Shown here: in pieces, positions 1 through 64,000 of the stretch
Layout of the letters: every line of letters begins with the position of its first letter
How positions within the stretch are numbered: position 1 is the first letter of the stretch
Source: an uncultured Candidatus Saccharibacteria bacterium
GTDB lineage: Bacteria; Patescibacteriota; Minisyncoccia; Ryanbacterales; GWA2-47-10b
DNA length: 64,000 nt
NCBI GenBank assembly: GCA_964356915.1
Contig: CAYHJF010000001.1
Span: 4,664-68,663, forward strand
Direction: 5' to 3'
Position numbers and translations under genes: made by a program
The notes under the pieces: model-generated
The model's database searches: none
What the model was told of the DNA's origin: nothing
What the model saw: only the letters and a program-made list of their open reading frames with translations

Positions 1-2371
1 GCGCAGTGTCCGCAGTACCCTTACGTGCGCCGTGCGTTGAGATAAAGTACTCGAGCACCGAAAGTCCTTCTTTATAGCTGGAGAGGATAGGAAGTTCGAT
101 TGTACGACCAGATGGGTTCAAAACAAGTCCTTTCATACCCGCCATCTGACTTACTGAGTTCCATGATCCACGCGCACCTGCATCAACCATAGCGAATACA
201 GGACCTCCCGGATCAACGGTCTTTGGGATATGCGCCGATACGCGCTCTTTCACCTCAGACCAAACCTGAACTACCTTTTCATAGCGCTCATCATCAGTGA
301 GCAATCCTGTTTCGTAGTGTTCTTCAACAACACGTACCCGCTCTTCAGCTTCAGCAATTACTTCTTTTTTGATCTCTGGTACACGTAAATCATCCATGCC
401 CCAGCTCATACCTGATTTTGTTACATAATCAAAACCAATCTTCTTAATCTTATCAAGGATTGGAGGTAGTTCTGCCTGCCCATATTTACGAAGCAACTTT
501 CCAACAAGCTTCGTAATAGCCTTCTTACCAATCACTTCATTCACAAAGCCATAATCTTTTGGAATAGCCGTGTTGAAAATAATACGTCCAACGGATGTCT
601 CGAGGAATTCTTGGCCGTGGCCTTGATAAATTTTGAGCTTCGAGCGAAGTGCAATTTGATCCAAGTCATAGGCAAGTACCGCTTCATTTTTTGAAGCAAA
701 GATCTTTCCTTCACCGGAAGCGCCGTCTTCAATCTGCGTAAGCCAATAACATCCAAGAACCATGTCTTGAGATGGAACGGCGATCGCATCACCGGAACCC
801 GGCTTCAAAAGATTCTTTGTCGCAGCCATAATTTCCGCGGCTTCGCGTTGCGCCTCTTCGGTCAACGGAACATGAACTGCCATCTGGTCACCGTCGAAGT
901 CCGCATTAAACGCGGCACACACAAGCGGATGGAGCTGAATTGCATTACCCTCAATCAAGAGCGGTTGAAATGCCTGGATACCAAGACGATGCAATGTTGG
1001 AGCACGGTTTAACAAAACATATTTTCCAGCAATCACTTCTTCAAGCATTGCCCATACTTCTGACGACGCCTCATCAATTAAGCGCGTTGCGCTACGAATA
1101 TTAAAGGCAAGCCCTCGCTCAATAATTTTATTGATTACAAATGGCTTGAAAAGTTCGAGTGCCATATGCTTTGGAAGACCGCACTGGTGTAATTTAAGAT
1201 CGGGACCAACAACAATTACAGAACGCGCTGAATAATCAACGCGCTTTCCAAGTAAGTTTTGACGAAAACGCCCCTGCTTACCTTTGAGCATATCTGCAAG
1301 TGAGCGCAGTGGACGGCGCTGTGCCTGTGACGCCACAGGAGCCGCGCCGCGCTTGATCGAGTTATCGATCAAAGCATCAACCGCCTCTTGTAACATGCGT
1401 TTTTCATTACGCGTGATTACTTCGGGAGCCTTCAATTCGTAGAGTCGCTTCAAACGATTATTACGATTGATAACGCGGCGATACAAATCATTTACATCAG
1501 ACGTAGCATGTCGTCCACCATCAAGCGCCACCATTGGGCGAAGATCTGGCGGAATAACAGGAATTACCGTAAGAAACATCCACTCGGGACGCACGTGAGC
1601 GCGTTCCATGGCACGAACCATGCGTACACGCTGTAAAAGACGCTTTTTCTGAAGCGGAGGAGCGTCTTCAAGATCCTTATCGATTTCATCAGCAAGCTTT
1701 GTGAGATCAGTGCCTTCACAAATTTTACGCAATACTTCTGCTCCGGTACCTGCGGTAAAAACATTTCCATACTTAAGGGACAACCGATGATATTCAACCT
1801 CTGAAAGTACCGCGTGTAACTGAAGACTTTTAAGTTCGCTACGAGCGCGATCAAGGCCTTCCTTCAATGCTGACGTATCTTTCGCAGCCTTTGACTTTGC
1901 TTTATATTCACGCTCGATCTCGCGCACAACCTCTTCGCGAGCCTTTTCATCAACTGAAGTAACAATGTAGCCTGCGAAGTAAATAATACGCTCTAGATCT
2001 GCAATTGAGAGATCAAGCAATAAACCAATACGAGATGGAACTGAACGAACAAACCAAATATGTGCCACTGGCGAAGCAAGTTCGATATGACCCATGCGCT
2101 CGCGTCGGACCTGCGCCTTCGTCACCTCTACGCCACAGCGGTCACATACAATTCCCTTATAACGAATGCGACGATATTTACCACAGTAACACTCGTAGTC
2201 TTTTGTCGGCCCAAAGATTTTTTCACAAAACAAACCATCACGCTCAGGACGCTGCGTGCGATAGTTAATCGTTTCTGGCTTCGTCACCTCGCCTGCTGAC
2301 CACCCAAAAATATCTTGCGGAGAAGCGAGACGAATGGTGAGAGAGCCGAATTCACTTACTTGATGATCCAT
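1..2371 (-). CDS. rpoC: DNA-directed RNA polymerase subunit beta' (N-terminal ~790 aa; gene continues beyond window start)
   Basis: Reverse-complement translation from ATG at 2371..2369 gives [25 protein letters not shown]...[35 protein letters not shown] (zinc-binding motif)...[14 protein letters not shown] (catalytic Mg motif). No stop codon before coordinate 1, which explains its absence from the complete-ORF track. It lies 15 nt downstream of the rpoB stop. Confidence 0.9.
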
Positions 2372-2386
2372 GTTCATATAGAATTC

Positions 2387-5300
2387 CTAGATTCTCTCGG
2401 CGCGCGACACACGACGAGCTGTTGTCTCAGAACGATCTTCTTCGTCTGAAATCTCATCTGAATGCGCCCGTGGCAAATTAGTAATCATAACATTCAACGC
2501 GAGACCTTTGAGTTCATTAAGTAGTACGTGGAAAGAAGCTGGCAAGTTCGGATTCTTCAATCGTTCTCCGCGAACAATTGCATCATAAATTGCAGCACGA
2601 CCCAATACGTCATCTGATTTAATTGTTAACATTTCCTGCAATGTGTGAGCGGCTCCATATCCTTCGAGCGCCCATACTTCCATTTCTCCAAAACGCTGTC
2701 CTCCACCCTGCGCCTTACCGCCGAGAGGTTGCTGTGTAATGAGAGAGTATGACCCGATCGAACGCATGTGAATCTTATCCTCAACCATGTGATTGAGCTT
2801 GAGCACATAAATCTTGCCGACCATCACGTCGCGATCAAAGCGCTCTCCTGTTCGCCCATCATAGAGCGGCACTTTTCCATTTTCTGGAATACCTGCTTTT
2901 TTCAATTCACCCGCGATTTCTTCTTCGGTCGGAGTGATAAATGGCGGACAGATTGCCTGATAACCAAGCTTCTCGGCAGCCCACCCAAGATGAGTTTCGA
3001 GAATTTGCCCGAGGTTCATACGAGACGCGACACCGAGTGGATTCAAAATAATATCTACTGGCGTACCGTCAGCCAAATGTGGCATATCCTCTTCAGGTAA
3101 TACTTTTGAAATAACACCCTTGTTTCCGTGTCGTCCTGCAAGCTTATCACCGACAGAAATTTTACGGAGCTGTGCCACTTCAACATGAATACGCTTAATA
3201 ACACCTGTCTCCAATCGATGTCCCTGGTCACGTGAGAATACTTTAATACCGACTACGCGTCCGCGCTTACCGTGTGGCATGCGAAGCGATGTATCTTTAA
3301 CTTCTTTTGCCTTCTCGCCGAAAATTGCGCGCAAGAGTCGTTCTTCGGGAGTAAGATCTGATTCTCCTTTTGGAGTAATTTTACCGATCAAAATATCGCC
3401 TGCGCGCACCTCTGCACCAACACGAATGATACCGTCTTCGTCGAGATCTTTGAGCTTTTCTTCACCGACATTCGGAATATCGTGCGTTGTCACTTCTTCA
3501 CCGAGTTTCGTATCACGTACGTCAAGAGTGAATTCTTCAACGTGGATTGAAGAAAAGCGATCGTGCTTAACTAATTTTTCAGAAATAATAATTGCGTCTT
3601 CAAATGTAGCACCGCCCCATGAAAGGAATGAGACAAGTAAGTTTTGACCGAGTGCGAGCTCTCCCCCATCTGTTGAGGAATTATCAGCAAGCACCTGACC
3701 CTTCGTCACGCGTTCTCCAACATTCACAATGGGACGATGATGCAGTGCTGTATCTTGGTTTGAGCGAGCATAACTAATCAAGTTATATTCTCGATCACGA
3801 TGGCCTGTTTTTATTGTGATTTTTTTTGCATCAACATACGTTACTTTGCCATCTTCATCGGCAAGAACCAAAAGACCTGAGTCATGTGCAGCAGGACCTT
3901 CGAATCCTGTTGCCACCAAGGGTGCTTGTGGCTTCACACATGGCACTGCTTGGCGTTGCATGTTTGAACCCATGAGTGCTCGGTTTGCATCATCATGACC
4001 AAGAAACGGGATCAATGCGGTCGCAATACTAAATGCTTGCGCGGGAGAAACATCAATGAAATTAATTTCTTCGCGCGGTACACGTTTTGGCTGTCCCTTA
4101 ATACGGGCTTCCACTTCTTCATCGAGTAAGTGTCCCTTCTCATTATAATCAACACCTGCATGTGCGATTGCGTACAACGCTTCTTCGTGTGCGGTTAAAT
4201 AAACTATTTCTTCTGTAATCTTTCCTCCTGTCACCTTTCGATACGGAGTCTCAATCAAACCAAAATTATTTACGCGCGCATGCGTTGCCAAGTGACTTAC
4301 CAAACCAATATTTGGACCCTCTGGCGTTTGAATTGGACAAATACGCCCGTAGTGTGACGGATGTACGTCGCGTACCTCAAAACCTGCACGTTCGCGCGTA
4401 AGACCTCCAGGTCCGAGCGCAGACAAACGACGCTTATGCTCAAGCTGTGAGAGCACGTTGATTTGATCCATAAATTGAGAGAGCTGGTTGGTTGTGAAAA
4501 ATTCTTTCAAAACCGACATGAATGGACGCGCATTAACCAACTGCACGGGAGTAATGGCATCTGGCTCAAGTGTGGACATACGATCCTGAATATTCCGCTC
4601 CATGCGAGCAAGCCCCACACGTAAACGATTCTGGAGCATCTCTCCCATTGCGCGTACGCGACGATGCCCGAGATGATCAATATCATCTTCAACCTCATCA
4701 GGAGTATTATTCTTTCGAATAATCTCGCCAATCGTTAACATTAAATCTTTTTGTGTAAGCGTGCGAACCTCTTCCTTTCCTCCTCCAAGCGACTTAAATC
4801 GAAGATTCATCTTATATCGCCCAACTGCGGAAAGGTCATATCGATCAGGTGAAAACATCGCCGTGATTAATTGACGCGCATTATCAATTGCGGCCATTTC
4901 ACCTGGACGAATACGGCGATAGATTTCGATATACGCCTCGTCTTGAGTTGTCGTTGTATCTTTTTTAAGAGTCGCCTCGATAGAATTAAGCGCGTCGTCT
5001 GTTATATGTTCAAATGCCTTTCTAATGGCATCATTTGTTGCAAGCCCAAAAATACGAAGTAAGATACTGATCGGGAATTTACGTTTACGATCAATCTTCG
5101 CCCAAATTGCTCCATCCGCGTCACTTTCAAGTTCGAGCCATACGCCGCGATTCGGGATTACTTTGGCACCAAAACGACGCTTCGCACGATAATATTCAGC
5201 AGTAAAGTACACGCCGAATGACCGTGCAAGCTGAGAAACAATAACACGCTCAATACCATTAATCACAAAAGTACCGTGATTCGTCATCACAGGAAAATCC

Positions 5301-5632
5301 GCAAAGAAAATTTCTTGCGTTTTAATCTCGCCTGTACGCTTATTAGTCAATCGTACTTTAACGCGTAATGGAGCTTCATATGAGAGGTTATTTGCCTTCG
5401 CATGATGCTCGTCAAACTTTGGCTCTTCGAGGGTATAATCAAGAAATTCAAGCTGAAGCTCTTTGCCAGTAAAATCCTCGATCGGATTAAACTCATCGAG
5501 CAACTCACGAAACCCATGCTCCAAAAACCACTTGTAAGAATTGAGCTGCGTCTCTGCTAAGTGTGGCAGTGGCGCAAGTGACTCTTTGTAACGCGAAAAA
5601 TACTTTTTTTGCATAGAGTCTTTATATGACAT
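2387..5632 (-). CDS. rpoB: DNA-directed RNA polymerase subunit beta
   Basis: 1081-aa ORF with conserved RpoB blocks throughout. A GGAGGGG Shine-Dalgarno sits 5 nt upstream of the ATG at 5632. Confidence 0.97.
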   Translation of the reverse strand: MSYKDSMQKKYFSRYKESLAPLPHLAETQLNSYKWFLEHGFRELLDEFNPIEDFTGKELQLEFLDYTLEEPKFDEHHAKANNLSYEAPLRVKVRLTNKRTGEIKTQEIFFADFPVMTNHGTFVINGIERVIVSQLARSFGVYFTAEYYRAKRRFGAKVIPNRGVWLELESDADGAIWAKIDRKRKFPISILLRIFGLATNDAIRKAFEHITDDALNSIEATLKKDTTTTQDEAYIEIYRRIRPGEMAAIDNARQLITAMFSPDRYDLSAVGRYKMNLRFKSLGGGKEEVRTLTQKDLMLTIGEIIRKNNTPDEVEDDIDHLGHRRVRAMGEMLQNRLRVGLARMERNIQDRMSTLEPDAITPVQLVNARPFMSVLKEFFTTNQLSQFMDQINVLSQLEHKRRLSALGPGGLTRERAGFEVRDVHPSHYGRICPIQTPEGPNIGLVSHLATHARVNNFGLIETPYRKVTGGKITEEIVYLTAHEEALYAIAHAGVDYNEKGHLLDEEVEARIKGQPKRVPREEINFIDVSPAQAFSIATALIPFLGHDDANRALMGSNMQRQAVPCVKPQAPLVATGFEGPAAHDSGLLVLADEDGKVTYVDAKKITIKTGHRDREYNLISYARSNQDTALHHRPIVNVGERVTKGQVLADNSSTDGGELALGQNLLVSFLSWGGATFEDAIIISEKLVKHDRFSSIHVEEFTLDVRDTKLGEEVTTHDIPNVGEEKLKDLDEDGIIRVGAEVRAGDILIGKITPKGESDLTPEERLLRAIFGEKAKEVKDTSLRMPHGKRGRVVGIKVFSRDQGHRLETGVIKRIHVEVAQLRKISVGDKLAGRHGNKGVISKVLPEEDMPHLADGTPVDIILNPLGVASRMNLGQILETHLGWAAEKLGYQAICPPFITPTEEEIAGELKKAGIPENGKVPLYDGRTGERFDRDVMVGKIYVLKLNHMVEDKIHMRSIGSYSLITQQPLGGKAQGGGQRFGEMEVWALEGYGAAHTLQEMLTIKSDDVLGRAAIYDAIVRGERLKNPNLPASFHVLLNELKGLALNVMITNLPRAHSDEISDEEDRSETTARRVSRAERI

Positions 5633-5820
5633 AAAAACCCCTCCCTTCCGCTTGTGTTCAGGGTTTTTTGCTATTAAAAATGGTTACTATAAGAGTAAAC
5701 CACGCGATTGGATTGATTTGATGAGGTTTGTCCGATACATACCGTGACCCATCCTTGTTCGTAACAGACAAAACACACCAGTGCGGAATATGCGCATTAT
5801 ACGCGCAAGCTGAATATCTG

Positions 5821-6693
5821 TCAAGCTCCTGAATGACGCCAGCGAGCGATAGAAACCAAAAGAGGGCTGGCAATGAAAATTGACGAATACGTACCAACCC
5901 CAATGCCAAGAATTAATGTAAGCGCAAGGTTTTTAGTCGCCTCACCACCAAAAATATACACCGCAACCATGGAAAGGAGCGTGGTCAATGATGTATTAAT
6001 CGATCGACTAATCGTCTCACGGAGACTCTGATCAACGAGTGTCTCAAATTTTTCCTTACCTCCACGGCGCAGATGCTCGCGAACGCGGTCGAAGACAACG
6101 ATTGTATCGTGTACGGAAAACCCAATTACCGTTAATACTGCGGTAATAAAGAGCGCATCAACTTGAATTCTAAAATATGAGAAAACACCGATCGGGATAA
6201 TAACGTCATGGAAGAGCGCAACAACAGCGACAACACCGTAAATCCACGAAGGCAACGGATGAGATACTTTACGAAAGGCCCAGGCAATATACAAAATGAT
6301 AGCAATAAGCGCGATCGTAACTGAAATGACAGCATTGCGCCGTAGCTGATGACCCACCGATGGTCCCGTAGAAGAAAAACTCTTTTCTTCTACACTTCCG
6401 TCCTTACGAAGAGCTTCGAGTAATACATCGTGTTTTTCTTGGGTAAGATATTCTGTACGAATTATTGCGTCAGATCCATTAAACTGGATTGACGAATGAG
6501 AAATGCCCGCGCTCTTAATTGTTTGGCCGACTGCCTCTGCTGACCGCTCAGAGTTAAAGTGTATAGATAATACTGCATCTCCTGTAAAATCAGAGCCTAA
6601 ATTAATACCACGCGTCACAAGTGACAAAGCCGCAGCAGAGAAGAGAACTGCGGAAAGTATGTAAAATATTTTACGTGATCGTACAATGCTCAT
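5821..6693 (-). CDS. secF: protein translocase subunit SecF
   Basis: 290 aa with multi-TM SecF-like topology. Immediately downstream of secD. Confidence 0.88.
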   Translation of the reverse strand: MSIVRSRKIFYILSAVLFSAAALSLVTRGINLGSDFTGDAVLSIHFNSERSAEAVGQTIKSAGISHSSIQFNGSDAIIRTEYLTQEKHDVLLEALRKDGSVEEKSFSSTGPSVGHQLRRNAVISVTIALIAIILYIAWAFRKVSHPLPSWIYGVVAVVALFHDVIIPIGVFSYFRIQVDALFITAVLTVIGFSVHDTIVVFDRVREHLRRGGKEKFETLVDQSLRETISRSINTSLTTLLSMVAVYIFGGEATKNLALTLILGIGVGTYSSIFIASPLLVSIARWRHSGA

Positions 6694-6696
6694 AAA

Positions 6697-7986
6697 TTAT
6701 GGTTTGAGATTAAAGCCACTTGCATAGAAGAAACCTCCCGCCCCCTGTTTACGTGAGTGAAACGCTCGCAAAAATGTGCGCGTAACCGTAATAGCAGAGA
6801 ACATGGAAATCGCGACACCTAAGCCAAGCGTAAGTGCAAACCCCTTCACCGCATCAGACCCGAAGTACCATAGAATAACTGCGGTAATAAGACTTGATGC
6901 ATTAGAATCTCGAATGGACGTCCACGCGCGCTCAAAACCCTCTTCAATAGCAGCACCTAGCGTCTTTCCTTTTCGCAGTTCTTCTTTCATGCGTTCAAAA
7001 ATTAAAATATTTGCATCAACTGCCATGCCAATTGAAAGTACAAAGCCAGCAATACCTGCAGTCGAAAATGTCACGGGAATGAGCTTGAACACACTAAGTG
7101 AAATGGCAGTATATACACCAAGAGCAAGCACTGCGACTAATCCCGGCAATCGATACCACGCAATCATAAAACCAATAACAAAGAGAAGTCCAACAACTGC
7201 AGCAAAGAAACTTTGGCGTAGTGACGCCTCTCCGTGAGCCGGTTCCACTGTTTGCTGTGATATCAACTCAATGGGCACTGGCAACGCTCCTGAATTCAAG
7301 CGCTGGACAAGTGTACGCGCCTCTTCGGTAGTAAACCTACCTGTAATACGTGCCTTTCCTCCAGAAATTTTCTCCTGAACTACAGGAATGCTGATCGGCG
7401 CTCCATCAAGATAGATAGCAATGCTCTTTCCTACATTTTGCGCGGTAAGCTCTTCAAAAAGCCTTGCACCTTCTGAATTAAAAATTAATTCAACGAATGG
7501 GCCGGCCGTCGGGTCAAATTGTAAAGCTGCCCGCTCAACAAAGCGTCCCGTAAGCTCCGTGGGAACATAGACTACTTGTGCCTCCGTTGATGTACCAAGT
7601 TTAAGCTCTTGTGCTGTACGAAACTCTACGTATGGAGTCTCACCGATAAGCGCGATCGCCTCCTTTGCGTCAAAAACGCCAGCAAGCTGTACTTGCAAAC
7701 GATCTTCCTCGCGCGTCCGCTCCACTCTTACGAGCGGTTCGGCAACACCAAAAAAGTTTACTCGACGCTCAACAACGTCACGTAACCCCTCGAGCGCCTC
7801 TGCCCGCTTACTATCTTCAATCTTTGAAAGATCGGCGCGATAGGTCAGATGTACTCCTCCTTTCAAATCAAGTCCGAGTCGAAATGGAACGTTAAACCAT
7901 TCGGGAGCGCCCCATTTTGGATAGACAAAATACCCGGCGGCAAGACCGAGTACAACGAGACCAAGAGCAGCAAGTCGTATTTTCAT
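6697..7986 (-). CDS. secD: protein translocase subunit SecD
   Basis: 429 aa with an N-terminal TM segment, a large periplasmic domain and a C-terminal TM bundle. Gene order is secD-secF. Confidence 0.88.
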   Translation of the reverse strand: MKIRLAALGLVVLGLAAGYFVYPKWGAPEWFNVPFRLGLDLKGGVHLTYRADLSKIEDSKRAEALEGLRDVVERRVNFFGVAEPLVRVERTREEDRLQVQLAGVFDAKEAIALIGETPYVEFRTAQELKLGTSTEAQVVYVPTELTGRFVERAALQFDPTAGPFVELIFNSEGARLFEELTAQNVGKSIAIYLDGAPISIPVVQEKISGGKARITGRFTTEEARTLVQRLNSGALPVPIELISQQTVEPAHGEASLRQSFFAAVVGLLFVIGFMIAWYRLPGLVAVLALGVYTAISLSVFKLIPVTFSTAGIAGFVLSIGMAVDANILIFERMKEELRKGKTLGAAIEEGFERAWTSIRDSNASSLITAVILWYFGSDAVKGFALTLGLGVAISMFSAITVTRTFLRAFHSRKQGAGGFFYASGFNLKP

Positions 7987-8049
7987 AAAGGAAAATAATG
8001 AAAGTTATTATACCCCAACGAATACTCCGAAAGCAAGTTTCAGACACCC

Positions 8050-8078
8050 TTGCAAAAACATGCTGCCATGACTAGAAT
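8050..8078 (+). promoter_or_regulatory. sigma70-like promoter for the 8106 operon (TTGCAA-17nt-TAGAAT)
   Basis: -35 TTGCAA at 8050-8055 and -10 TAGAAT at 8073-8078 with 17-nt spacing. AGAAAGGA ribosome-binding site precedes the ATG at 8106. Lies in the divergent intergenic region shared with secD. Confidence 0.4.
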
Positions 8079-8105
8079 CGCCCTAGAAGAAAGGAATGTG
8101 TCCGT

Positions 8106-8654
8106 ATGGACCTACCTACTCAATCTGCTCATTTTACTAGAAAGATCATTACCAATTATGGTGTACTCAAGAGAGTAACGAATGGTCTACGCGCGGCTAA
8201 TCGCAAAGTCGTCGTAACAATTGGATCGTGGGACATGCTCCATATCGGCCACCTACGCTATCTTGCAAGAGCAAAATCTTTTGGCGACGTTCTTATCGTA
8301 GGCGCTGATAGTGATAGAGCTATTCGCAGATATAAAGGGCCGCATCGTCCAGTCATACCTGAAACAGAACGAATGGAGATGTTAAGCTATCAAGCATTCG
8401 TTGATTACGTAACAATCATCGATGACGTTACAATCCAAGGACTCTGGCAATATGGACTTTTGCGTGCGCTGCATCCGGATATATTTATCGCAGTAAAAGA
8501 TAGCTATCCGAGATCACAACGACAGGCAATCGCAAAACTCGTTGGCACACTTAAGGTGCTTCCGCGTCAAGCGGAACATACATCATCTACCGATGTATTT
8601 CAAAGACTTATTCATGAGCTTCCTCATCTCATATCTATCTTGGATCGACGATGA
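8106..8654 (+). CDS. cytidylyltransferase-like nucleotidyltransferase (TagD / RfaE-domain-II family)
   Basis: GSWDMLHIGHLRYL matches the (T/S)xxDxxHxGH nucleotidyltransferase signature. Its stop overlaps the next start (ATGA). Confidence 0.7.
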   Translation: MDLPTQSAHFTRKIITNYGVLKRVTNGLRAANRKVVVTIGSWDMLHIGHLRYLARAKSFGDVLIVGADSDRAIRRYKGPHRPVIPETERMEMLSYQAFVDYVTIIDDVTIQGLWQYGLLRALHPDIFIAVKDSYPRSQRQAIAKLVGTLKVLPRQAEHTSSTDVFQRLIHELPHLISILDRR

Positions 8655-9487
8655 GAAAACCAACCAAGTCTGTCCTTTTGCTCTATATCCCTGTTCTGCA
8701 TGCCGGATATATTAGACTACTAAGTCTCTACCAAGACTCCGTGGAAGGACTATGGATTGTCGGCCGATCGCTTGCTGACGAACATGCCTTTCTCGAGCGC
8801 GAAATTCGTGCTCTTCCACCCGATCTAATACAAAAGGCTGTAAAAGCAATCTACGCTTTTGGATTTGTATCTGTTCTTGGCAAAAGAAATGCTCGTCACC
8901 TCAATGGCTATAAAATCATTACTGCTGACGAGGCACTTATGCGCCGGATTACGGCAAGATATTGGCCTCACGCATCCATTACATTCGATACATCTTTTTT
9001 ACGATGGGATGAAAGTCACGTCGACACAAAGACACCCGTCGGATATGATCGTGCGAGCATAGCGCCCGAAGATCGAGAGTGGATGCATCAAGCACGCTTT
9101 GAGTCGAGAGAAAGTTCTGACTGGTGGCGACACGTCGGAGCGGTTGTACCAATCGATCAAGACGCTCTTTCGGCTCATAACATACACCTGCCAACAGAAT
9201 ATGCTCCTTATGCGTTTGGCGATATCCGAGACTTTATTCCTGCTGGAACTCGAAGTGAGATTTCATCCGCTATTCATGCAGAAAAACGAGTTATCGCAGA
9301 GGCAGCACGTCGAGGTATTTCACTCGGTGGTCGCTCTATCTATGTCACAACATTTCCTTGTTCCGATTGTGCACGCATGATTGCCCTATCCGGTATTCGT
9401 CGCTGCTATTTCGGAGGAGGTCATGCTTCATTCGACGGTGCGACTATCCTGAAAGCATCTGGCGTTGAGCTCATCTATGTTCAATAA
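8651..9487 (+). CDS. dCMP / cytidine deaminase-domain protein with ~150-aa N-terminal domain of unknown function
   Basis: C-terminal HAEKRVIAEAAR...TTFPCSDCARMI is the zinc-binding CDA/dCMP-deaminase motif (H-A-E ... PC-x2-C). The N-terminal half has no motif I recognise. Confidence 0.7.
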   Translation: MRKPTKSVLLLYIPVLHAGYIRLLSLYQDSVEGLWIVGRSLADEHAFLEREIRALPPDLIQKAVKAIYAFGFVSVLGKRNARHLNGYKIITADEALMRRITARYWPHASITFDTSFLRWDESHVDTKTPVGYDRASIAPEDREWMHQARFESRESSDWWRHVGAVVPIDQDALSAHNIHLPTEYAPYAFGDIRDFIPAGTRSEISSAIHAEKRVIAEAARRGISLGGRSIYVTTFPCSDCARMIALSGIRRCYFGGGHASFDGATILKASGVELIYVQ

Positions 9488-9502
9488 AGAAATAATAAAA
9501 CA

Positions 9503-9530
9503 ACCTGCACAAAGTGCAGGTTTTTTGTTT
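9503..9530. terminator. bidirectional rho-independent terminator
   Basis: ACCTGCAC-aaa-GTGCAGGT hairpin followed by TTTTTTGTTTT. Sits between the convergent deaminase (+) and HIT (-) genes. Confidence 0.6.
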
Positions 9531-10048
9531 TAACCAATTGGAAATTCTACAACTAACGCGCGCCCTTTTTTAGGACACAGCTTCGGCACAATCAAATGAG
9601 CATGCATATGCACAACAGTAGCCCCCGTAAGACGCGTATCTCCAAAACGCATCGCAAGAGCCCCTCCGCGGATATGATATTGGCAAGCTACATGCCGCGC
9701 AAGATACAAAAGAGCCGCCATATCACGCGCAGTCATCTGGGCGAGCGTCACGCGATGCTTCTCTCCAATAAGCAGAAAGTGATACCGCGTATTTTTATAC
9801 GGCCAACTAATTCTCGTAATAATCCATCCATTCCGTCGAGCGAGAATTGAATGTTTATGATACCGAAAATTTTTCGGGCAAAAAGGACATGCGCCCTTCT
9901 TTGCAATCGTCGCGAGTACGCGGCGATATTCACTCCCACGAGCATTTCTAGCATCAACAACGACTCGACGTACTCTAGAGCGCAACGGGGATCCCTCTAA
10001 TAGCCGGAAGTGGATCGTAATCGAGAAGCGTAAAGTCATCAAACGCAA
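9530..10048 (-). CDS. HIT-family hydrolase (histidine triad)
   Basis: HMHAHLIV is an HxHxHxx histidine triad, with a CPFC zinc motif upstream. The annotated ATG overlaps the thyA 3' end by 74 nt, so the true start is uncertain. Confidence 0.7.
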   Translation of the reverse strand: MRLMTLRFSITIHFRLLEGSPLRSRVRRVVVDARNARGSEYRRVLATIAKKGACPFCPKNFRYHKHSILARRNGWIITRISWPYKNTRYHFLLIGEKHRVTLAQMTARDMAALLYLARHVACQYHIRGGALAMRFGDTRLTGATVVHMHAHLIVPKLCPKKGRALVVEFPIG

Positions 10049-10805
10049 ACTTATTGATATCCCTAATATCAGGATTCAACAGAACTTGGGGAAGAGCTCG
10101 CGGTTCACGTTTCATCTGCTCTTCCGCAAATGGAATTTGATCCAGATAGATATGTGTATCGGAAAGTGTGTGTACGAACTCATATGGTTTGTACCCTGTC
10201 ACCTGCCCAACCATATGAAGCAAAAGTGAATATGACGCAATGTTAAACGGAATGCCAATGATCACGTCAGCACTCCGCTGAAAGAGATGAAGAGAAATCT
10301 TGCCATCCGCCACAAAAAATTTGAAAAGGCAGTGGCATGGAGCAACGAATACTCGATTAGCATCTTCTGGATTCCATGCACTCACCACAAGTCGCCGTGA
10401 GTCAGGGAACTGTCTGATTTCCGCGATCACACCTGCAATCTGATCGATCACACCACCATCACGCGTACGCCACGATCTCCACTGTGGCCCGTAGATAGGT
10501 CCCAAATCACCAATCGGAAGACCGAGCTGACGACAAATATCTGGCGTCGCCCATTGGTCCCACAGATGCACGCCGTGTTTATTCAGGTCATCTACGTTAC
10601 TCGAACCTGAAAGAAACCAAAGCAACTCATGTACGAGCGCCTTCCACGATCCCTTCAAACTCCGCGTCGTAATAAGTGGGAATCCTTCCTGCAGATTAAA
10701 GCGCATTTGATATCCAAACACTGCGATATTGCCAACGCCTTGCGGGTCACCTTTTCGCACGCCGTGCGTCAGCACATGCTGTACCAAGTCAAGGTACTGT
10801 TTCAT
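9975..10805 (-). CDS. thyA: thymidylate synthase
   Basis: 276 aa. Contains a C-H-C active-site triplet where ThyA has its catalytic cysteine (P-C-H in canonical ThyA), plus conserved ThyA blocks. Confidence 0.95.
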   Translation of the reverse strand: MKQYLDLVQHVLTHGVRKGDPQGVGNIAVFGYQMRFNLQEGFPLITTRSLKGSWKALVHELLWFLSGSSNVDDLNKHGVHLWDQWATPDICRQLGLPIGDLGPIYGPQWRSWRTRDGGVIDQIAGVIAEIRQFPDSRRLVVSAWNPEDANRVFVAPCHCLFKFFVADGKISLHLFQRSADVIIGIPFNIASYSLLLHMVGQVTGYKPYEFVHTLSDTHIYLDQIPFAEEQMKREPRALPQVLLNPDIRDINKFAFDDFTLLDYDPLPAIRGIPVAL

Positions 10806-10857
10806 TCTGCCGGCACTCTATCACGTCAATAAAAAAAGGCAACCTTATGCGGTTACC

Positions 10858-11412
10858 CTATTCACATCGTCTATAAATATCGAAAGAAAGCATTGTACCC
10901 TTCCACTGCACAAGCTGGACCGGCTGAACTCTCTGCCACTCTCGTTCATTATATCCCGAGAATATTGTATCGCCCTCATATTCGGCATCGATACGCGTAA
11001 GATATAAAAATTGCGCACTCGGCAACGCTTCACGATAAATTTCCGCTCCACCAATCACAAATATCATTGATTCTGTATCATCGGCATGAGTGTTCGCAGC
11101 TTGGCAGGCAAGCTGTAATGCCTGACCAAATGAAGTTGCGCGTACACATCCCTCGACCTTTGGCGCCTCGAAAGAAGCGTTGCGTGTCAGAATGATATTG
11201 GTCCGGAATGGCAATGGCCTAGAGCTAAGTCCGTCAGTAAACGTTCTTCGCCCCATGATGATTGGATTGCCCATTGTATGCTTACGAAACCATTGAAGAT
11301 CTGGAGGAATTTTTGGCCACGGCAACTTACCCCGATAACCAATAACCCCATTTCTATCCATCGCAACAATAATCGCAATCCGCCTCAACACAAGCTCATC
11401 TCTTGTTGACAT
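10858..11412 (-). CDS. folA: dihydrofolate reductase
   Basis: Begins IAIIVAMDRNGVIGYRGKLPWP...GRRTF...VIGGAEIY. The likely start is the internal ATG at 11412 (MSTRDEL), which has a GGAG 7 nt upstream; the ORF-track start at 11457 is probably an extension. Confidence 0.9.
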   Translation of the reverse strand: MSTRDELVLRRIAIIVAMDRNGVIGYRGKLPWPKIPPDLQWFRKHTMGNPIIMGRRTFTDGLSSRPLPFRTNIILTRNASFEAPKVEGCVRATSFGQALQLACQAANTHADDTESMIFVIGGAEIYREALPSAQFLYLTRIDAEYEGDTIFSGYNEREWQRVQPVQLVQWKGTMLSFDIYRRCE

Positions 11413-11478
11413 GAAAAAACTCCGCACCCACTCTAGCGCATCAGACAAAAAATACAATCTAAGCGATCAAAATAAAAA

Positions 11479-11512
11479 AACAACCTCTATATTTTTAGAG
11501 GTTGTTTTTTGT
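11479..11512. terminator. bidirectional rho-independent terminator downstream of rplK
   Basis: AACAACCTCTA-loop-TAGAGGTTGTT hairpin flanked by A-run and T-run. Confidence 0.6.
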
Positions 11513-11528
11513 GATAATAATCTTGAGA

Positions 11529-11954
11529 TTATTCCTTTACCGTAATACCCATACTGCGAGCGGTTCCTGCAATAACCTTCTTTGCGGCATCCACATCATT
11601 TGCGTTGAGATCTACCATTTTTTTCTCAGCGATGTCAGTCAATTGTTTATCCGTGATCGAACCTACTTTTTCTTGAAGAGGTTTGCCGGATCCTTTTTCA
11701 ACGCCAGCCGCCTTACGAAGTAAGTCGGAGGCAGGAGCTGTTTTGAATACAAGTTCAAATGAGCGATCGATATAAATCGTAACTTCAACTGGCACGATCT
11801 CACCTTCACGTTCGCGCGTACCCTCATTAAAGCGCGAAACAAATTCACCTAAATTAAGTCCGTGAGGACCAAGGGCCGTACCCACCGGAGGCGCAGGAGT
11901 TGCCTTCCCTGCCGGGATTTGTAACTTTACTACTGTTTTTATCTGTTTTGCCAT
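11529..11954 (-). CDS. rplK: 50S ribosomal protein L11
   Basis: 141 aa, [32 protein letters not shown]. Confidence 0.95.
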
Positions 11955-11957
11955 AAT

Positions 11958-12503
11958 TTAAATTTTTCGTGCCTGCACCGGATCAAGCTCAACGGGAGTC
12001 TCCCGGCCGAACAGCGATACCAGTACTTTAATCTTTCCGCGCTCTTCGTCAACCTCTTCTACCTTACCTTCCATTTCTTTAAATGGACCGTCGGTAATGC
12101 GTACTGCGTCTCCCTTTACTACATCAATCTTGTGGCGAGGCTCTTCTTCACCCATGCGCTTCAAGAGCATATCGACTTCTTCTTGTTCGAGTGGCAACGG
12201 AGTCGTACCCGCTCCAACGAAACCTGTAACGCGCGGCGTATTACGAACAACATACCATGAGTCATCTGTCACAATCATATCTATCAAAACATATCCAGGA
12301 TAAATCTTTTCCTCTATTGTCTTCCGCTTACCTGCTTTGATTTTAATACGCTTTTCGGTAGGAACGATAATACTAAAAATCTTATCTTCCATCCCCATAG
12401 ACTCTACGCGTTGCTTTAAATTACGCGCAACCGCATCTTCGTATCCAGAATACGTATGAACCGCATACCAATTACGCCCGTAATCTGATGTTTGCTTTGG
12501 CAT
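11958..12503 (-). CDS. nusG: transcription termination/antitermination factor NusG
   Basis: 181 aa with NGN and KOW regions (WYVVHTYSGYE-like start, KOW GDxVRITDGPF). Confidence 0.93.
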   Translation of the reverse strand: MPKQTSDYGRNWYAVHTYSGYEDAVARNLKQRVESMGMEDKIFSIIVPTEKRIKIKAGKRKTIEEKIYPGYVLIDMIVTDDSWYVVRNTPRVTGFVGAGTTPLPLEQEEVDMLLKRMGEEEPRHKIDVVKGDAVRITDGPFKEMEGKVEEVDEERGKIKVLVSLFGRETPVELDPVQARKI

Positions 12504-12507
12504 AAAT

Positions 12508-12693
12508 TTAAGAAATAATTTGGCTCAAAATAAAATTATATATAAAGTCGAAAAAACCTAACAGCAATGCGACTGCAAGCGAGATGATAATTACTACGAT
12601 CGTCAACTGCGTTGCTTGACGGCGAGTCGGCCAATTAACCTTTTTCATTTCTTGGCGTGTTTCGCGTAAATATGTCGTCACTCGAGAAATCAT
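12508..12693 (-). CDS. secE: preprotein translocase subunit SecE
   Basis: 61 aa with a single C-terminal TM helix. Sits immediately upstream of nusG in the canonical secE-nusG order. Confidence 0.8.
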   Translation of the reverse strand: MISRVTTYLRETRQEMKKVNWPTRRQATQLTIVVIIISLAVALLLGFFDFIYNFILSQIIS

Positions 12694-12737
12694 GAATATT
12701 GAATACTAATGCCTATAAATCAAAAACGATCATTTTT

Positions 12738-12756
12738 AAAAGGCCCCAAGGCCTTT
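12738..12756 (-). terminator. possible terminator hairpin downstream of the 12810 gene
   Basis: AAAGGCC-ccaa-GGCCTTT perfect hairpin. The minus-strand reading is followed by a weak T-rich tract. Confidence 0.35.
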
Positions 12757-12809
12757 AATGAACTTACTATACCAGTTCCTCAAAAAAATGCAAGGGGTTA
12801 TTCACACTC

Positions 12810-13319
12810 TCACAGACTCAAAGAACACTCCTCGCACCCTTTCATAAGACGGCGCGATGCAAGATATAATGATGACAAAAGCATAAAAAGAGCCCCCGTA
12901 ACAATGTACCAACGATACTGAACGAGAAACACCGCAACCCCAAACCCCAAAAAACTAAATAATGCGCCAACACAAAGTGCGCACGTAGCGGAAGCAAAAA
13001 GTGAAGATATAACCCCCGCCATTACTCCTGCACCCCCAAGAGCGACATCCTTTGCGCGTGTGCGATAAGACCCAATTTTCAAAACAAAAATTTTCATCTG
13101 AACCGCGACTGATAATGCGGCAACACCCGCAATCAAAATCATTGTCAGATAATCAGCGAGCGATAGAAGACTCGCCTGAAACTGGACATCATTTCCTGGT
13201 ACAAGATCTACCGGCAAGAAAAACATGAGCACAAAAAAAAGAACCCAAAAAGTTATTAAGAGAATTTTAAACTGCGTCTCTTTAAGCGTCACCTGTACAG
13301 CATCTCGAACAACTCGCAT
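12810..13319 (-). CDS. hypothetical polytopic membrane protein with C-terminal CxxC
   Basis: 169 aa with 4-5 hydrophobic helices, ending KGCEECSLSL. Confidence 0.55.
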   Translation of the reverse strand: MRVVRDAVQVTLKETQFKILLITFWVLFFVLMFFLPVDLVPGNDVQFQASLLSLADYLTMILIAGVAALSVAVQMKIFVLKIGSYRTRAKDVALGGAGVMAGVISSLFASATCALCVGALFSFLGFGVAVFLVQYRWYIVTGALFMLLSSLYLASRRLMKGCEECSLSL

Positions 13320-13322
13320 CGC

Positions 13323-15368
13323 TTAGATATCAAGATTCTTTACTAACTTGGCGTTTGTCTGGATAAAATTCTTGCGCGGTGCTACTTCTTCACCCATGAG
13401 AATATCAAAAATATGATCCGCTTCTTCAGCATCATCTACCGTCACTTTTCGCATCATGCGTCGGGCGGGATCCATCGTCGTCTCCCAAAGCTGGATCGGG
13501 TTCATTTCACCCAAACCCTTATATCGCTGAATTGTAATACCTTTTATCTTCTTATCACCCGTACTACGCTCCGCCCCCTCTTCTGGAGGTGTCTCTTCAG
13601 TCTCCTCTTCTGCTTCTTCTTCCTCTTCTTTCTTTTCCTTTAAATCCTCCTTTATTGTTTGAAGTTCTTTTATGATCCTCTCTTTCTCTTCGTCAGAATA
13701 TGCGTAGTGAAATACTCGTCCACGCTGAATCCGATAGAGCGGTGGCTGTGCGATATAAATATGTCCCGCATCAATGAGTGGCCGGAAATAACGAAAAAAA
13801 AGCGTAAGTAATAACGTACGAATGTGAGCACCGTCGACATCAGCATCCGTCATGATTACGACCTTATGATATCGAAGTCGCGCGATATCAAACTCATCGG
13901 CAATAGCCGTGCCAAGAGCAATAATAAGCGCACGAATTTCCTTGAACGCAAGCATCTTATCAAGCCGCGTACGCTCAACATTGAGAATTTTTCCTCGAAG
14001 TGGCAAAATCGCCTGCGTTCGACGATCGCGTGCTTGCTTTGCTGACCCACCTGCAGAATCACCCTCAACAATAAAGATCTCCGACTCTGAAGCATCCCTT
14101 GTCTGGCAATCAGCAAGCTTACCCGGCAATGTCATACCTTCCAAGGCACCTTTACGCAAAATCGTCTCTTTGGCAGCCTTTGCTGCGCGACGCGCTTTTG
14201 CCGCAAGTACTACTTTATCAAGAATTGCCTGCGCGTCTTGTGGATGCTCTTCAAGATACGCAACGAGCGCCTCACCACATACCTTTTCTACCGCGCCCTT
14301 TGCTTCAGGGTTACCAAGTTTTGATTTTGTCTGTCCTTCAAATTGCGTCTCTCGAAGCTTTACGGCGACAACAGCGGCAAGTCCTTCACGTACATCATCA
14401 CCCGTTAAATTATCTTCATCCTTTGCAAAGTATCCATTCTTGCGACCGTAATCGTTGAGCACGCGCGTAAGCGCGGTACGAAAACCCGTAATATGCGTAC
14501 CTCCTTCAATGGTATGAATCGTATTTGCAAATCCAAGTTCTCGTGACCCAAGATCATCAGTATATTGCAGAGCAATTTCTACAATAATATCTGCCTCTTC
14601 TTTGGATGTGTAAAAAATATTGTCATGCTTCGGCTGTAAGTGGCGTGTGATATGTCGTACGTATGACTTGATCCCCCCCTCGAAATAAAATCCATACGCT
14701 TTTTCTTCATCTTTTTTTCGTTCATCGAGAATCAAAATTTTTACCCCTGGGTTGAGGTATGCTTGCTGACGAATATGCTCGATGATTTTATGCCAATCAA
14801 ATTTTGTTTCCTTAAAAATCTCTGTATCCGGCTCAAATGTAATGGCGGTACCCGAGCCATCACATTTTCCTACTTTTTTCACCTGCGCCTTTGGCTTTCC
14901 TCGAGAATATTCCTGGGTATACAAAGATCCGTCTTTACATACTTCCGCTTTAAGCATTACTGAAAGCGCGTTGACCACGGAGACACCGACACCATGCAAT
15001 CCTCCTGCAACTTTGTACGCCTCTCCACCAAATTTCCCTCCTGCATGTAGTACGGTCAACACAGTCTCAAGTGTTGATTTTTTTGTCTGCGGATGAATTT
15101 CCACCGGAATACCGCGTCCATCATCGACAACGCGCACCTGATCATTTGGCAACAACGTAATACCAATATTCTTAGCGTACCCCGCCATGGCCTCATCAAT
15201 CGAGTTATCGACCACTTCCCACACCAAGTGATGGAGCCCGTCGGTGCCAGTCGAACCGATATACATACCGGGACGCTTTCGTACCGGCTCCAAACCCTCC
15301 AACACAAAAATATCCTTTGCGCCGTAGGATGAATCTTTCTTTGCTTTGTCTTCTTTTTCTTTAGCCAT
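13323..15368 (-). CDS. gyrB: DNA gyrase subunit B (type IIA topoisomerase ATPase subunit)
   Basis: Carries the GHKL ATPase, TOPRIM (EGDSAGGSAKQARDRRTQAILPLRGK) and PLRGKILNVE motifs. The likely start is MAKEKEDK at 15368 rather than the ORF-track 15398. Has a Glu-rich acidic insertion (KEKKEEEEEAEEETEETPPEEG) near the C-terminus. Confidence 0.9.
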   Translation of the reverse strand: MAKEKEDKAKKDSSYGAKDIFVLEGLEPVRKRPGMYIGSTGTDGLHHLVWEVVDNSIDEAMAGYAKNIGITLLPNDQVRVVDDGRGIPVEIHPQTKKSTLETVLTVLHAGGKFGGEAYKVAGGLHGVGVSVVNALSVMLKAEVCKDGSLYTQEYSRGKPKAQVKKVGKCDGSGTAITFEPDTEIFKETKFDWHKIIEHIRQQAYLNPGVKILILDERKKDEEKAYGFYFEGGIKSYVRHITRHLQPKHDNIFYTSKEEADIIVEIALQYTDDLGSRELGFANTIHTIEGGTHITGFRTALTRVLNDYGRKNGYFAKDEDNLTGDDVREGLAAVVAVKLRETQFEGQTKSKLGNPEAKGAVEKVCGEALVAYLEEHPQDAQAILDKVVLAAKARRAAKAAKETILRKGALEGMTLPGKLADCQTRDASESEIFIVEGDSAGGSAKQARDRRTQAILPLRGKILNVERTRLDKMLAFKEIRALIIALGTAIADEFDIARLRYHKVVIMTDADVDGAHIRTLLLTLFFRYFRPLIDAGHIYIAQPPLYRIQRGRVFHYAYSDEEKERIIKELQTIKEDLKEKKEEEEEAEEETEETPPEEGAERSTGDKKIKGITIQRYKGLGEMNPIQLWETTMDPARRMMRKVTVDDAEEADHIFDILMGEEVAPRKNFIQTNAKLVKNLDI

Positions 15369-15379
15369 GATATGTATAT

Positions 15380-17389
15380 TTAGGACCGAACTTCCCAACC
15401 CTCTTTTCGAAGCGCCGCGATAATATCTGCAACAAATCGTACCACCTCTTCGTCCGTCAGCGTACGGTCTTGAGACTGAAATATCAAATGAAATGCGAGG
15501 CTTTTTTTACCCGCTCCAATTGTATCCCCCTCATAGTAGTCGAAAAGGTCTGTATCGGCTAGGAACGCTCCGCCCGCCCCTTCTATAGTACTCGTAACAT
15601 CTTCTACTCGATCATTGGTCGAAACTAAAATCGCAAGGTCACGAACAACCATTGGATATTTTGGAATCTCCTGAAACGCGACTTCTTCCTCTACTACTAT
15701 ATCAACGATATCTAACGCAAGTTCGATAATAACTGCAGGAATTTTAAGCTCCGCATCCGGATGTACCTCATAGAGCACACCGAGTGTCTTATTATCTTTG
15801 CGAACAAAGACAGAACGATACGGATGTATAAGTTTTTTTTGAGAATATGGCCACTCGACAACATGATCTCCAATATCCTCAAAAAGAATATCTGTAACAC
15901 CAAGTGATTCAAGCACTGACTCTACCGTTCCTTTTGCTTCATAAAAAAGATCTGCTGTTTTTTTTGCCGTCGTAAGCACTACTCCCAACACAACTTTCTC
16001 CTCCGGACTCTTTTTTGCTTTTCGAAACACGTTACCTACCTCAAATAGTCGTAACTCCCGTTCGTACGGCAAATTTGTCGCTACGCTTTTTAAAAGTCCG
16101 CTCGAAATCGAAGCGCGCATATGCGTGAACTCGGTGGTAAGAGAATTTGCGAGCTCAAGATCTCCATCTTTCGCGGATGCAAAAGAATAATTTAAAACCT
16201 CATAAAAACCGTTAGACGCCAGAAAGCGCCCAACCTCATCAGCAACAGCGCGCCGTGAATGCTCGTGCGGGTGTACAAGCGGCGCATGCGGTGGTTTTGA
16301 CGTTATCCGTTCATACCCAAATATTCGCCCCACTTCTTCTATCAAATCTTCTTCCTGCACTAAATCTGTGCGCCATGACGGAGCGGTAACAAGAAATACT
16401 CCAACCTTTTTCTTACTGACACGACATCCCAAACGCTCAAGAATATCAGCCACCTCTTTTTCAGAGACACGAACACCGAGTAACCGCTCGAGATACTCAA
16501 CCCGAAGCGTGACCGTTGGTTGCTTGGAAGATTTTACAAGAGAAATATCAGAAAATCCTATCATCTTCCCACGAGCAATATCGCAGATAAGATCTCTCAA
16601 TCGAAGCGCGACGACATTAAGCTCGGCGTACGGCAACCCCTGAACAAACCTACTTGAAGCATCGGTCGTGATCCCAAGCTCACGAGATGTTTGACGAATT
16701 AAAATCGGATCAAAAACAGCAGTCTCGAGCACAACTTGTTTCGTATCTTTTGTCACCTCTGCGCGCGACCCCCCTTTAATCCCCGCGAGCGCGAGTGGAC
16801 CCTCGCCATCAGCAATAACTAGATGCTTCGGCATAAGAATGATAACTTGCCCATCTAACAACGTGATGCGCTCTCCTTTCTTTGCAAAACGTACTTCTAT
16901 TTTTTTACCTACGATCTTGTCGTAATCAAAAGCATGAACTGGATGACCAGATTCAAGTAGCACGTAATTGGTCGCGTCTACTATGTTGTTGATCGGACGC
17001 ATACCACACATCGTAAGTCGCTCACGAATAACCAGAGGAGAGTCTTTAACGCTCACCCCTTCTATATAGGAAGCAATATAGCGCGCCGTTCCTTTTGGAG
17101 CGACAGCGAGTGATAGTATATTCTTTGGTAATTTCATCCCCACCGTTCGATCAATCTTCGGCAACGTTAACGGTTTTTTTATAAGCACTGAAATTTCGCG
17201 CGCGACACCTATATGCCCCGCCGAGTCCGGCATACGATTTGGCAGTACATCAATATCAAGCACCCAATCATTACCAATCTTTTCAATCGACTCCACCTGA
17301 TATGAGTGCATCGTCAAAAGCTCCGCAAGTACTTCGGGCTTCGGAATATTTTTTACTAGACTAGAAAGCCAGCGATAAGAATATTTCAT
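15380..17389 (-). CDS. pheT: phenylalanine--tRNA ligase beta subunit
   Basis: 669 aa with PheT B3/4 and B5 domains. Confidence 0.93.
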   Translation of the reverse strand: MKYSYRWLSSLVKNIPKPEVLAELLTMHSYQVESIEKIGNDWVLDIDVLPNRMPDSAGHIGVAREISVLIKKPLTLPKIDRTVGMKLPKNILSLAVAPKGTARYIASYIEGVSVKDSPLVIRERLTMCGMRPINNIVDATNYVLLESGHPVHAFDYDKIVGKKIEVRFAKKGERITLLDGQVIILMPKHLVIADGEGPLALAGIKGGSRAEVTKDTKQVVLETAVFDPILIRQTSRELGITTDASSRFVQGLPYAELNVVALRLRDLICDIARGKMIGFSDISLVKSSKQPTVTLRVEYLERLLGVRVSEKEVADILERLGCRVSKKKVGVFLVTAPSWRTDLVQEEDLIEEVGRIFGYERITSKPPHAPLVHPHEHSRRAVADEVGRFLASNGFYEVLNYSFASAKDGDLELANSLTTEFTHMRASISSGLLKSVATNLPYERELRLFEVGNVFRKAKKSPEEKVVLGVVLTTAKKTADLFYEAKGTVESVLESLGVTDILFEDIGDHVVEWPYSQKKLIHPYRSVFVRKDNKTLGVLYEVHPDAELKIPAVIIELALDIVDIVVEEEVAFQEIPKYPMVVRDLAILVSTNDRVEDVTSTIEGAGGAFLADTDLFDYYEGDTIGAGKKSLAFHLIFQSQDRTLTDEEVVRFVADIIAALRKEGWEVRS

Positions 17390-17393
17390 ATAA

Positions 17394-18428
17394 TTAAAAC
17401 TGTCCTAAAAATCGAATATCGTTTTGCCGAAACATTCTCACGTCAGGAATTTTATATTTCATCATAGCGATACGATCAAGCCCCATGCCGAACGCAAATC
17501 CCTGCCACTCGCCCTTGGCATAGCCTGCGGATGCAAATACGTTTTGATGCACCATACCCGCGCCACCAAGCTCAAGCCATCCTGACTGCTTGCAAACCGA
17601 GCATCCCTTGCCTTTGCAATTTACGCAGGTGATATCAAACTCAAAGCTCGGCTCGGTAAACGGAAAAAAACTTGGACGAAGACGAATAAAAACTTTCGTG
17701 CTAAAAATCTTTGAAAAAAATATTTCGAGAATATCTTTAAGATTTGCCACCGAAACATCCTTACCAACCATTAACCCCTCCAACTGCCAAAACTCAACAT
17801 CATGAGATGCATCCGTTGATTCGTTCCGAAATACTTTGCCCGGCACGATAATCCGAAATGGCGGCTCATGAGTTTCCATGTAGCGCACCTGCACCGAACT
17901 CGTATGCGTACGCGGTAAATACTTCTCCCCTAATCCTTGTTCTGTGAGCCAAAATGTATCTTGCATATCGCGCGCAGGATGCTCTTTGGGCACATTTAAT
18001 GCATCGAAATTATAATATTCCGTATCAACCTCTGGCCCTTCAGCAACCTCAAACCCAAGCGATTGGAACATCCTCTCGACACGCATTCGAAGCTGAGTAA
18101 GTGGATGAAGATGACCTTCTTCACGTCGAATACTTGGGAACGACGTATCAATTTTCTCTTGTTCAAGATCGATGAGACGCTTCTTCCGTACAATTTCTGC
18201 CTTCTTTTCGGAAAATACCTTTTCCAAATCATGACGCAATGCATTTGCCTCTGCCCCAAGTGATTTACGCGCATCCTCCTTCATTGCCGCGAGAGAACGC
18301 AATACTTCAGTCAAGACTCCTTGCTTACGACCAAAAACTGTTAACTCAAGAGCCTCAAGATCACCGAGAGTTTGCACCTCTCTAAGCATTCGGAGAGCTT
18401 CTTTTCGTATCTCCTCAAGAGATTTCAT
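17394..18428 (-). CDS. pheS: phenylalanine--tRNA ligase alpha subunit
   Basis: Class II aaRS motifs (FRNE..., GLDRIAMM). The likely start is MKSLEEIRK at 18428. Confidence 0.93.
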   Translation of the reverse strand: MKSLEEIRKEALRMLREVQTLGDLEALELTVFGRKQGVLTEVLRSLAAMKEDARKSLGAEANALRHDLEKVFSEKKAEIVRKKRLIDLEQEKIDTSFPSIRREEGHLHPLTQLRMRVERMFQSLGFEVAEGPEVDTEYYNFDALNVPKEHPARDMQDTFWLTEQGLGEKYLPRTHTSSVQVRYMETHEPPFRIIVPGKVFRNESTDASHDVEFWQLEGLMVGKDVSVANLKDILEIFFSKIFSTKVFIRLRPSFFPFTEPSFEFDITCVNCKGKGCSVCKQSGWLELGGAGMVHQNVFASAGYAKGEWQGFAFGMGLDRIAMMKYKIPDVRMFRQNDIRFLGQF

Positions 18429-18548
18429 ATTCCTTATATAATAGCCGAAAAATACCCCTCTCTCAAGCAAAATACTATCCGCGTGATTCTCTCAACAATG
18501 GGGATAACACGCTTTTAATCACCAACACGCCTGCGATACAATATAGCT

Positions 18549-18815
18549 ATGAAACAAGTCTCTCTCGATGTTGTCACTTCGCCTGGGTGCACGCACTGCC
18601 ATGCGTTTCTTGAATATTGGAAAACTATCGCCAAAGATTGGCCCAATGTTACCCTACGCGATTTAAGCGTTACAACACCGGAAGGCCAAGAGCTTGTATC
18701 CAAGCATATGATTTTCTCCGCCCCTGGGATTATTCTCAATGGAGAAATTTTCGCGTCCGGCGGCGTCGATCAAAAACAATTCGTCGAAAAGCTGAAAGTC
18801 CTTTCAGCTGATTAA
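18549..18815 (+). CDS. thioredoxin/glutaredoxin-like small redox protein (CxxC)
   Basis: 88 aa with an SPGCTHCH CxxC active site close to the N-terminus. Confidence 0.7.
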   Translation: MKQVSLDVVTSPGCTHCHAFLEYWKTIAKDWPNVTLRDLSVTTPEGQELVSKHMIFSAPGIILNGEIFASGGVDQKQFVEKLKVLSAD

Positions 18816-18830
18816 TAGCTCTTTATTTTC

Positions 18831-19907
18831 ATGGATTCAAAAGAAAAAGTACCGTCATTTCTTATTTACGCGATCGTCGGTCTCATCGCTCTAATCGTTT
18901 TTGGTTTTCTCTACGTCTTTTTATTCGGCAAACAAACAGACACGGCAGTCGGATGGTACGTCTTTTCATACGCGATGGGCCTCACAATGATCGTACTTCC
19001 GTGCACACTTCCTCTTGCATTCGTTATCGTGCCACTCTCTATGGGCAAAGGACCAATCAAAGGTATCGGCATCGCGCTATGCTTTGGACTTGGAGTTGCC
19101 CTCATGCTTTCAATGTACGGTGTTCTGGCTGCAATTGTCGGTAAGGCAACGGTCGGACAACTCAATACTCCACTCGAGACTGTAAAAAATTGGGTTTACT
19201 TTGTCGCTGGTATTTTTGCGTATATCTTTGCGCTTGGAGAAATCGGACTCGTAAATTTTCGTATGCCAAGCTATACGGGAGCAGCGCCCGCATTCATCCA
19301 AAAACAACAAGACTACATCAAGGCATTTTTACTTGGAATTTTTCTCGGCAACATCGGCGTCGGATGCCCCCATCCTGCAACTCCACTCATTCTCATTGAG
19401 ATCGCAACTTCTCAAAATATTTTCTACGGTTGGTCGCTCTTCTTAGTCCATGCGATTGGTCGCATTCTCCCTCTCATCCTTCTTGCCTTCCTTGGCATTC
19501 TCGGAGTCAACGCTCTCTCTTGGCTTGTTGCTCGTAAGGAAAAACTTGAACGCGCAACTGGCTGGACAATGGTATTTGTCGCAGGCTTCATTCTGACACT
19601 CGGGCTCTTTACTCATGCATGGTGGGTCAACTCTGGACAACACACCCTCTTTGAACAAATCACTGGCGAAGAATTCTTATTAGGAAAAGTAATCGCTCGA
19701 TTTGGCTTTGGAGGACAGCCTCATTCCCATGGCCCCGAGATGGGTCAGGGACTCCTTGGTCTTCCCTTAGCCTGGGGCAACTGGGTGCTCGTCATTCTTT
19801 GGCTCATACCTGTCTGGTGGGCATATTTCAAAAAAAAGGATGAGGTTTCTGCTCCATCCTCACAATCTCAAGGTCCTATAACAGAATCTAACCAAACAAT
19901 AAAGTAA
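18831..19907 (+). CDS. CcdA/DsbD-family transmembrane thiol-disulfide electron transporter-like protein
   Basis: 358 aa, polytopic. Has two intramembrane Cys motifs (VLPCTLPLAF and GVGCPHPATP) resembling the paired DsbD-beta/CcdA cysteines. Sits between the thioredoxin and the multicopper oxidase. Confidence 0.6.
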   Translation: MDSKEKVPSFLIYAIVGLIALIVFGFLYVFLFGKQTDTAVGWYVFSYAMGLTMIVLPCTLPLAFVIVPLSMGKGPIKGIGIALCFGLGVALMLSMYGVLAAIVGKATVGQLNTPLETVKNWVYFVAGIFAYIFALGEIGLVNFRMPSYTGAAPAFIQKQQDYIKAFLLGIFLGNIGVGCPHPATPLILIEIATSQNIFYGWSLFLVHAIGRILPLILLAFLGILGVNALSWLVARKEKLERATGWTMVFVAGFILTLGLFTHAWWVNSGQHTLFEQITGEEFLLGKVIARFGFGGQPHSHGPEMGQGLLGLPLAWGNWVLVILWLIPVWWAYFKKKDEVSAPSSQSQGPITESNQTIK

Positions 19908-21100
19908 TGAACGATCTTATCTGGCGATTTCGCTTCAATATTCTTCTGACAATATTTTTAGTTACAACCTTCGTATATTATCTCCCTATGAGATTCTTAT
20001 ACCTCAACTTAGTAACACCCCATCATGGAGCAACGGCTACCTCGAACAATTCTATGGGCTCCATGATGATGCCAACTGCTAGTGACATCGCAAAACTTCC
20101 CCTCAAAACTCGCACTGGGGAGATTTCTGATGCTCCATTTATCATTTCACCCGATGGAGTAAAAGAATTTCGTCTCACCGCGCAAGAATTTCGTTGGGAA
20201 TATCAACCTGGCAAATTTATTCATGCATGGGGCTACAACGGTATGGTTCCTGGTCCAACCATTCGCGCAACTGAAGGAGAAAAAGTGCGTGTCATAGTAA
20301 AAAATGAGCTAAACGTTGATACCTCCGTTCATTGGCACGGCGTAGACGTACCATGGCAGCAAGATGGAGTGCCATATCTCACACAAGCTCCGATTAAACC
20401 CGGACAAGAATTTACATATGAGTTTAACGCACTCCCAAGCGGCACTCGTTTCTATCACTCACATGGCGCAGATCACACAACCGCCGCGCAACAAATGGAC
20501 ATGGGACTTTCAGGAGCGTTTATCATAGCGCCAAAAGATAAAGAAGACTTCCCAGCCTTCGATAAAGAATATACGCTCGTACTCGATGAATGGAACGTAC
20601 TTGCTGGCGGGATAAATTCAGCGATCGGCCATGTACATGGCGCGGGAACCATGGGAGCTGTGCCTGACTACAATCTCTTTACTATCAATGGACATGCCTT
20701 CCCCGCGACCGAACCCGTCATGGTCAAAAAAGGAGAAAAAATTCTCATTCGATTTATTAACGCAGGTACGGCTGCATACCATCCAATGCATATGCACGGA
20801 CATAACTTTACTGTTGTTGCGAAGGATGGAAACTTAATTCCTAAAGTCGCTCGCGAAACACGTAATACCATCACCATCCAACCCGGAGAAACAGTTGATA
20901 TATTAGTTGATGCAAATAATCCAGGTCCATGGATGCTCCACTGTCATCACGTGCACCACGCGACTGCTGGCATGACAACACTCTTCCAATACGAAGGTTA
21001 TGAACCTCTTATGCCTGAACCCCCGATGCCAGATATGAGCGCAATGATGATGCCTGCGGGTCAAATGGACATGACAGAGTCGATGCCCCACACTCACTAA
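19907..21100 (+). CDS. two-domain multicopper oxidase (laccase/CueO-like) with Met/His-rich termini
   Basis: Four copper-site motifs: HWHG, HSHG, HPMHMHGH and HCHHVHHATAGM. Has an N-terminal signal-anchor helix and Met-rich N- and C-terminal segments (MGSMMMP; MPEPPMPDMSAMMMPAGQMDMTESMPHTH). Confidence 0.9.
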   Translation: MNDLIWRFRFNILLTIFLVTTFVYYLPMRFLYLNLVTPHHGATATSNNSMGSMMMPTASDIAKLPLKTRTGEISDAPFIISPDGVKEFRLTAQEFRWEYQPGKFIHAWGYNGMVPGPTIRATEGEKVRVIVKNELNVDTSVHWHGVDVPWQQDGVPYLTQAPIKPGQEFTYEFNALPSGTRFYHSHGADHTTAAQQMDMGLSGAFIIAPKDKEDFPAFDKEYTLVLDEWNVLAGGINSAIGHVHGAGTMGAVPDYNLFTINGHAFPATEPVMVKKGEKILIRFINAGTAAYHPMHMHGHNFTVVAKDGNLIPKVARETRNTITIQPGETVDILVDANNPGPWMLHCHHVHHATAGMTTLFQYEGYEPLMPEPPMPDMSAMMMPAGQMDMTESMPHTH

Positions 21101-21116
21101 CAAGATAAGATAAAAG

Positions 21117-21139
21117 AAACGCCTTCGGGCGTTTTTTTA
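21117..21139 (+). terminator. rho-independent terminator after the multicopper oxidase gene
   Basis: AACGCC-ttcg-GGCGTT hairpin followed by TTTTTTT. Confidence 0.7.
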
Positions 21140-21164
21140 TTTACTAACATGTTCCGATACCACC

Positions 21165-21530
21165 TTAACCGCCTAAATACGCGTCTGCCATTGCTTCTAC
21201 TAAAATCTGTAGATGCGGGATACTCCCGAACGGCTCAGCATGAGCATGAAGTCTGACATGAGATAAAGTCCATCCAGGATTAAGCTCTAAAAGATACCAT
21301 TCAAAAGGATTGATAGCTCCCGATATTGGATCGGGGCGCAAGATTCGTATCAAACAATCAACATCCTCGTGAGCCTCCTCTAGAGCAGCGAGCACTCCAT
21401 ATGCTCTACGAAATTTTACTCGAGTATCTTCTGAACCTTCGCCATGATGTTTTATACGACTTATGCCTCGTAGTACCAATACACCGAAAAATGCTCGAAA
21501 AAAAGTCCGCGTAAGCATTGACTCTGTCAT
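21165..21530 (-). CDS. hypothetical protein
   Basis: 121-aa ORF with no recognisable motif; possibly a remnant. Confidence 0.4.
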   Translation of the reverse strand: MTESMLTRTFFRAFFGVLVLRGISRIKHHGEGSEDTRVKFRRAYGVLAALEEAHEDVDCLIRILRPDPISGAINPFEWYLLELNPGWTLSHVRLHAHAEPFGSIPHLQILVEAMADAYLGG

Positions 21531-21809
21531 ACAAAAACCTCTCTGTCCTATAGCCTAGCACTGAAAAAAAATAAAAAAAGAACAGCCCTGAGGCCATTCT
21601 TTTTTTATACTGCGGGCTTGGGCGGACGATTTTAGAACCATAAAGTGGGCGGAATACTTCAGAATTCCCGAGTTAGCATTGCGAGAAATGAGGGAGTTAG
21701 TTGGAGAGAGATAATTTTCGAACCTCCAGATATTATAGGTATGTTTGCGGGGGTTGGTAGACATTAGAACTGTTTTGACAGAGCAAAGCCCTACACAACA
21801 GAGAAAGCT

Positions 21810-22451
21810 TCAGAAATTAGGTTGATTCGCAAAGTCAAAAATAGACGGCTCAGAAATAATACGAGTATTTGGTAATAACTGCTTCACTCGTTCCATTTCT
21901 TCAGAAGCAATATCGTTTCCATAAACGTTTAGGGTTTTTAGGTTTTTCAATTTTTTTATATCATTTGGGATTTCTTTCAGATGATTATTTGCATAAAAAT
22001 GCAAGTGACAGGTATTGTCTGCATTATTTACCAAAACTCGAAAAAAACTCGTATGCGTATAAACTTCTTTATCGCATGGTCGCATTGTCACACTTATGCG
22101 ATTATACTCGAGCGGAATATCACTATAGTATTTTTTATAAATGAATTGACCGATGATTGGAGTGACAAGACTATAAAGTATAACAAGTCCATTAAGAAGA
22201 ACACCGACGATGGCAAGGCCTTTTTTAACATCCTTCTGACGATAAGCAGTAATTCCTAAAAATACCCCAACGAAAGGAGCAACGCCCGCTAATAATCCAA
22301 GCGGGGTTGCTATTAAAATAAATTTCCCCAAGTTTAAATTCTCAAAAACCGCGATGGAAGAAACAAAAAACAAAGCGAAAACAAACGGTATAAGTCCCAG
22401 AATAAATGATACGAAAGCTAGCTTAGGATGTCTCTGAATCGTATTTTCCAT
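21810..22451 (-). CDS. membrane-anchored leucine-rich-repeat-like protein (AT-rich gene)
   Basis: 213 aa. Three N-terminal TM helices are followed by an LxxLxLxxN-type repeat (LKEIPNDIKKLKNLKTLNVYGNDI). Local GC is about 35%, clearly below the ~45% background. Confidence 0.55.
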   Translation of the reverse strand: MENTIQRHPKLAFVSFILGLIPFVFALFFVSSIAVFENLNLGKFILIATPLGLLAGVAPFVGVFLGITAYRQKDVKKGLAIVGVLLNGLVILYSLVTPIIGQFIYKKYYSDIPLEYNRISVTMRPCDKEVYTHTSFFRVLVNNADNTCHLHFYANNHLKEIPNDIKKLKNLKTLNVYGNDIASEEMERVKQLLPNTRIISEPSIFDFANQPNF

Positions 22452-22540
22452 ACTTTATAGTAACTTAAATTTGTAAGAATTCTAGCCATTATTTCTGCTA
22501 CAAAAAATCACCTTGATAAACAAGGTGATTCTGCTCATTG

Positions 22541-22615
22541 CGGGCGCGACCGGATTCGAACCGGCGATCTTCTCCGTGACAGGGAGACGTGTTAACCAGG
22601 CTACACCACGCGCCC
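22541..22615 (-). tRNA. tRNA-Asp (anticodon GUC)
   Basis: 75-nt cloverleaf: acceptor GGGCGCG/CGCGCCC, anticodon stem TCTCC/GGAGA, loop CTGTCAC, T-arm GCCGG-TTCGAAT-CCGGT. Confidence 0.9.
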
Positions 22616-22645
22616 ACTATTCTTACCTATCGAACCGAAACCATA

Positions 22646-22668
22646 CGCCGGCAGGAGGGATCGATTTC
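22646..22668 (-). repeat. direct repeat of the tRNA-Met 3' end (T-loop, T-stem and acceptor 3' strand)
   Basis: GCCGGCAGGAGGGATCGA(18 nt) is identical to 22762-22779 inside the tRNA-Met gene. No matching 5' acceptor strand is nearby. Confidence 0.7.
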
Positions 22669-22760
22669 CTTCTCAGAAATTCCGGGGTTTCGCTATGCTT
22701 CGCATATAGCTCAACCCTTCGCCCCCTCACACAAGCAAAGCAGTTTGCTTGTTCTGCCTG

Positions 22761-22832
22761 TGCCGGCAGGAGGGATCGAACCTCCGACCTAAGGCTTATG
22801 AGTCCTTCGCTCTACCACTGAGCTATGCCGGC
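22761..22832 (-). tRNA. tRNA with CAU anticodon (elongator Met or Ile2)
   Basis: 72 nt: acceptor GCCGGCA/TGCCGGC fully paired, D-arm GCTC-AGTGGTA-GAGC, anticodon loop CTCATAA, T-arm GGAGG-TTCGATC-CCTCC. Confidence 0.85.
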
Positions 22833-22917
22833 ATAAAAGTAATGTTCATATAGAATACACAAAAAATATAAGGCTTGCAATAAAAAACGCCTACTTTAAA
22901 AGAAGCGGCGTCCCGAC

Positions 22918-23310
22918 TCATGTTTTATCACGCTCTACTATCACACTCTGACAAAGCTCTATACACCCCGTACAAATCTGTGCGGAACTCTTCGTATACA
23001 GTAGCTTTGTTTCTGAAGCCGAGACAAGGCAGAAACCACACTGACCGCTTGCTGAAAACAGAGGATCGATAGTAGCTGACGGTAAACCACTTACACTCCC
23101 CACGCACTGACTACATATCACCGTGCTGTATGTATGAAAAAGTCTACGACCTTCTTCCCCCGAAGCATCACAAAATGAACACTTCCAACGAGGTACGAGC
23201 GACATATTTCCTCCGACGAAACCATAGCAAAGACAAGTCAATTGAGCAATATAAAATCGCATGCTACACTCCGCGCAGATTGAACCTTGAGTAGGAGGGT
23301 TCATGTACAT
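22918..23310 (-). CDS. hypothetical Cys-rich zinc-ribbon protein
   Basis: 130 aa with five CxxC pairs (CAEC, CSFC, CSQC, CGFC, CTGC). Confidence 0.5.
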   Translation of the reverse strand: MYMNPPTQGSICAECSMRFYIAQLTCLCYGFVGGNMSLVPRWKCSFCDASGEEGRRLFHTYSTVICSQCVGSVSGLPSATIDPLFSASGQCGFCLVSASETKLLYTKSSAQICTGCIELCQSVIVERDKT

Positions 23311-24271
23311 CGGCGGGATTCATTTTGGTCCAGTGTGGGGCGCGTCAGGCGTCCAAGGATTTTTTGGCGAAGGCTATAGTAACCATACACTCTGGCGTCC
23401 CTTTGGACTTAGTTTTGATGACATGACTTTTGTCGCAAAAACGACAACCCTACACGCCAACAAAGGTAACATGCCGCTCACTGAGCGCTACACACCTCAA
23501 GAATGGCACCCCAAATGCATCATCGTAAAACCCTTCGCTGGTGTCGTACTCAATGCCGTCGGCCTCTCAGGACCCGGTACCCGCGCACTGCTGGCAACAA
23601 ATCGCTGGCAAGCACGACGAGAACCATTTTTTCTTTCATTCTCAGCGATTGGTCAAACGCCTGAGGACCGCATTGCCGAAGCAATCACATTTGCTGAACT
23701 CATTACCGATGAGCGACAAAATTTCCGAGCGCCGTTTGGACTACAGGTAAATATATCCTGTCCCAATACGCCGCACTCAATACAACATGTAGCGGAAGAA
23801 ACGGAATCACTTCTCGCAGCTCTTAGCACTCGTCTCTTTGATGTACCGCTCGTGGTGAAGCTCTCCGCGATCACACCCATCGAGATCGCCCGAGACGTTG
23901 CCTCCTCTTCATTTTGCGCCGGGCTTTGCGTCTCAAATACAATCCCATTTGGCGCCTTGCCTACATATATACCATGGGAAAGACTCTTTGGCAGTCGGGC
24001 AATCTCCCCTCTCATGGCATACGTTGGACAACCGGGCGGCCTTTCAGGAGCGCCACTGCTCCCAATCGTTACCAACTGGGTCAAGCGTGCGCGTGATATT
24101 GGTATCACAAAACCAATTAACGCCGGAGGTGGCGTTCTCACCATTCGCGGCATCAGTCGTTTGCGCGATGCGGGCGCATCCTCATGTTCCATTGGTAGCA
24201 TTGCGATACTGCGCCCATGGCGCGTTGCGTCACTCATCCGATTTGCTCATGCAATTCAATGGTCAACGTAA
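23303..24271 (+). CDS. dihydroorotate dehydrogenase-family (PyrD-like) flavoprotein
   Basis: NAVGLSGPG, NISCPNT, VVKLS, GGLSG and GGGV blocks typical of class-1 DHOD / dihydropyrimidine dehydrogenase TIM barrels. Confidence 0.75.
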   Translation: MYIGGIHFGPVWGASGVQGFFGEGYSNHTLWRPFGLSFDDMTFVAKTTTLHANKGNMPLTERYTPQEWHPKCIIVKPFAGVVLNAVGLSGPGTRALLATNRWQARREPFFLSFSAIGQTPEDRIAEAITFAELITDERQNFRAPFGLQVNISCPNTPHSIQHVAEETESLLAALSTRLFDVPLVVKLSAITPIEIARDVASSSFCAGLCVSNTIPFGALPTYIPWERLFGSRAISPLMAYVGQPGGLSGAPLLPIVTNWVKRARDIGITKPINAGGGVLTIRGISRLRDAGASSCSIGSIAILRPWRVASLIRFAHAIQWST

Positions 24272-24286
24272 TATATTCTGTAACAC

Positions 24287-24312
24287 AAATCCCGCATTAA
24301 GCGGGATTTTTT
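24287..24312. terminator. bidirectional terminator between the pyrD-like gene and mscL
   Basis: AAATCCCGC-attaa-GCGGGATTT hairpin followed by TTTT. Confidence 0.6.
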
Positions 24313-24329
24313 GCCCCTAAAAATCCTGA

Positions 24330-24632
24330 TTATTCTTTGGGCTTATCAAGCTTCTCAAGCCCAAGCATTTTAAAACCAAAAAAGATTACAAACGCGACAA
24401 TCATGAAATCAAGAAGGACGCTCACGAAATGTCCAAGTTTAAACGCCACGGGTCCAATCGTAAGATTTGTCGTCGCAAGCGAATCAGTCGCGCCAAGTGC
24501 GATGCCCACGATCGGATTAACAATATCATCAATAAATGCAGTAACGAGCTTTGAAACCGCGCCTCCCAAAAGAAAACCAATCGCAAGTCCTACCACTCCC
24601 TGCTTGCGGATAAAATCAATAAACCCTTTCAT
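24330..24632 (-). CDS. mscL: large-conductance mechanosensitive channel
   Basis: MKGFIDFIRKQGVVGLAIGFLLGGAVSKLV is the MscL TM1 signature. Length about 100 aa. The ORF-track N-terminal extension to 24845 is spurious. Confidence 0.88.
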   Translation of the reverse strand: MKGFIDFIRKQGVVGLAIGFLLGGAVSKLVTAFIDDIVNPIVGIALGATDSLATTNLTIGPVAFKLGHFVSVLLDFMIVAFVIFFGFKMLGLEKLDKPKE

Positions 24633-24690
24633 CGAACTTTTCATACCCATTATCATAACAAAATTTTCATACAAAATAAAAACCGCCTCG

Positions 24691-24990
24691 TTATTTTCGA
24701 GGACGGTTGTGCTCCATGAGCTCATCGAGGGTATAGACGCCCTCACTCCATAACATTCCTTGGACAAACCCGAGCCACCGAAAAGCCTTTTCCATTCTAC
24801 CATCCTCAAGAAAGCCCTCAATTTGATCGAGCATCCAATGACCATGCGCGTATTTCAACTTTGGCGAAGCAGGTTTTTCATCTCCAACCATACGCCACTG
24901 AGGAATTTCGTTACCCGCCCATCGCCTACGATAGATCGACAGAACACGTCGCATATCCTCTACGGTCATACGCACACCTCCCAAAGGCAC
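24691..24990 (-). CDS. hypothetical protein
   Basis: 99-aa ORF filling the gap between mscL and the GIY-YIG gene. No motif recognised. Confidence 0.45.
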   Translation of the reverse strand: MPLGGVRMTVEDMRRVLSIYRRRWAGNEIPQWRMVGDEKPASPKLKYAHGHWMLDQIEGFLEDGRMEKAFRWLGFVQGMLWSEGVYTLDELMEHNRPRK

Positions 24991-24999
24991 GGTACTACG

Positions 25000-25245
25000 T
25001 TATTTTCCTTTGATCAATATAAGTTTTTCTGTGCGCGTCATTCGTTTAATCTGAGCCTCTCGTTTTTGCGCTACCGACCGTGTACTACGAATTTCCTGGT
25101 ACACGATCTTTTTTGGCTCATGACTTCTTGTATACCGCGCACCCCTACCATCTCTATGCTCTATAAAGCGTCTCTGAACATCGGTTGCAACCCCCGTGTA
25201 CAAACTTCCATCCTTGCATTCAAGAATATATACACTCCATTTCAT
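25000..25245 (-). CDS. GIY-YIG nuclease-superfamily protein (YhbQ/UPF0213-like)
   Basis: WSVYILECKDGSLYTGVATDVQRRFIEHRDGRGARYT carries the GIY...YTG and catalytic Arg/Glu pattern. The likely start is at 25245. Confidence 0.85.
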   Translation of the reverse strand: MKWSVYILECKDGSLYTGVATDVQRRFIEHRDGRGARYTRSHEPKKIVYQEIRSTRSVAQKREAQIKRMTRTEKLILIKGK

Positions 25246-25300
25246 AATATATTCAGTATAGCCATAATAAAAACTGCCCGCATATACGGGCAAGGTTATT

Positions 25301-25498
25301 TCAAGTTTTTTGTAAGCGCTGCGTATGAATCTCCAAGCGTCCATCTGAAGTATCTACGAAAAAACATCCATCCTTCGTGGAAGGTCCGACAATAGTTCCA
25401 AAGAAATCATCGACAGAAGCTATATGTTTACTACCAGTATTAATTTTGACTCGATCGCCAGGCTTATAATCGCATGGCATGACCGACTCTCCAGACAT
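25301..25498 (-). CDS. small hypothetical protein (65 aa)
   Basis: ATG at 25498 is preceded by a GGAGG Shine-Dalgarno at 7-nt spacing. It is the C-terminal part of a longer, otherwise implausible 195-aa ORF in the track. Confidence 0.55.
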   Translation of the reverse strand: MSGESVMPCDYKPGDRVKINTGSKHIASVDDFFGTIVGPSTKDGCFFVDTSDGRLEIHTQRLQKT

Positions 25499-25585
25499 AA
25501 GTAACCTCCTCAAAAAACCTATCACTAAGCATACTAACTGTAAAGATTTGCTAAAAACATTCTGACTTGTTTTAATGTCTATAGA

Positions 25586-25765
25586 ATGCCTAGTCGTAAA
25601 AGTAATCAAACTCCAGAAGAACGCGCTGCCATCAAAGCAGTCCAAAATGCAGACTGGACTGGAGTAATGCAACGCTGGCGCGAAATGGTCGCCGAAGACA
25701 TTGAAAAACTTCGTACGGCACGACGCATATCTATGCGACATGCCCATGAACATTGGGTTGATTAA
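25586..25765 (+). CDS. possible small protein (59 aa)
   Basis: MPSRKSNQTPEERAAIKAVQNADWTGVMQRWREMVAEDIEKLRTARRISMRHAHEHWVD. Below the ORF-track length cutoff. No clear Shine-Dalgarno; a weak ACCGGT palindrome plus T-run lies downstream. Confidence 0.3.
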   Translation: MPSRKSNQTPEERAAIKAVQNADWTGVMQRWREMVAEDIEKLRTARRISMRHAHEHWVD

Positions 25766-25879
25766 TATATAAAACTGCTTATATCGACCGGTTTTTTTAT
25801 TTTTATACAAAACATTTACAGAGTAAAAACACATGGTACTCTTAAAAAAGAACTCCCCCCCCGAAAGGAACTCGCAACC

Positions 25880-26101
25880 ATGCCCCAAGACTCTATGTTT
25901 CGCCTAGGCGATGACGGGCATTTATATCTTGACGGATATTGTGAACGAAGAATTCTTGCGGGCGATATTCCTGAATACAGGAAACCTGGCTTCATACCGC
26001 CCGGTATGGGTGGACTCCCTGAAGTACGCATAACCTCCATGGTGATGGAGAGCTCAATAGTCACTGCACTGCGTAGAGCAGCAGAAAAGAACAAACCATA
26101 G
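25880..26101 (+). CDS. small hypothetical protein (73 aa)
   Basis: A strong terminator overlaps its stop (CCATAGCA-acga-TGCTATGG + TTTTTT at 26096-26122). Confidence 0.5.
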   Translation: MPQDSMFRLGDDGHLYLDGYCERRILAGDIPEYRKPGFIPPGMGGLPEVRITSMVMESSIVTALRRAAEKNKP

Positions 26102-26162
26102 CAACGATGCTATGGTTTTTTATTATAAAAAATAAAAAAGTGAGCTATCTGCTCACTTGTAA

Positions 26163-26612
26163 TCAAGATATTTTCACTACTCTCAATTCTATCGTCATAC
26201 CAGCGACTATCCCATGAACAACCCTTCCATCCCTCAAATATCTCAACGCTTCGTCTCTCATTCTCACTGTGATTGGTTCAGTAACATTACGAGAAAGGTC
26301 ATCAATTTTTGGAGGCTCTTCCATGAAAAAAGAACCCGACCTAAATGGAAGTGAATGCGAGCGAACAAGCTCATAGAATATATCTTTCACTTGACCCAAT
26401 ACCTGATCTCCAAACTTAAATCCCAAAATAATTTCCGTATGGATACAGGCGATCTGTTTCATACCAAGAAGTACAATATACCCTCTGTCTCTGAGTTGCT
26501 GAACGATCTCTGGCCAAACGCGTAAAGCAGTTTCACTCAACTCAACATGCGCCTCTCGGTGTGACTCTTGATGCGGTAAGTCAAGATAAAAACTCTGATA
26601 AGCTCGCGACAT
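26163..26612 (-). CDS. hypothetical protein
   Basis: 149 aa. Its own terminator lies at 26123-26158 (AAGTGAGC-tatct-GCTCACTT with T-run on the minus strand). Confidence 0.6.
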   Translation of the reverse strand: MSRAYQSFYLDLPHQESHREAHVELSETALRVWPEIVQQLRDRGYIVLLGMKQIACIHTEIILGFKFGDQVLGQVKDIFYELVRSHSLPFRSGSFFMEEPPKIDDLSRNVTEPITVRMRDEALRYLRDGRVVHGIVAGMTIELRVVKIS

Positions 26613-26698
26613 TGAGAGTCCTTTCTACACAATCTATACTGCATTTTATACTGATGGTCAATATTTTCTTCGCCCATAAAATAAAAAGTGGTGTTATA

Positions 26699-26938
26699 TT
26701 ACACCACTCGAGATAACTGAGTCTTACGAAAAGAGCAACTCGCCTTCAATTTTGCCGATCCAACTAAAAGACCGATGCGCTCACTAAATATCACGCTCGC
26801 ATCACATACACCCTGTACACAGTGATTGCTCCATACACCATCTGCAAGTTCCCACTCGCCCAACGCGTGACCGCCCTCTGTAGCCTGTGTCTGTGCGTTC
26901 GATTTTAACGTTCTGATATCTACTACTCGCTTCGTCAC
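26699..26938 (-). CDS. hypothetical small protein
   Basis: 79 aa. A terminator hairpin AGTGGTGT-tatat-ACACCACT with T-run overlaps the stop codon. Confidence 0.45.
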   Translation of the reverse strand: MTKRVVDIRTLKSNAQTQATEGGHALGEWELADGVWSNHCVQGVCDASVIFSERIGLLVGSAKLKASCSFRKTQLSRVV

Positions 26939-27109
26939 ACCACCCCCTACTTTCTACCGAACAAACTAGCATGCACAACGAAACTCGTACAGCCCTCACA
27001 AAAACTCACCGTTTTATTTTATACAATTTAAAAGCTCTCTATACTGTTCCTATCTTGTCATTTTCTAAACTATATGGTATTACCATTTTAGACCAAAGAA
27101 GGGACCGCC

Positions 27110-27508
27110 ATGCTGCCAACTCTTACCTTGACTCCAAGCTACGATCACCTAGACCCACCTATTCGCGATCTCGTTTGTGCTATCAATGGGCTTGGCATCA
27201 AAACTTACTGGTCATGTGGAGGCCATATCAGTCCCAGTGCAATTCAATCTACTGTGCCCAAGATTATTCTCGATCATGCTTCCGCTGACCACAAGAGCTT
27301 TGGGACTCTAATCGTAGCCGTAGGGATACTGAATGAAGACCACCTCCGTGAACTTGCATGGTCATTTATTCCAAATAATCATGCGGGAAATGGCTCACCC
27401 TTCTTGTCACTTGCACCGCGTCTATTCCCATATGACGAACCCTCTGAGATTCTCTCTCGGAGACAACAAGAGGCAAAGCTTCTTACCCAAATCATTCGCG
27501 ACTTATAA
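27110..27508 (+). CDS. hypothetical protein
   Basis: 132 aa. AAGGGA ribosome-binding site; candidate promoter TTGTCA-17-TATTAC upstream; terminator at 27516-27549. Confidence 0.6.
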   Translation: MLPTLTLTPSYDHLDPPIRDLVCAINGLGIKTYWSCGGHISPSAIQSTVPKIILDHASADHKSFGTLIVAVGILNEDHLRELAWSFIPNNHAGNGSPFLSLAPRLFPYDEPSEILSRRQQEAKLLTQIIRDL

Positions 27509-27633
27509 CTCATCTGAAAACCGTGTAACTTATCATACGGTTTTTTATTGCTTCATAAAAGACTTATTGATCACTAAGCGCGCTCTTTTCAACTCCTTGA
27601 TTCGCTAAAAGAATACAAGGATAATGATAATCA

Positions 27634-28629
27634 ATGTCGCGTATACTCTTAAAATTTCTCTTAATCGTCCTCTTCGGAGGACTGATGTTTGGACTCGGCT
27701 GGCAGCTACGTATCACTTACGGCTCCGAATTAAAAACTGCCCGTGGTAGAATTATCCGCCAAGGCATCACGCCAAGCGGTCTTGTAAATCCGCTTCTTGG
27801 TTGTGAGATTGGAGACCAAGACGATTTTCAAGAACTAAAACTCATTAAAGAAAATCTTGAGAAAAAAATACACGACCTTGAAGCTACGAACTCCGTATCT
27901 AACGCCTCTCTATACCTACGCACCCTCAATAATGGGCGATGGCTTGGAGTTAACGAAGACGCTCTTTACGCCCCTGCTAGCATGTTAAAAGTAATTATTA
28001 TGATTAGTTATTTTAAACAAGCAGAAAACAATCCCGCCTTACTCACAAAACAAGTTATCTATACATCCATAGACAATGACCCAGAAATCAATGTCGGAGA
28101 AAAAGAACGGCTCACAACCGGTAATAAATACTCAATCGATAAACTCATCGAGCACATGATCGCGTACTCAGATAATGCCGCGCTCAATGCTCTTTTAGAT
28201 TCGAGCGATCCCGCAAAACTTGAAGAGACATTTACAACGCTAAACTTGGCACTTCCAAAAAATACTGACGTACTGGATGATATCTCTGCAAAACAATACT
28301 CTGCAGTATTTAGAACGCTTTATAGCGCCTCGTATTTAAATACGGATATGTCTGAAAAAGCGCTCCGTCTTCTCAGTAAAACAACGTTTCAAATTGGTAT
28401 ACCCGCCCAACTTCCCACCGATATTTCTGTGGCTCATAAATTTGGCATCCGAAAAGTAAATCAAAGCACCGAGTTACATGACTGCGGTATTATATATTAT
28501 CCAGAACATCCCTATTTTTTGTGCATAATGACAAAAGGCGCCAATATTCAAAAACAAGCTCTGGCTATCCAAGAGCTCTCAAAACTTACATACACCGAAC
28601 TTGATACCTTCTTTAAAAACGAAAAATAA
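27634..28629 (+). CDS. class A beta-lactamase-like serine hydrolase
   Basis: N-terminal TM anchor, then SxxK (ASMLK), SDN (YSDNAALN) and a K(T/S)G-like (HKFG) motif in class-A order. Confidence 0.72.
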   Translation: MSRILLKFLLIVLFGGLMFGLGWQLRITYGSELKTARGRIIRQGITPSGLVNPLLGCEIGDQDDFQELKLIKENLEKKIHDLEATNSVSNASLYLRTLNNGRWLGVNEDALYAPASMLKVIIMISYFKQAENNPALLTKQVIYTSIDNDPEINVGEKERLTTGNKYSIDKLIEHMIAYSDNAALNALLDSSDPAKLEETFTTLNLALPKNTDVLDDISAKQYSAVFRTLYSASYLNTDMSEKALRLLSKTTFQIGIPAQLPTDISVAHKFGIRKVNQSTELHDCGIIYYPEHPYFLCIMTKGANIQKQALAIQELSKLTYTELDTFFKNEK

Positions 28630-28630
28630 A

Positions 28631-28652
28631 AAAGCACAGAGTCTGTGCTTTG
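28631..28652. terminator. bidirectional terminator hairpin between convergent genes
   Basis: AGCACAG-agt-CTGTGCT. Confidence 0.5.
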
Positions 28653-28657
28653 ATTGA

Positions 28658-29959
28658 TTATGCTTTGACACGCCGCTGTTCTGGAAAAAATATAGCCAGA
28701 CTGATTGGATCCGAAGCCCTATCAGCTGTCACGAGACTTGACATAAACTGTAAAAAATCTGAATGATTCCCGAAATCTCGGCGCAATCGTGCGGCAAAAA
28801 CACAAAATTCTCTTGCACCCGGGGTAAGATCGGGCGTAACACCCTTCCTCCAATACTGCTCGACTTCTTGCAATGCCTGCACGACACGATCCTGGACTCC
28901 TGTCGCGTCAACGGCGCCCGCCAAATGACGTTGCGCAAGCCCATAACTCAAGCGTACTCGCTTTCGCGTACAGGCTTGATCATCATAGAGCAAACATGCA
29001 AGCAGTCTTCTTATTTTTCCAAAGTCCTGCTCTGGACGTGATGTAGTGGGGAGCTTCTTCTTCTCACCGCCTCTTAATACATTTAGATGTCCTAAGAACA
29101 AGGCAATATCGTCCTTCAGATGCACCATATGTGCTTCAAATAATCTTTGCTCATCTGGTCCGAGTTTTTCCCAGAGACGCCGCGCTTCTTCAGTCGATAA
29201 ATCCGCAAAACGACGAATCGCCGCTCCCGAATATCGCGTCCGCGCTCGAAATTGCAAAATGCGATGAAAAATACCCTCGGGAGTCTTTGGTTGACGTGAG
29301 GCAGATACTCGCGCCCCGAAATCGGAGGTAGTAATCCGCTCCATCTCAATTACCGCCCCTTCATCTCCAGCAAGCAACCGACGAGCAAGACGCAAAAGAT
29401 CTGCCGTCTCACCCTTGTGCTGCGCAAGATTGAGTCCAGCGCCAATACTTAGCGCTCCATTATCTATTGCCTCTTGCACTTCTTCAGGCAATTTTAAGAG
29501 CTTAAGATAAAGGCTAATAGTCAATTCTGACGCACCGACAAGCTGGGATGTTTCTCGAAGAGGCATTCCTTGCTCTTCGATACATCGCCGATAGCCCCTC
29601 GCCTTCTCCATCGGAGTTAAATCTGCTCGTTGAAGATTCTCTACAAACGCAAGCTTCCATCTTTCATGAGCTCCGTCATCACGTATGATACTCGGAACCG
29701 TAGGATAACTGAGAAGTCCGTGCGCACGCCATCGTCTTTCTCCCGCAACAATAAGATACGCATTCGGAATCGTTGGATGCCTAACCACAATAATAGGCTG
29801 TAAAAGACCCGCCGCTTCAATAGAATCTGCTAACTCTTGAAGCTCTATAGGATCAAAACGCCTTCTTGGCTGATCAGGATCTGGATGTATATTCTCTCGA
29901 GGAATATCGTGGACCTGTCTCTGGGAAGCCTGGAGTTCCATCTCGCTCCTCCCTATCAA
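28658..29959 (-). CDS. ParB/Srx-domain protein with HTH and ~250-aa C-terminal extension of unknown function
   Basis: N-terminal ParB box (QPIIVVRH...AGERRWRA) followed by a helix-turn-helix (TSQLVGASELTISLYLKLL). No parA is adjacent. Confidence 0.78.
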   Translation of the reverse strand: MIGRSEMELQASQRQVHDIPRENIHPDPDQPRRRFDPIELQELADSIEAAGLLQPIIVVRHPTIPNAYLIVAGERRWRAHGLLSYPTVPSIIRDDGAHERWKLAFVENLQRADLTPMEKARGYRRCIEEQGMPLRETSQLVGASELTISLYLKLLKLPEEVQEAIDNGALSIGAGLNLAQHKGETADLLRLARRLLAGDEGAVIEMERITTSDFGARVSASRQPKTPEGIFHRILQFRARTRYSGAAIRRFADLSTEEARRLWEKLGPDEQRLFEAHMVHLKDDIALFLGHLNVLRGGEKKKLPTTSRPEQDFGKIRRLLACLLYDDQACTRKRVRLSYGLAQRHLAGAVDATGVQDRVVQALQEVEQYWRKGVTPDLTPGAREFCVFAARLRRDFGNHSDFLQFMSSLVTADRASDPISLAIFFPEQRRVKA

Positions 29960-30097
29960 GAATCATTTCCTTATACAGGGTAACAAGTACTGGCATGGAG
30001 TCAACAAAATAAAAAATAACCTAAAATTATGACTCCTTCTTTTATATTGCAGTTATTATAAAAATTTGCTTCAATTGGCGTCGGAAGGAACGCCAAC

Positions 30098-30331
30098 ATG
30101 GGATCTGGGATCGACCCGCTACCTTCAACACATACTCAAGCTTACGAAATATTCCTCTGGAAACGCTTGGAAGCCAAATTATGTGCGTGGTTATGTTTTG
30201 CTCGACAAACAACTGACATCAATCAGATCCCTCCAGCAATTCAATTGGTTGCCTCGCTCGCAGTCCTCTATTTCGGAGGTGACCGTAGCGAAACGCTCAA
30301 GGGAGCCCTTCAAAAACTCGAAGATTTATAG
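30098..30331 (+). CDS. small hypothetical protein (77 aa)
   Basis: GGAAGGA ribosome-binding site 8 nt upstream; terminator immediately downstream. An overlapping 90-aa ORF in another frame looks less protein-like. Confidence 0.4.
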   Translation: MGSGIDPLPSTHTQAYEIFLWKRLEAKLCAWLCFARQTTDINQIPPAIQLVASLAVLYFGGDRSETLKGALQKLEDL

Positions 30332-30347
30332 TAAATAAAAACTACCC

Positions 30348-30378
30348 ACCGCTTGTCACAAAGCGGTTTTTTATTTTA
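30348..30378. terminator. bidirectional rho-independent terminator
   Basis: ACCGCTT-gtcaca-AAGCGGT hairpin followed by TTTTTTATTTT. Confidence 0.6.
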
Positions 30379-30410
30379 AATAAAAAGTAGTTTGTAATTA
30401 TCGTTTACTC

Positions 30411-31079
30411 TTAAACAACAACGGAACTAAATGCTTTGTTCCAATCAAGGTTCCTCGTAACAAACATCACAAAACCCAAAAGAGCAAAAAGTAGCAAAGC
30501 ACCAGAGAGAAGCGCAAATGTCTCAAGATGCAAAACTAGAAGTAAGTACGAATAGATAACTGTCAAAAAAACTGCGATGGTTATACTGCCTATTTTTGTT
30601 TTCAAAATAAAATTGCTATAGAGCGAGATAAGACCGATGGTCATTACTGCGGCTATAATATATGCCCAAAAAAATCCAATATGCTCCATAAAAGCAAGCA
30701 ACAATAGGTAGAATTCAGCGAGCCCTAAACCTACAAGCAGGTACTGAATAGGATGAAGCTTCAGATGATACATGACCTCAATCAGAAAAAATGCAAGGAA
30801 TGTAAGTGAAATAAACAAAATCGCATACTTGAGTACTCTGTCGACAAGACGGTAAACACTAATACCAGTTTCTTTATCAAATCCAGACAACCTACCGTGA
30901 ATGAGTACCGCGGAGGTATCGCCCGAATTATTTTGTACGGCCTGCGATTGATATTCAAGCCGGTCATTTACTACTTGCTGCACGAAAAAACTAGCAGCTA
31001 AGCTCACTATAAGAACTGCTCCGATTGAAATAGCCTTGAAGGCAAAAGCAATCTGTCCCGCAAAAGGAAAGGACCTCAT
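30411..31079 (-). CDS. hypothetical polytopic membrane protein
   Basis: 222 aa. N-terminal TM helix, a ~60-aa hydrophilic segment, then four TM helices. Confidence 0.55.
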   Translation of the reverse strand: MRSFPFAGQIAFAFKAISIGAVLIVSLAASFFVQQVVNDRLEYQSQAVQNNSGDTSAVLIHGRLSGFDKETGISVYRLVDRVLKYAILFISLTFLAFFLIEVMYHLKLHPIQYLLVGLGLAEFYLLLLAFMEHIGFFWAYIIAAVMTIGLISLYSNFILKTKIGSITIAVFLTVIYSYLLLVLHLETFALLSGALLLFALLGFVMFVTRNLDWNKAFSSVVV

Positions 31080-31127
31080 TTAAGGATATAACAATATCTG
31101 AGCAACAAAGGTAACACTTCTTTAATT

Positions 31128-31200
31128 AGTTGCGGGGGTTGGATTTGGTTTGCCTTATCGCAAACCCGCGGCATGCCCCCAGCATGCCGTTCAAATCCTC
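31128..31200 (-). repeat. degenerate partial copy of the tRNA-fMet 3' end, embedded in a tRNA-like hairpin remnant
   Basis: AGTTGCGGGGGTTGGATTTG (20 nt, plus strand) is identical to 31264-31283 at the 3' end of tRNA-fMet. The adjacent sequence forms hairpins (GGCATGC-tgggg-GCATGCC; GGTTTGC-gataag-GCAAACC) but does not fold into a complete tRNA. Confidence 0.6.
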
Positions 31201-31265
31201 CCGCCTCCCTACGAATGCATAAATAAAAAAAGCTGACACATTGTGCCAACTTTTTTATTTATGAG

Positions 31266-31339
31266 TTGCGGGGGTTGGATTTGAACCAACGACCTCAAGG
31301 TTATGAGCCTTGCGAGCTACCAGGCTGCTCCACCCCGCG
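31266..31339 (-). tRNA. initiator tRNA-fMet (anticodon CAU)
   Basis: 74 nt with C1xA72 acceptor mismatch (CGCGGGG / CCCCGCA+A) and A11:U24 in the D-stem, both initiator hallmarks. Anticodon loop CTCATAA; T-arm GTTGG-TTCAAAT-CCAAC. Confidence 0.87.
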
Positions 31340-31369
31340 AATTACAGTATACGCTTATTTTTTACTTTT

Positions 31370-32764
31370 TCAAGCGATCGCCTCTTCAAATGCCCCCGCG
31401 GTACGCAAAAGCGCGTAGTCAGCAAATCGTTTACCAATCAATTGCATACCAACAGGCAAATTTTCCACCTTACCGATCGGGAGTGTAATACCTGGAAGAC
31501 CTGCGAGATTAACGGGAACCGTATAAATATCTTCAAGATACATCGCGAGCGGATCATTAAGTTTTTCGCCAAACTTAAAAGGTAGAGCGGGAGATGACGG
31601 GAGCGCAATTGCATCTACTTTTTCAAATGCCTTTTCAAAATCCCCCGTAACAAGCGTCCGCACTTTCTGAGCGGTTAAATAAAATGCATCATAATATCCA
31701 TGTGAGAGCACGTACGCGCCGAGCGCGATACGTCGCTTTACTTCAGAGCCAAGTCCTGCGGCACGCGTCTTTTTATACCCTTCAAAAAGATTAGCGGCAT
31801 CGCCTCGCACTCCATAGCGCACACCATCAAACCGTGAAAGATTACTTGAAACCTCTGCGGGAACAATGATGTAATAACACGCAAGCGCATACTCTGCATT
31901 TGGTAACGCAATAGGCTCAAATCGAAACCCCTTACTCCCTGCTTTTTTAAATGCCTCCTCCATAGCTCCGCGAATACGCGTGTCGAGCCCCGCTTTCAAA
32001 AAATCTTCGGGAACACCAATAACAAACTCCTTCTTGTCGCTTACTTCTTCTTTAATATCAGTCGAGGTCTGATCAAGCGAATCTTTGCCTTCAATCGCAC
32101 GAAAAACAATTTCCGCGTCTTCTACGGAAGTCGCAAAAGGACCTATTTGATCAAAGCTCGATGCCATCGCGATAAGTCCCGAGCGCGAAACCCGTCCATA
32201 GCTCGGCTTGAAACCAACAACGCCACAAAAACCCGCGGGCTGACGAATCGATCCTCCTGTATCAGAGCCGAGTGCCACGGGTGCCATACCAGCAGCAACA
32301 GCTGCTGCAGATCCTCCCGATGAACCCCCCGGTACACGCTCAAGATCATGAGGATTTTTTGTTGGGCCAAATGCAGAATTTTCAGTTGACCCACCCATCG
32401 CGAACTCATCAAGATTCGTCTTACCAAGAATAATAGCTCCTGCTGTTTTTAACTTTGAAACAACACTTGCATCATATGAAGCAATATACTTCTCTAAAAT
32501 TTTTGACGCCGCAGTTGTTCGCTTACCCTCAACGAGAATATTATCTTTGAGCGCAATCGGGATACCCTCTAATACGCCGAGTGACTCTCCTTTAGCGATC
32601 TTTGCATCGATACGATCAGCATGCCTACGAGCATCGTCCTCATACACCTCAAGAAACGCATGAATAGCGAGATCCTTTCCCGCTATGGTACCTAGATGAG
32701 AATCTGTGAGCTCTCGCGCCGATAATTCTTTAGATATAAGTTTTTTATGAAGGTCGTGAATCAT
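31370..32764 (-). CDS. gatA: glutamyl-tRNA(Gln) amidotransferase subunit A
   Basis: Amidase signature GGSSGGSAAAVAAG, with the Ser-cisSer-Lys triad context. Confidence 0.95.
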   Translation of the reverse strand: MIHDLHKKLISKELSARELTDSHLGTIAGKDLAIHAFLEVYEDDARRHADRIDAKIAKGESLGVLEGIPIALKDNILVEGKRTTAASKILEKYIASYDASVVSKLKTAGAIILGKTNLDEFAMGGSTENSAFGPTKNPHDLERVPGGSSGGSAAAVAAGMAPVALGSDTGGSIRQPAGFCGVVGFKPSYGRVSRSGLIAMASSFDQIGPFATSVEDAEIVFRAIEGKDSLDQTSTDIKEEVSDKKEFVIGVPEDFLKAGLDTRIRGAMEEAFKKAGSKGFRFEPIALPNAEYALACYYIIVPAEVSSNLSRFDGVRYGVRGDAANLFEGYKKTRAAGLGSEVKRRIALGAYVLSHGYYDAFYLTAQKVRTLVTGDFEKAFEKVDAIALPSSPALPFKFGEKLNDPLAMYLEDIYTVPVNLAGLPGITLPIGKVENLPVGMQLIGKRFADYALLRTAGAFEEAIA

Positions 32765-32766
32765 AT

Positions 32767-33069
32767 TTACTCTCCTCCAAATACTTTTTTTACCTTCAGA
32801 TAGTGCTCAAATGATTCTGGGAAGGCATCTCTCAATGCATCTGTACGCTTTGCATTTTCGACACTATTCGCATCCACACGCAACGCGCGATCTTCTGGCG
32901 CAAAAGAGATGGTTGGAGAAACCTCGCCAAGAGGAGCTGATTGTAATTTGCGAATATACTCAAGAATCGCATCGATCTCTTTTGGAAAACGTGCAAGCTC
33001 TTCTTCGGTAACCTCAATCTTTGCAAGCTCAAAGAGTCGCTTCACATCTTCGGGAGTAATCATACCCAT
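32767..33069 (-). CDS. gatC: glutamyl-tRNA(Gln) amidotransferase subunit C
   Basis: 100 aa immediately upstream of gatA, starting MGMITPEDVKRLFELAKIEV. Confidence 0.88.
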   Translation of the reverse strand: MGMITPEDVKRLFELAKIEVTEEELARFPKEIDAILEYIRKLQSAPLGEVSPTISFAPEDRALRVDANSVENAKRTDALRDAFPESFEHYLKVKKVFGGE

Positions 33070-33081
33070 TACCCTAGCATG

Positions 33082-35807
<2,726 letters not shown>

Positions 35808-35815
<8 letters not shown>

Positions 35816-36401
35816 GTGAGTTTCTGTTAATGGTTGTCTGTACTACGAGCAGTGATTGACGAGGATCAACACCGGGAGTGATTCCTCTCATTAATATCGT
35901 CACTCGTGATTGATACAGGTCACTGCTCGCACCTGCGATAAAAAACCGTAGCATCTCTATATCAACTTCGGGCGCTGTCACAGGTAAAAATTGTTCCGTA
36001 TCAAAAACTCCATCTATACTATCTTTTTTTACAATACATGAAAGACCGCCCGCACACTCGAGAGGATTATTTATACTCCGCTTGAGTATAACGGTATGGG
36101 TAATCGGAACGCCCGCGACCGTACGCTGAATAATATAAGAAAAACATTCATCATCTGTCTGCGTTGCGTCCAGCAACCCATCGCAACGCGACCCCGGACC
36201 TTGCTCATAATCTGCTCCTGTGCGAATCTCCCGACTCAACGCTTCAAGCGCAAACCGAATATTATCTTGGTTTGTTTGCGCAAAAATAGTTTTTTGCTGA
36301 CCAGAACTTAATATACTCAGTGACGAAACGCCCGTTACTGCAACCACGGAAAAAAGAGCGAGAGCAACCAAGATTTCAAATAATGTAAAAGCGCGTTGCA
36401 T
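35808..36401 (-). CDS. type IV pilus minor pseudopilin (prepilin-type N-terminal cleavage/methylation domain)
   Basis: Starts MQRAFTLFEILVALALFSVV, containing the AFTLFE class-III signal motif. Confidence 0.8.
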
Positions 36402-36403
36402 AA

Positions 36404-37102
36404 TTATCGGTTCAAATGGGGAGTAAGATAAGAAATAACGGTTACCGGACGAGTACCCGAAAAACGATCACGCCACGTAACTCGAGATTCCACTTTCATA
36501 TCTATACGCTCAGGAGAAGGATCGCCCGGCCATGTGAGCGGATCACTAACGGCGACTGGAGTCACGATGATTGTACGAGTAAATAAAGAAGAAGTCCCTG
36601 GACCATAATAATAAAGTCCTGTTGTTGGTTCTTGAGTCAACTGCAAGCATGTTGCCCCATCCCCCGCACAAGAAATAAACGTAACATCATCATTTGTAAT
36701 ATCCCCAAGAGCGCTCCACGTCGCCCGACAACCTATCGGATTGTTACAAATAACTATACCTCCGTATCCCGTTTCATTCGTAATACCCATATATATATTA
36801 CCACCTCCAGGCAATGGCCCCGGACCATCATCATTTGGATTGCATCCGTCACCAATAACACAATCATCACTTGGATCAGCCGGCGTATCATTTTCCAATA
36901 CTCGAAGATAATTTGAGTCTCGTTTATTACGCACGAGCTCAACTCCCTCTTGAGCAAGATTCGCAGCAATCAATTGATTCTTAAAAACGGAAATGGAAGC
37001 GAGACCAAGCTGTGAAAGATTCATAGCTCCAAGAAGCCCGACCAATAGAATGGCAATCGCAACAATAGTCTCAAGAAGTGAAAAACTCTTTTCCAATTTC
37101 AT
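36404..37102 (-). CDS. type IV pilus minor pseudopilin
   Basis: MKLEKSFSLLETIVAIAILLVG prepilin motif. Confidence 0.8.
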   Translation of the reverse strand: MKLEKSFSLLETIVAIAILLVGLLGAMNLSQLGLASISVFKNQLIAANLAQEGVELVRNKRDSNYLRVLENDTPADPSDDCVIGDGCNPNDDGPGPLPGGGNIYMGITNETGYGGIVICNNPIGCRATWSALGDITNDDVTFISCAGDGATCLQLTQEPTTGLYYYGPGTSSLFTRTIIVTPVAVSDPLTWPGDPSPERIDMKVESRVTWRDRFSGTRPVTVISYLTPHLNR

Positions 37103-37815
37103 GCCTCAACAGCGATTTGACCAGTAAGCCACACTGTTACTGTACTACAAACTGGATCTACAACATCCGAAATACCATTCCATGTCGCACACTGACCAGT
37201 AAACGATGCGGGCGCAAGGAAAATCTTATACGGACCGATACCGCCACCATCCAACTGAAAATACGTTCCGTCTTTGCGCGTATAAATATCAATCGCGGGG
37301 TCAGGACGAGAAAAAAGTACGTGCAAATTATCTTCATTGCGATCACCTCCCGTCCCATCATCAAAAGGACATGCCCCACAAGGACGCAGAATTTGATTGA
37401 CGCGAATATCCTGCGTAAACTGATACTCCGTTACGCACTCAACTGTATCAAGCCCGCACTCTTCCGTACCAACAGTATACGGATCATATACTCCTGGATC
37501 ATTCCCGGCAAAATCTCTATCCGTAAACATAATAAAACCGCCCGGCGTTGTTAGATCAACATTAATACCGAAGTTTAATGGAAAACAATCAGGCGCCCCA
37601 GGTGTCGTGCACGCAGCCTGTGAAATCGCGACGGATCTATTCTCAGCATCGCGAAGCGCAAGCCCCAAAGAACGCGCTGACCGCCCCATCGCAAGACTTC
37701 TATTAAACTGCGGGAAGTTTACTAAAATCAATGTCGACATAAAGGCAATCACCGACATCGTGACAAGAAGTTCGGCAATAGTAAAACCTTTTTTATCGTT
37801 AAATAACTGTGACAT
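37099..37815 (-). CDS. type IV pilus minor pseudopilin (GspH/FimT-like)
   Basis: MSQLFNDKKGFTIAELLVTMSVIAF, with the G|FTxxE cleavage motif. The likely start is at 37815. Confidence 0.8.
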   Translation of the reverse strand: MSQLFNDKKGFTIAELLVTMSVIAFMSTLILVNFPQFNRSLAMGRSARSLGLALRDAENRSVAISQAACTTPGAPDCFPLNFGINVDLTTPGGFIMFTDRDFAGNDPGVYDPYTVGTEECGLDTVECVTEYQFTQDIRVNQILRPCGACPFDDGTGGDRNEDNLHVLFSRPDPAIDIYTRKDGTYFQLDGGGIGPYKIFLAPASFTGQCATWNGISDVVDPVCSTVTVWLTGQIAVEA

Positions 37816-38575
37816 AACTATAGTATGCAGCAAATCCAGGAAGAACATGCATAAGAAACGTAATAAATGTCCCAAGTGCTAAAAATGGACCGAATGGTAT
37901 CTCTGTTTTACGTGTTGCGACTCGACGTAACAAAAGCATGATACCCCACCCAGCTCCGAGCCAAAATGCGAGAACAATAGCAATAATAATTTCTGGATAC
38001 CCAAGAAAAATACCAAGGGAAAACGCGAGCTTGGCATCTCCAAAGCCCATCCACGCGCCATTTGATACAAACCATAATCCTCCAAAAAATAAAAAGGCCC
38101 CAACCCCTGCTAGTAAGTCATATGCTATCCCTAACCCTGAAACTGACGAGAACTGTATTCCCTCAAAAAGAATCGCAAAAAATAAAAGCGTGAGTGAAAG
38201 TTGGTCCGGAATAATCAAATGACGCAAATCATATACGGAAGCGGCAAGTAAGGTCAAAAAGAAACCTGAAATCACTAAAAATCGCAGTGGCATATCAAGC
38301 GGACTCACCGTAAAGCCCACAGACACAACGATGCACGCGGCAAAAAGCTCAACGAGCGGATACTGGACTGAAAGCTGAGTTTTACAATACCGACATCGAC
38401 CCCAAATGATCGTATAACTTAAGAGTGGGATCAAATCATACCATCGAAGCTGTTCGAGACATGAAAGACATCGAGACCGCCCACGCGCAATAGTTTCACC
38501 TGTGTTGAGTCTAAATACAAGAACATTGATAAAACTACCAAGCGCGAGCCCAAGAACAAAAAGAAGAATGCTCAT
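37799..38575 (-). CDS. pilD: prepilin peptidase (A24 family)
   Basis: Eight-TM protein with the N-terminal CxxC...CxxC tetracysteine and catalytic Asp regions typical of PilD. Confidence 0.9.
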   Translation of the reverse strand: MSILLFVLGLALGSFINVLVFRLNTGETIARGRSRCLSCLEQLRWYDLIPLLSYTIIWGRCRYCKTQLSVQYPLVELFAACIVVSVGFTVSPLDMPLRFLVISGFFLTLLAASVYDLRHLIIPDQLSLTLLFFAILFEGIQFSSVSGLGIAYDLLAGVGAFLFFGGLWFVSNGAWMGFGDAKLAFSLGIFLGYPEIIIAIVLAFWLGAGWGIMLLLRRVATRKTEIPFGPFLALGTFITFLMHVLPGFAAYYSYVTVI

Positions 38576-38581
38576 TGGTGA

Positions 38582-39055
38582 TCACGGTTCTTCGCAATAC
38601 GCGGGATTATCACAGTCGACACCAGCAATCGTACCGTTCAAATCATTATTCAAGGCAGTATTATTTACGTCCTCCAAAACCGCCTTTATAAGATAGCCTG
38701 TCGCCTGTGTACACCCCGGGGCGTCGCATGCCGCGCCCGAACCATCACGCGCCTGATATGTATAAACATACGAGCCACCATTGATTGGATCTGGGGAAAT
38801 ACGCGCTATGTATCCTTGTGTTGCGAGCGGCGTCATATCAATACCAATAGGAAATGAGTGATTTGCTTCAAAATATTGTTCGAGAGCAGTACGAAACTGC
38901 TTAACGTCTGACAAGCGACGAGCATCTCTACTTTTTACTCGGGCTTCTCGAAGAGCAGCGAGAACGTAACTAGATAAAATACCGATAATTGCCAGTACAA
39001 CAAGGAGTTCTATAAGCGTGAAACCTCCCTTCTTTAATTGACGAGCAGTAATCAT
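38582..39055 (-). CDS. type IV major pilin (PilA-like)
   Basis: KKGGFTLIELLVVLAIIGILSS is the canonical G|FTLIELLVV class-III signal. 157 aa. Confidence 0.87.
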   Translation of the reverse strand: MITARQLKKGGFTLIELLVVLAIIGILSSYVLAALREARVKSRDARRLSDVKQFRTALEQYFEANHSFPIGIDMTPLATQGYIARISPDPINGGSYVYTYQARDGSGAACDAPGCTQATGYLIKAVLEDVNNTALNNDLNGTIAGVDCDNPAYCEEP

Positions 39056-39096
39056 TAATCATTATTATACATCATAATGTCCTCGAAGCGCTACAT

Positions 39097-39123
39097 AAAA
39101 AGACCCCTCTCGGGGTCTTTTTA
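39097..39123 (-). terminator. rho-independent terminator between the two pilin genes
   Basis: AAGACCCC-tctc-GGGGTCTT hairpin with T-run on the minus strand. Confidence 0.6.
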
Positions 39124-39142
39124 TGTGACTTTCGATAGTTTA

Positions 39143-39685
39143 TTAGTTTACGATATCATAACACTGATCCGCAACTATACCATCCGTCGTGTCACAGTTA
39201 GCATCTTCACCATCAAATCCCCATGTCGCTGTAGGTCCCTTACTGGCATCCGTTAAAAGAGCATTGTTCGTCGTCTCTTCAAGTTCAGCTCCTATATGAT
39301 ACCCAAGACAATCATTGGCATCGGCCACATCACAAACGCCACCTGCGGCACCATCGACAAGATTCTCATACGCGTAATCACCACCATTTGGATCCTGTGG
39401 AAGACTACCTATGTACGTTGGAGCGATATCACTAACACCTGTCTGCGCCGCTTCATCGATAGCATCTGGATATCCTGCCTCACCAGAGCATCGAGCATCA
39501 AAACAAAGCTCCAATGCAAGACGAATCTGACCGAGGTCAGCAATACGACGAGTATCGCGACTCTTACGACGAGCTGTGTTGAGACTTGCCAACACGATAG
39601 ATGCAAGAACACCGATAATTGCGATTACGACCAAAAGTTCGATGAGCGTAAACGCCTTCTGTTTCTTCGAAAGTTTTGTAAACAT
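39143..39685 (-). CDS. type IV major pilin (PilA-like), second copy
   Basis: KQKAFTLIELLVVIAIIGVLAS prepilin motif. 180 aa. Has its own upstream promoter-like element and a terminator. Confidence 0.87.
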   Translation of the reverse strand: MFTKLSKKQKAFTLIELLVVIAIIGVLASIVLASLNTARRKSRDTRRIADLGQIRLALELCFDARCSGEAGYPDAIDEAAQTGVSDIAPTYIGSLPQDPNGGDYAYENLVDGAAGGVCDVADANDCLGYHIGAELEETTNNALLTDASKGPTATWGFDGEDANCDTTDGIVADQCYDIVN

Positions 39686-39754
39686 TTTGTTTACTAAATT
39701 ATGTAAAACAACCTTTTTTGATAAATAGTGAGAACGATCACTCTGTGAAGAGTA

Positions 39755-39790
39755 CGGGGTTCATTATACCAAGATTAAAGATTCTCTTCT
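39755..39790 (-). promoter_or_regulatory. candidate extended -10 promoter (TGGTATAAT) for the pilin gene
   Basis: Minus strand reads ...TCTTTAATCTTGGTATAATGAACC about 80 nt upstream of the ATG at 39685. Confidence 0.35.
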
Positions 39791-39840
39791 CCTCAAGGTT
39801 GTGGATAATGTATAACTTACCCCTTCTGATAAGATGCCTT

Positions 39841-41049
39841 CTAAAACGCGTTCGCCAAGTTGTAGATAGGAGACATGACGGCAACGACGATAAAACCAAC
39901 TCCGATACCTAAGACAAGTATCAAAATTGGCTCAATCAAACTTACCAAGTTATCCACAAGATTATTGACCTCGTGCTCATAAAAGCGAGAAACCGCCCTC
40001 AAAAGCTGATCGAGCTTACCCGTCTCTTCTCCTACCCGAATCATCTGCGTTAAAAGTGAAGGAATCTCTGGATGTTTCGCAAAAGCGTCAGAGATACTCG
40101 AACCACCACGAACTGCCTCAACTGCCTCAAGCACGATACTCCGATAGATTTCATTACCCACAACCTCGGCAGTAATTTCAAGAGCGCGCACGATTGGGAT
40201 ACCTCCCGCAACCAACGTCTGCAAGTTATCCGCAAGACGCGATAAATAAAGTTTCTGATAAAGATTACCAACGACCGGCACCTGAAGTTGCGCGCGATTC
40301 CATGCCCTACTTCCATCTGGCGTGCGCTTATACCATACGAGAAACCCGGAAATAGCCATGAGAAGCAAGATAATCAAAATCCAATAGTTCCGTAAAATAT
40401 CACTCATCCCGATAACAATACGCGTATAGAGAGGCAAGGCCTGCCCCGCCTCTTCAATAATCTTAGAGATCTTTGGCACGATACTCGTCAGCATGTACAC
40501 CATGATGCCGACAAACGCCAAGAGTATGAACATCGGATAGATAAGCGCGTTTCGCGCTTTAGTCATAATCGTATAGGTACGCTCCAGATAATCTGCAAGA
40601 TAGGTAAATACCTCATCGAGTCGTCCAGCCTCTTCACCCGCATGCACCATTTGAACAAAAAAAGCCGAGAATACCTCTTCATGCTTCGCCATCGCCTGAG
40701 ACATAGAACTACCGCCCTGAATATCATCGAGAATCGCAGCGAGATGATACTTCATTGGGGTTGCCTCCGCCTCCCCAATTAATGTCTGAAAAGTGCGCAC
40801 AACCGGAACCTTGGCCTCAAAGAGCGTCGCGAGCTGTCGAGCAAGAATCACAACGTCACGTTGCTTAATATGTCGGAATCGAGAAAGTAATGCGCCTGAC
40901 CATGTAGCCCCTGGGTCTGAAGATACAAGCTTTACTACAATCAGGTTCTGACGCTGCAATGCTTGCACTGCTGTCTCTGAACTCGGAGCTTCTATTGTCC
41001 CTTTCCGCTCAGCACCTTCAAGCGTGCGCGCTATATACGTAAACTGCAT
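39841..41049 (-). CDS. pilC: type IV pilus assembly platform protein (GspF family)
   Basis: 402 aa with two GspF repeats and three TM segments. Confidence 0.9.
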   Translation of the reverse strand: MQFTYIARTLEGAERKGTIEAPSSETAVQALQRQNLIVVKLVSSDPGATWSGALLSRFRHIKQRDVVILARQLATLFEAKVPVVRTFQTLIGEAEATPMKYHLAAILDDIQGGSSMSQAMAKHEEVFSAFFVQMVHAGEEAGRLDEVFTYLADYLERTYTIMTKARNALIYPMFILLAFVGIMVYMLTSIVPKISKIIEEAGQALPLYTRIVIGMSDILRNYWILIILLLMAISGFLVWYKRTPDGSRAWNRAQLQVPVVGNLYQKLYLSRLADNLQTLVAGGIPIVRALEITAEVVGNEIYRSIVLEAVEAVRGGSSISDAFAKHPEIPSLLTQMIRVGEETGKLDQLLRAVSRFYEHEVNNLVDNLVSLIEPILILVLGIGVGFIVVAVMSPIYNLANAF

Positions 41050-41058
41050 ACGTAGTCG

Positions 41059-42120
41059 TTAGCGAAGCATCCGCAACTCCTGCGGATTAAGAGAAAACGC
41101 GATCGCGCTCTCCATGGTAATCTCGCCTTTTTGTAAAAGCTCTTTAAGACAACGATTGAGACTGATCATGCCCTCTTGCGAACTTGTATCAATAACAAGA
41201 TCTATCTCATGAATACGTCTTTCACGAATCAAGTTACGAATAGCCGCATTTGCAATCATGAGCTCATAAGCGGGGACAAGACCTCCTGATATACGGGGTA
41301 CGAGGCGTTGGGAAAAAATACCAATAAGAGAGTTGGCAAGCTGAGCACGAATCTGTTCTTGCTGCCCCCCAGGAAAGCTATCAATAATGCGATCGATAGT
41401 CTGTGCGGCATTATTTGTGTGGAGCGAAGAAAAAATGAGGTGACCCGTCTCTGCTGCGGTCACTGCCGTTGAGATCGTCTCGAAGTCGCGCATCTCACCG
41501 ATCATCGCGACATTTACGTCCTGACGAAACATACTACGCATCGCAATATTAAAATCTGCGGTATCTGAGCGAATCTCACGCTGGTCGATAATCGATCGAT
41601 CTGCCGCAAAGAGATATTCAATCGGGTCTTCAACGGTCAAAATATGCTCTGCGCGCTCATGGTTAATAAGATCAATAATCGCAGCAAGCGTTGTTGTTTT
41701 CCCCTGTCCTGTTGGGCCTACAACAAGAAAAAATCCCTGTTCCTTGCGCGCAAACTCTTTTAAAATCGGAGGTAATGTAAGCTCCTCTACCCCACGAATC
41801 TTGACCGGCACCAAACGCATCGCGCATCCAACAAATCCTCTCTGATAAAAAATATTTGCTCGAAAGCGCGCTCGTCCTTTGTGGTCAAAGGAAAAATCCA
41901 TTTCTTTCTTTGCGACAAACTCTTCCTTATGCTCTTTACTGAGCATTGCAAAGACAAGCCCTTCTACCACATTAGGAGTGAGAATTTGTTTTTGCGTAAG
42001 AGGTAACAGCGCTCCCTGAACGCGAAGAGTCGGATAGTGCCCTACCGACAAATGAAGGTCGGAGGCGTCCTCTCGAATAACAGTTGTAATTAAATCTTCA
42101 AGTTCTCGTGCAAATTCCAT
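41059..42120 (-). CDS. pilT: twitching-motility / retraction ATPase PilT
   Basis: 353 aa with Walker A GPTGQGKTTT, Asp box, Walker B and His box (SSLHTNN). Confidence 0.9.
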   Translation of the reverse strand: MEFARELEDLITTVIREDASDLHLSVGHYPTLRVQGALLPLTQKQILTPNVVEGLVFAMLSKEHKEEFVAKKEMDFSFDHKGRARFRANIFYQRGFVGCAMRLVPVKIRGVEELTLPPILKEFARKEQGFFLVVGPTGQGKTTTLAAIIDLINHERAEHILTVEDPIEYLFAADRSIIDQREIRSDTADFNIAMRSMFRQDVNVAMIGEMRDFETISTAVTAAETGHLIFSSLHTNNAAQTIDRIIDSFPGGQQEQIRAQLANSLIGIFSQRLVPRISGGLVPAYELMIANAAIRNLIRERRIHEIDLVIDTSSQEGMISLNRCLKELLQKGEITMESAIAFSLNPQELRMLR

Positions 42121-42157
42121 GCGCGTATATCCCTAGTAGCCCGACGCACTCTCTCAC

Positions 42158-42544
42158 CTATCCGCTTTTTTTGGAAAGGTGGTACTTTACCTTCTCTACT
42201 ACCTCACGCGGCGTAAAGTGAGCCTTGATCACATAATCATCAGCTCCAAGATGCATTCCTCGCTCAATATCTTCTTTCTGACCAAGATTGGAAAGAATAA
42301 TAATAGTAGAACCTGCGGCAAGATTATCTTTCTTAATCCGTTGTAATACCTCAAAACCATCAAGTGCCGGCATAATAATGTCGAGCAAAATCGCGTCGTA
42401 TTTATTCTTGGCAATCTTGAGGAGCGCATCCTCGCCCGAAGGAGCAATCTCAATATCAAAACCCGCCTCCTTAAATTTGAGGGAGTACATATCGAGCAAG
42501 AACTCGTCATCATCCACCAGTAGAATTTTCACATTGTCAGACAT
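42158..42544 (-). CDS. single-domain response regulator (CheY/PilH-like receiver)
   Basis: KILLVDDDEF...DAILLDIIMPALDG...KAHF receiver-domain signature. 128 aa. Confidence 0.85.
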   Translation of the reverse strand: MSDNVKILLVDDDEFLLDMYSLKFKEAGFDIEIAPSGEDALLKIAKNKYDAILLDIIMPALDGFEVLQRIKKDNLAAGSTIIILSNLGQKEDIERGMHLGADDYVIKAHFTPREVVEKVKYHLSKKSG

Positions 42545-42590
42545 GTTGTATCAGTATGCCAAAAAAATAATAGCTCCAGCCTTTCCTCTA

Positions 42591-44309
42591 TCATACTATC
42601 ACTTCGAAAAGTTCATCAAGGCCAATCTTTCCCGTAAGCACCTTCATCATACCATCTTGGCGCATAGTAATCATACCCTGACGCCGTGCTTCGGCCATAA
42701 TCTTTGACTCATTAGGACCCTCAAGAATAATCTTCTCAAGCTCCGGCGTCATTTTGAGCACTTCGCATACGGCCATACGACCCCGCGTGCCCTTGGGACA
42801 GGTACCGGATGGCAATGCCTCATAAATTACTGGGGGCGCCTGAAGACCATGCCTCACATCGTCCGGCATATTATCAAGCTCGGTTTTCAATTTTTCGGCT
42901 ACCGTACCGATAACTGGGATTTCTTTACGCGATTCCGGGCATAGCGTCCGTGGCAAGCGCTGCGCCATAGCAACAACCAATGTTGAAGGGATCAAAAACG
43001 GATCGATACCCATATCAATAAGACGCGGTATAACACCAATCGCATCATTTGTGTGAAGTGTGGAAAGAACAAGATGACCCGTCAGAGACGCGTGCACAGC
43101 GAGCTGGGCAGTTTCGCGATCACGAATTTCTCCGACCATAATCACATCTGGGTCTTGACGCAAGACGCTTCGCAGACCAGAAGCAAACGTATAGTCAATC
43201 TCCGGACGAACTTGTGATTGATTGAGACCTTCCAAATAATACTCAATCGGATCCTCAAGACTCACAATGTTGCGTTTTTCATCGTTCAGCACCTTAAGCA
43301 TTGCATATAGTGTTGTTGATTTACCCGAACCCGTAGGACCCGTAATCAAAATCATACCGAACGGCCGCTTGAGACCTTCTTTGATAATGTCTAAGTTGCG
43401 TCCAACAATACCCAAGTCCTCGAAGGATTTAATACCTACGTTTGGATCAAGAATACGCATTACGACTTTCTCCCCAAAATATGTCGGAAACGTCGAAACA
43501 CGAAAATCAACATCTCGATTATCAATTCGTGCGCGAAAACGACCATCTTGCGGCTTCCGCTTCTCATCAATCTTGAGGTTTGTCATGATTTTAATGCGCG
43601 AAAGAATCGCCTCATGTACGTCCATCGGCAATAAAATACTTGTATAAAGTACGCCATCAACACGAAATCGAACGCGAAGCTGTTTATATGACGGTTCAAT
43701 ATGAACATCTGATGCCTTACCTTCGACGGCATGCTTTAAGATGACCGCAACCATCTTGGTGATCGGAGCGTCTTCCGAAAGAGATTCTACTGCGTCTGAA
43801 GCCTTGCCTTCTGTTGGGATACTTGCGAGATCCTCACGCAATACAGATTCAAGATCTCCCATCGCCTGCGATACCTCACTTCCGATACCCTGATACTCTT
43901 TGAGTACTGTATTAAAATCGGCGCGAGATATCAGAAATATCTTCGCGGGCATATTTATCTTTGAAGAAATAAATTGCAATGCCTCTCGCGCCTCAAGATT
44001 TTCAGGAGCAACCATGCCAACAGCAAGCACGCCATCCTCCACGGCAAGCGGAACCATTTGATAATGCCGTGCTGATTCCTCTGCAATAAATTTTAACGCA
44101 TCAAAAGATACGCGCTCGCCACCAAGTCCGCGAAGCGGTACACCCAAAAGAGTCGATTTTGCATCTAAAATCGACTTCTCTGGTATACGACGCTCGAGGA
44201 GAACGGTCTCTGGATCTTTGCGTGTCGCTCGAATATCGCTTTTGATCCGATCGCCCTCCGCTTCGTCGATTACACCTTGTGCAACGAGTAAATCAACGAT
44301 GGATCGCAT
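42591..44309 (-). CDS. pilB: type IV pilus assembly (extension) ATPase PilB/GspE
   Basis: 572 aa: GspII_E N-domain, Walker A GPTGSGKSTT, tetracysteine zinc motif, VLSTLHTN His box. Confidence 0.9.
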   Translation of the reverse strand: MRSIVDLLVAQGVIDEAEGDRIKSDIRATRKDPETVLLERRIPEKSILDAKSTLLGVPLRGLGGERVSFDALKFIAEESARHYQMVPLAVEDGVLAVGMVAPENLEAREALQFISSKINMPAKIFLISRADFNTVLKEYQGIGSEVSQAMGDLESVLREDLASIPTEGKASDAVESLSEDAPITKMVAVILKHAVEGKASDVHIEPSYKQLRVRFRVDGVLYTSILLPMDVHEAILSRIKIMTNLKIDEKRKPQDGRFRARIDNRDVDFRVSTFPTYFGEKVVMRILDPNVGIKSFEDLGIVGRNLDIIKEGLKRPFGMILITGPTGSGKSTTLYAMLKVLNDEKRNIVSLEDPIEYYLEGLNQSQVRPEIDYTFASGLRSVLRQDPDVIMVGEIRDRETAQLAVHASLTGHLVLSTLHTNDAIGVIPRLIDMGIDPFLIPSTLVVAMAQRLPRTLCPESRKEIPVIGTVAEKLKTELDNMPDDVRHGLQAPPVIYEALPSGTCPKGTRGRMAVCEVLKMTPELEKIILEGPNESKIMAEARRQGMITMRQDGMMKVLTGKIGLDELFEVIV

Positions 44310-44315
44310 ATATCA

Positions 44316-44666
44316 TCAGCGTTTATTTCCCTCCTTTGCTCTTGTTGGTTTCAGTAAGTTCTCAAGAGTTCTCCCCCGTATAGGCTGTACCTGTGGAATA
44401 TCAATAGGAGTTTCTTGAAGTGCGGTGAACTTTGGATTTTCAAAAAATTGCGTATCGAGATTGATTGTCCCTACGCGTACCACGGCCGCCAAAATTTTCT
44501 GCACTCTTTCATTTTTTGCGCCCGTAGAATTTGTTGGGAGAGCTACAGCGCCTTGATCGGATGAGTCAGAATTATTTAAAAAGAAAAACCATGCGCCAGC
44601 AAGTGCAAGCGTCAGTATTAATACACCTATTAAGATTGTTTGTCGTTGTTTGTTATTTGCCGCCAT
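44316..44666 (-). CDS. hypothetical membrane-anchored protein (PilP-position)
   Basis: About 115 aa with a single N-terminal TM helix. Occupies the slot after pilO where pilP/pilQ-like genes usually sit. Confidence 0.4.
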   Translation of the reverse strand: MAANNKQRQTILIGVLILTLALAGAWFFFLNNSDSSDQGAVALPTNSTGAKNERVQKILAAVVRVGTINLDTQFFENPKFTALQETPIDIPQVQPIRGRTLENLLKPTRAKEGNKR

Positions 44667-45174
44667 AGTACATAAGTCCTTGCATATTAACATCAAAGCC
44701 CCCGTCTGGCTTTGCTACAACATCAATCGCCGTTATATCCATCAATCGAATATTGTTTTCTACTGTATTCAAAAAAACACGAACATTACTATAGGGTCCG
44801 GAAACGCTCACCCGAAACTGCATCGCTTTTCGATCCGGTGTCTTCGCCGCCCCACTATCAGGCGTGAGTGCCAGCGTCTTCATACCCATGCCCGTTCGAC
44901 GCGCGATTTCTTCAAAAAATACGTATACTTCTTCTTGAGAAATGCTCGTAGGGAACATCTTATCAAGTCTCCGTAACGCGTTTGCATCAACAGCGTTGAA
45001 CCGATCAACAAGCTTATCTCGCTGATCACGGACTTCTTCGATGCGCGTTCGTACATTATCAACTTCCGCGATCTGTGCGCGCAATTCAGCAATACGATTC
45101 CACGCAGGTAATGCAATAAAATATACTCCGCATGCCGCCCCAATCAATAGCAGTAGTAAAATCAAATTCTTCAT
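44653..45174 (-). CDS. PilO-like pilus assembly protein
   Basis: N-terminal TM helix followed by a coiled-coil and an alpha/beta domain. Synteny pilM-N-O. Confidence 0.6.
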   Translation of the reverse strand: MKNLILLLLLIGAACGVYFIALPAWNRIAELRAQIAEVDNVRTRIEEVRDQRDKLVDRFNAVDANALRRLDKMFPTSISQEEVYVFFEEIARRTGMGMKTLALTPDSGAAKTPDRKAMQFRVSVSGPYSNVRVFLNTVENNIRLMDITAIDVVAKPDGGFDVNMQGLMYYGGK

Positions 45175-45824
45175 AGAACGCTTCTCGTAGATGTGCTCGT
45201 AAGAGCTGACGACGTTGCGGTTATAGTGGATACGGGAGGAGCAACAATTGCTGAGCGAGATGATGGTTTTGTACGCAAAAACTCTGGGCTCACTGTCATT
45301 TCAATATCAAATGATATGCCTCCTGTCGCCTGCAATAACGGATTAGTGAATGTCAGCGCCGCGATATCCTTGTTTGCTCGATACTGTCTCACTTGCTGCG
45401 CCATAGGTACATATCCGCTTGTTTCTACCTGCAATTTAATTTTACCTCCTTCAAGAAACGCAAAATTCTTCAACGTCGTCGAATCGAGCGTATTGTCTTC
45501 CACAATATTAAAAGACTGACTTCCGTACACGTGGTCATTAAGTATTTTCTCAGCAAGCTGAATGCGCTGTTGTAGCTTTTGCGCCTGCTCGATCGAGCTC
45601 AGCTCAAGATCTGACTCGAGCTGATTAAGTTCTGCATCAATATTACCCGCCTCTTCTTCAAGCTGGCGCCTGAATACTTCCAAACCAGCAGTCGCCACAC
45701 CCACCAAAATTACAATCACCAATACAACCGCAGCAAAAACACCTGACCCGCGACGTGAAGTCACTGATGGTGGAGGAGCAACGGGGATATGAGTGATAAA
45801 TTGCGTTTGCGCCATTGTAATCAC
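45171..45824 (-). CDS. PilN-like pilus assembly protein
   Basis: N-terminal TM, coiled-coil region, Ser/Thr-rich C-terminus. Translationally coupled to pilM and pilO. Confidence 0.6.
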   Translation of the reverse strand: MITMAQTQFITHIPVAPPPSVTSRRGSGVFAAVVLVIVILVGVATAGLEVFRRQLEEEAGNIDAELNQLESDLELSSIEQAQKLQQRIQLAEKILNDHVYGSQSFNIVEDNTLDSTTLKNFAFLEGGKIKLQVETSGYVPMAQQVRQYRANKDIAALTFTNPLLQATGGISFDIEMTVSPEFLRTKPSSRSAIVAPPVSTITATSSALTSTSTRSVL

Positions 45825-46942
45825 TGATCATGCAAACCCCACAACGTAAGGCTTGCGGAAACTCCAAAGATTGGAGAAATTGACTTTAACTTTTGCTGTA
45901 AAAAAACAGGGTATTCAAATTGATTAAACGGATTGGCGAGCAGCACCTCGATACCAAGACGCTCGATCGCATAATCCAGTAACCCGGGCATCAAACTCCC
46001 ACCTCCTAATAATACCGCTTTATCGATAACTTTGCCTGTTTTTCGGCGATAGTCTGATCGCAAGCGATCTACCTCATCAAAAATAGCATCGAGTAAAGGA
46101 GAAATTGTATGCCGAATTCCTGCTGCCTCAGGTCTCTGTACCATACCAAGCTCTTGCTTCATTGTTTCGGCTCGTTTGAAATCAACACCTAACGACTGTG
46201 AAATAGCGATAGAAAGCTGTTGGGAAGCCCGATCAACGTTATGGACAGCTCGCACGACACCCGAATCTACAATAGAAATTTTTGTTGATACGGCTCCGAT
46301 ATCAATACAGACATGCACCTGATGGAGACGTGTACCTGAAAGTCGAGAAGACGCGAACACCTCTACTTGAGAACCTGCGTACTCAAGCCCTGCGCCCTCA
46401 ATAATGCGATGATATTTTTCTCCGATCTCGCGCTGAACTGCTACAAGCAATACGGTCGTCTTTGGCTTTTGCTGGTTTTCTCCCCCCTCTTCTGTCTGGA
46501 TGCGTGACCAAGAAAGCGCTACTTCCGCTATAGGTATAGGTATATAGCGACGAGCCTCATAAGGGACAGCTTCGGCCAAATCTTTGTCCGAAAGCTCAGG
46601 CATGTCCATAACGGTAATAAAACTGTACCGAAGCGGCACTGAAACAATCGCACGCTTTGCTGTTACGCCGGCTTCTTTGCGTAAATCAACAATCATCTCT
46701 GATACTTTTTCATCCATCAACAACGCCGCGCGACCAGCCTCTCCACTACCATACGCGGCTGTGGATAACTCTCCATATGTTTCTAAGACTGCACGTTCTT
46801 TTTCTTTACGTGCCTGAACAATCTTAAGAGATGAGGTACCAATATCAACCCCAAGAATACTCTTGTCTTTTTCAAAGAACCTAAAAATACTCTTCGGATT
46901 CAGATTATTCGAGGAAAGTATGTTCATGCAGCGTACAAACAA
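45821..46942 (-). CDS. pilM: type IV pilus assembly ATPase-like protein PilM (actin/FtsA fold)
   Basis: ILGVDIGTSSLKIV phosphate-1 motif. 373 aa. Confidence 0.8.
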   Translation of the reverse strand: MFVRCMNILSSNNLNPKSIFRFFEKDKSILGVDIGTSSLKIVQARKEKERAVLETYGELSTAAYGSGEAGRAALLMDEKVSEMIVDLRKEAGVTAKRAIVSVPLRYSFITVMDMPELSDKDLAEAVPYEARRYIPIPIAEVALSWSRIQTEEGGENQQKPKTTVLLVAVQREIGEKYHRIIEGAGLEYAGSQVEVFASSRLSGTRLHQVHVCIDIGAVSTKISIVDSGVVRAVHNVDRASQQLSIAISQSLGVDFKRAETMKQELGMVQRPEAAGIRHTISPLLDAIFDEVDRLRSDYRRKTGKVIDKAVLLGGGSLMPGLLDYAIERLGIEVLLANPFNQFEYPVFLQQKLKSISPIFGVSASLTLWGLHDQ

Positions 46943-47007
46943 AACCCCGTTCGACTCCTACGAACGCTCAAGGTATGGTTACATCATAGCATAATCAACC
47001 TATTGCA

Positions 47008-47685
47008 GTGATTGAACGAGTTATCCACACGATTTTCGAAATAATTTTTCCTCCTCGCTGCTTTGGCTGCGGACAAAATGGAGCCTTCGCATGCGTATCG
47101 TGTCTCAAAACTGCCCGGTCGTCCTCCGCTCATTGTCTTTTTTGTAAAAAACCTGCCCAGCTCAATATATGCGCACACTGCTCCGAGCTCTACATGCTCG
47201 ATGGTATCGTATGGCCATTTCAATACCAAACACCCATCATCAAAACTGCTCTTAAAAATTTAAAATACAAAGGAAGACGAAATATAATACTTCCGTTCAC
47301 AGACTTTTTAAGAGAGTCCGCATCGGTCTTTATGCTCCCAAGTGATGCGCTCGTCATACCAATCCCTCTTTACCCGATACGTGAACGTGAGCGAGGATTT
47401 AATCAATCCTCCATGCTTGCTCACGCCGCATTCCCTATACCAACAAACTCAAACGTACTTATTCGTATCCGCTCGACCCCTCCTCAGGCACGCTCGCAAT
47501 CTCGAAAAGAACGCTTCGAGCATATGCGTGATGCATTTTTTGTACGCACCCCTGAAATGATATCCGGCAAAGTGATTCTACTTATTGATGATGTCGTCAC
47601 TACAGGAGCAACCCTCTCTACGGCGGCAATAACGCTTAAAAAAGCTGGAGCGGCCAAAGTTTTTGCCGCAACTATCGCCCACTAA
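47008..47685 (+). CDS. comFC: competence protein ComFC (phosphoribosyltransferase-like)
   Basis: N-terminal 4-Cys zinc finger (CFGC...CVSC) and C-terminal PRTase motif LLIDDVVTTGATL. Confidence 0.8.
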   Translation: MIERVIHTIFEIIFPPRCFGCGQNGAFACVSCLKTARSSSAHCLFCKKPAQLNICAHCSELYMLDGIVWPFQYQTPIIKTALKNLKYKGRRNIILPFTDFLRESASVFMLPSDALVIPIPLYPIRERERGFNQSSMLAHAAFPIPTNSNVLIRIRSTPPQARSQSRKERFEHMRDAFFVRTPEMISGKVILLIDDVVTTGATLSTAAITLKKAGAAKVFAATIAH

Positions 47686-47758
47686 CCCTCAAGAAAAAGT
47701 TGTGGTAGGATTGGAACACAAAATATTAAAAGGATAGCTTTGCTAGACTTTAAATTAC

Positions 47759-47846
47759 TGGAGAGGTGGCTGAGTGGCCGAAAGCGCCTCACTGCTAACG
47801 AGGTAGGGGTTAATAGCCCCTCGCGGGTTCGAATCCCGCCCTCTCC
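47759..47846 (+). tRNA. tRNA-Ser (anticodon GCU)
   Basis: 88 nt, class II: acceptor GGAGAGG/CCTCTCC, anticodon loop CTGCTAA, long variable arm GGGG...CCCC, T-arm GCGGG-TTCGAAT-CCCGC. Confidence 0.88.
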
Positions 47847-47861
47847 GCACTTGTGTAATAA

Positions 47862-47890
47862 AAAACGCCTTTGTGGCGTTTTTTATTTAT
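47862..47890 (+). terminator. rho-independent terminator after tRNA-Ser
   Basis: AACGCC-tttgtg-GGCGTT hairpin followed by TTTTTATTT. Confidence 0.7.
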
Positions 47891-48444
47891 ATGGATATAT
47901 CTTCAGTTGCTATCTTATACTAAGGTCCCTTTGATATACTGGAATGATTAAAAACAAAATCCCATGTCTTTTCTACTCATCTTTATCCTACCTATCGGAA
48001 TTATTTTCGGAGTTTTGATATTTCTAAAAAAAGCTGTTGAAAGGCTAGAAAAGCACTCTAACTTCTTTCTACGTAGCATCCCCCCTACTCTTACTCCTTT
48101 TGATCTATGGCGGATATTTCTTTTATGAAGGCAACTTATACGCGCCACGCATTCTTCGATCCAATTGTGGGACGGCAGATATTCGAATAGACCTCTTTTT
48201 CATCCTCCTAATGCTACTTTCTTTTACAAACATTCTTCTGAGCCCCTATATCAAGCGCCCAGTGATTCGATGGTTCACCGTTACCGTAGGTACGATAGTA
48301 TTTATAATTTTTGCACTTACTTTTGCTTGCCTAATCTGCTCTACAATTCTATCCATGTTTTAATCTTAAAGAAAAGTTCTTGACTATTAGGTATCTTGCC
48401 CCGTCTCTCCTCTCACTATTTAGAAAAGTGGTATACTAAATGCA

Positions 48445-48993
48445 ATGCCATCACTTGAAACATTTCGCCCCCTACCTAAGGCGGAACCAAAACAAAAAAA
48501 GAGTAGACAAAAAGAGGACGAGCCTCTTGTCGCACCAGATATACTTTCGTGGAAAACTGCGGAATACGATTTCCGGGAAAAGGGTGCTGATTGGTATTGG
48601 GTAATTGTTATTATTGCAGGAGCACTTATCATCGCCTCATTCTTCCTTCGTAACTTTCTTTTTGGCGTGCTCGTCTTTTTTGGAACATTTGCCCTTATGA
48701 TGCAAGGATCTCGCCGCCCGCGCACAATCACCGTGCGCCTCGCGGGAGATGGCATTCATGTCGATGATCGACTGTTCCCATATGACACGCTTGAATCATT
48801 TTGGATTTTTTATGAGCCGGGTAGACACAAAGAACTCAGCATATTGTCAAGGCACACCATTCTTGGTAATATAAAAATCCCTTTGGGGACAACACACCCA
48901 GGTGAAGTGCGCGACTTTCTCAAGCGTTTTGTGCAAGAGAAGCGTCAAGAAGAATCATTCACAAGCATCGTCGCGGACTGGATCGGATTGTAA
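48445..48993 (+). CDS. hypothetical membrane protein
   Basis: 182 aa with a basic N-terminus and two central TM helices. Confidence 0.55.
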   Translation: MPSLETFRPLPKAEPKQKKSRQKEDEPLVAPDILSWKTAEYDFREKGADWYWVIVIIAGALIIASFFLRNFLFGVLVFFGTFALMMQGSRRPRTITVRLAGDGIHVDDRLFPYDTLESFWIFYEPGRHKELSILSRHTILGNIKIPLGTTHPGEVRDFLKRFVQEKRQEESFTSIVADWIGL

Positions 48994-48997
48994 ATCT

Positions 48998-49069
48998 GCC
49001 CTCGTCGTTCAACGGATAGGACACAAGATTGCGGATCTTGTAATTGAGGTTCGATTCCTCACGAGGGCA
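48998..49069 (+). tRNA. tRNA-Arg (anticodon GCG as encoded)
   Basis: 72 nt: acceptor GCCCTCG/CGAGGGC+A, D-arm GTTC/GGAC, anticodon stem CAAGA/TCTTG with loop TTGCGGA, T-arm TGAGG-TTCGATT-CCTCA. Confidence 0.82.
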
Positions 49070-49081
49070 CAACTATTCAAA

Positions 49082-49114
49082 AATCATCAGCTTGTCTGAT
49101 GATTTTTGTTTTTC
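49082..49114 (+). terminator. rho-independent terminator after tRNA-Arg
   Basis: AATCATCAG-cttgt-CTGATGATT hairpin followed by TTTTGTTTTT. Confidence 0.6.
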
Positions 49115-49138
49115 TCCTATACCCAATATAATCTCTGC

Positions 49139-51268
49139 ATGGCCGATGTTACTCTCGCGACTGAGCTTTCTACTCTCTTTCGATTCAAGGACAACCAAAA
49201 ACAAGCTCTCAAAAAACTTAGTCTCACGACCGTAGACGATCTTTTGCGTTACATCCCCTTTCGCTATGTCCCGCGGGGATCTCTTCGCGCAATTGGCGAA
49301 ATTAGGGCGGGAGAATTTGCTACCGTTGAGGGCAAAATTGGAAAATTAGATTATGAAAAAACGTGGCGCAAAAAAATGAATATTGCAAAAGCGGAGCTCG
49401 CCGATGACACAGGCAAACTTGGGCTCGTCTGGTTTCATCAACCATACGTTGCTCGTATCCTCATAGATGGTGAACTTGTACGAGCCCACGGTAAAGTATC
49501 AGAAAAAAATGGACGACTCTCTATATCAAACCCAATCTTTGAAAAGATAGATCGACTCTCATTTCGCAACGCTAAAGACGCTTCTCTCATCCCTGTCTAC
49601 CCAGGCGTACGTGGACTTTCATCTCGGTGGTTTCAATTTCATCTTCAAAAAATTTTTGCCACACTCCCAAAGACAGCCTACGAAGACCAGATCCCGCAAG
49701 CCGTACGTGACAAATATCACTTGCCGGACTTAGCAAGTACAATTCGCGCGATTCATTTTCCAAAAAATGAAAAAGAGGTTGAGGCAGCAAAGAAACGTCT
49801 CGCTTTCGAAGAAATATTTATTATACAACTCGCACGTATGCGCGAGCGACTTGAACTTGAAGAACAGTCTGCCATTGCCGTCGAAACTGATAAACGAGTA
49901 CTCAAGGCGTTTCTTCAACAACTTCCTTTTACACTAACAAAAACGCAAACTCAGATCCTCGACTCTATTCTTTCTGATATCTCACGCCCCATCCCCATGG
50001 CACGCCTCCTCGAGGGTGACGTGGGATCAGGTAAAACAATTATTGCTGCGGCTTCTGCGTCACTCGTCGCGCACGCAGGATATCAAATAACCTATATGGC
50101 TCCGACTGAGATTCTTGCGCGCCAACACTTTGAAACATTTATTAAATTTTTGGGTAACTCCGTAGGCAAAATTGGTCTCATTACTTCAAGCGAAGCCCGC
50201 GTATATCCATCAAAAGCATTTCGAGGTCAGTCGGCGCATATTCCAAAATCTCAAGTCGCACGGTGGGTTGAGTCAGGAGAGATTAAAGTTCTCATCGGCA
50301 CACATGCGCTCTTGTCAGAAAAAATAAAGTTTCGAAACCTTGCCTTTATTGTAGTTGATGAACAACATCGCTTTGGCGTCGCGCAGCGTCGTACACTGGC
50401 AAAACGATCTTCAAAAGATCACTCCCAAATCCCTCACTTTCTCTCCATGACCGCGACACCCATCCCGCGCACACTCGCGCTCACTATATATGGAGATCTC
50501 GATCTTTCCGTGCTCGATGAAACGCCTCCCGGCAAAGCAGCAATCGAAACTCAGATATTTATCAAACCTAAAATACGTGCGTGGGAATCAATCCGAAAAG
50601 AACTCGAAAAAGGCCGCCAAGCATTCATTGTATGTCCTCGTATTAATACGGATGAAGATGATGAAACGGGGCGCAAAAAACAAAAATCCGTAAAAGATGT
50701 TTTCGCCGAAATTTCAAAAACAATATTTCCAACTTTCAAATCAGCAATGCTCCATGGCAAGATGACGCCGCGAGAAAAAGATGAAACGATGAATAAATTT
50801 CGCGATCATAAGATCGATATTCTTATCGCAACATCACTCATCGAAGTCGGCATCGATATCCCCAACGCAACAATTATGGTCGTCGAGGGAGCTGATCGAT
50901 TTGGACTCGCGCAACTCCATCAACTTCGCGGGCGCATCGGACGAGGTCAACACCACTCGTACTTCATCGCCGTCACTGATTCAAGTTCACCAAAAACCGC
51001 CGATCGCCTTCGAGCACTTGAGCACGCAGCAAACGGTTTTGAACTCGCGGAACAAGATTTACAGCTTCGGGGTACCGGAGAGCTCACCGGCAAAAATCAG
51101 TGGGGACTTTCTGATATTGGAATGGAAGCTCTGAAAAATATTAAAATGGTAGAAGCCGCCCGCACAGAAGCTCGTGCGATTTTGAGTGAGGGTCGCGATC
51201 TAGTATTATATCCTCTCCTACAAGAAGCGCTCGCTCGACTTGGCGACTCAGCGTTTCATTTTGAGTAA
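49139..51268 (+). CDS. recG: ATP-dependent DNA helicase RecG
   Basis: Wedge/OB N-domain, Walker A LLEGDVGSGKT, DEQHRFGV (DEQH box) and C-terminal helicase motifs. The likely start is MADVTLATEL at 49139. Confidence 0.9.
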   Translation: MADVTLATELSTLFRFKDNQKQALKKLSLTTVDDLLRYIPFRYVPRGSLRAIGEIRAGEFATVEGKIGKLDYEKTWRKKMNIAKAELADDTGKLGLVWFHQPYVARILIDGELVRAHGKVSEKNGRLSISNPIFEKIDRLSFRNAKDASLIPVYPGVRGLSSRWFQFHLQKIFATLPKTAYEDQIPQAVRDKYHLPDLASTIRAIHFPKNEKEVEAAKKRLAFEEIFIIQLARMRERLELEEQSAIAVETDKRVLKAFLQQLPFTLTKTQTQILDSILSDISRPIPMARLLEGDVGSGKTIIAAASASLVAHAGYQITYMAPTEILARQHFETFIKFLGNSVGKIGLITSSEARVYPSKAFRGQSAHIPKSQVARWVESGEIKVLIGTHALLSEKIKFRNLAFIVVDEQHRFGVAQRRTLAKRSSKDHSQIPHFLSMTATPIPRTLALTIYGDLDLSVLDETPPGKAAIETQIFIKPKIRAWESIRKELEKGRQAFIVCPRINTDEDDETGRKKQKSVKDVFAEISKTIFPTFKSAMLHGKMTPREKDETMNKFRDHKIDILIATSLIEVGIDIPNATIMVVEGADRFGLAQLHQLRGRIGRGQHHSYFIAVTDSSSPKTADRLRALEHAANGFELAEQDLQLRGTGELTGKNQWGLSDIGMEALKNIKMVEAARTEARAILSEGRDLVLYPLLQEALARLGDSAFHFE

Positions 51269-51297
51269 ACACTTAAAATAAGATAATATTTAACTAT

Positions 51298-51837
51298 ATG
51301 AGAATTGTCTGGCTCTTTTTCTTTTTAACACTCGTGTTACCCCGAGGCTTTGCTTTTGCTGATATGGGAGAGCAAATGGAGGGACTTATAATTTTCTTAA
51401 CTATAGGCACATCGCTTCTTCTTTTCTTCCCAGTACTTATGGCAACATCCTTGGTCCATATCCTTAAAAGAATTTTCAACAAATCTTCGGCTTTTATTAT
51501 GATCTTGGGGATTGGCTTTTTCGTAGCAATATGTCTAAGACTATTCATCCTTGGCGAACCAGAACACGCTATCGATTTTCCAGATTTTCTTGAACTTATT
51601 CAATTTCAAGCTTTTTGGATTATTGCATACCTCCCTGTTGCAATCGTCGTAGCGTTCATTTTTACAGTGGAAAGGGTACCCGAATTAGAAAGAATATCAT
51701 ACAAAAAGCTTTTTCTGGAACAACTGGCTCTTGGAAGCGCGATAGCATTATCCTCTTTGCTGCTCTATACAATAATTGAAACAACGAATCTATGTGATGT
51801 TACAAGTCTTTGTAACAAATTCTTACTATTTATATAA
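51298..51837 (+). CDS. hypothetical polytopic membrane protein
   Basis: 179 aa with about five TM helices. Confidence 0.5.
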   Translation: MRIVWLFFFLTLVLPRGFAFADMGEQMEGLIIFLTIGTSLLLFFPVLMATSLVHILKRIFNKSSAFIMILGIGFFVAICLRLFILGEPEHAIDFPDFLELIQFQAFWIIAYLPVAIVVAFIFTVERVPELERISYKKLFLEQLALGSAIALSSLLLYTIIETTNLCDVTSLCNKFLLFI

Positions 51838-51878
51838 TAAAGAGCAACATACAACTCAGCATTTCATTTTGAATAAAA

Positions 51879-51906
51879 AAGCACCGAATGATGGTGCTTT
51901 TTTATT
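51879..51906. terminator. bidirectional terminator
   Basis: AAGCACC-gaatgat-GGTGCTT hairpin followed by TTTTTTATTT. Confidence 0.6.
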
Positions 51907-53465
51907 TACACTATCTTACGATTCGAGATCGCGCTTGAACTTCTCATCTTCGGAGTTATCCAAAATCCCAACCGCCACTTACCTGAAATCATAAGTCGCG
52001 TTTGCGCCTCAAGCGCGGGAAATGCTCCGAAGAAAATAATCGTCAGCGGCATAAAAATCCATTGAAGCACCAACGAGGCCCGTTTTTTTGTATTATAATC
52101 ATCCTTTGTTTTTTGCAAAAGCGATTGCGCAATGATCGCTGACGTTACGATACCAAACATGGAAACGGTCATAATTGTCCGTGTAACTCGTGGCAACGAC
52201 CACGCAATAACTTGGCGTACAAACGTCCGTCCGCCCAAATACAATGGCAACCATCCGAGCGCAAACATAAGAAGTGCATTCGTAGACCATGACCAAAATC
52301 CTTCGAGCATACTAATGGTAAAACGAATTTTTTTACCAATCGGCACTTTGCGATTTTTAATAAACCCGAAAAGTACGTAGGGAACATTTTCTACTCCCCA
52401 CCCCCAGCGACGCTGCTGTTTATAAATGTTTTTTACTGTCTGCGTAAATGTCGGTGCCATATTGGCATCCATGGAAACAGGATACAGAAGCGGTACCGTC
52501 CGCCAATCACCGTCATAAAAAAGAAAATGATTCCAAAAAATACGCGAATCTTCGGAGACAATGTTTGTTTGCCAAAATCCTACATCGACAAGACTCTCAA
52601 ATGTCATCGAGTGAGAAGAAAATGTTGTAAGACGCTCAGGACGCTCTTGCTGCATCATCTGCCAAAATGTACCTGATGTCGCTACAACACGTGACAGCTG
52701 GCCTGCATCCCAAAGATTATTATGATAAAGCGGTACGGGCTGAAAGCTCGAACGATAAGGCTTCTCTGTGGTCAAAAAATGCCATGTAAGGCAAGTAAAA
52801 TAATGTGGGAAAAGACGCGTGTCCTCATCAAAGGAAGAAACAAGCACATCCTTATACGCGATCTGTTTTTGGTCGAGTAGTTTTTGTGCTTCGCGCGCCG
52901 CATACGTTTCATTCGAACCCTTCCCTCGCATCTCTCCTACAGTTCCAGCGGGATGATAGGTAATGAGAAACTCTCCGAAAGTGCGCGCAAAGAGTGAATA
53001 CATTTTCTCACCACTTGCATGCATCTCGAGCCCCTTATCTTCAAGCGCAAGCACCACAATCATCCGCTCTTTAGGCCACTGTGCCTCAGATAGTGAGCGC
53101 AGTGAGTCTTCGATAACATCAAAAGATTCCCCAGCACTCGGCACAATAACAAGTTGCCATACATGCTGCCATTGCATTTTCTCAAGCCGCGTTGCCCAAT
53201 TAACTTCTAAATGCTCCTGCATACGCTGCCAGCTTGAACGCAAATGAAATGAAAGATAAATCGTCTTAATGAGCCAGTAGAGATCGAAGACAATAATAAA
53301 CACTGCAACCCACGCAGGGCGCTTCCACGATAACAAAATAACTCCCACAATCGTGCCCCACGCAAGAAGCCCAGGCAACATTTCAAGGGCGCGATACAAA
53401 ATCCGATCTTTTCCTACAAGATCGGACGCACTCCCCGCATGAAGATATTCTTTCGGATATGACAT
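51906..53465 (-). CDS. membrane-embedded family-2 glycosyltransferase (processive, cellulose/chitin/hyaluronan-synthase-like)
   Basis: 519 aa with TM helices flanking a cytoplasmic GT-A domain. Contains a QQRRWGWG block resembling the QxxRW motif of processive GT2 synthases. Confidence 0.7.
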   Translation of the reverse strand: MSYPKEYLHAGSASDLVGKDRILYRALEMLPGLLAWGTIVGVILLSWKRPAWVAVFIIVFDLYWLIKTIYLSFHLRSSWQRMQEHLEVNWATRLEKMQWQHVWQLVIVPSAGESFDVIEDSLRSLSEAQWPKERMIVVLALEDKGLEMHASGEKMYSLFARTFGEFLITYHPAGTVGEMRGKGSNETYAAREAQKLLDQKQIAYKDVLVSSFDEDTRLFPHYFTCLTWHFLTTEKPYRSSFQPVPLYHNNLWDAGQLSRVVATSGTFWQMMQQERPERLTTFSSHSMTFESLVDVGFWQTNIVSEDSRIFWNHFLFYDGDWRTVPLLYPVSMDANMAPTFTQTVKNIYKQQRRWGWGVENVPYVLFGFIKNRKVPIGKKIRFTISMLEGFWSWSTNALLMFALGWLPLYLGGRTFVRQVIAWSLPRVTRTIMTVSMFGIVTSAIIAQSLLQKTKDDYNTKKRASLVLQWIFMPLTIIFFGAFPALEAQTRLMISGKWRLGFWITPKMRSSSAISNRKIV

Positions 53466-53744
53466 AACAAGAAAAATGAGGCAGCCTTTATATAGTCAAC
53501 TGCCTCGAGACTATACCGAGATTTGTAACCCATGAGTAGCCCATGCGCCATAGGTGCACTTACAAGCACTACAGGAAAACTCTGCGAATAAGCGCATCAC
53601 GCCATCGACAACACATCTTGTGACTTCAACGCGCAGGCCATGAATACATCTACCTACAAGAACCATGGATTCCACGGTACATACCTCCTACCACAACCGT
53701 AACAGAAAATACCCCTATTTTATAGAGGTATTTTCTTTATAGCA

Positions 53745-53784
53745 GTCCGCTCCCCTGGACTCGAACCAGGAACCGCCGAGGTAT
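53745..53784 (-). tRNA. 3' half of a split tRNA (anticodon-loop 3' part TATAC, variable loop, T-arm, acceptor 3' strand GGAGCGG+A)
   Basis: TATAC-CTCGG-CGGTT-CCTGG-TTCGAGT-CCAGG-GGAGCGG-A. The acceptor 3' strand is perfectly complementary to CCGCTCC at 53963-53969. Confidence 0.65.
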
Positions 53785-53827
53785 ATCTACGATCTGGAAG
53801 GTTCGCTCGGATCAACTGCAAATGTAT

Positions 53828-53900
53828 ATCCGCCTGCTTGGACTCGAACCAAGAACCCCCGAGGTATAAGCTCGGTGCTCTAACCATTGAGCTACAGGCG
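53828..53900 (-). tRNA. tRNA-Ile (anticodon UAU as encoded), complete, nested between the two halves of the split tRNA
   Basis: 73 nt: acceptor CCGCCTG/CAGGCGG+A, D-arm GCTC-AATGGTTA-GAGC, anticodon stem CCGAG/CTCGG with loop CTTATAC, T-arm CTTGG-TTCGAGT-CCAAG. Confidence 0.8.
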
Positions 53901-53933
53901 GACGCACATTTTCAATAATCATTCGCTGCCTTC

Positions 53934-53969
53934 CATAAGCTCAGTGCTCTAACCATTGAGCTAGGAGCG
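53934..53969 (-). tRNA. 5' half of a split tRNA (acceptor 5' strand CCGCTCC, D-arm, anticodon stem 5' strand and CTTAT)
   Basis: CCGCTCC-TA-GCTC-AATGGTTA-GAGC-A-CTGAG-CTTAT. The D-arm is identical to the nested tRNA. The fragment ends in the anticodon. Confidence 0.65.
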
Positions 53970-54002
53970 GATACGGACTATCACTAGTATAGTCCGCTCG
54001 AG

Positions 54003-55820
54003 CTATGCCGCAACCATCTTAGCAAACTCATCGCGCTCGATTGTTTCGTATTGAATGAGATGCTGTGCGATTGTTTCCAATTTTTCTCGGCGCGTCATAA
54101 GAATCTTTTTCGCTGACTCGTACGCCTTTTTCATGAATGACTGAACTTCTCTATCTATTTCTGAGGCAGTTTCTTCAGAAAAATTACGCTCTGAATGTAT
54201 CTCGCGTCCCAAAAATACCATGTCTGATTGCTCGCCAAATGTAATAGGACCGAGTTTCTTTGACATACCATATCGTTGGACCATATTGCGCGCGAGTGCA
54301 CTTGCCTTACGAATATCATCGGAAGCTCCCGTAGTCATCTCACCAAAAATAATTTCTTCGGCTGCATACCCACCAAGTGAAACCGCGAGTTCATCTAAGA
54401 AATGCTCGCGCGTATGAAGATGGCGATCGTGATCAGGTAATTTGAGCGTGTATCCAAGCGCGCGGCCACGAGAGATAATAGTCACCTTGTGAACAGGATC
54501 AGCATTTGGCAACGATGCGGCAACAAGCGCGTGTCCTGCCTCATGGTATGCTGTGATCTTTTTCTCTTTTTCTGTCAGAACAAAACTTTTGCGTTCAGGA
54601 CCCAAGAGCACCTTATCAATCGACTTCAAAATATCTTGCTCCGAAATTTCTTTTTTACTTGAACGAGCGGCAAGGATTGCTGCCTCATTGATAAGATTTT
54701 CAAGATCAGCGCCGGAAAATCCTGGAGTACGCTCCGCAACACGCTTGAGTCGTACACCAGACGCGAGAGGCTTTTGATGAGAGTGCACAGTCAAAATTGC
54801 TTCACGTTGCTTGATATCTGGCAAATCAAGAATAACACGGCGGTCAAAGCGCCCAGGACGCAATAATGCCGGATCTAATACGTCAGGACGATTTGTCGCA
54901 GCCATAATAATCACTTGATCGCGCGATTCAAAGCCATCCATCTCAACAAGGATTTGGTTCAATGTCTGCTCTCGCTCATCATGGCCACCGCCAAGCCCCG
55001 CGCCTCGCTGGCGACCAATCGCATCAATCTCATCAATAAAGATAATCGCGGGAGCAGCTTTTTTGCACGCGCGGAATAAATCGCGCACGCGTGATGCTCC
55101 GACTCCAACAAACATTTCAACAAACTCAGAAGCCGCGATATGAAAGAATGGTACACCCGCTTCTCCGGCAACCGCTCGAGCAAGCAAAGTCTTTCCTGTG
55201 CCCGGAGCTCCCATAAGAAGTACGCCTCGAGGAATGCGCGCACCGATATCAAAGAATTTTTTTGGATGCCGTAAAAATTCTACGATCTCTTTCAACTCCT
55301 CTTTCGCTTCATCAACACCAGCAACATCCTTAAAAAGAACTCTCTCTTTTGTATTATCAGGCGTAATTACTCGAGCGCGTGACTGACCAAATCCAAACGT
55401 CTGAACGTTGGCACGATTTACCTGACGACCCATGTACCAGAAAAATCCTACAAAAAAGAGAATCGTGATGAGTGTTGGAAGCGTCGCTCCAAGCCAAAAA
55501 AAGATACCTGATGGATTTTTTTCCGAGTGCGTAAAGCTCGCAAGCTTTTCTTGCGGAACACCGACATTTACCAATGTTTCAGTTAATGATGAACCCTCTT
55601 CTTTTTTAGATGTTCTTTTGGAATCATCCTTTAGGGTCACAAGTAAATCATTACCGGTAACAGCGATCTCTTTTACTTCATCCGCCTTAATCTTCTGCAC
55701 GAGCTCAGATAACGCAATATCTTGTACCTTTTGTGTGGAGCCAGCAACCATAGACCAAGCAAACGCAATCCCGATCAATATCAAGAAAACATAAGCGAAC
55801 TGTTTTGCAAAAATTCTCAT
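54003..55820 (-). CDS. ftsH: ATP-dependent zinc metalloprotease FtsH
   Basis: Two N-terminal TM helices, AAA+ Walker [19 protein letters not shown], second region of homology, and zinc-binding HEAGHA. Confidence 0.95.
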
Positions 55821-55904
55821 ACTCTCCGGAGTATATCAAAAACTCCCTAAAAAATAAAACGGCCCCGTCATCGCCATATTGCGATGCGGGGCACAGAAAG
55901 GATA

Positions 55905-56618
55905 TTACGCAGCCTCGTGCGGAAACGTCTCTATGGCGGACCAGAGCCCGTCGGCATACCGAACGAGAAAGCGCGGCAGTGTATCACCGATATTTGAAAC
56001 AAGGTTTACGGTATGCTTGATGACACCATCATCCTGATTGGGATTCGCCCACACGTGCGCATAGTCCCACGTCGCAAACAAAAACGTGGTAAGCACCTCA
56101 TGAAGCACGATCTCTTCGGGCGACTTGGTGAAACCAAGAACGATAACCGATTTGCCTTCGCGTTTCCCAGGCTCCAGATGACAGTCCGTCACCTTGAAAC
56201 CTATGGCAGCCAACTCGATGAGTAGATCGTTAACGGAAACACCGTCCTTAAGACCTCCCTCACCAAATACTGGTGTACCGGAAGCCTTACCAAACCTGTA
56301 GGCGTTCGGGTCGATACCGGCCCACCGCGCGCGCTCGACATGACGTCGCTCATCTTCTGCGCGATTCTCACGAGGTGACCAGACAACACCGGCCTCGCGC
56401 AGAAGTTCGGCTTGCTCGTCTTCGATCGTGTACCGAATGATGATGACGCTCGGTGCGGGAGCACGCTCGGTCGGTTGATCGCGATGTTTTCGGCACGCTG
56501 CCGTGAGACTTATAATGGGCATGATCGAGCGACATCGCCCAATTCCATTCTGATAAATACACGCGTACTGATGCTGAACGGGGACTTCGGACACAGGACC
56601 TCCTTGTTTAAGGGACAA
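55905..56618 (-). CDS. hypothetical protein (locally elevated GC, ~54%)
   Basis: 237-aa ORF with no recognisable motif. An imperfect terminator hairpin lies at about 55845-55893. Confidence 0.5.
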   Translation of the reverse strand: MSLKQGGPVSEVPVQHQYACIYQNGIGRCRSIMPIISLTAACRKHRDQPTERAPAPSVIIIRYTIEDEQAELLREAGVVWSPRENRAEDERRHVERARWAGIDPNAYRFGKASGTPVFGEGGLKDGVSVNDLLIELAAIGFKVTDCHLEPGKREGKSVIVLGFTKSPEEIVLHEVLTTFLFATWDYAHVWANPNQDDGVIKHTVNLVSNIGDTLPRFLVRYADGLWSAIETFPHEAA

Positions 56619-56688
56619 AAGTTCAAAAGAACCTTATCATATAATTGAATATTTGTCAATATCTTCCGCTCTCAGCCACGCTCACCAA

Positions 56689-56720
56689 AAAATACAAAAA
56701 AAATCCGGCTCACTGCCGGA
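56689..56720 (-). terminator. rho-independent terminator downstream of the 1195-aa gene
   Basis: TCCGGC-tcact-GCCGGA hairpin. The minus strand is followed by an 8-T run. Confidence 0.55.
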
Positions 56721-56741
56721 ATTTTCTTTCATATTATCTTA

Positions 56742-59700
56742 TTATTCCTTTGGAGAACGTCCTGGCTGTATATAATTAAAAGCTGGATCATGATTAAGTC
56801 TACCAAAACCTGTCGGACCATCGTTAATATCAAGCCCTCGTACAGGATTTTTACCGCGTAAGCCATCTGTATATTCTGCTACGTGACGTACTACCCGATC
56901 ATAAAGATGTCGCTTTGTCTCAGAAAACACGCGCCCGTCATCATCAAGTCCACGCATGACCTCCACTATAACGCGGCGCTTTTTATCAAACACTCGAACA
57001 ACATCTAACTCCCCGTCCATCTTTCCATCAGCGTCTGGCAAATCAAATCCTTCGATGCGGTCAAAAACCTTAAAGTTTTTCCATTCGGGACGCCCGCGAT
57101 CAAGTGCGTACCCCTTAAAATATGATGTTAAATCAACACGACCCGTAACTGCTCCATCTGGATGAATATATGTCTCCCATGCTGCTCCCTCAAATGGATT
57201 TTTTTCGAGACCATATGTAATCTCTGAGTGCTCGCCAACATTACCAAGGAGCGTTTCGCCCTCCGGCAACCCCGAAACGCTAGGTTCAAAAACATTATTT
57301 GTATCTGTGTTTGGCTGATCGAGTAACCCATCATCATTTGTCGGAACAACCTGCTCTCCTGGAGTTGATACTGCTACTTCGGGCGCTAAAACGCGTTGCG
57401 ACATTGTATGTACTCTTCCGCCTTCAGGAATATGTCCCGAACGCACGTCTCCTTTTGGAGAAAAGATTTCATAATCTCCGGCGGAATTTACTTTCAGCAC
57501 ATCTCCGGCATGTACAAGATTTGGCACGCGATCGTGAAGTACAAGATTGAAATCTTTCTTAGGGATCTTACTTAATATTCCATTGAGAACTTCGGGTTTA
57601 CTCATGTCGGGATCTGTGTGATGCTGTTCGCTCCATCCCTTTATCGCACGCTGTAATATATCGTGAGCTTGCCATGATTCAGGTGACTTGGGGTCAAAGT
57701 GAGCGCCACCCTTTTGCCCATACTCAACAAGATATTCCCCCACGACACGACGACTTACTAAACGCTCAATATCCGCGATCTTCAAACTACCCGGCTCAAC
57801 ACCAAGATATTTTGCTACACCCTCAGGACTTCTCTTATATAACTCAACGAGCGCCCTAATTGGAGAATCGCCCTTCTGAAGGGTATATGTTTCAAGCACA
57901 AACGATCCTGCGCTCGATTCATAATTAGGCTGCAATGAATCCAACGCTGTCTCCATCTCGGGCGTATAGTATCGTGGGGTGGCACCATATTTTGCAAGAA
58001 GTGCCTCAAGTATATGTTCACGTGTCACATCTCCAGTTGGCGAACAAACTAAATCTAACTTTCCTTCACGTAAAAAATAATCGTATTGTTCGCCAACCAT
58101 GCGAAAATCATTATCAAGCTCTCCAATTTCTGCTTTAAAGTCAGCGATCTGAACTTTATATTGCCCTGCCTGTTCTACATTTGTCTGAGTATCGGCAAGC
58201 CATCTTTGGAGCTCCTCTATCTTGCCGTTTCGTGATGCCATATTCCGCTCAATCTCATCCATACTATTCCGCAAAACACACGCGACTGCTTCGCGTTTTG
58301 CGCCAAGTTTTGAAACCGCTGCTTCCATCGCATCACTATATACTTCGGAATGAGATGCTGTGGGGTGTTGAACAAATGCTCCGACAGCAGAACCCGACCC
58401 ATGAGCTTCTATCGGATTAATAAATACGCCGTCTACAGAAGCTGGACGTTCTCCGCTAAATGCACCACCCGCTGAACCTCGCCCCATAGGAGCTACAAAT
58501 GAACCGCCAGCCGATCCTCGCTCAATAAACGTACCATCTGCTGAACCAGAATTTTCATCCAAAAATGCAGGGGGAGGATACCCGATAGAACCAGAGCTAC
58601 CTCCAGATGGAGGAACCGCACCGCCTCCACCAGAACCCATTATCCCGCCGTGCTCTGCCTGTCCATCGATCATGCGCGAAAGATAGTTACTTGCCGTCGA
58701 GAAACCCTTTTTTATAATCGGCACACCTTCTCGTACAGCGGTCTTCGCTCCCTCCACCACATGATAATCGAGGTCAGTCAGAGGATGACGATCAAAAAAT
58801 GAATATATGTTACTCCAAAACTTTAACCCAGCGCCCGCAGTAAGTCCGAGCGTTGCTCCTTTACCACCCTTCTCAAGAGTATATGCTCGCGCTGAATGAA
58901 GATCGACAACGCCTGCCTGTGAAATCATATTATCTGCATCGCGCAAAAATGACGCGTGAATGCGCATAACGCGCGCGAGCGCCTCATCTTTTTCAGTTCG
59001 CGATCGATGTGGGTTTTCTTCAATCGCCTGCACGCGTCCCGCAATCCAATCAGCGCGCGAACGCACATAACGATCCATGACGCGCTGAGTAAACGCAAAC
59101 GCGCTATATCCTTGTTCTCGTCGCCCCAATCGCTCCGCAATATTTGCCGCACTTTTCTTCTCGTATGTTTTACCTAAAGCTTCCGCACTCACTGGTCCGC
59201 CAGCAGAAGATTTTTTTGCTTCTTCATACAAAGCCCACGCTTCTTCAGCAGCTTCGTCTGCATCCTTTACGCGCAGCTCATCTTCTATATATGTTTCATT
59301 TTTAAAGCGCGCACCTTTTGCAGTCTCCCCAACTCGTCCCGCACTCATAGCAAGCATAAAAGGAGGCACTGCGTATCCTGCAGCGATTGCGCCCCATCGA
59401 AGCGGTTTACCTACAAGTGATCCGATACTCCCTACCCCGTACATCGCCTTGCGTACCGTACCCATATCTTCGTATGACAATCGTGACTTTTGTGTACGCT
59501 CAGCATTTTTATATGCGCCGTCACGAAGTTCTATCAAAAATCTTCCAACACTACTCTTTCTATATCGAGAAGGAATACGCTCGGCGATCGCATTGGTAAC
59601 CCACCCAAACCCTCGCTCAATATTTTCATTCAACCGATTCCCCAAATGGACAACGCCACGAGTCATGTCATCGCGACGCTTCGTATCAGCCGCTTGAGCA

Positions 59701-60329
59701 ACTTGCTCCCATGTCATTCCTACCGCATCCTGTATATTTATCTTTTTTTGTTCGATACCACGCGCGATCTCTGACCAGCTTTGCGCAAAATTAATTGGAC
59801 GAGGCGCTTCTGCCTGAACCGGCATCGATTCGGGTGCGACTATTGCCTCTGTAGCTGAAACTGGGCTTTCAACAACGATGCCTTCTGGAGCTGCTTTAGC
59901 AGAAACAGGATTTAAAACTTCTGAAACTTTTGGTACCTCTGGAACTATTGTTTTTTGCTCGAGTTGCTGAGTATTGAGCGTTGTATTTGTAACTACAGTA
60001 GAAGCTCCTGATGTCGTCGTGGAAGGCGCGGAAACCGTCGGATTAATTCTTTGCTTTTCCTCTTCACGCTTTTTTGCAATTGCTTCAGCAATACCTGCAA
60101 ACGATGCTGGGCTTACAGGTAAAATATCATCCGTATCAAGTACCGGAGCATTCTCAGGAAGACCCGCTCCTTTTGTTACTCGCACTCCTTCTGGCGCAAT
60201 CGTAATATCAGGAGCATCGATATGCTCCGCTTGTTCACGAATCTGTCCCGTAAGCGCCTCTAAATCTGCATCGGGCGCAATATCAGGACGTTCTTGTTCT
60301 GGCACGTTTGTCGACGGACCTTCATTCAT
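56742..60329 (-). CDS. giant hypothetical protein (1195 aa) with disordered N-terminus and a Gly/Ser-rich degenerate repeat block
   Basis: Single uninterrupted ORF. The N-terminal ~200 aa is Pro/Glu/Ala/Thr/Ser-rich low complexity. The central block has five degenerate x-G-G-x-F repeats (ADGTFIE, AGGSFVA, AGGAFSG, VDGVFIN, AVGAFVQ). No signal peptide or TM helix recognised. Confidence 0.7.
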   Translation of the reverse strand: MNEGPSTNVPEQERPDIAPDADLEALTGQIREQAEHIDAPDITIAPEGVRVTKGAGLPENAPVLDTDDILPVSPASFAGIAEAIAKKREEEKQRINPTVSAPSTTTSGASTVVTNTTLNTQQLEQKTIVPEVPKVSEVLNPVSAKAAPEGIVVESPVSATEAIVAPESMPVQAEAPRPINFAQSWSEIARGIEQKKINIQDAVGMTWEQVAQAADTKRRDDMTRGVVHLGNRLNENIERGFGWVTNAIAERIPSRYRKSSVGRFLIELRDGAYKNAERTQKSRLSYEDMGTVRKAMYGVGSIGSLVGKPLRWGAIAAGYAVPPFMLAMSAGRVGETAKGARFKNETYIEDELRVKDADEAAEEAWALYEEAKKSSAGGPVSAEALGKTYEKKSAANIAERLGRREQGYSAFAFTQRVMDRYVRSRADWIAGRVQAIEENPHRSRTEKDEALARVMRIHASFLRDADNMISQAGVVDLHSARAYTLEKGGKGATLGLTAGAGLKFWSNIYSFFDRHPLTDLDYHVVEGAKTAVREGVPIIKKGFSTASNYLSRMIDGQAEHGGIMGSGGGGAVPPSGGSSGSIGYPPPAFLDENSGSADGTFIERGSAGGSFVAPMGRGSAGGAFSGERPASVDGVFINPIEAHGSGSAVGAFVQHPTASHSEVYSDAMEAAVSKLGAKREAVACVLRNSMDEIERNMASRNGKIEELQRWLADTQTNVEQAGQYKVQIADFKAEIGELDNDFRMVGEQYDYFLREGKLDLVCSPTGDVTREHILEALLAKYGATPRYYTPEMETALDSLQPNYESSAGSFVLETYTLQKGDSPIRALVELYKRSPEGVAKYLGVEPGSLKIADIERLVSRRVVGEYLVEYGQKGGAHFDPKSPESWQAHDILQRAIKGWSEQHHTDPDMSKPEVLNGILSKIPKKDFNLVLHDRVPNLVHAGDVLKVNSAGDYEIFSPKGDVRSGHIPEGGRVHTMSQRVLAPEVAVSTPGEQVVPTNDDGLLDQPNTDTNNVFEPSVSGLPEGETLLGNVGEHSEITYGLEKNPFEGAAWETYIHPDGAVTGRVDLTSYFKGYALDRGRPEWKNFKVFDRIEGFDLPDADGKMDGELDVVRVFDKKRRVIVEVMRGLDDDGRVFSETKRHLYDRVVRHVAEYTDGLRGKNPVRGLDINDGPTGFGRLNHDPAFNYIQPGRSPKE

Positions 60330-60409
60330 ACTGTGTAGTATATCAAAGTAAAATATAAATTGACATGAAAAAAATCTGTGGGGAAAAATTTCTCACAGAT
60401 TATTTAAAA

Positions 60410-60460
60410 AAATCCCGCCTAAAAACGAAACGCCCCGAGAAGATTGCTCTTCTCGGGGGC
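60410..60460 (-). terminator. terminator hairpin at the low-GC/high-GC junction
   Basis: GCCCCGAGAAG-attgct-CTTCTCGGGGGC (bulged) followed on the minus strand by GTTTCGTTTTT. Confidence 0.5.
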
Positions 60461-60517
60461 TGGGTCTTCGCGCGTTGACGAAGAACGTTGAGTTGATGTT
60501 GTTGTTGCTGGTGTCGG

Positions 60518-62029
60518 TCAGCTCGCCGTGGACGCCTGAGCGTCTTCGGAGCGCTGCTGATGCTTGCCGCCGGAACGCCGAGCCTGCGGGTTGGCCGCGT
60601 TGGCGACCATACGCTCCTTGAGGGAGGTGAAGATCGCACAGAACGGCTCGGGCAGATCGGCCACGAGGGTGAAGTCGGCGACCTTGCCGACCGCCTCGTC
60701 CCACTGGGCTTCGTTGTGGTCCACGATGCGGACCTTGCCGTCCCCGTCGCACTCGACGAGGAAGTCACACGCCACGGCGATGTCGCTGTCCTTCAGATAG
60801 ATGACGGCCGTACCCTTCTTCCCGTCGACGATGACGTCGTGGGCGTTGAGCGTGGCATCACCGCGCAGGTTCTTGCGAGCGCCCTTGTCGGCGCCGTCGA
60901 CCTTCTTGGTGCGGGCACGTTCGGCGCGCTGTTCGGCCGCGTGGAGTACCCGCTGGAGCATCTTCATCGTGACGATCATCGCCGTGAACGCTTCCTGCGG
61001 CAGACGCCGAGGGAAGTTGAGCTGGCCGTCGACGAGAGCGGTGACCGGGATGCCGAGACGAGTCTCGGCGGCGCGTTCGACCACACCCTTGCTGCGACCG
61101 ACCGCGGTGATGGGGAAGATCTCCCCGTCCTTGATCGTGATCTTGATGTCGGCGGCCGGATAGAACCGATTGGTAGCCTGCTCTCCAGGAACGTGCACCA
61201 CGATGGTGCTCTCCCGCTGCTCGTTGACGCAGGCGTTGACCGCCTGCTCGAGCGTGAGCTCGTCGGCACCCTCCTTGAGTACCGCGACCTCGATCGCGAT
61301 CTCATCGCGCCGCTTGGCGTCGAGCTTGCCGGAGATCTCGCGAAGTCCGGAGAAGATGGCCGCGATCATGCTGGCAGGAAGGTCACACACGAGGAGCTGA
61401 CGCTCCCAGCGGTTTCCACCCATGTCGATCGTGACGCCGTGCGTCTCGCGACGATTCTCGACCGTGACCGGAAGCTGCACGCCCCGAGACACGTCCGTAC
61501 CGTTGTCCGCCTTCCGCCAGAACCCGAGCCGAAGCCCGAGATCCGCGATGAAGTTGAGAGCCGAGCGCGCCGCCATCTCACCGTCTTCGGTGGTGATGTC
61601 GAACGCACCGGTCACATCTTCGGTCTCGCCGGGCTTGCTCTCGCTCGGCATCTTGAACTCGCCCGTGCGGACGATCTCGACGACGCCGCCGATGAGCGCG
61701 ACCGTGAGGTCAGCGCGGCCCGGCTTGGTCGGCCAGGCCTTGATGTAGGACACGAGGACCTGATCGACCTGGACCCAGAGCTGCTCGACGACGTTGCGAT
61801 ACGTCGCGGGATCGGCGAGCGAGCTGACGATCAGGATGACGTTCTCCGTGATCGTTGCCATGCTCTGCGTGAGCGTGGCCGTGAGCTGCCGGATTCCGAC
61901 CGGCGTGAGCAGATCGAGCTTCCCGAGTGCCGGAGGAATCCTCAGGCCACCGACGGTGACCGAGGCACCCACCTTGCCGATCTCGGCGAGGCTCTTGACG
62001 ACGTTTCCGTTGCGATCGTGCTTCTTCAT
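60518..62029 (-). CDS. hypothetical protein encoded in a ~65% GC block (foreign-looking)
   Basis: 503-aa ORF. ATG at 62029 is preceded by GGAGG at 7-nt spacing. The protein is Ala/Gly/Val/Arg/Asp-rich. In-frame competing ORFs on every strand are typical of high-GC DNA. No motif recognised. Confidence 0.65.
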   Translation of the reverse strand: MKKHDRNGNVVKSLAEIGKVGASVTVGGLRIPPALGKLDLLTPVGIRQLTATLTQSMATITENVILIVSSLADPATYRNVVEQLWVQVDQVLVSYIKAWPTKPGRADLTVALIGGVVEIVRTGEFKMPSESKPGETEDVTGAFDITTEDGEMAARSALNFIADLGLRLGFWRKADNGTDVSRGVQLPVTVENRRETHGVTIDMGGNRWERQLLVCDLPASMIAAIFSGLREISGKLDAKRRDEIAIEVAVLKEGADELTLEQAVNACVNEQRESTIVVHVPGEQATNRFYPAADIKITIKDGEIFPITAVGRSKGVVERAAETRLGIPVTALVDGQLNFPRRLPQEAFTAMIVTMKMLQRVLHAAEQRAERARTKKVDGADKGARKNLRGDATLNAHDVIVDGKKGTAVIYLKDSDIAVACDFLVECDGDGKVRIVDHNEAQWDEAVGKVADFTLVADLPEPFCAIFTSLKERMVANAANPQARRSGGKHQQRSEDAQASTAS

Positions 62030-62204
62030 GACATTCCTCCAATTGTTCCCTCTTTTACCCGGCCGCTGTGCGGTTGTTTTTGAGTAAAAGAGTTTTGTCG
62101 ATGAACACGGTCTCCGATATGGATATACCGCTTGCTACAACAACATATTGTGAAGAACTTCTCCCTCCCGTTTGGTATATCGGGCAAGAGCTTTAAGTTC
62201 GTTA

Positions 62205-62251
62205 GCATTATAACAAAAATAAAAGAACCTGTCAAGTATATCTGACAGGTT
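62205..62251 (-). terminator. rho-independent terminator downstream of the beta-CASP gene
   Basis: GAACCTGTC-loop-GACAGGTTC hairpin followed on the minus strand by TCTTTTATTTTTG. Confidence 0.55.
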
Positions 62252-62254
62252 CAC

Positions 62255-63682
62255 TTAGATCTGATATTCGGCCCCTAACAGGGCTTTTGTCACGCCCCCT
62301 CCATGCTGGGCTATCGCTGCATCCATATTTTCCTCGCTACCATGAGTGAGAAAAGTCTCGCGCGGCTGCAACTGTTCAATCATCTGCCCAAGACCATGCG
62401 CATCCATATGAGCAGAAAGCGTGAAATTTTGCATCGCAGCACTAAGCTGAACTCGTTTGCCGCAAAAGGTAACAGTTTCTCCACGACGAACGCGCAGAAG
62501 CATTCCTCCTGGAGAACATGGGTCTTGATACGATGTGAGCGCGATGAGGTTTTCTCTTTTCCCTGCTAGCGCTGCAGCATATTGAACCGCATGTCCACCC
62601 GAAAGCATCCCGCTTGGCGCGATTGCCACGAGTGGATGCGTTCCACTGGTAATTCGCCGCCGATCGGACGGACTAGAGATAAAATAGTTTCTCATCTCAG
62701 GCGGTGCAGCCCCATGAGTAATATAGACTTCACCAGTATGACGCGCCGCGCCATCGATAAGCACGGGATACTGTCCAACCACTCCGTGCTTTTTCAAGAT
62801 CCACCATACTTCCGCAGAACGTGCGATCGCGAGTACAGGACAAAGCACCTTGCCTCCCGCTTCGAGACATTCGACGATCGCTTGAACGAACTCTCCTTCG
62901 AGCTCCTCACGTGATCGTGCAATACGCCCTGCGTATGTCGCCTCTGAGACAACGAAGTCAACTGGTAACTGCGGAAGAGTCGCCCCTCCAACAGTATGTT
63001 GATCATGGAAACAAATATCTCCTGAAAAAAATACGCGTGACGGCTTGGTCACCAAAACCGATATTGCACCTACGATATGTCCCGCGTGGTGAATTTCGAT
63101 TTCAAATGGGCCGACTTCGAGTCGATCGCCAGGCTTGATAATTTTGACGTGTCTGCGCAATGCATCAACATCAAACTCATCAAAGAGACACTGACGACCC
63201 TCTCTACGCGCAACTTTGATCGCATCCTTCCAACTCCATTCTCCGAGTTGATAGGTTGCTCGCGTCATATAGATAGTCGTGCGCGGGAAACGGCGACGCA
63301 GGTACGGCAACGCGCCCAAATGGTCAGCATGCCCGTGCGTTACGATTACAACCGTTCGCTCACATTCCTCAAATAGCGCCATGTCAGGCAAATACCCTTC
63401 GAAGAAAATATTTTCGTCGGGGCGAGAAATGACATTATTCAGTCTCGGCATAGTTGGCGGTAAACGCATACCTGCTCCGATATCCAGAAACTCTGGTTCA
63501 TCGGGGATCAGCATGATCTCTTCCGCGCGCCGCAACTGTTCTTCGACTGGCATCTGATATGCACCAAAATCAACACAAATCATTGTTGACGATTTTCGAT
63601 CACGAAGCGCGTAGGCACTTCCTCCGATTGGAGGCTTCTGCCCCATCGGATCGAGTGCCCCACCGAGTGGGACGAACTCCAT
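62255..63682 (-). CDS. metallo-beta-lactamase-fold beta-CASP family nuclease (RNase J / CPSF-like)
   Basis: HGHADH (HxHxDH) motif, plus downstream Asp/His motifs consistent with a beta-CASP domain. 475 aa. Confidence 0.82.
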   Translation of the reverse strand: MEFVPLGGALDPMGQKPPIGGSAYALRDRKSSTMICVDFGAYQMPVEEQLRRAEEIMLIPDEPEFLDIGAGMRLPPTMPRLNNVISRPDENIFFEGYLPDMALFEECERTVVIVTHGHADHLGALPYLRRRFPRTTIYMTRATYQLGEWSWKDAIKVARREGRQCLFDEFDVDALRRHVKIIKPGDRLEVGPFEIEIHHAGHIVGAISVLVTKPSRVFFSGDICFHDQHTVGGATLPQLPVDFVVSEATYAGRIARSREELEGEFVQAIVECLEAGGKVLCPVLAIARSAEVWWILKKHGVVGQYPVLIDGAARHTGEVYITHGAAPPEMRNYFISSPSDRRRITSGTHPLVAIAPSGMLSGGHAVQYAAALAGKRENLIALTSYQDPCSPGGMLLRVRRGETVTFCGKRVQLSAAMQNFTLSAHMDAHGLGQMIEQLQPRETFLTHGSEENMDAAIAQHGGGVTKALLGAEYQI

Positions 63683-63825
63683 ATCTCATACCTCTCTTTT
63701 TGGGAGAACAGACGGTATCTATACCATCCTTTTCTGCAGAATATAATGAATTATTTTGACAAAAAAGTCAATACTCCCCACGCACCGGTTTGACGTACCT
63801 CATCCCCTCGCTTAGATTCGTATAT

Positions 63826-64000
63826 ATGGAAGCGATTGACATCTTTGATCGCCGGTGGCCCGCACTGTTAAAAGAACTGCCGGACATATCTCCTCCCAAG
63901 ACTCTTTTTTTGCGCGGCACTCTCCCACCTCCTGATAGCCTCTCAATCGCAATCGTAGGCACACGCAATCCTACCTCATACGGCAAAGACGTCACTCGCG
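63826..64000 (+). CDS. dprA: DNA processing protein DprA/Smf (N-terminal 58 aa; continues beyond window end)
   Basis: MEAIDIFDRRWPALLKELPDISPPKTLFLRGTLPPPDSLSIAIVGTRNPTSYGKDVTR matches the DprA N-terminal core (LxxIxxPPxxLFxxG...AIVGSRxxSxYG). No stop codon before the window end. Confidence 0.78.
   Translation, partial: MEAIDIFDRRWPALLKELPDISPPKTLFLRGTLPPPDSLSIAIVGTRNPTSYGKDVTR

Follow-up and report, generated by a model that had tools for sequence, protein, structure and literature searches.

Behind the tRNA-Met(CAU) gene stands a discrete module of approximately 115 nt, which lies on the tRNA strand between tRNA-Met and tRNA-Asp and uses a second, exact copy of 18 nt from the tRNA 3' end as the 3' strand of its own fold. 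We prefer to explain it as a miniature non-coding insertion module of tRNA genes, which doubles the tRNA 3' end and is retained as a structured RNA, and regard this explanation as about an even call. For the non-coding module with the 18-mer as its 3' strand we coined the name tRNA 3'-end echo element. Related modules stand behind several tRNA species; their structure is conserved in the manner of RNA, their arms match the host tRNA, and both filled and empty sites are found. The relevant features of the window (the whole stretch of DNA that was analyzed, 64 kb) are given below, with the basis of each assignment in parentheses.

22852-22880, minus strand: promoter-like TTGCAA (22875-22880), 17-nt spacer and TATTCT (22852-22857) (read from sequence)
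22760-22832, minus strand: tRNA-Met(CAU), elongator type, CCA not encoded (ARAGORN; Rfam RF00005, 71.2 bits)
22762-22779, minus strand: R, first copy of the 18-mer, tRNA positions 55-72 (repeat and motif search)
22754-22758, minus strand: P1' (GGCAG), antisense of tRNA positions 65-69, 3 nt past the discriminator (folds)
22731-22752, minus strand: H1, 9-bp hairpin ACAAGCAAA-CUGC-UUUGCUUGU with conserved apex AACUGCUU (sequence, family alignment)
22718-22728, minus strand: IR-L (GAGGGGGCGAA), 11-nt antisense of tRNA positions 54-64, i.e., T-loop and T-stem 3' strand (folds)
22685-22717, minus strand: P3, hairpin GGGUU..AACCC with inner stem GCUAUAUGC/GCAUAGC (folds)
22664-22681, minus strand: P4, hairpin AAUUUCU-GAGA-AGGAAAU with GNRA-type loop (folds)
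22647-22664, minus strand: R', second copy of tRNA-Met positions 55-72, which pairs with P1' and IR-L and closes the module (repeat search, alignment)
22540-22615, minus strand: tRNA-Asp(GUC), 31 nt past R', in the same transcription unit (ARAGORN, Rfam)
22500-22530, minus strand: hairpin AAUCACCUUG-UUUAU-CAAGGUGAUU with a U run behind it, probably the terminator of the Met-Asp unit (inverted repeat, sequence)
31125-31264, minus strand: sister element behind tRNA-fMet (31265-31339), without H1 (folds, repeat, weak match to model R1)

The 18-mer, GCCGGCAGGAGGGATCGA on the plus strand, has two exact occurrences in the 64 kb, at 22647-22664 and 22762-22779, and with 18 of 18 identical positions it bears out the claim of an earlier note that the 3' end of tRNA-Met(CAU) is repeated exactly. 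The spacing given there, approximately 95 nt, needs a small correction: the copies are 115 nt apart from start to start, with 97 nt in between. A second match is unlikely to arise by chance (0.03 expected; 0 of 100 dinucleotide shuffles gave two), and no third match was found in the window even when 3 mismatches were allowed. The repeat spans the 3' part of the T-loop and the 3' strands of the T-stem and the acceptor stem (positions 55-72). Its identity breaks off sharply, in the T-loop on one side and on the other just before the discriminator, which is A73 in tRNA-Met and G73 in R'. The 97-nt interval holds no ORF.

On the minus strand, the order is promoter-like sequence, tRNA-Met, 97-nt spacer, R', 31 nt, tRNA-Asp, and a hairpin with a U run. 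Because of this order, the spacer and R' lie within a probable two-tRNA (Met-Asp) transcription unit. TTGCAA-N17-TATTCT, approximately 20 nt upstream of the gene, may be a weak tRNA-Met promoter, judging from its sequence; its consensus score is 8/12, which is below the scan threshold. A consensus terminator scan of 22300-23000 called no terminator, also not at the hairpin at 22500-22530. The window is part of the chromosome of a patescibacterium (CPR), and in other assemblies of the same Hainich groundwater population the locus is identical. Window genes near the locus have housekeeping roles (PheS/PheT, multicopper oxidase, MscL, GatA/GatC). After an identical protein, the next best homologue of the DHODH-like protein (23303-24271) is only 56% identical, and therefore no close relative could be reached through proteins. 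For the neighboring 130-aa protein no database record was found.

Folding of the stretch after tRNA-Met pairs R' with GGCAG and GAGGGGGCGAA and places two further hairpins inside. The earlier note described the copy as lacking a 5' partner strand, but the partners are present at 22754-22758 (GGCAG) and 22718-22728 (GAGGGGGCGAA). Joined together, P1' and IR-L are the reverse complement of tRNA positions 54-69, with H1 inserted between 64 and 65, and IR-L sits 2 nt (GU) past H1. The perfect 9-bp hairpin that had been noticed in the spacer is H1 itself, found at 22731-22752; it is followed by GUGAGGGG without a U run, so it does not qualify as an intrinsic terminator. IR-L can form 9 Watson-Crick pairs and one G.U pair (of 11) with tRNA-Met, as compared to 8 pairs with R'. 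Folded alone, the window element gives z = -3.2. The RF00005 cloverleaf had no match on 22641-22759, even at E up to 10, and the module holds partial sequence echoes of the tRNA only. In the modeled fold its helices would resemble an RNase P or RNase Z substrate in helical form only.

The same signature had been reported at tRNA-fMet, and a 19-mer of this tRNA indeed recurs (31129-31147 and 31265-31283). The element behind it consists of a terminator-like hairpin, the antisense GCGGG-A-GGAUUUGAA (IR-L at 31190-31200), two hairpins, and R' at 31129-31147. Its fold has z = -6.1 and its match to model R1 is weak (15.1 bits). The 13 nt of the fMet 3' end that also occur at 21745-21757 can be put down to chance (approximately 0.7 matches expected). 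The tRNA within a tRNA that the earlier note had seen at the UAU locus of the window is a genuine nested tRNA, and nested tRNAs also occur in L038.

In what follows, W is the window element and L-numbers are loci of relatives. The spacers of W, L094 and L028 are plainly homologous, their independent folds give the same architecture, and in these three genus-level relatives the element is syntenic between tRNA-Met and tRNA-Asp. The covariance model R1, built from these three elements, finds 13 members in Patescibacteria contigs, attached to Met, fMet, Asp and Thr tRNAs, and scores W at 137 bits, W being one of the three sequences in the model. In the family, the element starts 0-50 nt after the tRNA, and this interval is often an intrinsic terminator. 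The element opens with an antisense to the 3' strand of the acceptor stem, which varies and can be missing; there follow an A, H1, a G plus one base, and the 54-64 antisense, which always ends in the complement of U54-U55-C56. The body contains one or two hairpins, and in L051 a complete tRNA-Thr paralogue. The 3' part is a tRNA copy from position 55/56 to the 3' end, with CCA where the gene encodes CCA; in L027, L041 and L110 the copy also includes a second terminator. The window element has the parts that define an echo element, i.e., a 54-64 antisense on the tRNA strand, at most 260 nt downstream, with the hairpin of apex AACUGCUU before it and an 18-nt copy after it. A second type, found in the window fMet element, L041 and L009, has no H1 and an internal loop at positions 63-65. 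The ORFs flanking the elements differ between loci and no neighbor gene is conserved. At gathering scores, Rfam had no match to the spacers of the window and 15 loci, and with E up to 10 it had none on 21400-23000 or on an Asp-type element. The family is new to Rfam, and no description of such an element was found in the open-access papers and bioRxiv preprints searched.

The alignment of W, L094 and L028 contains 41 pairs, 15 of which have changes on both sides. In the 13-member alignment, 34 of the 41 pairs change on both sides and 95.8% of the cells are paired, a figure that is inflated by fitting the alignment to the model structure. None of 500 shuffles reached any of these measures, and slid partners gave approximately 40% pairing. 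Changes on both sides were found for all 5 pairs of helix 1 (P1'), all 9 pairs of H1 (which pairs in all members, with 99.1% of cells paired), 10 of the 14 pairs of helix 4 (P3), and 6 of the 7 pairs of helix 5 (P4). Family pairs include 23 G.U against 6 A.C, and the P4 loops are of GNRA type on the tRNA strand; therefore, the selected structure is most likely a sense RNA. The apex AACUGCUU is common to elements behind Met, fMet and Asp tRNAs, and the Thr-associated element of L051 keeps the CUGC loop with C-G as closing pair. Among W, L094 and L028, the element is 79-85% identical, as compared to approximately 70% for coding DNA, and the flanking spacer is unalignable.

A metagenome scan for the tRNA-Met anticodon arm yielded 108 tRNA-Met loci. 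A copy of the 3' terminus was present 63-204 nt downstream in approximately 13 of them and a copy of the 5' terminus upstream in approximately 6; terminal 3' copies occur downstream only and terminal 5' copies upstream only. In L006, for instance, a copy of the tRNA-Met 5' end lies 76 nt upstream of tRNA-Met. Among 224 unique tRNAs, a 54-64 antisense (at least 10 of 11 matching) was found downstream of 21 and upstream of 2, and perfect 11-mers were found 10 times downstream, once as an inverted fragment in L005, vs. never upstream. Approximately 1 in 10 tRNA genes in this mostly patescibacterial sample carry a structured appendix of copy and antisense, an estimate of prevalence that is biased toward tRNA-Met because the loci were picked via a tRNA-Met pattern. 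L005 belongs to the alphaproteobacterium Halovulum marinum and has three antisense matches. Two stand behind tRNA-Ser genes; they lack H1, but their bodies are homologous and built on the same logic. The one behind tRNA-Gly is the inverted tRNA fragment.

It is the real tRNA that the antisense tracks, and not the copy. Among the 19 tabulated elements, 9 have an 11-mer that complements their own tRNA perfectly; over the 19 elements the 11-mer pairs with 8-11 tRNA positions, and in 18 of them with fewer positions of the copy. In L094, L028 and L032, the T-loop part of the copy has drifted and the antisense still complements the tRNA. An odd T-loop UGC in L110 is mirrored by GCA in the antisense, though the copy omits those bases, and L033 has lost the acceptor part of the copy, yet its GUAGC still complements the tRNA end. 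The T-stem variant GCAGG/CCUGC of L028 is mirrored in both antisense and copy. Across tRNA species, every member has antisense arms and a copy that match its local tRNA; R' has decayed in L032, L033 and the fMet locus of L013. When tRNA and element are folded together, the structure of lowest energy at each of the 13 loci has the first 3' end paired with the antisense and the tRNA body closed by the downstream copy. This swapped fold has -78.2 kcal/mol in the window vs. -72.4 kcal/mol for the cloverleaf with a separate element; both values are equilibrium predictions, in which co-transcriptional folding and fast tRNA processing are ignored.

Comparison of relatives with the same tRNA reveals gain or loss of the element. 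L031 and L028 have the same tRNA-Met sequence, followed directly by AGGGTCTCGGCAAAAGACCTTCGGG in L031, whereas in L028 the matching sequence, AGGGTCTTGGCAAAAGACCTTTGGG, comes only after the second copy; as read from these sequences, L031 is a precise empty site relative to L028. Of the lineages whose tRNA-Met is identical, W, L094 and L028 have the element, and L006, L031 and L061 do not. L006 (Patescibacteria H43-bin009_1), the one relative found by scanning species-representative genomes for the tRNA 3' end, has the identical tRNA-Met and no element, with tRNA-Asp following after only 40 nt. L041 has two elements, behind different tRNAs, whose cores are near-identical over approximately 60 nt as judged by eye. 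That homologous H1 modules stand behind unrelated tRNAs means that the module must have spread from one locus to another.

This spread bears on the most credible alternative, which we nevertheless consider unlikely: a vertically inherited, cis-acting RNA that benefits the host. The module would then be a tRNA-derived trailer that mimics an acceptor/T-arm minihelix and acts in pre-tRNA processing, for instance as the site at which RNase P or RNase Z recognizes the transcript and parts tRNA-Met from tRNA-Asp, or else as a read-through decoy or regulator, with its patchy distribution resulting from repeated precise loss between the two copies. The synteny in three genus-level relatives, the identity above that of coding DNA next to unalignable spacer, the strong covariation, the G.U bias and the GNRA-type loops all agree with such a role, and compensatory changes in syntenic orthologues fit a vertical functional RNA equally well. 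The same can be said of P1 beginning 3 nt past the discriminator, of the copies retaining the discriminator (plus CCA where gene-encoded), and of the intrinsic terminators after R' in several loci. However, H1 modules behind unrelated tRNA species point to past movement between loci, the antisense follows the tRNA and not the decaying R', close relatives with the same tRNAs manage without the element, and in many loci a terminator lies between tRNA and element.

As an insertion module, the explanation that we prefer, the element would at the DNA level be a small unit bounded by the duplicated tRNA 3' end, and the tRNA gene would therefore stay intact. It could be gained or precisely lost via exchange within the repeated 3' end, and near-identical tRNA genes on either side could be the homology arms; the unit encodes no enzyme for its own exchange. 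At the RNA level, read-through from the tRNA promoter would produce a transcript that folds into junctions imitating the acceptor/T-arm stack. The T-loop complement within the antisense could act as a toehold, and since the antisense both fits the tRNA better than the copy and has this toehold, it is predicted to capture the first 3' end. In the full-length transcript, the antisense would take the first 3' end and the copy would close the tRNA body. Either fold would leave one intact 3' end available, and the element may be tolerated because this is always so. Its mobility and its function are what we infer from these data; in the cell it might signal processing, act as a decoy, or control transcripts that read through. 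A more specific proposal, to which we give a small chance as a whole, is a base-pair-programmed T-arm device in which H1 is the handle and the guides at its sides would open the matching tRNA, or the tRNA gene, from the T-loop and swap the 3' strand by toehold displacement; such a device would be either a new type of mobile element that rewrites its guides for each tRNA it colonizes or a bacterial T-loop intervening sequence excised without a group I ribozyme.

A neutral origin, to which we give a lesser chance still, would make the module a pseudo-tRNA, left by tandem duplication of part of the tRNA and now decaying, with hairpins and a complementarity to the tRNA that are kept by DNA-level processes (quasi-palindrome correction, slippage, gene conversion) and not by selection. 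The bodies of Asp-type elements do open with a forward copy of positions 42-51 (AGGGGUCG..), and longer partial tRNA copies, sometimes in tandem, occur in L053 and at the Met loci of L040 and L059. A lineage-specific duplication of 180 nt with an 18-nt direct repeat at its flanks, present in L013 and absent in its relative L033, also fits such an origin. Furthermore, the H1 stems are nearly all Watson-Crick, quasi-palindrome correction of DNA could keep a perfect antisense without an RNA function, and conversion from a nearby inverted repeat predicts an antisense that follows the tRNA. On the other hand, identity in the window breaks off sharply, leaving no similarity upstream of the 18-mer, and the H1 apex sequence is kept across loci and genomes. 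The 34 of 41 covarying pairs, the excess of G.U over A.C, and an element far better conserved than the adjacent spacer speak against neutral decay as well.

Very improbable, in our judgment, is a T-loop intervening sequence that is intron-like but not of group I, in which R' would complete the functional tRNA and everything from position 55/56 through the hairpins would be cut out, perhaps as a circle. The minimum-energy fold agrees with such an arrangement, as R' closes the tRNA body and R is paired with the antisense at all 13 loci folded, and the antisense stops exactly at position 54, leaving the T-stem 5' strand free. The clade also tolerates interruptions of tRNA genes, in the form of nested tRNAs (window and L038) and of a group I intron that splits tRNA-fMet in L006 (Rfam RF00028, 66.7 bits). 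However, the upstream tRNA needs no splicing to be complete, L032 and L033 have a defective R', that of the window has G73 instead of A73, and a terminator often lies between R and the rest. Inspection of the junctions by eye revealed no bulge-helix-bulge or group I features, and there was no Rfam intron match. A group I intron is also present in L054, in a gene that may or may not be a tRNA gene.

Several other identities were considered and rejected. AACTGCTT, a candidate DNA uptake signal, is not enriched (5 found vs. 2.4 expected), and RF00028 has no match in the window. By eye, we found no hammerhead core around H1, no C/D or H/ACA boxes, no integron attC R boxes, and no IS91 GTTC target junction; a retroviral-type primer-binding site was sought as a complement to the last 7 nt or CCA, and by eye there was none.

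The earlier note had mainly read the repeat as a classic integrase footprint, i.e., attL and attR left by a tyrosine-integrase element whose integrase and cargo were later deleted. A Pfam scan of 20 ORFs at 15-31 kb of the window found no recombinase, and no integrase turned up at 17-33 kb, a range that reaches approximately 5 kb upstream and 10 kb downstream of the tRNA-Met locus. The approximately 17 terminal 3'-end repeats among 227 tRNAs enclose only 60-210 nt, none with an integrase or cargo, as compared to approximately 9-23 kb or more in reported integrations flanked by tRNA fragments (PMC9897764). No distant copies of the repeats were found within the loci, which reach up to approximately 14 kb. 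Blastn of window 21-25 kb against phages matched tRNAs only, the 18-mer had a single chance match in IMG/VR, in GC-rich coding DNA, and a degenerate pattern of hairpin plus antisense gave no hairpin among the 120 IMG/VR matches listed. The analysis linked no transposase, integrase or other enzyme to the element and came across no intermediate. In related loci, the only recombinase seen is a serine recombinase next to tRNA-Asp in L094, outside the repeats; in L041 a LAGLIDADG ORF directly follows the element, also outside the repeats.

Although the repeat runs from the T-loop to the tRNA 3' end, as in integration sites (PMC9897764), and an empty site exists (L031 vs. L028), the integrase scar is the least supported reading, largely refuted and hardly credible, with no integrase near the locus, no cargo between the repeats, no attP among the IMG/VR matches listed, a homologous covarying structure that is not expected from independent deletions, and antisense arms that it leaves unexplained. 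An occupied version in relatives, which the earlier note had suggested looking for, did not turn up in the form of an integrase or cargo between the repeats. What does survive is the idea that the repeats bound an insertion unit, in view of the precise empty site in L031, though not the origin of that unit by loss of integrase and cargo; the fallback of a miniature element comes close to the discrete non-coding unit described here. The note had also said that a spacer and repeat conserved and syntenic in all relatives, such as a structured trailer, would speak against integration: W, L094 and L028 indeed have a conserved, syntenic, structured trailer, but L006, L031 and L061 lack it.

A selfish element of this kind would represent a new way to colonize tRNA genes harmlessly, being tiny and non-coding, with arms fitted to the host tRNA. 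One that serves the cell would point to an unknown step in how bacteria whose set of RNases is reduced mature or control their tRNAs. Seen alongside the nested tRNAs, the group I intron and the duplicated 5' ends, the element suggests that the tRNA genes of this clade are unusually prone to invasion. For annotation, it means that short repeats of tRNA ends should not automatically be taken as boundaries of genomic islands.

Integrative elements reportedly produce attL/attR duplications of tRNA 3' ends (Reiter 1989; Williams 2002). At such sites, attL and attR duplicate the 3' end so that one complete and one partial tRNA copy result (PMC9897764). The echo element shares with them a direct repeat that starts in the T-loop, an intact gene, and filled and empty sites among relatives. 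It differs in that 97 nt instead of kilobases lie between the repeats, with no integrase or cargo in approximately 17 cases, and in that the interval is a conserved, covarying RNA structure that includes antisense to the tRNA.

Other small elements offer further parallels. CIMEs are non-autonomous elements bounded by att sites, and MITEs, e.g., the Correia elements, occur in many copies per genome, each with terminal inverted repeats of fixed sequence and a short duplication of the target site. Like these, the echo element is small and non-coding, has inverted arms, can be transcribed into a hairpin RNA, and would depend on functions supplied in trans. Unlike in MITEs, its inverted arms differ at each tRNA, where they match the host, so that there is no fixed terminal inverted repeat; the duplication is 14-31 nt or more, and the copy number is low as far as the 64 kb of the source genome show (two copies). 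Unlike both CIMEs and MITEs, it is confined to sites immediately downstream of tRNA genes, always in the same orientation.

At the RNA level, the tRNA-like domain of tmRNA and viral tRNA-like structures are tRNA mimics based on the acceptor/T-arm stack. External guide sequences of RNase P and small guide RNAs of tRNase Z are likewise acceptor/T-arm mimics of tRNA (PMC9141469). In the modeled fold, the element resembles them by joining a 5' strand to a tRNA-type 3' strand, with stacked acceptor-like and T-stem-like helices, and its side arm stands where the D and anticodon arms would be. In contrast to these mimics, it has no T-loop, the segment being fully paired with two hairpins in its place, and the register is off by one pair.

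The disrupted tRNA genes of Archaea reportedly include split tRNAs with complementary leaders (Fujishima 2010; Randau 2005). Non-canonical introns, including in the T-loop, transposing introns and split tRNAs are described for them (PMC10714607). The element differs from these in occurring in a bacterium, behind a tRNA that is complete without splicing, and with no bulge-helix-bulge recognized. It shares with them extra structured sequence at tRNA loops, complementary segments that unite parts of a tRNA, and a proposed spread between different tRNA genes. Compared to the group I introns of bacterial tRNA genes, the element of 115 nt is too small, stands after the tRNA, has no Rfam match, and does not show the U.G and terminal G features; what the two have in common is that such introns occur in the same clade (L006) and that a guide pairs with the end of the upstream exon.

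Two further tRNA loci in the window carry duplicated tRNA sequence, one in the manner of the echo element (the ~115-nt non-coding module 3' of tRNA-Met that holds an antisense and a copy of the tRNA 3' end) and one as a gene nested within a gene. These are given here with a tRNA that bears on decoding.

31125-31264: echo-type element 3' of tRNA-fMet, following the same logic as the tRNA-Met element but lacking H1, the conserved 9-bp hairpin
53746-53970, minus strand: tRNA-Ile(UAU) within another tRNA-Ile(UAU)
48998-49070: tRNA-Arg, anticodon GCG

Downstream of tRNA-fMet, a strong terminator-like hairpin precedes the element, in which two hairpins separate the antisense GCGGG-A-GGAUUUGAA from a 19-nt repeat of the tRNA 3' end; the element folds with a z-score of -6.1. 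Elsewhere, within the intergenic region 21700-21760, 13 nt of the tRNA-fMet 3' end recur in direct orientation (21745-21757), adjoined by a GGAGGUUCGAAAA-like T-arm sequence; taken alone, this 13-mer is not in excess over chance (~0.7 expected).

Analogous trailers occur in a tRNA array of the alphaproteobacterium Halovulum marinum (L005, 7200-7610 and 4690-4760). Here, an antisense of tRNA positions 54-64, perfect or nearly so, lies 3' of each of two tRNA-Ser genes, and both trailers have a homologous GC-rich body, to which that of tRNA-Ser GGA adds a 16-nt 3'-end copy with CCA. The 3' fragment of another tRNA lies inverted 3' of tRNA-Gly in the same array.

At the UAU locus, the inner tRNA-Ile (53828-53902, minus strand) is carried by a 152-nt insert (53783-53934) that interrupts the outer, paralogous tRNA-Ile directly 3' of the anticodon. 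Without the insert, whose ends are mutually complementary (GGAAGG/CCUUCC), the outer gene is a perfect tRNA according to ARAGORN. The acceptor and T stems show compensated changes between the inner and outer tRNAs. A second case of such nesting was seen in contig L038 (~900-1300), where the D-loop of one tRNA-Met holds a hairpin-ended insertion containing a complete second tRNA-Met.

Group I introns were found at two of the compared loci, L006 (1-352) and L054 (2713-2964). The former, from a related Patescibacteria genome, has a 257-nt intron splitting tRNA-fMet just 5' of the anticodon (Rfam, 66.7 bits), and the trailer of this tRNA also folds back onto the acceptor 3' strand.

ORFs with nuclease- or recombinase-type domains were also observed near tRNA loci. 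In L041, a free-standing LAGLIDADG homing-endonuclease-like ORF (6539-7147) lies immediately downstream of the tRNA-Met echo element and ahead of tRNA-Asp, an intergenic position matching that of the echo element in the window. In L094, the tRNA-Asp 3' end is adjoined, downstream of the echo element, by an ORF (1097-2110) whose domains are those of large serine recombinases (Recombinase, Zn_ribbon_recom). The window itself has a small GIY-YIG domain ORF (25000-25344, 114 aa) 2.2 kb from the tRNA-Met locus, a candidate for either a homing-endonuclease-type nuclease or a UvrC-like fragment.

The GCG anticodon is uncommon for bacterial tRNA-Arg, ACG being usual, and its occurrence together with tRNA-Ile(UAU) suggests an unusual decoding set. 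Region 60001-62100 has a GC content of 0.60, against ~0.45 elsewhere, and contains two overlapping ORFs of ~500 aa, one on the minus strand (60518-62029) and the other on the plus strand (60560-62083).

Finally, copies of 13-26 nt of the tRNA 5' end occur 70-100 nt upstream of tRNA-Met or fMet in L006 (6066-6158), L107, L097, L032 and L027. They sometimes include promoter-like sequence and are often broken by a D-loop hairpin and cut off in the anticodon arm, forming a mirror image of the downstream 3'-end echo elements.

Follow-up and report, generated by a model that had tools for sequence, protein, structure and literature searches.

A complete tRNA-Ile(UAU) gene within the anticodon loop of a second tRNA-Ile(UAU) gene in Patescibacteria: a probable cassette insertion

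In an ultra-small groundwater bacterium (Patescibacteria), a complete tRNA-Ile(UAU) gene lies within the anticodon loop of a second tRNA-Ile(UAU) gene. On balance, we interpret the 152-nt insert as a structure-guided cassette that was placed after TTAT at the DNA level, in which case the inner tRNA now works and the outer halves are a freshly disrupted gene. The conserved structured element of ~75 nt that surrounds the inner tRNA is an undescribed motif, and its settings in relatives suggest, as far as sequence comparison goes, a cassette that invades and replaces a resident gene and not a spliced intron.

Layout of the locus

All coordinates refer to the window, the 64-kb stretch of DNA that was analysed, and all features given here lie on its minus strand. 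The outer tRNA-Ile(UAU) is divided into two halves, at 53970-53935 and 53782-53746, which flank the 152-nt insert and were delimited from the sequence, with ARAGORN allowing introns, and by a check of the stems. The 5' half (A; CCGCTCCTAGCTCAATGGTTAGAGCACTGAGCTTAT) consists of the acceptor strand CCGCTCC, the D arm, the anticodon-stem strand CTGAG, and the loop CTTAT. The 3' half (C; ACCTCGG...GGAGCGGA) continues with AC, CTCGG, CGGTT, the T arm CCTGG/CCAGG, the acceptor strand GGAGCGG, and the discriminator A. Between them are a 33-nt spacer (c5, 53934-53902), the inner complete tRNA-Ile(UAU) (B, 53901-53829; acceptor stem CCGCCTG/CAGGCGG), and a 46-nt spacer (c3, 53828-53783) that includes a repeated TAT. 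An earlier note on this DNA had described the same order of parts, which is present, with every coordinate 1 too low.

The two spacers are the arms of the cassette core: c5, the 5' arm, was recognized by homology to its counterparts in the related loci L030, L093, L095, L104, and L107, and c3, the 3' arm, by its sequence and shared motifs. c5 runs from the P1 strand GGAAGG (53934-53929) through CA, the P1a strand GC, and GA to a stalk strand that includes AAATGT (53911-53906). c3 contains the stalk strand ACATTT (53825-53820), the invariant ATCCGAGCG (53812-53804), the P1 strand CCTTCC (53801-53796), and an invariant tail, ATCGTAGATAT (53793-53783), ending in a second copy of the anticodon TAT. 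GGAAGG/CCTTCC and AAATGT/ACATTT are the closing boxes that had been pointed out before, and the 236-nt transcript, for which a fold check had been proposed, folds with z = -5.2 relative to shuffled sequences.

The insert contains no ORF, and a scan of c5 for a consensus promoter found none. Just 3' of half C, an A+T-rich hairpin noticed by eye (AAAATACCTCTATAAAATAGGGGTATTTT, 53745-53700) is a candidate terminator of the unit; a strict terminator scan made no call there. Directly upstream and on the same strand lies ftsH (55820-54003, assigned by Pfam and homologues), a conserved neighbour of tRNA-Ile(UAU) across Patescibacteria that served as the anchor for locating the loci of relatives. Elsewhere in the window, both tRNA-Met genes have a copy of their own last 18-19 nt downstream, at distances of 95 and 117 nt.

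Inner and outer tRNAs

B scores 71.7 bits against Rfam RF00005 (threshold 29), adopts a canonical cloverleaf according to Rfam and ARAGORN, and is presumed to be the working gene. With introns allowed, ARAGORN calls B as well as an outer tRNA-Ile(tat) at c[53745,53970], a 74-nt canonical cloverleaf with a 152-nt intron. When A and C are joined in silico, the acceptor and anticodon stems are fully paired with a single G-U, just as the earlier note had it, and the outer halves carry zero disabling changes. From the anticodon stem to the T arm, half C is identical to the plain tRNA-Ile(UAU) of a relative (L188). B shares 92% identity with the lone tRNA-Ile(UAU) of L003 and with the B of L051 but only 86% with its own outer tRNA; its 3' half and half C are direct repeats.

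The outer tRNA and B differ at pairs 5-68, 6-67, 7-66, and 50-64, all of which had been listed, and additionally at positions 28 and 44. The earlier note took the compensatory differences as a sign that the outer tRNA is kept functional. This does not follow, as they imply only that both worked as tRNAs before the insertion, and the comparative evidence points the opposite way.

A conserved structured core

Sequence comparison identifies the non-tRNA arms of the insert as a real conserved element, a core of ~75 nt with helices P1, P1a, and P2. Its architecture comprises P1, a 2-bp P1a, tandem G-A/A-G, P2, and an A+U-rich stalk, followed by the single-stranded 3' tail ATCGTAGATAT. This tail and ATCCGARCG are the invariant motifs. 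The pattern ATCCGARCG-N10-ATCGTAGATAT recurs together with the c5 motif AAGYGAGGAT in distant Patescibacteria, whose FtsH is 56-60% identical to that of the window. The c3 motifs keep the same 10-nt spacing in L030, L093, L110, L102, L096, L112, L095, L104, and L107, in a sample of c3-containing loci that is biased by the search pattern.

All six pairs of P1 differ between the window (GGAAGG/CCTTCC) and L030 (AAUUUC/GGAAUU) with pairing kept, and P1a covaries (GC/GC, GU/AC, GU/GC). Independent minimum-free-energy folds of five core copies yield one common architecture, in which the helices accept G-U on the sense strand alone. The 5' junction lies inside a continuous helix of 7-9 bp (P1), where exon UAU pairs with core AUA, and the 3' junction is preceded by an unpaired tail of 10-12 nt. 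The ends of the core pair with each other; a small 3' hairpin, ATATC-GTA-GATAT, is possible, and the repeated TAT makes a duplication ambiguous. The left flank is always T(T/G)AT (window, L030, L093, L095, L104, L107, and L034), in the form of CTTAT in tRNAs, TTGAT in L104 and L107, and TTTAT in L095.

A covariance model (R1) scores window positions 53939-53781 at 49.7 bits, the window being part of its training set, and a search of 613 kb with it returned no further core copies. The window and each locus searched hold one core copy.

Known classes of element were compared with the insert. No relevant Rfam family matches the window locus or the tRNA-less copies at E <= 5-10. A group I intron, which should end in G and follow a 5' exon ending in U paired to G, was rejected: Intron_gpI gives no match at E <= 10 over 53600-54100 or in L093, L095, and L107, none of the four possible 3' boundaries has a terminal G (they finish in A, U, A, and U), the U that closes the exon is paired with A within P1, and 152 nt is below the 184-894 nt of bacterial tRNA introns (PMC13011429). 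Inspection of sequence and folds also dismissed a bulge-helix-bulge, in which a 4-bp helix would lie between two 3-nt bulges where exon and intron meet; here, the 5' junction is inside the 7-9 bp helix and the 3' junction follows the 10-12 nt unpaired tail. A splicing endonuclease is absent from the 36 window ORFs, and our literature search found no link between such an enzyme and Patescibacteria. The core motifs of hammerhead, HDV-like, and hairpin ribozymes misfit by eye, and Rfam is silent on the tRNA-less copies. A cis-regulatory leader was discarded on the grounds that the genes downstream of free copies are unrelated and that the nusG copy is missing in close relatives. The idea that c3 is a degenerate tRNA 5' half was abandoned, as c3 partially resembles such a half in L030 and shows no such resemblance in the window. 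The ends are not inverted repeats as in a TA/TAT target duplication with terminal inverted repeats, and a classical MITE is excluded because P1 has its 3' partner 13 nt in from the end and because the copy is single. With regard to an integrase insertion with attL and attR, the shared core is short of 6-8 bp, and no recombinase gene was found in the insert or its vicinity. Viral contigs gave 62 matches, all by chance and devoid of the TAT and the c5 motif, so a phage or viral origin is unsupported.

Related loci

A contig scan with FtsH, in which the matches listed are 50-63% identical, served as the survey set. The core occurs in three settings: in the same nested layout, with an outer half missing or decayed, and free-standing in intergenic DNA without a tRNA. 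The three-part arrangement, for which a search of related genomes had been suggested, was thus found in distant Patescibacteria.

The nearest relative with a nest is L006, whose outer halves belong to the local resident tRNA type and are decaying, and whose inner tRNA is of a different type. The four samples L006-L009 have outer halves that share 84-85% identity with the single genes of L011, L012, and L004; 0/7 acceptor pairs form, one pair of the anticodon stem is mismatched, and a G occupies position 37. Identity between the inner B and its own outer tRNA is only 67%. L051 and L096/L112 retain just B, c3, and a damaged 3' half, and L044 retains the 5' half alone. An anticodon-stem strand has lost 1 nt in L102 and L096, and the outer halves of L034 are also broken or unpaired.

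Multi-layered nests ('onions') with surplus displaced halves are present in L093/L110 and L042; L042 has insertions in the D, anticodon, and T loops, and in L093 the leader and trailer of each layer resemble one another. Credible nests are all same-in-same isoacceptor (Ile in five lineages, Met, and Val twice), and among 92 loci ARAGORN with introns detected no mixed nest that was credible. In every nest, the acceptor stem of the inner tRNA differs from that of the outer one. A tRNA that carries c3 always has a tRNA 3' half after c3, and a plain stalked gene lacking the halves was not seen among these loci.

The tRNA-less cores of L095, L104, and L107 are intergenic and upstream of unrelated genes. 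From the secE-nusG spacer, the core is missing in relatives with NusG 95-99% identical. For the L095 copy, comparison with relatives shows presence and absence, with flanks that have diverged too far for its exact boundary to be placed.

At the ftsH locus, close relatives differ in tRNA-Ile type, and the gene may lie on either strand (L011, L191). B of L051 is 95% identical to the L003 gene, yet the FtsH proteins of the two are 57% identical. By these comparisons, tRNA types disagree with genome relatedness and the locus shows cassette-like turnover. L030 and L093 share 97.9% identity over the whole nest of 237 nt (A, C, c5, and c3 included), as compared to 74-82% for the flanking genes. The nest has opposite orientations in these two genomes, a hint of relocation.

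Cassette insertion as the preferred reading

We propose that a 152-nt cassette entered the resident tRNA-Ile(UAU) gene downstream of ftsH, straight after the TTAT of the anticodon loop. c5 and c3 would pair into a stem whose tip bears the complete tRNA-Ile(UAU). Ordinary 5' and 3' tRNA processing would free B, which would supply AUA decoding, and the outer halves would be the disrupted resident gene; we infer that the outer tRNA is not matured. Over time one half or both would decay, or recombination between the repeated tRNA segments would delete them and leave a single, replaced gene. A recent event, or gene conversion that renews the halves from B, may be why they still look perfect in the window, and nests may be same-in-same because only cargo that matches the destroyed gene lets an insertion survive.

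As to chemistry, a single-strand, hairpin-guided transfer by an HUH-type enzyme (IS200/IS605- or Rep-like) appears the most plausible. Such an enzyme would cut 3' of (T/G)AT in a loop, and excision of the cassette would leave a circular junction in which ...GTAGATAT is joined to GGAAGG.... No transposase, integrase, or HUH gene was found among the 36 window ORFs or the neighbouring ORFs examined at the other core copies.

Several observations speak against a cassette. Only one copy is present in the 64 kb and in each locus searched, unlike typical miniature transposons; the ends of the core pair mutually, whereas IS200/IS605 elements have separate end hairpins; and the outer halves in the window are free of any disabling change. 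From its sequence, the L030/L093 nest looks like the product of purifying selection on parts that the cassette model calls junk, unless the nest spread recently.

Alternative explanations

The insert could instead be a new kind of intron, which we consider unlikely. P1 and the stalk would bring the outer halves together and the core would be removed precisely, with B freed by RNase P and 3' processing and the core excised either autocatalytically or by an unknown enzyme together with a ligase, e.g. RtcB. One gene would then yield two tRNA-Ile(UAU) with orthogonal acceptor stems, the mature outer tRNA joining ...GAGCUUAU to ACCUCGG... and closing with CCGCUCC/GGAGCGG. The flawless outer cloverleaf is in line with such a product, as are the position of the 5' junction within P1 (exon UAU : core AUA), a 3' junction after an invariant 11-nt tail, covarying helices with G-U on the sense strand alone, and acceptor stems that differ between inner and outer tRNA in each nest and would prevent misfolding. 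tRNA introns are abundant in Patescibacteria (PMC13011429), and the intron reading keeps standing because one clade, L030/L093, strongly conserves the whole nest, arms and outer halves included, relative to the flanking genes. However, group I features are absent, at 152 nt the insert is shorter than the 184-894 nt range, and no 3' boundary ends in G; a bulge-helix-bulge could not be drawn by eye; and the tRNA-less copies match no ribozyme family. Outer halves are broken or unpaired in L006-9, L051, L096, L102, L044, and L034, nests are confined to the same isoacceptor, which efficient splicing would not require, and the same core resides in non-tRNA intergenic DNA. The intron or split-tRNA processing envisaged in the earlier note is thus unsupported because outer halves have decayed or are surplus and displaced in relatives, the core is found outside tRNA genes, and known splicing signatures are absent. 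It is rather doubtful, too, that the ~75-nt core represents a bacterial tRNA intron of a new class, removed from pre-tRNA-Ile(UAU) through its own chemistry or with the help of a host ligase, whether or not a passenger tRNA sits at its tip, and that the 'onions' record its mobility.

The locus could also be the scar of a site-specific integration, left by an integrase element that carried its own tRNA copy and was later almost entirely deleted; attL- and attR-like junctions would remain, with c5 and c3 as former attP arms. The layout of L096 and L051, a tRNA followed by a spacer and a repeated tRNA 3' part, is a textbook attL...attR, the 3' half of B and half C form a direct repeat at the insert ends, and the window tRNA-Met genes are followed by copies of their own ends. 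Tyrosine recombinases need 6-8 bp of identity, far above the TAT shared at the left junction, and an integrase was found at no locus. Double-stranded att arms need no mutual complementarity with covariation and G-U pairs, and independent deletions would not yield the same ~75-nt remainder in distant lineages. tRNA fragments from an integrating element have an archaeal precedent (PMC3293823). The displaced 5' half is left unexplained, and we regard this origin as improbable.

We give little credence to a local duplication independent of any mobile element, in which the conserved stem is a processing stalk (RNase III-like) that normally flanks the tRNA, and replication template switching or unequal recombination copied stalk and tRNA into the tRNA's own anticodon loop. 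The similarity of leaders and trailers among the layers of L093 fits such an event, inner and outer tRNAs are most alike within a genome, and a long stem with a mature RNA at its tip is reminiscent of rRNA processing stalks. Against it, the inner and outer tRNAs of L006 are different types (67% identical), and B of the window is nearer to L003 and to the B of L051 (92%) than to its own outer tRNA (86%). Moreover, every c3-bearing tRNA has a 3' half after c3, plain stalked genes were not seen, and free-standing cores are present or absent among close relatives.

An assembly artefact, i.e. a tandem tRNA gene pair that was collapsed or permuted, has a practically negligible probability: its sole support is that repeats can be mis-joined in metagenome assemblies, but the locus is identical over 311 nt in two independently assembled replicate samples (ERZ1292624 and ERZ1292619), the A/spacer junction shares nothing longer than the 3-nt TAT that could cause a chimeric join, and the same architecture with homologous spacers is found in L030 (NCBI MAG), L093/L110 (JGI), and L006-L009 (JGI and ENA, four samples), which come from unrelated projects and assemblers.

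Discussion

Our literature search found nothing relevant on nested or split tRNAs in this phylum and no published bacterial precedent, in keeping with the earlier note. Integrative elements (phage, ICE, pNOB8-type) and the model for archaeal tRNA-Thr disruption (PMC3293823) likewise involve a tRNA gene as target, often at the anticodon loop, incoming DNA that brings tRNA sequence and preserves function, and displaced tRNA fragments that stay as direct repeats and later decay or scatter. In contrast, the unit described here is ~150 nt and lacks a recombinase gene, carries a complete tRNA instead of the 3' part alone, displaces both a 5' and a 3' half, and has ends that form one covarying stem and share 3 nt with the target.

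IS200/IS605 elements and PATEs, which are moved as single strands by HUH/Y1 transposases, also insert directly 3' of a short motif, here T(T/G)AT; TTGAT and TTTAT are typical IS200/IS605 targets. They likewise lack the usual terminal inverted repeats and have a strand-specific folded structure. The 3' end of the cassette, GATAT, resembles the target motif, and the target is a loop position expected to be single-stranded once the DNA is folded. However, no TnpA or TnpB was found, the ends pair mutually instead of forming their own hairpins, and the cassette is single-copy in the sequences seen. tRNA cargo is not known for the IS200/IS605 family, of which the cassette would be no more than a candidate member.

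Group I introns in the anticodon loops of bacterial tRNAs occur in the same phylum and at the same kind of site (between positions 33/34 and 36/37 here; 35/36 and others in PMC13011429), and their 5' junction also lies in a helix with an internal partner. The insert differs from them in its size (152 nt, of which 73 are the tRNA, vs at least 184 nt) and has no Rfam match, terminal G, or recognizable catalytic core. Archaeal and algal multiple-intron, split, tri-split, and permuted tRNAs are also held together by complementary flanks, with insertions in D, anticodon, and T loops, as in L042, and with layered architectures. Here, by contrast, the host is a bacterium, for which we know of no splicing endonuclease, a bulge-helix-bulge is not drawable, several outer genes are plainly broken, and a complete second version of the same tRNA lies within the insert. 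RNase III stalks of rRNA operons also place a mature RNA on a long leader/trailer stem; the stem described here is embedded in another tRNA and occurs with an empty tip, too.

Should the intron reading be true, the locus would represent a new bacterial RNA-processing pathway. Half-tRNAs and intron calls near Patescibacteria tRNAs may be insertion remnants and should be annotated with caution. If, as we favour, the insert is a cassette, it would be a minimal selfish or replacement element for which an essential single-copy tRNA gene is a safe target, as the element brings a spare of that gene along, and a bacterial counterpart of archaeal disrupted tRNA genes. The patchy occurrence of tRNA-Ile(UAU) types, orientations, and fragments beside ftsH would then be accounted for, and the cassette would provide a clean mechanism of horizontal tRNA gene turnover in the most reduced bacteria.

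Organization of the nested tRNA locus

On the minus strand of the window, the 5′ half of an outer tRNA-Ile(UAU), A (CCGCTCC-TA-GCTC-AATGGTTA-GAGC-A-CTGAG-CTTAT; 53970-53935), is followed by a 33-nt spacer (53934-53902), a complete inner tRNA-Ile(UAU), B (53901-53829), a 46-nt spacer whose last bases are TAT (53828-53783), and the outer 3′ half, C (AC-CTCGG-CGGTT-CCTGG-TTCGAGT-CCAGG-GGAGCGG-A; 53782-53746); the earlier note had placed every one of these coordinates 1 nt too low. B scores 71.7 bits against the Rfam tRNA model and is the only tRNA called here in a standard ARAGORN run. When introns are allowed, ARAGORN also recovers the outer tRNA-Ile(tat) proposed from the sequence alone, with a canonical cloverleaf and a 152-nt intron. 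Every stem of the joined A+C tRNA is paired. Its differences from B comprise all those listed previously, at pairs 5-68, 6-67, 7-66, and 50-64, and, in addition, positions 28 and 44. Both sets of complementary boxes described previously (GGAAGG/CCTTCC and AAATGT/ACATTT) are found at the locus, and the nest transcript folds much more stably than shuffled sequences (z = -5.2). The outer gene in the window is free of any defect. Mis-assembly of the nest is very unlikely because contigs from two replicate filters, each assembled on its own, are identical over 311 nt at this site, and TAT is all the sequence that the junctions have in common.

The nest lies immediately downstream of ftsH. The window FtsH is 100% identical to a protein of a Patescibacteria MAG recovered from groundwater (Hainich well H41); the next-nearest proteins (73-79% identity) are of the Parcubacteria type. 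tRNA-Ile(UAU) is the commonest tRNA adjoining ftsH in Patescibacteria (41 of 94 tRNAs in FtsH-neighbourhood loci L003-L092) and may occupy either strand, being inverted in L011 and L191. In many other bacteria ftsH adjoins tilS, whose product generates the alternative tRNA for AUA. Among relatives with a plain tRNA-Ile(UAU), the closest is L003, where genes for an Endonuclease_7 and for an rve-type integrase/transposase are found shortly downstream of the tRNA (5602-7167, minus strand). Gene content across the 64 kb of the window is that of ordinary chromosome (rpoB, secDF, thyA, folA, gyrB, pheST, ligA, type IV pilus genes, recG), and domain searches of 36 window ORFs turned up none for a transposase, integrase, RtcB, or splicing endonuclease. 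G+C content reaches 0.60 at 60001-62000, compared to ~0.45 elsewhere; this region matches no rRNA or other Rfam family, and a 507-aa ORF at 60560-62083 (plus strand) has no Pfam match.

Partial tRNA copies occur elsewhere in the window. Ninety-five nt beyond a tRNA-Met(CAU) (22760-22832, minus strand), across several hairpins, lies TCGATCCCTCCTGCCGGC (22647-22664, minus strand), a copy of positions 54-71 of that tRNA with a degenerate T-stem strand ahead of it; the arrangement resembles a small insertion supplying a replacement 3′ end. A copy of the last 19 nt of an initiator-like tRNA-Met(CAU) (31265-31339, minus strand), CAAATCCAACCCCCGCAAC (31129-31147, minus strand), lies 117 nt beyond that gene. 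With these two, partial self-copies are located near three of the six window tRNA genes.

The spacers form a conserved structured core

We surveyed loci around FtsH relatives and scanned metagenomes with the 3′-spacer motif. The three-part layout recurs in L030, an NCBI MAG whose FtsH is 60% identical to that of the window, and in L093/L110, and is thus not unique to the window; the non-tRNA spacers of these loci are homologous to those of the window. The 3′ arm, c3, consists of an invariant ATCCGARCG, 10 variable bases, and an invariant ATCGTAGATAT directly against the 3′ half, and the 5′ arm, c5, contains an AAGYGAGGAT-like sequence. All positions of helix P1 vary between copies with pairing retained (window, GGAAGG/CCTTCC; L030, AAUUUC/GGAAUU; L095, AAUUUC/GAAAUU; L104, AAUC/GAUU), and the 2-bp P1a covaries (GC/GC, GU/AC, GU/GC). 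Beyond P1a follow a tandem G-A/A-G, P2 (GGAU/AUCC), and an A+U-rich stalk; UAU at the end of the left flank pairs with AUA beside P1, and the 11-nt tail is unpaired. Five copies folded separately (MFE) all yield this architecture. Since G-U pairs are found on the tRNA-sense strand, the fold is that of this strand, as RNA or single-stranded DNA. The core matches no Rfam family. In L093, the D loop of a decayed outermost 5′ half (2019-2094, plus strand) is interrupted by 44 nt that include a hairpin (ATGAATA...TATTCAT) and CGGAGCGAA, which is similar to the core motif CCGAGCGAA.

In three loci (L095, L104, L107) the core carries no tRNA: it is 72-75 nt long, is tipped by a small hairpin, and occupies intergenic DNA, with unrelated genes (nusG and genes encoding a small membrane protein or a metallo-beta-lactamase-fold protein) 25-35 nt downstream. 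The L095 core lies in a 136-nt secE-nusG spacer; in 13 contigs with 95-99% identical NusG this spacer is 53-76 nt and lacks the core, which is therefore an insertion/deletion polymorphism rather than a leader of the secE-nusG operon. The left flank is T(T/G)AT in every copy: CTTAT in anticodon loops, TTGAT in L104/L107, and TTTAT in L095. With a covariance model built on the core, a single copy is detected in each locus and a single copy in the window. Viral contigs, considered as a source, gave chance matches only. On the L095 reverse strand, the 13 nt just 3′ of the core, up to the nusG leader, read AGTCGTAACCTCC; GTCGTAAC and CCTCC within them also occur near the 16S rRNA 3′ end, probably by chance.

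Outer halves are broken in many lineages

In L006-L009 (four samples; FtsH 77% identical to that of the window and 88% to that of sister genome L010), a tRNA-Ile(UAU) on an 11-bp stalk sits directly after ftsH between half-tRNA pieces. These outer pieces share 84-85% identity with the tRNA-Ile genes that relatives L011, L012, and L004 carry singly. None of the seven acceptor positions pairs in the outer pieces, which also have one anticodon-stem mismatch and a G at position 37. Inside them sits a tRNA of a different type (67% identity to its own outer), and L010 has the inner type only, with no 5′ half upstream. L051 and L096/L112 retain the tRNA, c3, and a damaged 3′ half, without a recognisable 5′ half; in L102 and L096, the 3′ half has lost the same 1 nt from its anticodon-stem strand; and L034 has decayed pieces on either side and a degenerate empty core. 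Close relatives differ at the ftsH locus in tRNA-Ile type, strand, and nestedness. The L051 inner tRNA is 95% identical to the L003 gene, yet their FtsH proteins are only 57% identical; the window outer 3′ half is that of the plain gene of L188, and B is closest to L003 (92%).

Nesting also involves other tRNAs and further layers. On the reverse strand of L044, a Kazan-group genome, a tRNA-Met(CAU) 5′ half precedes a perfect 14-bp stalk (CCCGGTTAAAAATTTT/AAATTTTTAACGGG) enclosing a complete tRNA-Met(CAU) (rc 5991-6065; the region described extends ~60 nt to each side); neither a 3′ half nor c5/c3 motifs are recognisable. Displaced halves are in surplus in L093/L110 and L042, which are multi-layer onions. 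In the three-layer tRNA-Val(GAC) onion of L042 (~5830-6310, plus strand), a complete stalked tRNA interrupts the D loop of another tRNA-Val, which is otherwise intact and in turn interrupts the anticodon loop of a third; hairpins are also inserted into the D and T loops of the third. In all credible nests among the loci surveyed, inner and outer isoacceptors are the same; mixed-isoacceptor ARAGORN calls are tandem-gene artefacts, each sharing an end with a neighbouring plain tRNA.

Proposed insertion of a DNA cassette

We propose that a cassette, c5-stalk-tRNA-stalk-c3, would enter the anticodon loop of a resident tRNA gene as DNA. Carrying a working tRNA copy, it would make loss of the target harmless; the outer halves would later decay or be removed by recombination between repeated tRNA segments. 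The window, with both outer halves still perfect, would represent an early stage, and the same-in-same rule would reflect survival of complemented insertions only. We infer an insertion chemistry resembling HUH-type single-strand transposition. Features in common with elements of the IS200/IS605 or Rep kind are a short motif immediately 5′ of the insertion point, similarity of the element end GATAT to the target (TTAT/TGAT), a strand-specific fold, and targets in loops of a foldable gene. Membership is opposed by cassette ends that pair mutually and by low copy number, and no HUH-type enzyme was found in the ORFs scanned.

Alternatively, though less probably, the insert may be a true intron, as the defect-free outer gene in the window and junctions within a conserved fold would suggest. 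The nests of L030 (5587-5821) and L093 (2106-2342) also favor this reading: they share 97.9% identity across 237 nt that take in c5, c3, and the outer halves on both sides, as opposed to 74-82% for the collinear flanking genes, which looks like selection on parts that the cassette model treats as junk. However, recent relocation or transfer could explain this identity equally well, because the nest, between an alpha/beta-hydrolase-like gene and recG in both, is inverted and its immediate flanks are unalignable. The intron reading is further opposed by broken outer genes in many lineages, free-standing cores, the absence of mixed nests, and the lack of a group I, bulge-helix-bulge, or ribozyme signature. 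Purely local duplication explains parts of the data but not the differing inner and outer types in L006 or the absence of plain stalked genes among the loci seen. A classical integrase scar likewise explains parts but leaves the covarying arms, the 3-nt junction, and the displaced 5′ half unaccounted for.

Related ideas are already known from integrating elements that repair the tRNA gene at their target site, from the archaeal tRNA-Thr disruption model (PMC3293823), and from group I introns in Patescibacteria tRNAs (PMC13011429). The earlier note knew of no bacterial precedent for a tRNA inside a tRNA, and the literature searched likewise describes neither such a nest nor the core. On these grounds, we class the nest with target-restoring insertion into tRNA genes; its structured core is an undescribed element.
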